NCBI GenBank assembly: GCA_964647565.1
Contig: CAZYIM010000053.1
Coordinates: forward strand, 1-13,431
Reading direction: 5' to 3'
DNA: 13,431 nucleotides
From: an uncultured Methanosarcinales archaeon
GTDB lineage: Archaea > Nanobdellota > Nanobdellia > Woesearchaeales > CAZYIM01
The first letter of the stretch is position 1. Each line of letters begins with the position of its first letter. Of this stretch, positions 1 to 13,431 are shown one piece after another. The position numbers and the translations under genes are program-made. Below the pieces are notes generated by a model that was given only the letters and a program-made list of their open reading frames with translations, was not told the origin of the DNA and did no database searches.

Positions 1-264
1 GATGATGTTGCTGCTGAAGAAGCTGATGTTGAAGTTGAGGATGCTGCTGCTGAGGATGAGGCTGAATTTGAGGAAGCTCCTGAAGAGGAAGCTGCTGCTG
101 AGGATGAGGCTGTTGAAGAGGAAGCTGCATCTGAAGAGGAATCTCCTGCGGAAGAAGCTGCACCCGAAGATGAAGCTGCTCCTGAAGAGGAAGTTGCTGC
201 GGAAGAGCCTGAGGCTGAAGTTGAGGAAGTTGCTGCTGAAGAAGACAAAGACAAGAAAAAGTAG
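1..264 (+). CDS. 3' end of an unidentified protein: Glu/Ala/Asp-rich low-complexity acidic tail (partial, runs off the window start)
   Basis: Frame 1 is open from base 1 and reads DDVAAEEADVEVEDAAAEDEAEFEEAPEEE...AAEEDKDKKK, ending in TAG at 262-264 then TAA. Strong GAA/GAG/GCT codon bias. The supplied 2..313 ORF is the +1 shadow of this frame. Confidence 0.85.
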   Translation, partial: DDVAAEEADVEVEDAAAEDEAEFEEAPEEEAAAEDEAVEEEAASEEESPAEEAAPEDEAAPEEEVAAEEPEAEVEEVAAEEDKDKKK

Positions 265-271
265 TAATTCT

Positions 272-307
272 GCAAAAACTTTTTATATTTTTCTTTTTTC
301 TTTTTTT
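272..307 (+). promoter_or_regulatory. BRE/TATA promoter of thpR overlapping an oligo-T tract that probably terminates the upstream gene
   Basis: GCAAAAAC then TTTTATAT at 281-288, about 27-34 nt before ATG 315, followed by T runs to 307. Confidence 0.55.
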
Positions 308-314
308 ATGTAAT

Positions 315-860
315 ATGAGACTTTTTATAGCTGTAGATGTATCTGATGCTGTTAAGCAAGAACTAGAACGCCTTCAAAATCATCTTTCTGATTACAGACT
401 AAACTTTTCCAAGCCTGAAAATCTACATTTAACCTTGAAATTTTTAGGAGATTGTGACACAAACGTAAAAGACTGCGTTATAGACTCCCTAAAACAGGTC
501 AAATTCTCTCCTTTTGAACTTCAGCTAGACAAGCAAGGCTATTTTAACAATGAAAATTATCTTAGGGTGCTTTGGATTGGAATTCAACCAGAAAATAAAA
601 TAATTGAACTACAAAAACAAGTGGACACTTCTCTTTCCTCTTTATTTCAGCGCGAAACTAAATTCAAGTCTCATCTTACCCTTGCAAGAGTTTATTTTCT
701 TAGGCCAGAGGAGAGAAAACACCTTCTGGAAACATATAATGCTTTAGAACCCAATAGAGTTTCTTTTCCAGTAAACAGCTTTGTACTATATCAAAGCACG
801 CTTACAGCTAAAGGACCTATATATGATCCTTTGCACACTTTTTCTTCACAGCACATCTAA
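315..860 (+). CDS. thpR: RNA 2',3'-cyclic phosphodiesterase (2H phosphoesterase, LigT/ThpR family)
   Basis: N-terminal MRLFIAV, two HxT motifs (HLTLKFLG and HLTLAR), RVLWIG, and C-terminal LYQSTLT..GPIY. Length of 181 aa is typical. Confidence 0.95.
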   Translation: MRLFIAVDVSDAVKQELERLQNHLSDYRLNFSKPENLHLTLKFLGDCDTNVKDCVIDSLKQVKFSPFELQLDKQGYFNNENYLRVLWIGIQPENKIIELQKQVDTSLSSLFQRETKFKSHLTLARVYFLRPEERKHLLETYNALEPNRVSFPVNSFVLYQSTLTAKGPIYDPLHTFSSQHI

Positions 861-866
861 GTTTTT

Positions 867-883
867 AACAACTTTTATAAATA
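867..883 (+). promoter_or_regulatory. TATA box of rps2
   Basis: AACAAC then TTTATAAA at 874-881. The predicted transcription start near 903-906 coincides with the start of the hairpin region. Confidence 0.6.
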
Positions 884-903
884 AGAATATTTTCCTGTCT
901 GCT

Positions 904-996
904 ATAGCCGAAGCATAGATACAGGTTATCTGTGCGAGCTACCAAGGCGAAAAAAAGTAGCAGTATTCTAATTGCTACTAAAATGAGGATGATATT
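904..996 (+). ncRNA. Candidate structured 5' leader (cis-regulatory RNA) of rps2
   Basis: Stem GCATAGATA 913-921 / TATCTGTGC 927-935, extended by TAGC 905-908 / GCTA 938-941 across a CGAA/GA internal loop. Second stem AGTAGCAGT 956-964 / ATTGCTACT 971-979. SD-like GAGGATGAT at 985-993. Confidence 0.5.
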
Positions 997-1602
997 ATGA
1001 CTAATGAAGGAGAAGAACTGTTGGTTCCAAATGATGAATACCTTAAATCAGGCATACATATTGGTACCAAGTTCAGAACAAAATATATGGAGAATTTCAT
1101 ATACAAAACAAGACCTGATGGTTTATCTGTCTTGAATATTCAACAGATAAACGAAAGACTGAAGATATTAATAAGTTTTTTAGCTAGTTATGAGCCTAAA
1201 GACATACTTGTAGTTTGTAGACGAGAAACCGGGTGGAAACCTGCTCAGATGTTTGCAGATATGACTGGTGCCAACTGTTTTATAGGAAGATACTCTCCAG
1301 GCGTACTGACCAATCCCAAGCTTAAGAACTATGTTGAGGCTAAGGTGATGTTTGTAGTAGATGCATGGCCTGATAAAAATGCGGTCACAGATGCAATAAG
1401 TATAGGTATTCCTGTTGTTGCCTTATGCGATACTAATAATCAGAGCAACAACCTTGATCTGATTATTCCCTGCAACAACAAAGGAAAGAAGAGCCTGGCG
1501 TTAGTATTTTACATACTATCTAAGTATTACTTAGAAGCTAAGGGTCTGATTAAGAAGGAATCTGATTTTGAATATAGTGTTGAAGATTTTATGGAAGAAT
1601 AG
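997..1602 (+). CDS. rps2: 30S ribosomal protein uS2 (archaeal S2)
   Basis: YLKSGIHIGT, FIYKTRPDGL, GRYSPGVLTNP, IGIPVVALCDTNN, DLIIPCNNKGKKSL match archaeal/eukaryotic-type uS2 motifs. 201 aa. Confidence 0.97.
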   Translation: MTNEGEELLVPNDEYLKSGIHIGTKFRTKYMENFIYKTRPDGLSVLNIQQINERLKILISFLASYEPKDILVVCRRETGWKPAQMFADMTGANCFIGRYSPGVLTNPKLKNYVEAKVMFVVDAWPDKNAVTDAISIGIPVVALCDTNNQSNNLDLIIPCNNKGKKSLALVFYILSKYYLEAKGLIKKESDFEYSVEDFMEE

Positions 1603-2290
1603 TTTTTTCTTTTTTTCCTATTACTTCTTCTATTCCTTTATTAATTATTTTGAAGCGTATATATTTGTTTTCAGGTAGTGATCTGTGCTTTCTAAGGAAT
1701 GCAAGTCTTTCAATATCATCTTTTTTAAGTTCTATAAGGCACTTGCTGGCATACTTCAATATATCTCCTCCAACCATCTTAACTCGGTTCTTATCCTCAA
1801 AATCAGCATAAACCTGGTTGGTGATTAGGACAGGGATGTTTTGTCTCCTGGCAATTTGAGTCAGATAGGCTAACTGGAGTCCCAACTCTCGATTTACATT
1901 ATATACATCTCTACTCTTGCCGAGTTCAAGTCTATAGAGCATGGCTACGCTATCAAGTATGATTAGACCTATCTTGTCATTCACAATATTCTTTAGTTTT
2001 TCAAACACTAGTTTCTGCTCGTCAAAATCTACAGGTCTTAAGAATATGACTCTCTTAAGAGCTTTTTCATAATCTGGACATATTTGCTTAAAACGGGTTA
2101 GTGAGAACGAGCCTTCTGTATCAATATAAATTATCTTTTTATTGACAATAGAGTTTGCAATACACAAAAGACAAAGGTTGGTCTTTCCAGAACCTGCAGG
2201 CCCGTATATTGTGGTGATGATATCAGTTTCATAACCACCTTCCAGCAGCCAGTCCATGACTGCAGTTCCAGTACTAATTTTGGTATCCAT
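1589..2290 (-). CDS. radB: DNA repair and recombination protein RadB
   Basis: RecA-core-only protein of 233 aa with no RadA N-terminal HhH domain. Walker A GPAGSGKT, YIDTEG, Walker B LIILDS, VLITNQV, GGDIL, and the RadB-specific C-terminal KHR motif (LRKHRSLPE). Confidence 0.93.
   Translation of the reverse strand: MDTKISTGTAVMDWLLEGGYETDIITTIYGPAGSGKTNLCLLCIANSIVNKKIIYIDTEGSFSLTRFKQICPDYEKALKRVIFLRPVDFDEQKLVFEKLKNIVNDKIGLIILDSVAMLYRLELGKSRDVYNVNRELGLQLAYLTQIARRQNIPVLITNQVYADFEDKNRVKMVGGDILKYASKCLIELKKDDIERLAFLRKHRSLPENKYIRFKIINKGIEEVIGKKEKTILP
1603..1616 (+). terminator. Probable oligo-T terminator of rps2 (inside the radB 3' end)
   Basis: TTTTTTCTTTTTTT immediately follows the rps2 TAG. 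Confidence 0.4.
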
Positions 2291-2313
2291 AAATATACAG
2301 AATCAGTTTCAGC

Positions 2314-2330
2314 TTTTTAAACATTTCTTT
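2314..2330 (-). promoter_or_regulatory. BRE/TATA promoter of radB (leaderless)
   Basis: Minus strand AAAGAAATG then TTTAAAAA (2321-2314), 24-31 nt before ATG 2290. Confidence 0.55.
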
Positions 2331-2729
2331 TCACACTGAAGGAACCGTTTCAAACATAGCTTTCAATCCTTTTGCAATATTTGATTCATCTGCAACATGA
2401 TTATGTATGCTTGGCCGAATGATCCATCTAAGATTGTATTCTATATTAGCAAAAACCAGAGATAAGAATTCATAATCCTTGAAGAACTTCCAATTTTCTG
2501 TCAAATACTTAAGATTTTTTTTTGAGTTGGGACAAACAATGAGCATTCTCTTTTTTTTATCCATTTGTTTTTTAATAGAATCATCTAAATATTCTACGCA
2601 AAAACATGTCTGATCATACTCTTTATGATGAAAGATGATGATTTCGTTATCTTGTTCATAATCTACTAAATCTCTTTTTACCAAGTCCTTATTTTTTACA
2701 TAATTTATAGCCCATTCAATCAATTCCAA
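2331..2729 (-). CDS. Hypothetical soluble protein (132 aa)
   Basis: TTG start directly after the upstream TAA, with AGGAGG (2744-2739) 9 nt upstream. Protein-like composition but no recognised motif. Confidence 0.8.
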   Translation of the reverse strand: MELIEWAINYVKNKDLVKRDLVDYEQDNEIIIFHHKEYDQTCFCVEYLDDSIKKQMDKKKRMLIVCPNSKKNLKYLTENWKFFKDYEFLSLVFANIEYNLRWIIRPSIHNHVADESNIAKGLKAMFETVPSV

Positions 2730-3227
2730 TTAAACCATCCTCCTATGGATAAGATAAACATAGGGTATGAAAAAGAATACCAAATATGTGATGCTGATCA
2801 ATGCAGGACTATGATATGTGTGGTATTTTATAGACTTGCTTAGAGTGTTGATAGCTCCAACAATGATAAAAAAGTTTACCACGCCTGCTGCAGGAACAAT
2901 AAAACTTAGGATGATGTGTTGTTTGGATTCAATAAACCATATGTCCTGGATTAAGATACTAATTATCGCACCAAAGGCCAAGCCCAGAAGTGCAACAATG
3001 ACATAGATAAAGATATTGTTCACTAGCAATAGAAGAGGTATTAAAAATAGTGAAACAAAGAAATTTCCCAATACTGCAATGACTAATGAAACTGTGAAAA
3101 ATACGTTACTGAAGATGCGGTTCTTTTTATGTGTTTTTTTCTTGAGCCGTTTGCATATCTTTATGGTTTTTTCTATTTCTTCTTCACTCCACCCTTTATC
3201 TCGCAGGTGCTTTTTATTGATTTTCAT
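2730..3227 (-). CDS. Hypothetical membrane protein (165 aa, about 4 TM helices)
   Basis: Basic N-terminus containing LRDKGWSEEEIEK, then four hydrophobic segments. TATA box TTTATAAA at 3254-3261 upstream. Confidence 0.85.
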   Translation of the reverse strand: MKINKKHLRDKGWSEEEIEKTIKICKRLKKKTHKKNRIFSNVFFTVSLVIAVLGNFFVSLFLIPLLLLVNNIFIYVIVALLGLAFGAIISILIQDIWFIESKQHIILSFIVPAAGVVNFFIIVGAINTLSKSIKYHTYHSPALISITYLVFFFIPYVYLIHRRMV

Positions 3228-3280
3228 AACAATAACATCTCTAAAGAATGAACTTTATAAATTTTATTAAGAAAGAATAT

Positions 3281-6034
3281 CTACAATCTACCTTTGGTAA
3301 GCCTTTTTAGTAAATCAAAAGAGCTTTCAATCTTCTTTTTGAAATCCTTTTTTTCCTTTGCAATGTGATTCTGAGTCTTTTCAATTATTTCATCCTCACT
3401 TTCAGATTTCTTCTTTTCTTCTACGACTTCTTCTTTTTCTTCCTTTGCAGGTTTCTGTTCCTCTGCCTCTTCTACAGGCTCAATTTCTTCGTTCTCTTCT
3501 ATTTCTTCTGGTTCTTTTGTGGGTTGAGGTTTTTTAGGTAGATCCTTGGTTTCTTCTTCGTGTTTTTTCTTTTCCTCTTCAACTACTTCTTCTTCCTTCT
3601 CTTCAGGAATTATCTTTGCAGTAGCAACCACTTTATCTCCATCATTTAGTTTCATCATTCTAACTCCCTGAGTATTTCTGCCAATCTTAGATATTTCAGA
3701 GGCTTTAGTTCTTATGATGATCCCGTTTTTACTCATTATCATGATATCTTCTTCGCCATCAACAGATTTAACAGAAACTACATCGCCATTTCTTTCATTG
3801 GTAATAATGTTAATAACACCTTTGCCACCTCTTCGGATGACTCTATATTGTTCTACATCAGTCCTCTTGCCATATCCATTCTCTGTGATAGTTAATATTT
3901 TCCTGTCTGACTGTACAATGATCATACCTATGACCTTATCATCTTTCCTGAGCCGTATACCCCGGACTCCTTGGGAAGTCCGGCCCATTGAGCGAGCATC
4001 TTTTTCAATAAATCTTATAGCATAACCCTTAGTAGTTGCAAGCATGACTTCTTGATTGCCATCAGTAAGCTTTACATTGATCAGTTTATCCTTTTCAACA
4101 AGTGATAGGGCTATAATACCCCCTCTTCTGGGTTTGGAATAGGCCATTAAATTAGTCTTTTTCACGGTTCCATTTCTTGTGGCCATAATCAGGTAATGGT
4201 TGTTATCAAATTGTCTGATAGGTATGACTGCAGCAACTTTTTCGTCATGATCCATTTCAAGCAGATTTACAATGGCTTTGCCTTTGGACTGTCTGGTGCC
4301 TTCTGGGATTCTATAAACTTTCAGCCAATAAACAAGGCCTTTGTCAGAGCAAACCAACAGATAAGAGTGGGTGTTTGCAACGAACATATGCTCTACAACA
4401 TCCTCTTCTTTAGTGGTAGTTCCTATAATGCCTTTACCGCCTCTTCTCTGTACCTTATAGTTTTCAGGAGTGATTCGCTTGATATAGCCTGCGTGAGTGA
4501 TTGTTACAATCATGTCCTCTTCTTTAATCAAGTCTTCAATTAGAATTTCGTCATCGTCAGCATCTGAGATCTGGGTTTTTCTTTCGTCTCCATATTTTTC
4601 AATGATCTCTCTGAGTTCAGTTTTGATTAGTTCAAGCACTTTTTGTTCACTAGCCAATATCTCTTTCAACTCTTTGATTAGTTTCAACAGTTCTTCTTGT
4701 TCTTTTTTGATCTTTTCAGTTTCAAGTGCAGTAAGCTTCTGAAGTCGCATCTCAAGAATAGCTTCTGCCTGTATCTTTGTAAGGTTGAATTTGGATATTA
4801 GGCCGCTCTTGGCAACATCGACGGATTTAGAGGCTTTAATAAGCTTGATGACAGGATCGATGCTTTTTAATGCAATCAATAGTCCTTCAAGAATGTGAGA
4901 TCTCTGTTCGGCTTTTTTCAGCTCAAACTTAGTTCTGTTTATAATGATTTCTTTCCTATGATTAATATGGTGTGTTAGAAGATCTTTTAATCCAATTACC
5001 TTAGGTTCATTATTGACCAAAGCTAGGTTGATAATACCAAAAGTAGTCTTGAGCCTTGTGTGTTTGAACAGTTGGTTTTCAACAATCTCAGGCACTGCAT
5101 TCTTCTTGAGTTCAACAACAATGCGCATACCCTTTCTGTCGGATTCATCTCTTAAGTCTGATACTCCTTCAATTTTTTTATCCTTTACACAATCTGCAAT
5201 ATGCTCAACCAGAAGTGATTTGTTCAACTGGTAAGGTATCTCTGTGATTATAAGCTGTTTTCGAGTCTTGGTTTCTTCGAGATCAATCACACCCTTGACT
5301 GTTATCTTTCCTCTTCCTGTTTGATACGCAGATAAGATGCCTTGTTTGCCAGCTATAATACCTCCAGTTGGAAAATCAGGACCTTGGATGATTTCCATAA
5401 TTTCTCTTAACTCTATGTCTGGATTGTCGATTAATGCTATAATACCTTCTGCTATCTCAGATAAATTGTGAGGTGGGATATTAGTTGCCATACCAACTGC
5501 AATTCCTGAGCTTCCATTCACAAGAAGATTAGGTATTTTGGATGGAAGAATAAGAGGTTCTTTAAGGGAACCATCAAAGTTTTCGATGAACTCTACTGTG
5601 TCTTTATCGATATCTTGAAGAATCTGGTCAGATATTTTTGCAAGCCTGGCTTCGGTATATCTCATGGCTGCAGCATTGTCGCCGTCAATACTTCCAAAGT
5701 TACCCTGACCGTCAATTAAAGGATATCTGAGTGAAAACGATTGAGCCATTCTGACTAATGAATCATAGACAGCTGTGTCTCCGTGTGGGTGATATTTACC
5801 AAGCACCTCTCCTACAATACGCGCACATTTTTTATATGCTGAGTTATGCTTCATGCCAAGATCGTTCATGGCAAACAGAATTCTTCGATGTACAGGTTTT
5901 AGACCGTCTCTTACATCTGGGAGGGCCCTTCCGACAATAACTGACATAGCATAATCTAGGTAGGCACTCTTCATCTTCTCTTCAATAATCTGTGTTACGA
6001 TGTGATCACTTGCTGCTTCATTTGTCTCACTCAT
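3281..6034 (-). CDS. gyrA: DNA gyrase subunit A
   Basis: [22 protein letters not shown], catalytic AAMRY (Tyr126), [14 protein letters not shown], intact GyrA-box QRRGGKG (about 4430-4450), beta-pinwheel repeats, and an acidic tail. Confidence 0.98.
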
Positions 6035-6044
6035 TTCGAGAATA

Positions 6045-6089
6045 CCCTCCTGCTAAAATAGAATACAGTCATGTTTATAAGTCTTTTGG
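6045..6089 (-). promoter_or_regulatory. gyrA promoter and Shine-Dalgarno
   Basis: Minus strand CCAAAAGA then CTTATAAA (6081-6074). AGGAGGG (6051-6045) lies 10 nt before ATG 6034. Confidence 0.6.
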
Positions 6090-6148
6090 TTAAATTTAAG
6101 GGTTTCAGGCTCTGAAATGCTTAAATTTGGGTATTTCAGCTCTTTGAA
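6090..6148. repeat. Imperfect inverted repeat nested in a 31-bp-period direct repeat
   Basis: Arms 6092-6108 and 6112-6128 pair at 15 of 17 positions around a 3-nt loop. TTAAATTT-N5-TTTCAG occurs at 6090 and 6121. Confidence 0.65.
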
Positions 6149-6166
6149 TTTTGCCTTTTTATGGCC

Positions 6167-6334
6167 TTATTCCCCTTTTTTTAGAATCTTCACAATCCGA
6201 TTAGATTTGCTCTTTGGAACTACTCTAAAACTCCTTCCGCAATATACACAAGTTTTAGTCTTTTTATGTGTGTCACCAGGATTAGGTTGATACTTCATCG
6301 TATTATTACATTTAGGACATCGTACTAGAAGCAT
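6167..6334 (-). CDS. Small basic C4 zinc-ribbon protein (55 aa)
   Basis: MLLVRCPKCNNTMKY...KTCVYCGRSF carries two CxxC motifs. ATG at 6334 is 1 nt after the scpB TAG, with GAGGA (6344-6340) upstream. The supplied 6490 start is a shadow of the scpB tail. Confidence 0.8.
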   Translation of the reverse strand: MLLVRCPKCNNTMKYQPNPGDTHKKTKTCVYCGRSFRVVPKSKSNRIVKILKKGE

Positions 6335-6335
6335 G

Positions 6336-7484
6336 CTATTCCTCTTTCTCGGGTAATTCTTTTTCAGAACTCTCAGGTTCAATCTCTTCTTCAGATAAAG
6401 GCTTCTTTTTTCCTTCGTCTTCTTCACTGCTTTCTTCATCAGCTTCCGTTTCAGGTTCTTCCTCAGCAACGTTCTCTTCAATAGCCTCATCTGTTTCTAC
6501 TTCATTCTGATTAGGTTCTTCAGATTCATCTTCTTTTGAACTTTCTGGATCGATCTGCTCTTCATTTACTGGGTTTTCTTCGGTTTGTTCACTTTCTTCG
6601 TCTGGTTCAGCGTCTGTAACTTCTTTTTGATCAGTCTCTTCACCATCTGTTTCTTCATCTCCTTCTTCGCTCTCTCTTCTTTGGAAATCAGGATCCTGGT
6701 CCCTATTATCGTTCTTGCTACTTATCTTGCTTATCTGCTCCTCAATCTTTGCAAGAAACTCCTTGCCCTTCGGATCATCTTTTACTTCTTCTATTGTCTT
6801 TTCTTTGTTTGCATCGTCAACTTCAGGTTCTTCGTCGCTCTTTTCATCCTCAGCAGGTTTTTCACTGGAGTCCTTAGCCTCGACAACATCTAAACCACCC
6901 AGTTTTTCCTTGATATCTACATCAGAGGGCTTATTTTTATCAGCTGCGCCTGCAATTACAGGGATATCTGCGATTTTTTTAGGCATCTCATCTTTTTTAA
7001 GCTCTTCAAATACCTCTTTGAGACTTCTTTGGCCAGGTACATCAAAATATTCGAAGAATCTCTTAGCTAATCTGAGGTTGAAGCTCCGTCCTTTTTTCTC
7101 TTTACTTACAAATCCCAGGTCAACTAGTTCTTTGATGTGGTCGTAAGCACCAGAGCCTCTTGTCTTGACAACGTCGGATTGGAGTAAAGGAGCTTTCCAT
7201 GCCACTATTGCAAGAGTCTCCATGACTGGCAAGCTAAGCTCCATCTCTGAGACTATTTTTGTGACCAGATTCATGTATTTCTCTTTGACATTGATCTTCC
7301 AGACATCATCGCTGTCAAGAAGCATAAGTGATGTGTTTCGGTTTTCATACTCTGATTTGAGTTCCATTAAAGCAGTTCTGATGGTCTTTTTGTCTATTTG
7401 GATAAGATTGGCTAAATCCTCTTCAGTCATGGCTTTAGCAGATGCAAACAAAAGTGCTTCTATTTGATTCTTGATTTCTTTCAT
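6336..7484 (-). CDS. scpB: SMC-Scp complex subunit ScpB with a long acidic C-terminal extension
   Basis: IEALLFAS, ELS..VMETLAIVAWKAP..QSDVVKTRG..AYDHIKELVDLGFV, and RFFEYFD match the tandem winged-helix ScpB core (about 150-160 aa), followed by over 200 aa of D/E-rich sequence. Confidence 0.93.
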   Translation of the reverse strand: MKEIKNQIEALLFASAKAMTEEDLANLIQIDKKTIRTALMELKSEYENRNTSLMLLDSDDVWKINVKEKYMNLVTKIVSEMELSLPVMETLAIVAWKAPLLQSDVVKTRGSGAYDHIKELVDLGFVSKEKKGRSFNLRLAKRFFEYFDVPGQRSLKEVFEELKKDEMPKKIADIPVIAGAADKNKPSDVDIKEKLGGLDVVEAKDSSEKPAEDEKSDEEPEVDDANKEKTIEEVKDDPKGKEFLAKIEEQISKISSKNDNRDQDPDFQRRESEEGDEETDGEETDQKEVTDAEPDEESEQTEENPVNEEQIDPESSKEDESEEPNQNEVETDEAIEENVAEEEPETEADEESSEEDEGKKKPLSEEEIEPESSEKELPEKEE

Positions 7485-8080
7485 TTTCTTATGTATTCCT
7501 TACCTTTTTTTTGGATCTTTTTCTCTTTGATCATTGCATCAAATACAGGTGAAAGCTCTTTTTGAGGTATGCCAACACTTTTGCAGATATCTTTTGTTGT
7601 TCTAATATTGTTATCAATACAAATGAGAACTGAGTTCCTAACAAGCACGTTGATATTTTGCAGCATAAGTTGGTTCTGTAGGGTGGATTGTTTGGATAAT
7701 GTAGCTATTTCATGCAATTTTGCCAGTAGATCATTTATACTCGTAGTTAAAATCCTGGGTTCGAAAGTTATCTTGGCAGGTTCAGTAATCTCGACTGAAG
7801 CAGGCATGAAGTTCAGGCAAAGCCAGTGAAGCTTTTGCAGACCTTTTGCAAGCAAATCTACATCACATATAGAACTGAATAGTCTTGGGTCATCTTCAGT
7901 CGGTTCTGTTTTTGCAAAGTTCTTATTGATGATCTCAATACCAGGATCTGTACCGATATGTTCGATATAGCCCTTTATTGTTGATTCCACATGTTCAACA
8001 GGGTTGCCAATTATCTCGAATATTAAATCTGCCCTGATATAGCCTTGTTCCACCTTTTTCTTAATTTCGTTTTTGTCCAA
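7481..8080 (-). CDS. Hypothetical protein (199 aa): alpha/beta N-terminal domain, coiled coil, probable C-terminal winged helix
   Basis: TTG start with AGGTG (8090-8086) upstream, and ATGA overlap with scpB. Contains FEIIGNPVEHVE and FMPASVEITEP. The C-terminal TTKDICKSVGIPQKELSPVFDAMIKEKKIQKKGKEY has a wHTH pattern. Confidence 0.85.
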   Translation of the reverse strand: MDKNEIKKKVEQGYIRADLIFEIIGNPVEHVESTIKGYIEHIGTDPGIEIINKNFAKTEPTEDDPRLFSSICDVDLLAKGLQKLHWLCLNFMPASVEITEPAKITFEPRILTTSINDLLAKLHEIATLSKQSTLQNQLMLQNINVLVRNSVLICIDNNIRTTKDICKSVGIPQKELSPVFDAMIKEKKIQKKGKEYIRK

Positions 8081-8081
8081 T

Positions 8082-9392
8082 CTAACACCTTTTTATTTTT
8101 ATGATAATTACTAACAGTAATATAAACATTATGAGGTAACTTAAATATTTTTTTACTTTTTCATTCTTACTTTCATAGATGATGTTGCTAGTGATTAAGG
8201 ATGCATTAACCATGTTTTGTGGGTTTTCATGTTCAACGTCTCTGGATTCTTGTTCAATTGAGCAATTACAAGAGGGTATTTGCTGTTGAGACGTGTCTTT
8301 TTGTTCACATTCTGGAATTGGCGGACAATTCTTCTCAACAACTTTGTTTTTAGGACAGACTCCTTTTTTTATACCTTCTAATCTTACCTTTTCTTTATCA
8401 CGTTCACCTAAACCCTCAACTATCAGGGTATAACTCCCATTTTCAAGCTTATGATCGCAGTTAGGTTTAGTGGAGACTGGCAAATAGAGTTCAGACTCAC
8501 TATATTTATACTCTGCATAGAACGTTATCTGTTCAGAAGCCTTTTTATTGTCTTTTTCAAGCCAAGCTTTGATTGCTTTTTTCGTGGTATCTCCCTTATA
8601 TATGAATAATTTTACCTTCAATAACTCGCCAAACTTGATTATTTTTTTATTTATTTTTTCAATCTTAATTTCAGACTCGCTCTCTTGATGTTTAATCACG
8701 ATGAATCTTTTGTTTGATGTTGTTCTATTGGCGGTATTATTACAGCCTATGAATGCTAGACGATTATTGATAACCAGGACCTTATCACTTTCTGTAATCT
8801 TTGGTGTGTAACTTTTCTGGTTTAGATTTGAAGTGTTTACAGACTTCTTTAAAACCCTACCATGAAGGTCCTCAATCCAATATTCGATTACAAAGGGAAA
8901 TGTGTTGTTGTTCAGAAGATTCTTAAACTTGATCTTTTCTTGGCTTTCATAGATTCGGTTTTCTATTGAGATATTGATTGAAACATTACAGACCACGCTG
9001 TTGGAGTCAATAACCGAAATGTTCTTGCATATCCTGTTATTTTCTGTGTAGTTGTCTTCAAGAGTATTGCGTATAATTTTTCCACAAACAAGATAATATC
9101 CTGCCTTTTCAAAAAAGATATCGCCTGTATTTGCATATGAATATTTCTTGACTGTTTTGTCAAATGTTTCTTCTTTGAAAAAATCTTTTTTTGAGATGTT
9201 ATAATAGCCGGTTATATTTGCAATAACTCCTTCAGTGTAATCTAAATTTTCAACTCTGAAAAGTCGGGTATACTCTTTACCTGTATAACATTGGTCTGGT
9301 AAAATTGATTTGATTGTGAAATCATAGGATTGGTTGGATGCAAAGCAAAAAGGAATTGTCAAAATTAATAATATCATCAATATCCATCTCAT
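8082..9392 (-). CDS. Secreted, C-terminally anchored surface glycoprotein (436 aa)
   Basis: Signal peptide MRWILMILLILTIPFCFA, beta-rich body with multiple Cys, about 14 NxS/T sequons, C-terminal TM YLSYLIMFILLLVIII followed by KIKR. TATA-like TTATTAAA at 9421-9414. Confidence 0.85.
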   Translation of the reverse strand: MRWILMILLILTIPFCFASNQSYDFTIKSILPDQCYTGKEYTRLFRVENLDYTEGVIANITGYYNISKKDFFKEETFDKTVKKYSYANTGDIFFEKAGYYLVCGKIIRNTLEDNYTENNRICKNISVIDSNSVVCNVSINISIENRIYESQEKIKFKNLLNNNTFPFVIEYWIEDLHGRVLKKSVNTSNLNQKSYTPKITESDKVLVINNRLAFIGCNNTANRTTSNKRFIVIKHQESESEIKIEKINKKIIKFGELLKVKLFIYKGDTTKKAIKAWLEKDNKKASEQITFYAEYKYSESELYLPVSTKPNCDHKLENGSYTLIVEGLGERDKEKVRLEGIKKGVCPKNKVVEKNCPPIPECEQKDTSQQQIPSCNCSIEQESRDVEHENPQNMVNASLITSNIIYESKNEKVKKYLSYLIMFILLLVIIIKIKRC

Positions 9393-9461
9393 TAAAGAAC
9401 TCTATTGTTTCCATTTAATAATGTTTAACAAGAAATAATCGGAAGATTTTCGTAATCAATT

Positions 9462-10313
9462 TTATTTCATCACTATATAGAAGACTTCCCCGGGTATCTC
9501 AAAACTCTCAAGGTTCCATCCTTTTCTGTTCACCATCTTCAAAAACCAAGCCCTTGAGCTGATCCTGATCTTCTTTCTACCACCAATGCTTTGGGTTGGA
9601 AAGGAAACAACTATATATTTACAAGGTAAGCCATCTATCAGCTTTTCTGAGATATTCTTCTTTAAGCTTTCCAGCGAATCAAGCACCTTAAACAGAAAAC
9701 ATACATCTGCATCAAGATATTTAGTGAATTTAGTCTGGTGAAACTGGGTTAGATCAAATGTAAAGGAAATTCCCTTGATTTTTAGCTTCCTGAAAAATTC
9801 TTGAATAAATTCACAATCTTTAGCATTTAAATCCGATGCTACATATAAGGGTTGGTTAGGTAGATACGAATATGCAAAAGGATTCAATCCACAACCCAGA
9901 TCAAGTATTTTTTTGGCTTTTGGGATTAATGAGAATAGTTGATCATAGACCTCTTCATAGTATGGCATTCGCTCTTTAGTTGATTTGTGCAATAACAGCA
10001 GCTCATCAAGAAATTTCTGCTGTTTAGTCTTAAAATACTTTTCAACTAATTCCTGCTTCTTCTCATAACCTGGAAGAATAAAAATACCATATATCTCTCG
10101 AAGAATAGATCGTGTTTGCTTTAAGATGCTCTTAAATTCCTTGCTCTTTTTAAACTCTTTAAAATTATTTGAAACCTCAATTTTTTTTCTTATTTTTTTA
10201 TTAGCTTCAATGACCTTATTGACTATGTGTTCAACAAAGTCAATTTCAAGATTAACTAATTCCTTTTTGGAGATTACTTCTTTTGATATTAGTTTAGTTA
10301 GTTGCTCTGCCAT
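9462..10313 (-). CDS. SAM-dependent methyltransferase of the FmrO/Sgm/ArmA/Rmt 16S rRNA m7G1405 family (homologue; activity unproven)
   Basis: Ordered family motifs: TRSILREIYGIF, LLLHKSTKER (HxSTxER), ILDLGCGLNPF, YVASDL, DVCFLFKVLDSLE, VVSFPTQSIGG. 283 aa. Confidence 0.85.
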   Translation of the reverse strand: MAEQLTKLISKEVISKKELVNLEIDFVEHIVNKVIEANKKIRKKIEVSNNFKEFKKSKEFKSILKQTRSILREIYGIFILPGYEKKQELVEKYFKTKQQKFLDELLLLHKSTKERMPYYEEVYDQLFSLIPKAKKILDLGCGLNPFAYSYLPNQPLYVASDLNAKDCEFIQEFFRKLKIKGISFTFDLTQFHQTKFTKYLDADVCFLFKVLDSLESLKKNISEKLIDGLPCKYIVVSFPTQSIGGRKKIRISSRAWFLKMVNRKGWNLESFEIPGEVFYIVMK

Positions 10314-11344
10314 CTTAGAATTCCGGCAATACCACCCAGGCCATCCAGTTTTTTTGCGGCGTCTTCAGAGCTTATTATGTGGATTTTGCCTTTCATGCTT
10401 TCACAAAGCTTCATCAATGCATCAATCTTTTCAAAATTCTCCTCTTTTCTTGCTTTTATCATCAGGTTATCTGAAATCAAGATATCCTTTACAGCACCTT
10501 GTTCAACCTTTTCTTGACACTCTTTTATACCGTAGCATGCGCTGCTTTTGGATATGTGTTCTAAAAGTTTGTCAACCAGCTTCAGCTCTTTTGCAACCCT
10601 GTCTTTCTCAAGCACAGTTTTTAATTCAGGCCGTTTCATGACCTCATCAATATTGCTTTCATTCACATCTGAGCAGGTGCTAAGAGTTATTTTTTTCTTT
10701 ATTTCTGCAGAAAGCTCTTTGATTAGATATTCTTTCCAAAAGCCAGGGCTTGCTACAATGATATTTTCCAGCTTATATCTCTTATCATACTCTTCTATTT
10801 GTTTTGCCAACGCCTTGTAAAAATTAGCTTTCTTTTCCCCTTCTAGTCCTTTTTTTGCAACATCCCCCTTTATTTTTGTCAACACTTCGTACTCTCTATT
10901 TTTTATCATTGCAAAAATACTTTCTTCTCTGTCAAATATGATCAAAAGAATCTTGATGACCAGGTTTTTGGTAGCTTCCTCAAGCTTTTCAAGCTGGTAT
11001 GAATACCATTTTGCTTTTTCAATTTTTAGGATTGTGTTGACATCAACATTAAAGGTGTGGTGGGCGCCGTGAGCTACATCCTCGGGACCTTCCATAACTA
11101 AGCCAGATACCCTAAGAACGTCAGAGTACTTATGAAACTCAACTCTTTCAATCCTTAATTTCAAGAAAACAGATTTTCTGACCACCTTCTGGTTTTCATC
11201 AGATCCTATCTTGATCTTTCTTTCAGTCTTGGAACTAACTAAATCTCCCCCATCTATGATGTGACTCAAGTACCAGAGATCTTCTTGGTTTGTGATCTGA
11301 ATCTTGAGCTCTCCTTTTTTTATATCCTTATGAATTATCTTCAT
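10298..11344 (-). CDS. pelA: mRNA surveillance / ribosome rescue protein pelota (aPelota, Dom34 homologue)
   Basis: EDLWYLSHII..GD, LRVSG, GAHHTFNV, ASPGF, C-terminal KLDGLGGIAGILR. Three-domain eRF1-like layout without GGQ or NIKS. Confidence 0.96.
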   Translation of the reverse strand: MKIIHKDIKKGELKIQITNQEDLWYLSHIIDGGDLVSSKTERKIKIGSDENQKVVRKSVFLKLRIERVEFHKYSDVLRVSGLVMEGPEDVAHGAHHTFNVDVNTILKIEKAKWYSYQLEKLEEATKNLVIKILLIIFDREESIFAMIKNREYEVLTKIKGDVAKKGLEGEKKANFYKALAKQIEEYDKRYKLENIIVASPGFWKEYLIKELSAEIKKKITLSTCSDVNESNIDEVMKRPELKTVLEKDRVAKELKLVDKLLEHISKSSACYGIKECQEKVEQGAVKDILISDNLMIKARKEENFEKIDALMKLCESMKGKIHIISSEDAAKKLDGLGGIAGILRWQSN

Positions 11345-11366
11345 ATTAGATCGTATAGAAAGCAGG

Positions 11367-11439
11367 TTTTTAAAGTTTTTAGTTTTAGAATCTTGAAATC
11401 AGTATGTTTTTTCTCTGGTGAAACCAATAAATTTATAAA
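11367..11439. promoter_or_regulatory. Divergent TATA promoters for pelA (minus) and the pilin-like gene (plus)
   Basis: Minus TTTAAAAA at 11374-11367 (23-30 nt before ATG 11344). Plus TTTATAAA at 11432-11439 (26-33 nt before ATG 11465). Each has an A-rich BRE-like run upstream. Confidence 0.6.
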
Positions 11440-11464
11440 CTACTTTTTTAATAATTTCTTTATC

Positions 11465-13156
11465 ATGCGCAAGAGGAAAGGCCAGAGCGCAGGGAATGCG
11501 GCAGTTTTAGTGTTATTGATAGCAATAATGATTATTATGTTCATACTATTTCTTCGACCAGAAGATAGAGCAGCGATTCTAGATGAACCTCCTACAGACG
11601 GTTTTGGAGGTGGTGGCACGTCAGGTGATGACGAGAATCTTACCCTACTTGAAGAACCTGTGGGTAGGTTGGACTATATTAACTTTAATAAAAAGGAACA
11701 TGAACTTCCCTCATTTCGTATATTCACCAATACCGCTGCATCTGAGTTCAGGAGACTGGATTATGTCTATGTAAAATCTGCTGCTTTTGAGAAAAAAGCT
11801 AAGAACGTAAGTTTCGAAATAAGGCGGCCGGAAAATGTACAGAACATGAAACTGTCGTTTAATGTAGCAGATGCCAATGGCGCATTGATTATTCTTCTTA
11901 ATGGGCGAGAGATATTTTATTCAGATCTTCCTGAAGGAAGTCCTGCACCAATAGAATTGCCTACTTCTTTGCTTATGAAAGATAATGTGCTGACCTTTAA
12001 GGTCTCTAGTCCCGGATGGCAGTTTTGGAGAGTGAATGTTTATTCCCTAAGAAACCTGCAGGTGCTGGGTGATGTTACAGACCTTTCTGGAAGCGAGGCA
12101 ACACAGTACTTTACAATATCTGAAATGGAGAATGCTAATATTGATACCGCAACACTGTTCTTTTATCCCGGATGTCAGATTAATGATGTTGGCAAGTTGA
12201 CCATCAAGTTGAATGGCCGACAAGTTTACTCATCTGTAGCAGACTGTGGAATCATGAATCATGTTGAGCTCGATACTTCAGACATCTTTGAAGGATCGAA
12301 TAAACTTGAATTTGAGACTATCAAAGGATCATATTTGCTAGACCAAGTGCAAGTAAAAACCGAATTGAAATCCTTGGTTTACCCAGTCTATTATTTCACA
12401 ATGGAGGATAAGTATTTTGAGGGTGATCCTGAGGAGAGAGAAGAACTTTGCGGCTTAGCAGATGATGTATGCCCTGACAATTGTAATGGTGATGAAGACA
12501 AAGATTGCTGTTATGAAGAAAGCAGGGACAACTATTGGTGTGACATGGAGACCACAAATACTAATGATAGGTGCGTTGAATATGTTGATTCACAATACTG
12601 CTTTAGATGTCTTTCGGGATATGAAGATTACAGTGGTGATGCTGCTGAGACTTGTGAAGGTCTCTGTGGCGATGATAATGATGATTTATGTCCTGTAAGC
12701 TGTTCAGGATTATATCAGGGCGGAATATATTATGATAAAGATTGCTGTTATATATCATCGAATGAGGCCTTCTTTTGGTGTGATGATGTGCCTATTGCAG
12801 GTTTAAAGAGTGTTTGTGAAGAGGGAGTAAGCTCTTACGAGTGTGACGATTGTCCTAATGGATACAGAGATGGTGACGGTAGAAGGCCAACATGTAAGAA
12901 AAAAGAGACGGATCTTGAAAAAGAAGAAGAGCTCAAGAAAAAATATGATACCCTCCTCAAGATTAAGTTTGTTGACGAGGAAATCAAGAAGCTGGATGTG
13001 ATTGTTAACGGTTTCAAGGTCTATGTTGACACCAACCGTTTGGTATTCACCCAAAACATCGATGATTATGTTCGAACAGGCACAAACTCTATTGAGCTCA
13101 TTCCAAAATCAGACAATATCAACATCGCAGAACTGAATGTTGAGATTGAGGATTAG
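11465..13156 (+). CDS. Class III signal peptide (pilin-like N-terminus) surface protein with repeated beta-sandwich domains and a Cys/Asp-rich tandem insert (563 aa)
   Basis: Start re-called at ATG 11465: MRKRKG/QSAGNAAVLVLLIAIMIIMFILFL. Three L/V-N-G...N-x-L/I-x-F/L units. 20 Cys lie between residues 329 and 477. Confidence 0.85.
   Translation: MRKRKGQSAGNAAVLVLLIAIMIIMFILFLRPEDRAAILDEPPTDGFGGGGTSGDDENLTLLEEPVGRLDYINFNKKEHELPSFRIFTNTAASEFRRLDYVYVKSAAFEKKAKNVSFEIRRPENVQNMKLSFNVADANGALIILLNGREIFYSDLPEGSPAPIELPTSLLMKDNVLTFKVSSPGWQFWRVNVYSLRNLQVLGDVTDLSGSEATQYFTISEMENANIDTATLFFYPGCQINDVGKLTIKLNGRQVYSSVADCGIMNHVELDTSDIFEGSNKLEFETIKGSYLLDQVQVKTELKSLVYPVYYFTMEDKYFEGDPEEREELCGLADDVCPDNCNGDEDKDCCYEESRDNYWCDMETTNTNDRCVEYVDSQYCFRCLSGYEDYSGDAAETCEGLCGDDNDDLCPVSCSGLYQGGIYYDKDCCYISSNEAFFWCDDVPIAGLKSVCEEGVSSYECDDCPNGYRDGDGRRPTCKKKETDLEKEEELKKKYDTLLKIKFVDEEIKKLDVIVNGFKVYVDTNRLVFTQNIDDYVRTGTNSIELIPKSDNINIAELNVEIED
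12449..12895 (+). repeat. Two tandem 10-Cys protein repeats
   Basis: Copy 1 at 12449-12655 and copy 2 at 12665-12895 share CG..DD.CP..C.G...DKDCCY...WCD...C.E.V.S..C..C..GY.D..G....TC. Confidence 0.85.
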
Positions 13157-13218
13157 TTTCTTTTACAAAATGAGACAGAAGAGAGGTGAGGTTTTCTTAA
13201 ACCCCAAAAGGATTCATT

Positions 13219-13431
13219 ATGGTTAGTAATTATGCTCGTGAGAAGGAAATTCTAGCTGATCTTGATAGGTATCATACTGTTAAAGGCTCTTTTGTTGAGG
13301 AAACTCCTGACAAGTTAACTAACATGCTTACTGTTTTTGGAAAAAGAGGCCTTTCAGGGCCAGATACTACTCTTTTGCTTGAGCATTTGAAACTAACCTT
13401 TCCAAAACTTAATAAAGAAGGTTTTTTCAAC
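13219..13431 (+). CDS. 5' part of a hypothetical protein (partial, 71 codons, open to the window end)
   Basis: MVSNYAREKEILADLDRYHTVKGSFVEETPDKLTNMLTVFGKRGLSGPDTTLLLEHLKLTFPKLNKEGFFN with no stop. AGGA lies 6 nt upstream and TTCTTAAA at 13194-13201. Not in the supplied ORF track. Confidence 0.65.
   Translation, partial: MVSNYAREKEILADLDRYHTVKGSFVEETPDKLTNMLTVFGKRGLSGPDTTLLLEHLKLTFPKLNKEGFFN

Follow-up and report, generated by a model that had tools for sequence, protein, structure and literature searches.

A pelota gene and an Arm/Rmt/Kgm-type 16S rRNA methyltransferase gene form an overlapping pair in an order of DPANN archaea

The window, that is, the whole 13,431-nucleotide stretch of archaeal DNA that was analyzed, contains two overlapping genes on its minus strand. 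The first is pelA, the archaeal pelota gene (10298-11344, minus strand), which encodes a protein of 348 amino acids. The product scores 239.5 bits against the TIGR00111 model (cut-off 177.65) over residues 1-346, which identifies it as a pelota equivalog, and it is matched by PF03463, PF03464, and PF03465, the three eRF1-like domains 1-3. The second gene (9462-10313, minus strand) encodes a 283 amino acid homolog of the Arm/Rmt/Kgm-type 16S rRNA methyltransferases, the Pfam FmrO family (PF07091). The ATG of the methyltransferase gene occupies positions 10313-10311 and the TAA of pelA occupies positions 10300-10298, and reading of the sequence bears out the preliminary description in placing the methyltransferase start inside the 3' end of pelA with an overlap of 16 nt (10298-10313, minus strand). 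By our own reading of the sequence, the next in-frame ATG, GTG, or TTG lies around 100 codons further in. Because initiation there would remove conserved N-terminal residues, no start other than the overlapping one is plausible. A Pfam search identified LigT, ribosomal protein S2, a RadB-like protein, GyrA, and ScpB among the other gene products of the window.

A TATA-like TTTAAA (11369-11374, minus strand) is found 30 nt before the pelA ATG and is the candidate promoter of the pair. It sits in a 120-nt spacer that pelA shares with a divergently oriented gene. The 60 nt that precede the methyltransferase ATG contain no TATA-like hexamer and are G+C-rich. The earlier proposal of a single promoter before pelA agrees with this pattern, and the two genes do make up a compact unit with one recognizable promoter. 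Relatives in which the two genes are linked have a similar layout. Of 56 linked loci, 46 have a TATA-like hexamer between 50 and 16 nt ahead of pelota, whereas only 2 of 58 have one ahead of the methyltransferase start. The genes lie on the same strand, stop and start codons overlap, and the second gene is preceded by no promoter element, which is the geometry of an operon. This geometry and the motif counts suggest that pelA and the methyltransferase gene are co-transcribed. A scan for sigma-70 promoters and intrinsic terminators was set aside, since such bacterial-type signals are unsuited to an archaeon, and it returned fewer sites than were found in shuffled sequences. The sequencing runs listed as containing this DNA are eight DNA metagenome runs from two studies, with no RNA run among them.

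The gene on the far side of the shared spacer (11465-13156, plus strand) encodes a membrane-anchored protein of 563 amino acids. The next gene downstream of the pair (8082-9392, minus strand) encodes a 436 amino acid protein with hydrophobic segments at its N- and C-termini. Neither product has a match in Pfam or NCBIfam. The divergent gene is a conserved neighbor of pelota in this order. A divergent open reading frame of 378-475 amino acids that lacks a Pfam match is found beside pelota in around 20 of 30 relatives, and in L100, the one relative for which homology was compared, the 395 amino acid divergent neighbor is 36% identical to the protein of the window (E 1e-68). The 8082-9392 gene, on the other hand, is outside the conserved unit, and its position is usually occupied by a gene for a TrmBL2-like regulator in relatives. 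It had been suggested that this downstream gene has a TATA element of its own. The hexamer pattern has no match before the gene, and TTATTAAA can be read in the sequence 29 to 22 nt before its ATG, which makes a separate promoter plausible on the consensus. The flanks of pelota are retained in relatives that lack the methyltransferase gene or carry it elsewhere, and of 30 pelota loci from relatives, 10 have the TrmBL2-like gene directly after pelota, with no methyltransferase gene in between.

Family, fold, and target base of the methyltransferase

The methyltransferase belongs to the G1405 family, as had been proposed. It matches PF07091 with 99.6 bits (cut-off 27) over residues 104-279, and a profile built from 13 archaeal homologs retrieves Sgm (3lcu) at 1.2e-39 and RmtC at 1.4e-34 over positions 21-282. 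It stays below the cut-offs that NCBIfam sets for the Rmt resistance family and its equivalogs, with 146.6 bits against NF000466 (cut-off 250) and 38-57 bits against the RmtB, C, D, E, F, G, and H models (cut-offs 500-550). The AlphaFold2 model has a mean pLDDT of 92.7 and a pTM of 0.87. It contains a helical N-terminal N1/N2 docking domain and a class I SAM-dependent catalytic domain, which is the two-domain fold of the family. In a Foldseek search of the PDB with this model, only structures of Sgm, RmtC, RmtF, RmtB, or ArmA occupy the first 16 ranks. Sgm comes first (3lcu, E 2.4e-20), with TM-scores of 0.78 normalized to the query and 0.85 normalized to the target.

Residues were mapped onto RmtC by profile alignment with the help of the residues named in the available part of a published study (PMC10288597). 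The archaeal enzyme has the residues that hold SAM and the flipped base in place: S111 (RmtC S107), D161 (D160), K209 (the universal K204), and F78 (the aromatic Y60). K209 and S111 are invariant in archaeal alignments A1 and A3, while F78 is invariant in A1 and conserved in at least 90% of A3. Among the docking residues, K39 (RmtC K20) and R68 (R50) are kept and I249 is at the place of the hydrophobic M245. Three positions are changed with respect to RmtC, namely H54 to R72, Y21 to K40, and K236 to Q241. The arginine at the H54 position is invariant among the 31 pelota-linked sequences of A3, and H54 and Y21 are among the residues called near-universal in the accessible text (PMC10288597). 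Therefore, contact with h45/h44, and conceivably the target, may differ in the archaeal enzyme. As judged from its sequence and predicted structure, the methyltransferase retains the fold and the catalytic residues of m7G1405 enzymes.

The same assembly holds a full-length 16S rRNA gene on contig C15. In E. coli numbering, this rRNA has G1405 paired with C1496 at the top of helix 44 and has A1408, and the two strands of the helix read GCACACACUGCCCGUCAAA and AAGUCGUCACAAGG. Every genuine 16S match of relatives has G1405, with or without a methyltransferase gene. Covariation of G1405 was considered as evidence for the target and was discarded. The base is present irrespective of the enzyme and hence gives no covariation signal.

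Recurrence of the pair and replacement of pelota by other partners

An even sample of 401 genomes from the same order and a phylum sample of 401 genomes were searched for FmrO. It was found in 157 of the order genomes (and not found in the remaining 244) and in 229 of the phylum sample. Of the 146 FmrO loci examined in the order, eight lack enough sequence on the upstream side to be judged. Among the 138 evaluable loci, pelota precedes the methyltransferase gene on the same strand in 61 (49 directly and 12 with a gap) and is absent from that place in 77. Linkage to pelota occurs in 16 of the 44 families that bear FmrO, 14 of them uniformly, and in 24 of the best 80 FmrO loci in a search of genome contigs. 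Because it recurs in 61 of 138 loci of the order and in 24 of these best 80, the pairing exceeds chance. Across 71 unique linked species loci, the genes are directly adjacent in 58 and overlap in 46 of the 58, most commonly by 13 or 16 nt; L083 and L200, which have no start-codon candidate, were left out of the overlap count. The overlap measures 7-19 nt in most linked pairs. Pelota is always upstream on the same strand, and never downstream or on the opposite strand, at each linked locus checked.

The two proteins also diverge together. Their Spearman correlation is 0.64, a value reached in 0 of 999 permutations, and the median identities of the two proteins are about 39% and 35%. The preliminary description had held that confinement of the adjacency to this genome or its closest relatives would refute a functional unit, and had called for a count of FmrO genes beside pelota and for a comparison of the two trees. 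The adjacency is widespread instead, with 61 linked loci in 16 families, and the two proteins co-diverge. The pairing of pelA with the methyltransferase gene is genuine and old in this order of DPANN archaea, and the two genes probably form an operon. In a methyltransferase tree rooted on a single Chloroflexia sequence (L091), the pelota-linked sequences form a basal grade. The linkage label needs at least 11 changes on this tree (shuffled mean 21.4), and the starred branches force only three. The tree was built by a quick method, 33 of its 87 inner branches are unresolved, and the root row is its longest branch; for these reasons no arrangement is claimed as ancestral. Structure prediction of a complex of pelota and the methyltransferase (alignments A2 and A3) gave no support for one and is uninformative on binding either way.

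Outside this order, the methyltransferase gene keeps different company. Among FmrO loci from other orders of the class, 0 of 38 have pelota as a neighbor, while 17 of the 38 have the gene for arCOG04150, a universal archaeal KH protein, upstream on the same strand. The KH protein scores 196 bits against TIGR03665 and matches the Pfam domains KH_PNO1_2nd and KH_KRR1_2nd. These domain names suggest that arCOG04150 may be the Dim2/Pno1 ortholog. Genes tightly coupled upstream of the methyltransferase gene include those for fibrillarin (three of four loci of family f108), RtcA (two of four loci of family f14), and CysRS (three of five f139 loci fetched), as well as for Elp3-like proteins, a THUMP methyltransferase, and S7. 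RsmB/F, Rpr2, and S6e are further neighbors in relatives. An ABCE1-like gene is divergent in two of the four f14 loci; such a gene is the divergent neighbor at L003 and L177. Many neighbors are unrelated to ribosomes, such as integrase, polysaccharide synthase, MFS transporter, and metallophosphoesterase genes, and the neighbors in 90, 89, and 93 loci of relatives are mostly housekeeping genes. In the Chloroflexia metagenome-assembled genome that supplied the root (L091), the FmrO gene is preceded by a TGT gene and followed by another FmrO gene. The partners found outside the order thus make ribosome and RNA machinery, rather than pelota specifically, the conserved theme. Pelota is a replaceable partner of the methyltransferase gene.

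Possible meanings of the linkage

From the gene order, overlap, conservation, fold, catalytic residues, and target base described above, we infer the target of the enzyme and the meaning of its linkage to pelota. The gene probably encodes a native, lineage-optional methyltransferase of small-subunit rRNA and shares its transcripts with genes for translation and ribosome biogenesis, and its link to pelota would then reflect shared expression and no dedicated device. Most likely, the pelA promoter drives transcription of the methyltransferase gene as well, and the overlap couples its translation to the termination of pelota synthesis. Going by its family membership, the enzyme would most likely dock on the free, essentially mature 30S subunit, flip G1405 out of helix 44, and methylate its N7. 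m7G1405 would be an intrinsic but lineage-optional rRNA modification, and the same gene would ride behind other translation or ribosome-biogenesis genes in sister lineages. Room is left for a specific functional tie. The overlap is kept across around 60% protein divergence, and only two partners, pelota and the arCOG04150 KH protein, are abundant, a pattern that is more pointed than 'any translation gene'.

One such tie, which we consider unlikely, would be a role in late maturation or licensing of the small subunit. The methyltransferase would act at the last 30S step, either on particles bearing the KH factor or on those that pelota and ABCE1 release from a trial 70S-like complex, and m7G1405 would finish or proofread the decoding center. 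To our knowledge, an archaeal trial-translation cycle has yet to be demonstrated, and this counts against the idea. The two dominant partners in the class, pelota in this order and the KH protein in 17 of 38 loci of other orders, speak for it, as do the neighboring genes for fibrillarin, RsmB/F, RtcA, Rpr2, S6e, and S7 and the divergent ABCE1-like gene of f14. Yeast offers a precedent, as far as the available text of the source goes: Pno1 stays on the pre-40S particle until 3'-end cleavage, after which Dom34 and Rli1 separate 80S-like particles (PMC9960125). According to another study, enzymes of the family depend on a mature-like 30S subunit, on which they dock at h24, h27, h44, and h45 (PMC10288597). 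However, the gene was not found in 244 of the 401 order genomes and hence is not an essential maturation step, many of its neighbors are non-ribosomal, and the orthology of arCOG04150 to Dim2/Pno1 draws on Pfam domain names. The preliminary description favored a different tie, in which pelota, aEF1A, and ABCE1 split ribosomes that have stalled. The methyltransferase would then act on the released small subunits, modifying or protecting them as a mark of quality control or antibiotic stress. Conservation of the operon, the overlap in most pairs, the co-divergence of the two proteins, and an ABCE1-like gene as the divergent neighbor at two loci would all suit such a module. Splitting would also create the substrate, since the family acts only on free 30S and not on 70S in the part of the study available (PMC10288597). 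Newly made 30S subunits are already a substrate, though, and other genes replace pelota as the partner in other lineages. Pelota is moreover universal, being present in 41 of 41 genomes searched, while the methyltransferase is found in 13 of the same 41. We know of no removal of G1405 methylation, so the mark could hardly flag a particular rescue event. Taken together, this makes a rescue mark very improbable.

Resistance to drugs is the familiar role of the family, and the archaeal enzyme could protect the ribosome from 4,6-disubstituted aminoglycosides made by neighbors, as Sgm and Kgm do in producers and Rmt and ArmA do in pathogens. Family membership, fold, and catalytic residues are as expected for this role, the 16S rRNA of the organism has both G1405 and A1408, and the distribution is patchy (157 of 401 order genomes). 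We nevertheless regard it as quite improbable. Nothing mobile or biosynthetic is found at the locus, which instead holds housekeeping genes (S2, RadB-like, GyrA, ScpB); the gene is inherited with pelota within families; and the enzyme scores below the NCBIfam cut-off for resistance enzymes. In addition, a 2026 preprint argues that CPR bacteria, being fermentative and lacking an electron-transport chain, are poor at taking up aminoglycosides (10.64898/2026.07.13.738296), and by extrapolation the same may hold here. It is also conceivable, if decidedly unlikely, that the archaeal clade uses the same fold to methylate another guanine or another RNA than G1405. The change of H54 to an arginine that is invariant in the linked clade would fit, as would lysine for Y21 and glutamine for K236. 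H54 of RmtC is described as essential, near-universal, and in contact with G1516 of h45 in the accessible text (PMC10288597), and the orthodox function of the first archaeal ortholog was left open in the available part of the paper that reported it (Husain et al., 2010; PMC2896518). Against a new substrate, the residues that position SAM and the flipped base (K209, F78, S111, D161) are all kept, the N-terminal docking domain is present and Sgm-like in the model, and G1405 is found here and in all genuine 16S matches of relatives.

A bolder version of the maturation idea is a long shot. In it, m7G1405 of Nanoarchaeia would be wired into the last quality-control step of the small subunit, on 30S particles that are handled by the Pno1-like KH factor or freed by pelota and ABCE1 from a trial 70S-like complex. 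If true, it would explain why the gene is welded to exactly pelota and KH genes in sister lineages, and it would be genomic evidence that translation-like proofreading of new small subunits predates eukaryotes. If shared expression alone lies behind the pattern, the pair is an ordinary conserved operon.

Comparison with known systems

Enzymes of the Arm/Rmt/Kgm type are known almost only as determinants of aminoglycoside resistance. In this large class of archaea, members of the family seem to belong to the old equipment of the ribosome and to be inherited vertically, which bears on the origin of the resistance genes and on the role of m7G1405 in a ribosome without drug. A search of the literature outside subscription journals and supplements found no description of a pairing of pelota with FmrO or m7G1405, in agreement with the view that the pair is undescribed. 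The archaeal enzyme itself is not new and has been in print since 2010. Among the matches listed for archaeal G1405 methyltransferases, only two papers were relevant. The available text of one calls NEQ545 of Nanoarchaeum equitans 'the first archaeal ortholog' of the Arm family and reports that its catalytic motifs are conserved and its N-terminal domain has diverged (Husain et al., 2010; PMC2896518). The other, on the genome of the Nst1 nanoarchaeon, notes an Arm-family homolog, and a term search of its available text returned no mention of pelota (PMC3655853).

The enzyme of the window shares its Pfam family and two-domain fold with the producer enzymes Sgm and Kgm and the acquired enzymes ArmA and RmtA-H (3lcu, 6pqb, 6pi9, 3frh, 3fzg, 8ghu), and it has the HxSTxER, DxxCGxNP, FK, and SFPxK motifs in common with them. 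It differs from Sgm, ArmA, and Rmt in that its gene is chromosomal, lies among housekeeping genes and not among mobile or biosynthetic ones, and is passed on vertically together with pelota. Relative to RmtC, it has arginine for His54, lysine for Tyr21, and glutamine for Lys236, and it scores below the NCBIfam Rmt cut-off. NEQ545 likewise belongs to the family and comes from an archaeon of the Nanoarchaeota type, and its catalytic motifs are conserved (PMC2896518). The N-terminal domain of NEQ545 is described there as diverged, whereas the enzyme of the window aligns over nearly its full length, N-terminal domain included, with Sgm and RmtC. The Chloroflexia locus combines FmrO with the gene for an RNA-modification enzyme, TGT; it is bacterial, has other partners and no pelota, and its sequence is distant from the archaeal clade. 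The control of late pre-40S particles in eukaryotes, by Pno1/Dim2, Nob1, and Rio1 and then by Dom34 and Rli1 splitting, has homologous or similar players in pelota (Dom34) and the arCOG04150 protein with its Pno1/Krr1-type KH domains. In yeast, Dom34 and Pno1 both act on late small-subunit precursors, according to the accessible part of the source (PMC9960125). One order pairs the methyltransferase with pelota and others pair it with a KH protein of the Pno1 kind, and this gene order suggests that archaeal small-subunit maturation may use players of the eukaryotic pre-40S checkpoint. The likeness is an analogy drawn from gene order, and the eukaryotic pathway involves no m7G1405 counterpart.

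The gene pair and its surroundings

The pelA gene (10298-11344, minus strand) encodes a 348-aa pelota with three eRF1-like domains, whose TIGR00111 score of 239.5 bits exceeds the cut-off of 177.65. It is followed by an FmrO-family methyltransferase gene (9462-10313, minus strand; 283 aa; Pfam PF07091 at 99.6 bits, cut-off 27), the only FmrO gene copy in the whole assembly. The sequence places the pelA stop codon at 10300-10298 and the methyltransferase ATG at 10313-10311, both on the minus strand, so that the ATG lies inside the pelA 3' end, 16 nt ahead of the end of the stop codon. The 16-nt overlap reported in the preliminary description is present, and it is not an annotation choice because the window offers no alternative in-frame methyltransferase start for about 100 codons. 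The lone promoter proposed ahead of pelA also agrees with the sequence: TTTAAA stands 30 nt upstream of the pelA ATG, and no TATA-like hexamer occurs in the G+C-rich 60 nt 5' of the methyltransferase ATG. A search of the main texts of open-access papers found no published account of the pelota-FmrO pairing, consistent with the claim that it is undescribed.

The block of genes around pelota is conserved whether or not the methyltransferase is part of it. A TrmBL2-like gene lies directly 3' of pelota in 10 of 30 pelota loci of relatives, at 66-86% identity, and four of these ten genomes have the methyltransferase elsewhere. In linked loci, those with pelota upstream of the FmrO gene on the same strand, the methyltransferase sits between pelota and the TrmBL2-like gene, which is found downstream on the same strand in 39/61. 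On the other side of pelota, a divergent ORF of 378-475 aa without a Pfam match precedes it in about 20 of 30 relatives. The window has a divergent membrane-anchored protein of unassigned family here (11465-13156, plus strand; 563 aa; no Pfam or NCBIfam match), which is homologous to the one neighbor compared, that of locus L100 (36% identity, E 1e-68). Its extra length comes from a Cys-rich insertion of roughly 165 residues.

The TrmBL2-like HTH protein (about 268 aa) scores 75 bits against NCBIfam TrmBL2, far under the cut-off, and its conservation across families of the order exceeds that of pelota itself. Its gene comes just after pelota or pelota plus methyltransferase at loci L096, L097, L100, L103, L104, L106, L107, L111, L116, and L119 and at most linked loci (e.g., L014:4956-5762). 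The window lacks it at the position after the methyltransferase.

Elsewhere in the window, the ScpB gene (6336-7484, minus strand) has a long acidic C-terminal tail whose frame overlaps a zinc-ribbon ORF (6167-6490, minus strand; 107 aa; weak DUF7836 match) by 155 nt within 6167-7484, and one of these two calls may be overlong. The gyrase A subunit of this archaeon (3281-6034, minus strand) ends in an acidic, Lys/Glu-rich tail of about 100 residues. The low-complexity Leu/Lys/Arg-rich ORFs at 1-313 resemble a comparable charged tail read in the wrong frame. The assembly comprises 2.68 Mb in 86 contigs (completeness 87%, contamination 1.85%), whereas the 40 order-level relatives range over 0.6-2.1 Mb; either the genome is exceptionally large for this group or the bin contains more than one population.

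Spread of the linkage and change of partner

Linkage was measured in three samples, in which gene calls in relatives came from ORF and HMM heuristics and direct adjacency was defined as an envelope gap of ≤120 nt. Sample 1 comprised 40 relatives, one per family of the order. With the window's genome included, 13 of 41 genomes carry an FmrO gene, and in four of the 13 pelota lies upstream on the same strand (three overlapping, one with a 103-aa ORF in between). Sample 2, the best 80 of at least 597 loci on one-genome-per-species contigs and hence biased to query-like sequences, has pelota upstream on the same strand at 24 loci. Sample 3 drew 401 genomes evenly from the order, and 157 of them have the FmrO gene (a tally that counts four unpublished genomes, unused further). 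Among the matches listed, 146 loci (13 earlier and 133 further) were scanned with HMMs, leaving out seven matches and the four unpublished genomes. Pelota is linked at 61 of these loci, adjoining the FmrO gene directly at 49 and set apart by a gap at 12; it is not in that place at 77, and the upstream DNA is too short in eight. By family, linkage occurs in 16 of 44 that carry the FmrO gene, in 14 of these at every evaluable locus; the other 28 have no linked locus, and for one of them, f92, the single locus has too short upstream DNA to evaluate. The preliminary description, which proposed a ribosome rescue-and-mark module, would have lost its ground had the adjacency been confined to close relatives; with 16 families linked, it spreads beyond them.

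All samples pooled contain 71 distinct linked loci, 58 of them directly adjacent. Overlaps occur in 46/58, most commonly of 13 or 16 nt; L083 and L200, which have no start-codon candidate, were dropped from this count. Across the 58 pairs, median identities are about 39% for pelota and 35% for the methyltransferase, and the pairwise distances of the two proteins correlate (Spearman 0.64; 0/999 permutations as high). The methyltransferase tree was a quick build and is poorly rooted. A TATA-like hexamer precedes pelota in 46/56 loci versus 2/58 for the methyltransferase. By these results the unit is old, has been inherited whole, and is arranged so that pelota's promoter would drive it.

Different lineages pair the FmrO gene with different partners. 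The FmrO family is found in 229/401 genomes of a phylum sample (counting three unpublished genomes, unused further). For other orders of the class, 41 "same class" places were listed, and removing three at contig starts left 38 loci, none of which has pelota beside the FmrO gene. A universal archaeal KH protein lies upstream on the same strand in 17/38, within 60 nt in 13, and in all loci of three families. Its TIGR03665 (arCOG04150) score is 196 bits, and in Pfam it hits KH_PNO1_2nd and KH_KRR1_2nd. Other tightly coupled upstream genes encode fibrillarin, RtcA, CysRS, an Elp3-like radical-SAM protein, a THUMP methyltransferase, S7, PolD, and an aspartyl/lysyl-type tRNA synthetase. Downstream neighbors include S6e, Rpr2, RsmB/F, and an Rrp6/RNase D-like exonuclease, and many FmrO-gene neighbors have no RNA connection. 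The methyltransferase gene is dispensable: no FmrO gene turned up in 244 of the 401 genomes sampled from the order, although pelota was detected in all 41 genomes searched for it. The independence of the pelota block from the FmrO gene, the changing partner, and this dispensability count against a pelota-specific mechanism.

Alternative-partner loci are L258-L295 (other orders of the class), L022, L026, L027, L031, L032, L034, L036, and L040. The coupling to the KH gene resembles the pelota arrangement and often overlaps. Within the window's order, the FmrO gene is coupled to fibrillarin in family f108 and to CysRS in f139. At L091, in a Chloroflexia MAG, two FmrO genes stand in tandem, the first of them preceded by a TGT-family gene.

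The methyltransferase as a family member

NEQ545 of Nanoarchaeum equitans was described as the first Arm-family orthologue from archaea, its function left open (Husain et al., 2010; PMC2896518), and the homologue appears among the Nanoarchaeota signature genes of the Nst1 genome paper (PMC3655853). A profile of 13 archaeal homologues matched Sgm (3lcu) at 1.2e-39 and, almost full length, RmtC, RmtF, ArmA, and RmtB. The AlphaFold2 model of the window protein (pLDDT 92.7) retrieved m7G1405 methyltransferases at ranks 1-16 in the PDB, with Sgm on top (TM-scores 0.78 and 0.85). The archaeal profile alignment was mapped onto residues named in the RmtC-30S paper (PMC10288597). Kept are K209, which is the universal Lys, F78, the aromatic residue for stacking on the flipped base, SAM contacts S111 and D161, and two docking residues, K39 and R68; the RmtC Met245 position holds hydrophobic I249. 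Three positions are changed: Tyr21 to K40, Lys236 to Q241, and His54 to R72, the last invariant in 31 aligned pelota-linked methyltransferases. The NCBIfam Rmt equivalog score is 146.6 bits, below the cut-off of 250. By profile, fold, and residues, the protein belongs evolutionarily and structurally to the Arm/Rmt/Kgm family. The assembly's 16S rRNA has C1496, A1408, and G1405, the canonical target, which is available to the putative methyltransferase.

Position 1400 of 16S rRNA adjoins the decoding centre and is near-universally C. The window's genome has U there, CACACACUGCCCGUCA (L124:1623-1636, minus strand, on contig C15, outside the window). The exact U1400 motif occurs in 23/401 genomes of the order, all 401 counted whether or not a 16S is assembled. 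The FmrO gene is present in 16 of these 23 versus 157/401 overall, the genomes not being independent, and most of the 16 belong to families without pelota linkage.

A probable native small-subunit enzyme and its possible roles

The methyltransferase is most likely a native, optional small-subunit rRNA enzyme with no promoter of its own. Its gene would have settled, lineage by lineage, 3' of constitutively expressed translation and ribosome-biogenesis genes. In the window's order the host would be pelota, with the junction fixed as an overlap that would give co-transcription and probably termination-reinitiation coupling. By analogy with the family, as described in PMC10288597, the enzyme would dock on free 30S and methylate N7 of G1405. 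Given the His54-to-Arg change, the enzyme may act on a target other than G1405. The enzyme may confer drug resistance, although its inherited, housekeeping gene context speaks against this.

A native enzyme of this kind may also finish or license new 30S subunits; marking after rescue, as proposed in the preliminary description, is a less likely cousin of this reading. It is striking that the abundant partners are pelota and a Pno1-like KH protein. The yeast counterparts of both act on late pre-40S particles, and finishing or licensing is therefore the most interesting candidate reading. According to a review (PMC9960125), yeast Pno1 remains until 3'-end cleavage, after which Dom34 and Rli1 split the 80S-like complex.
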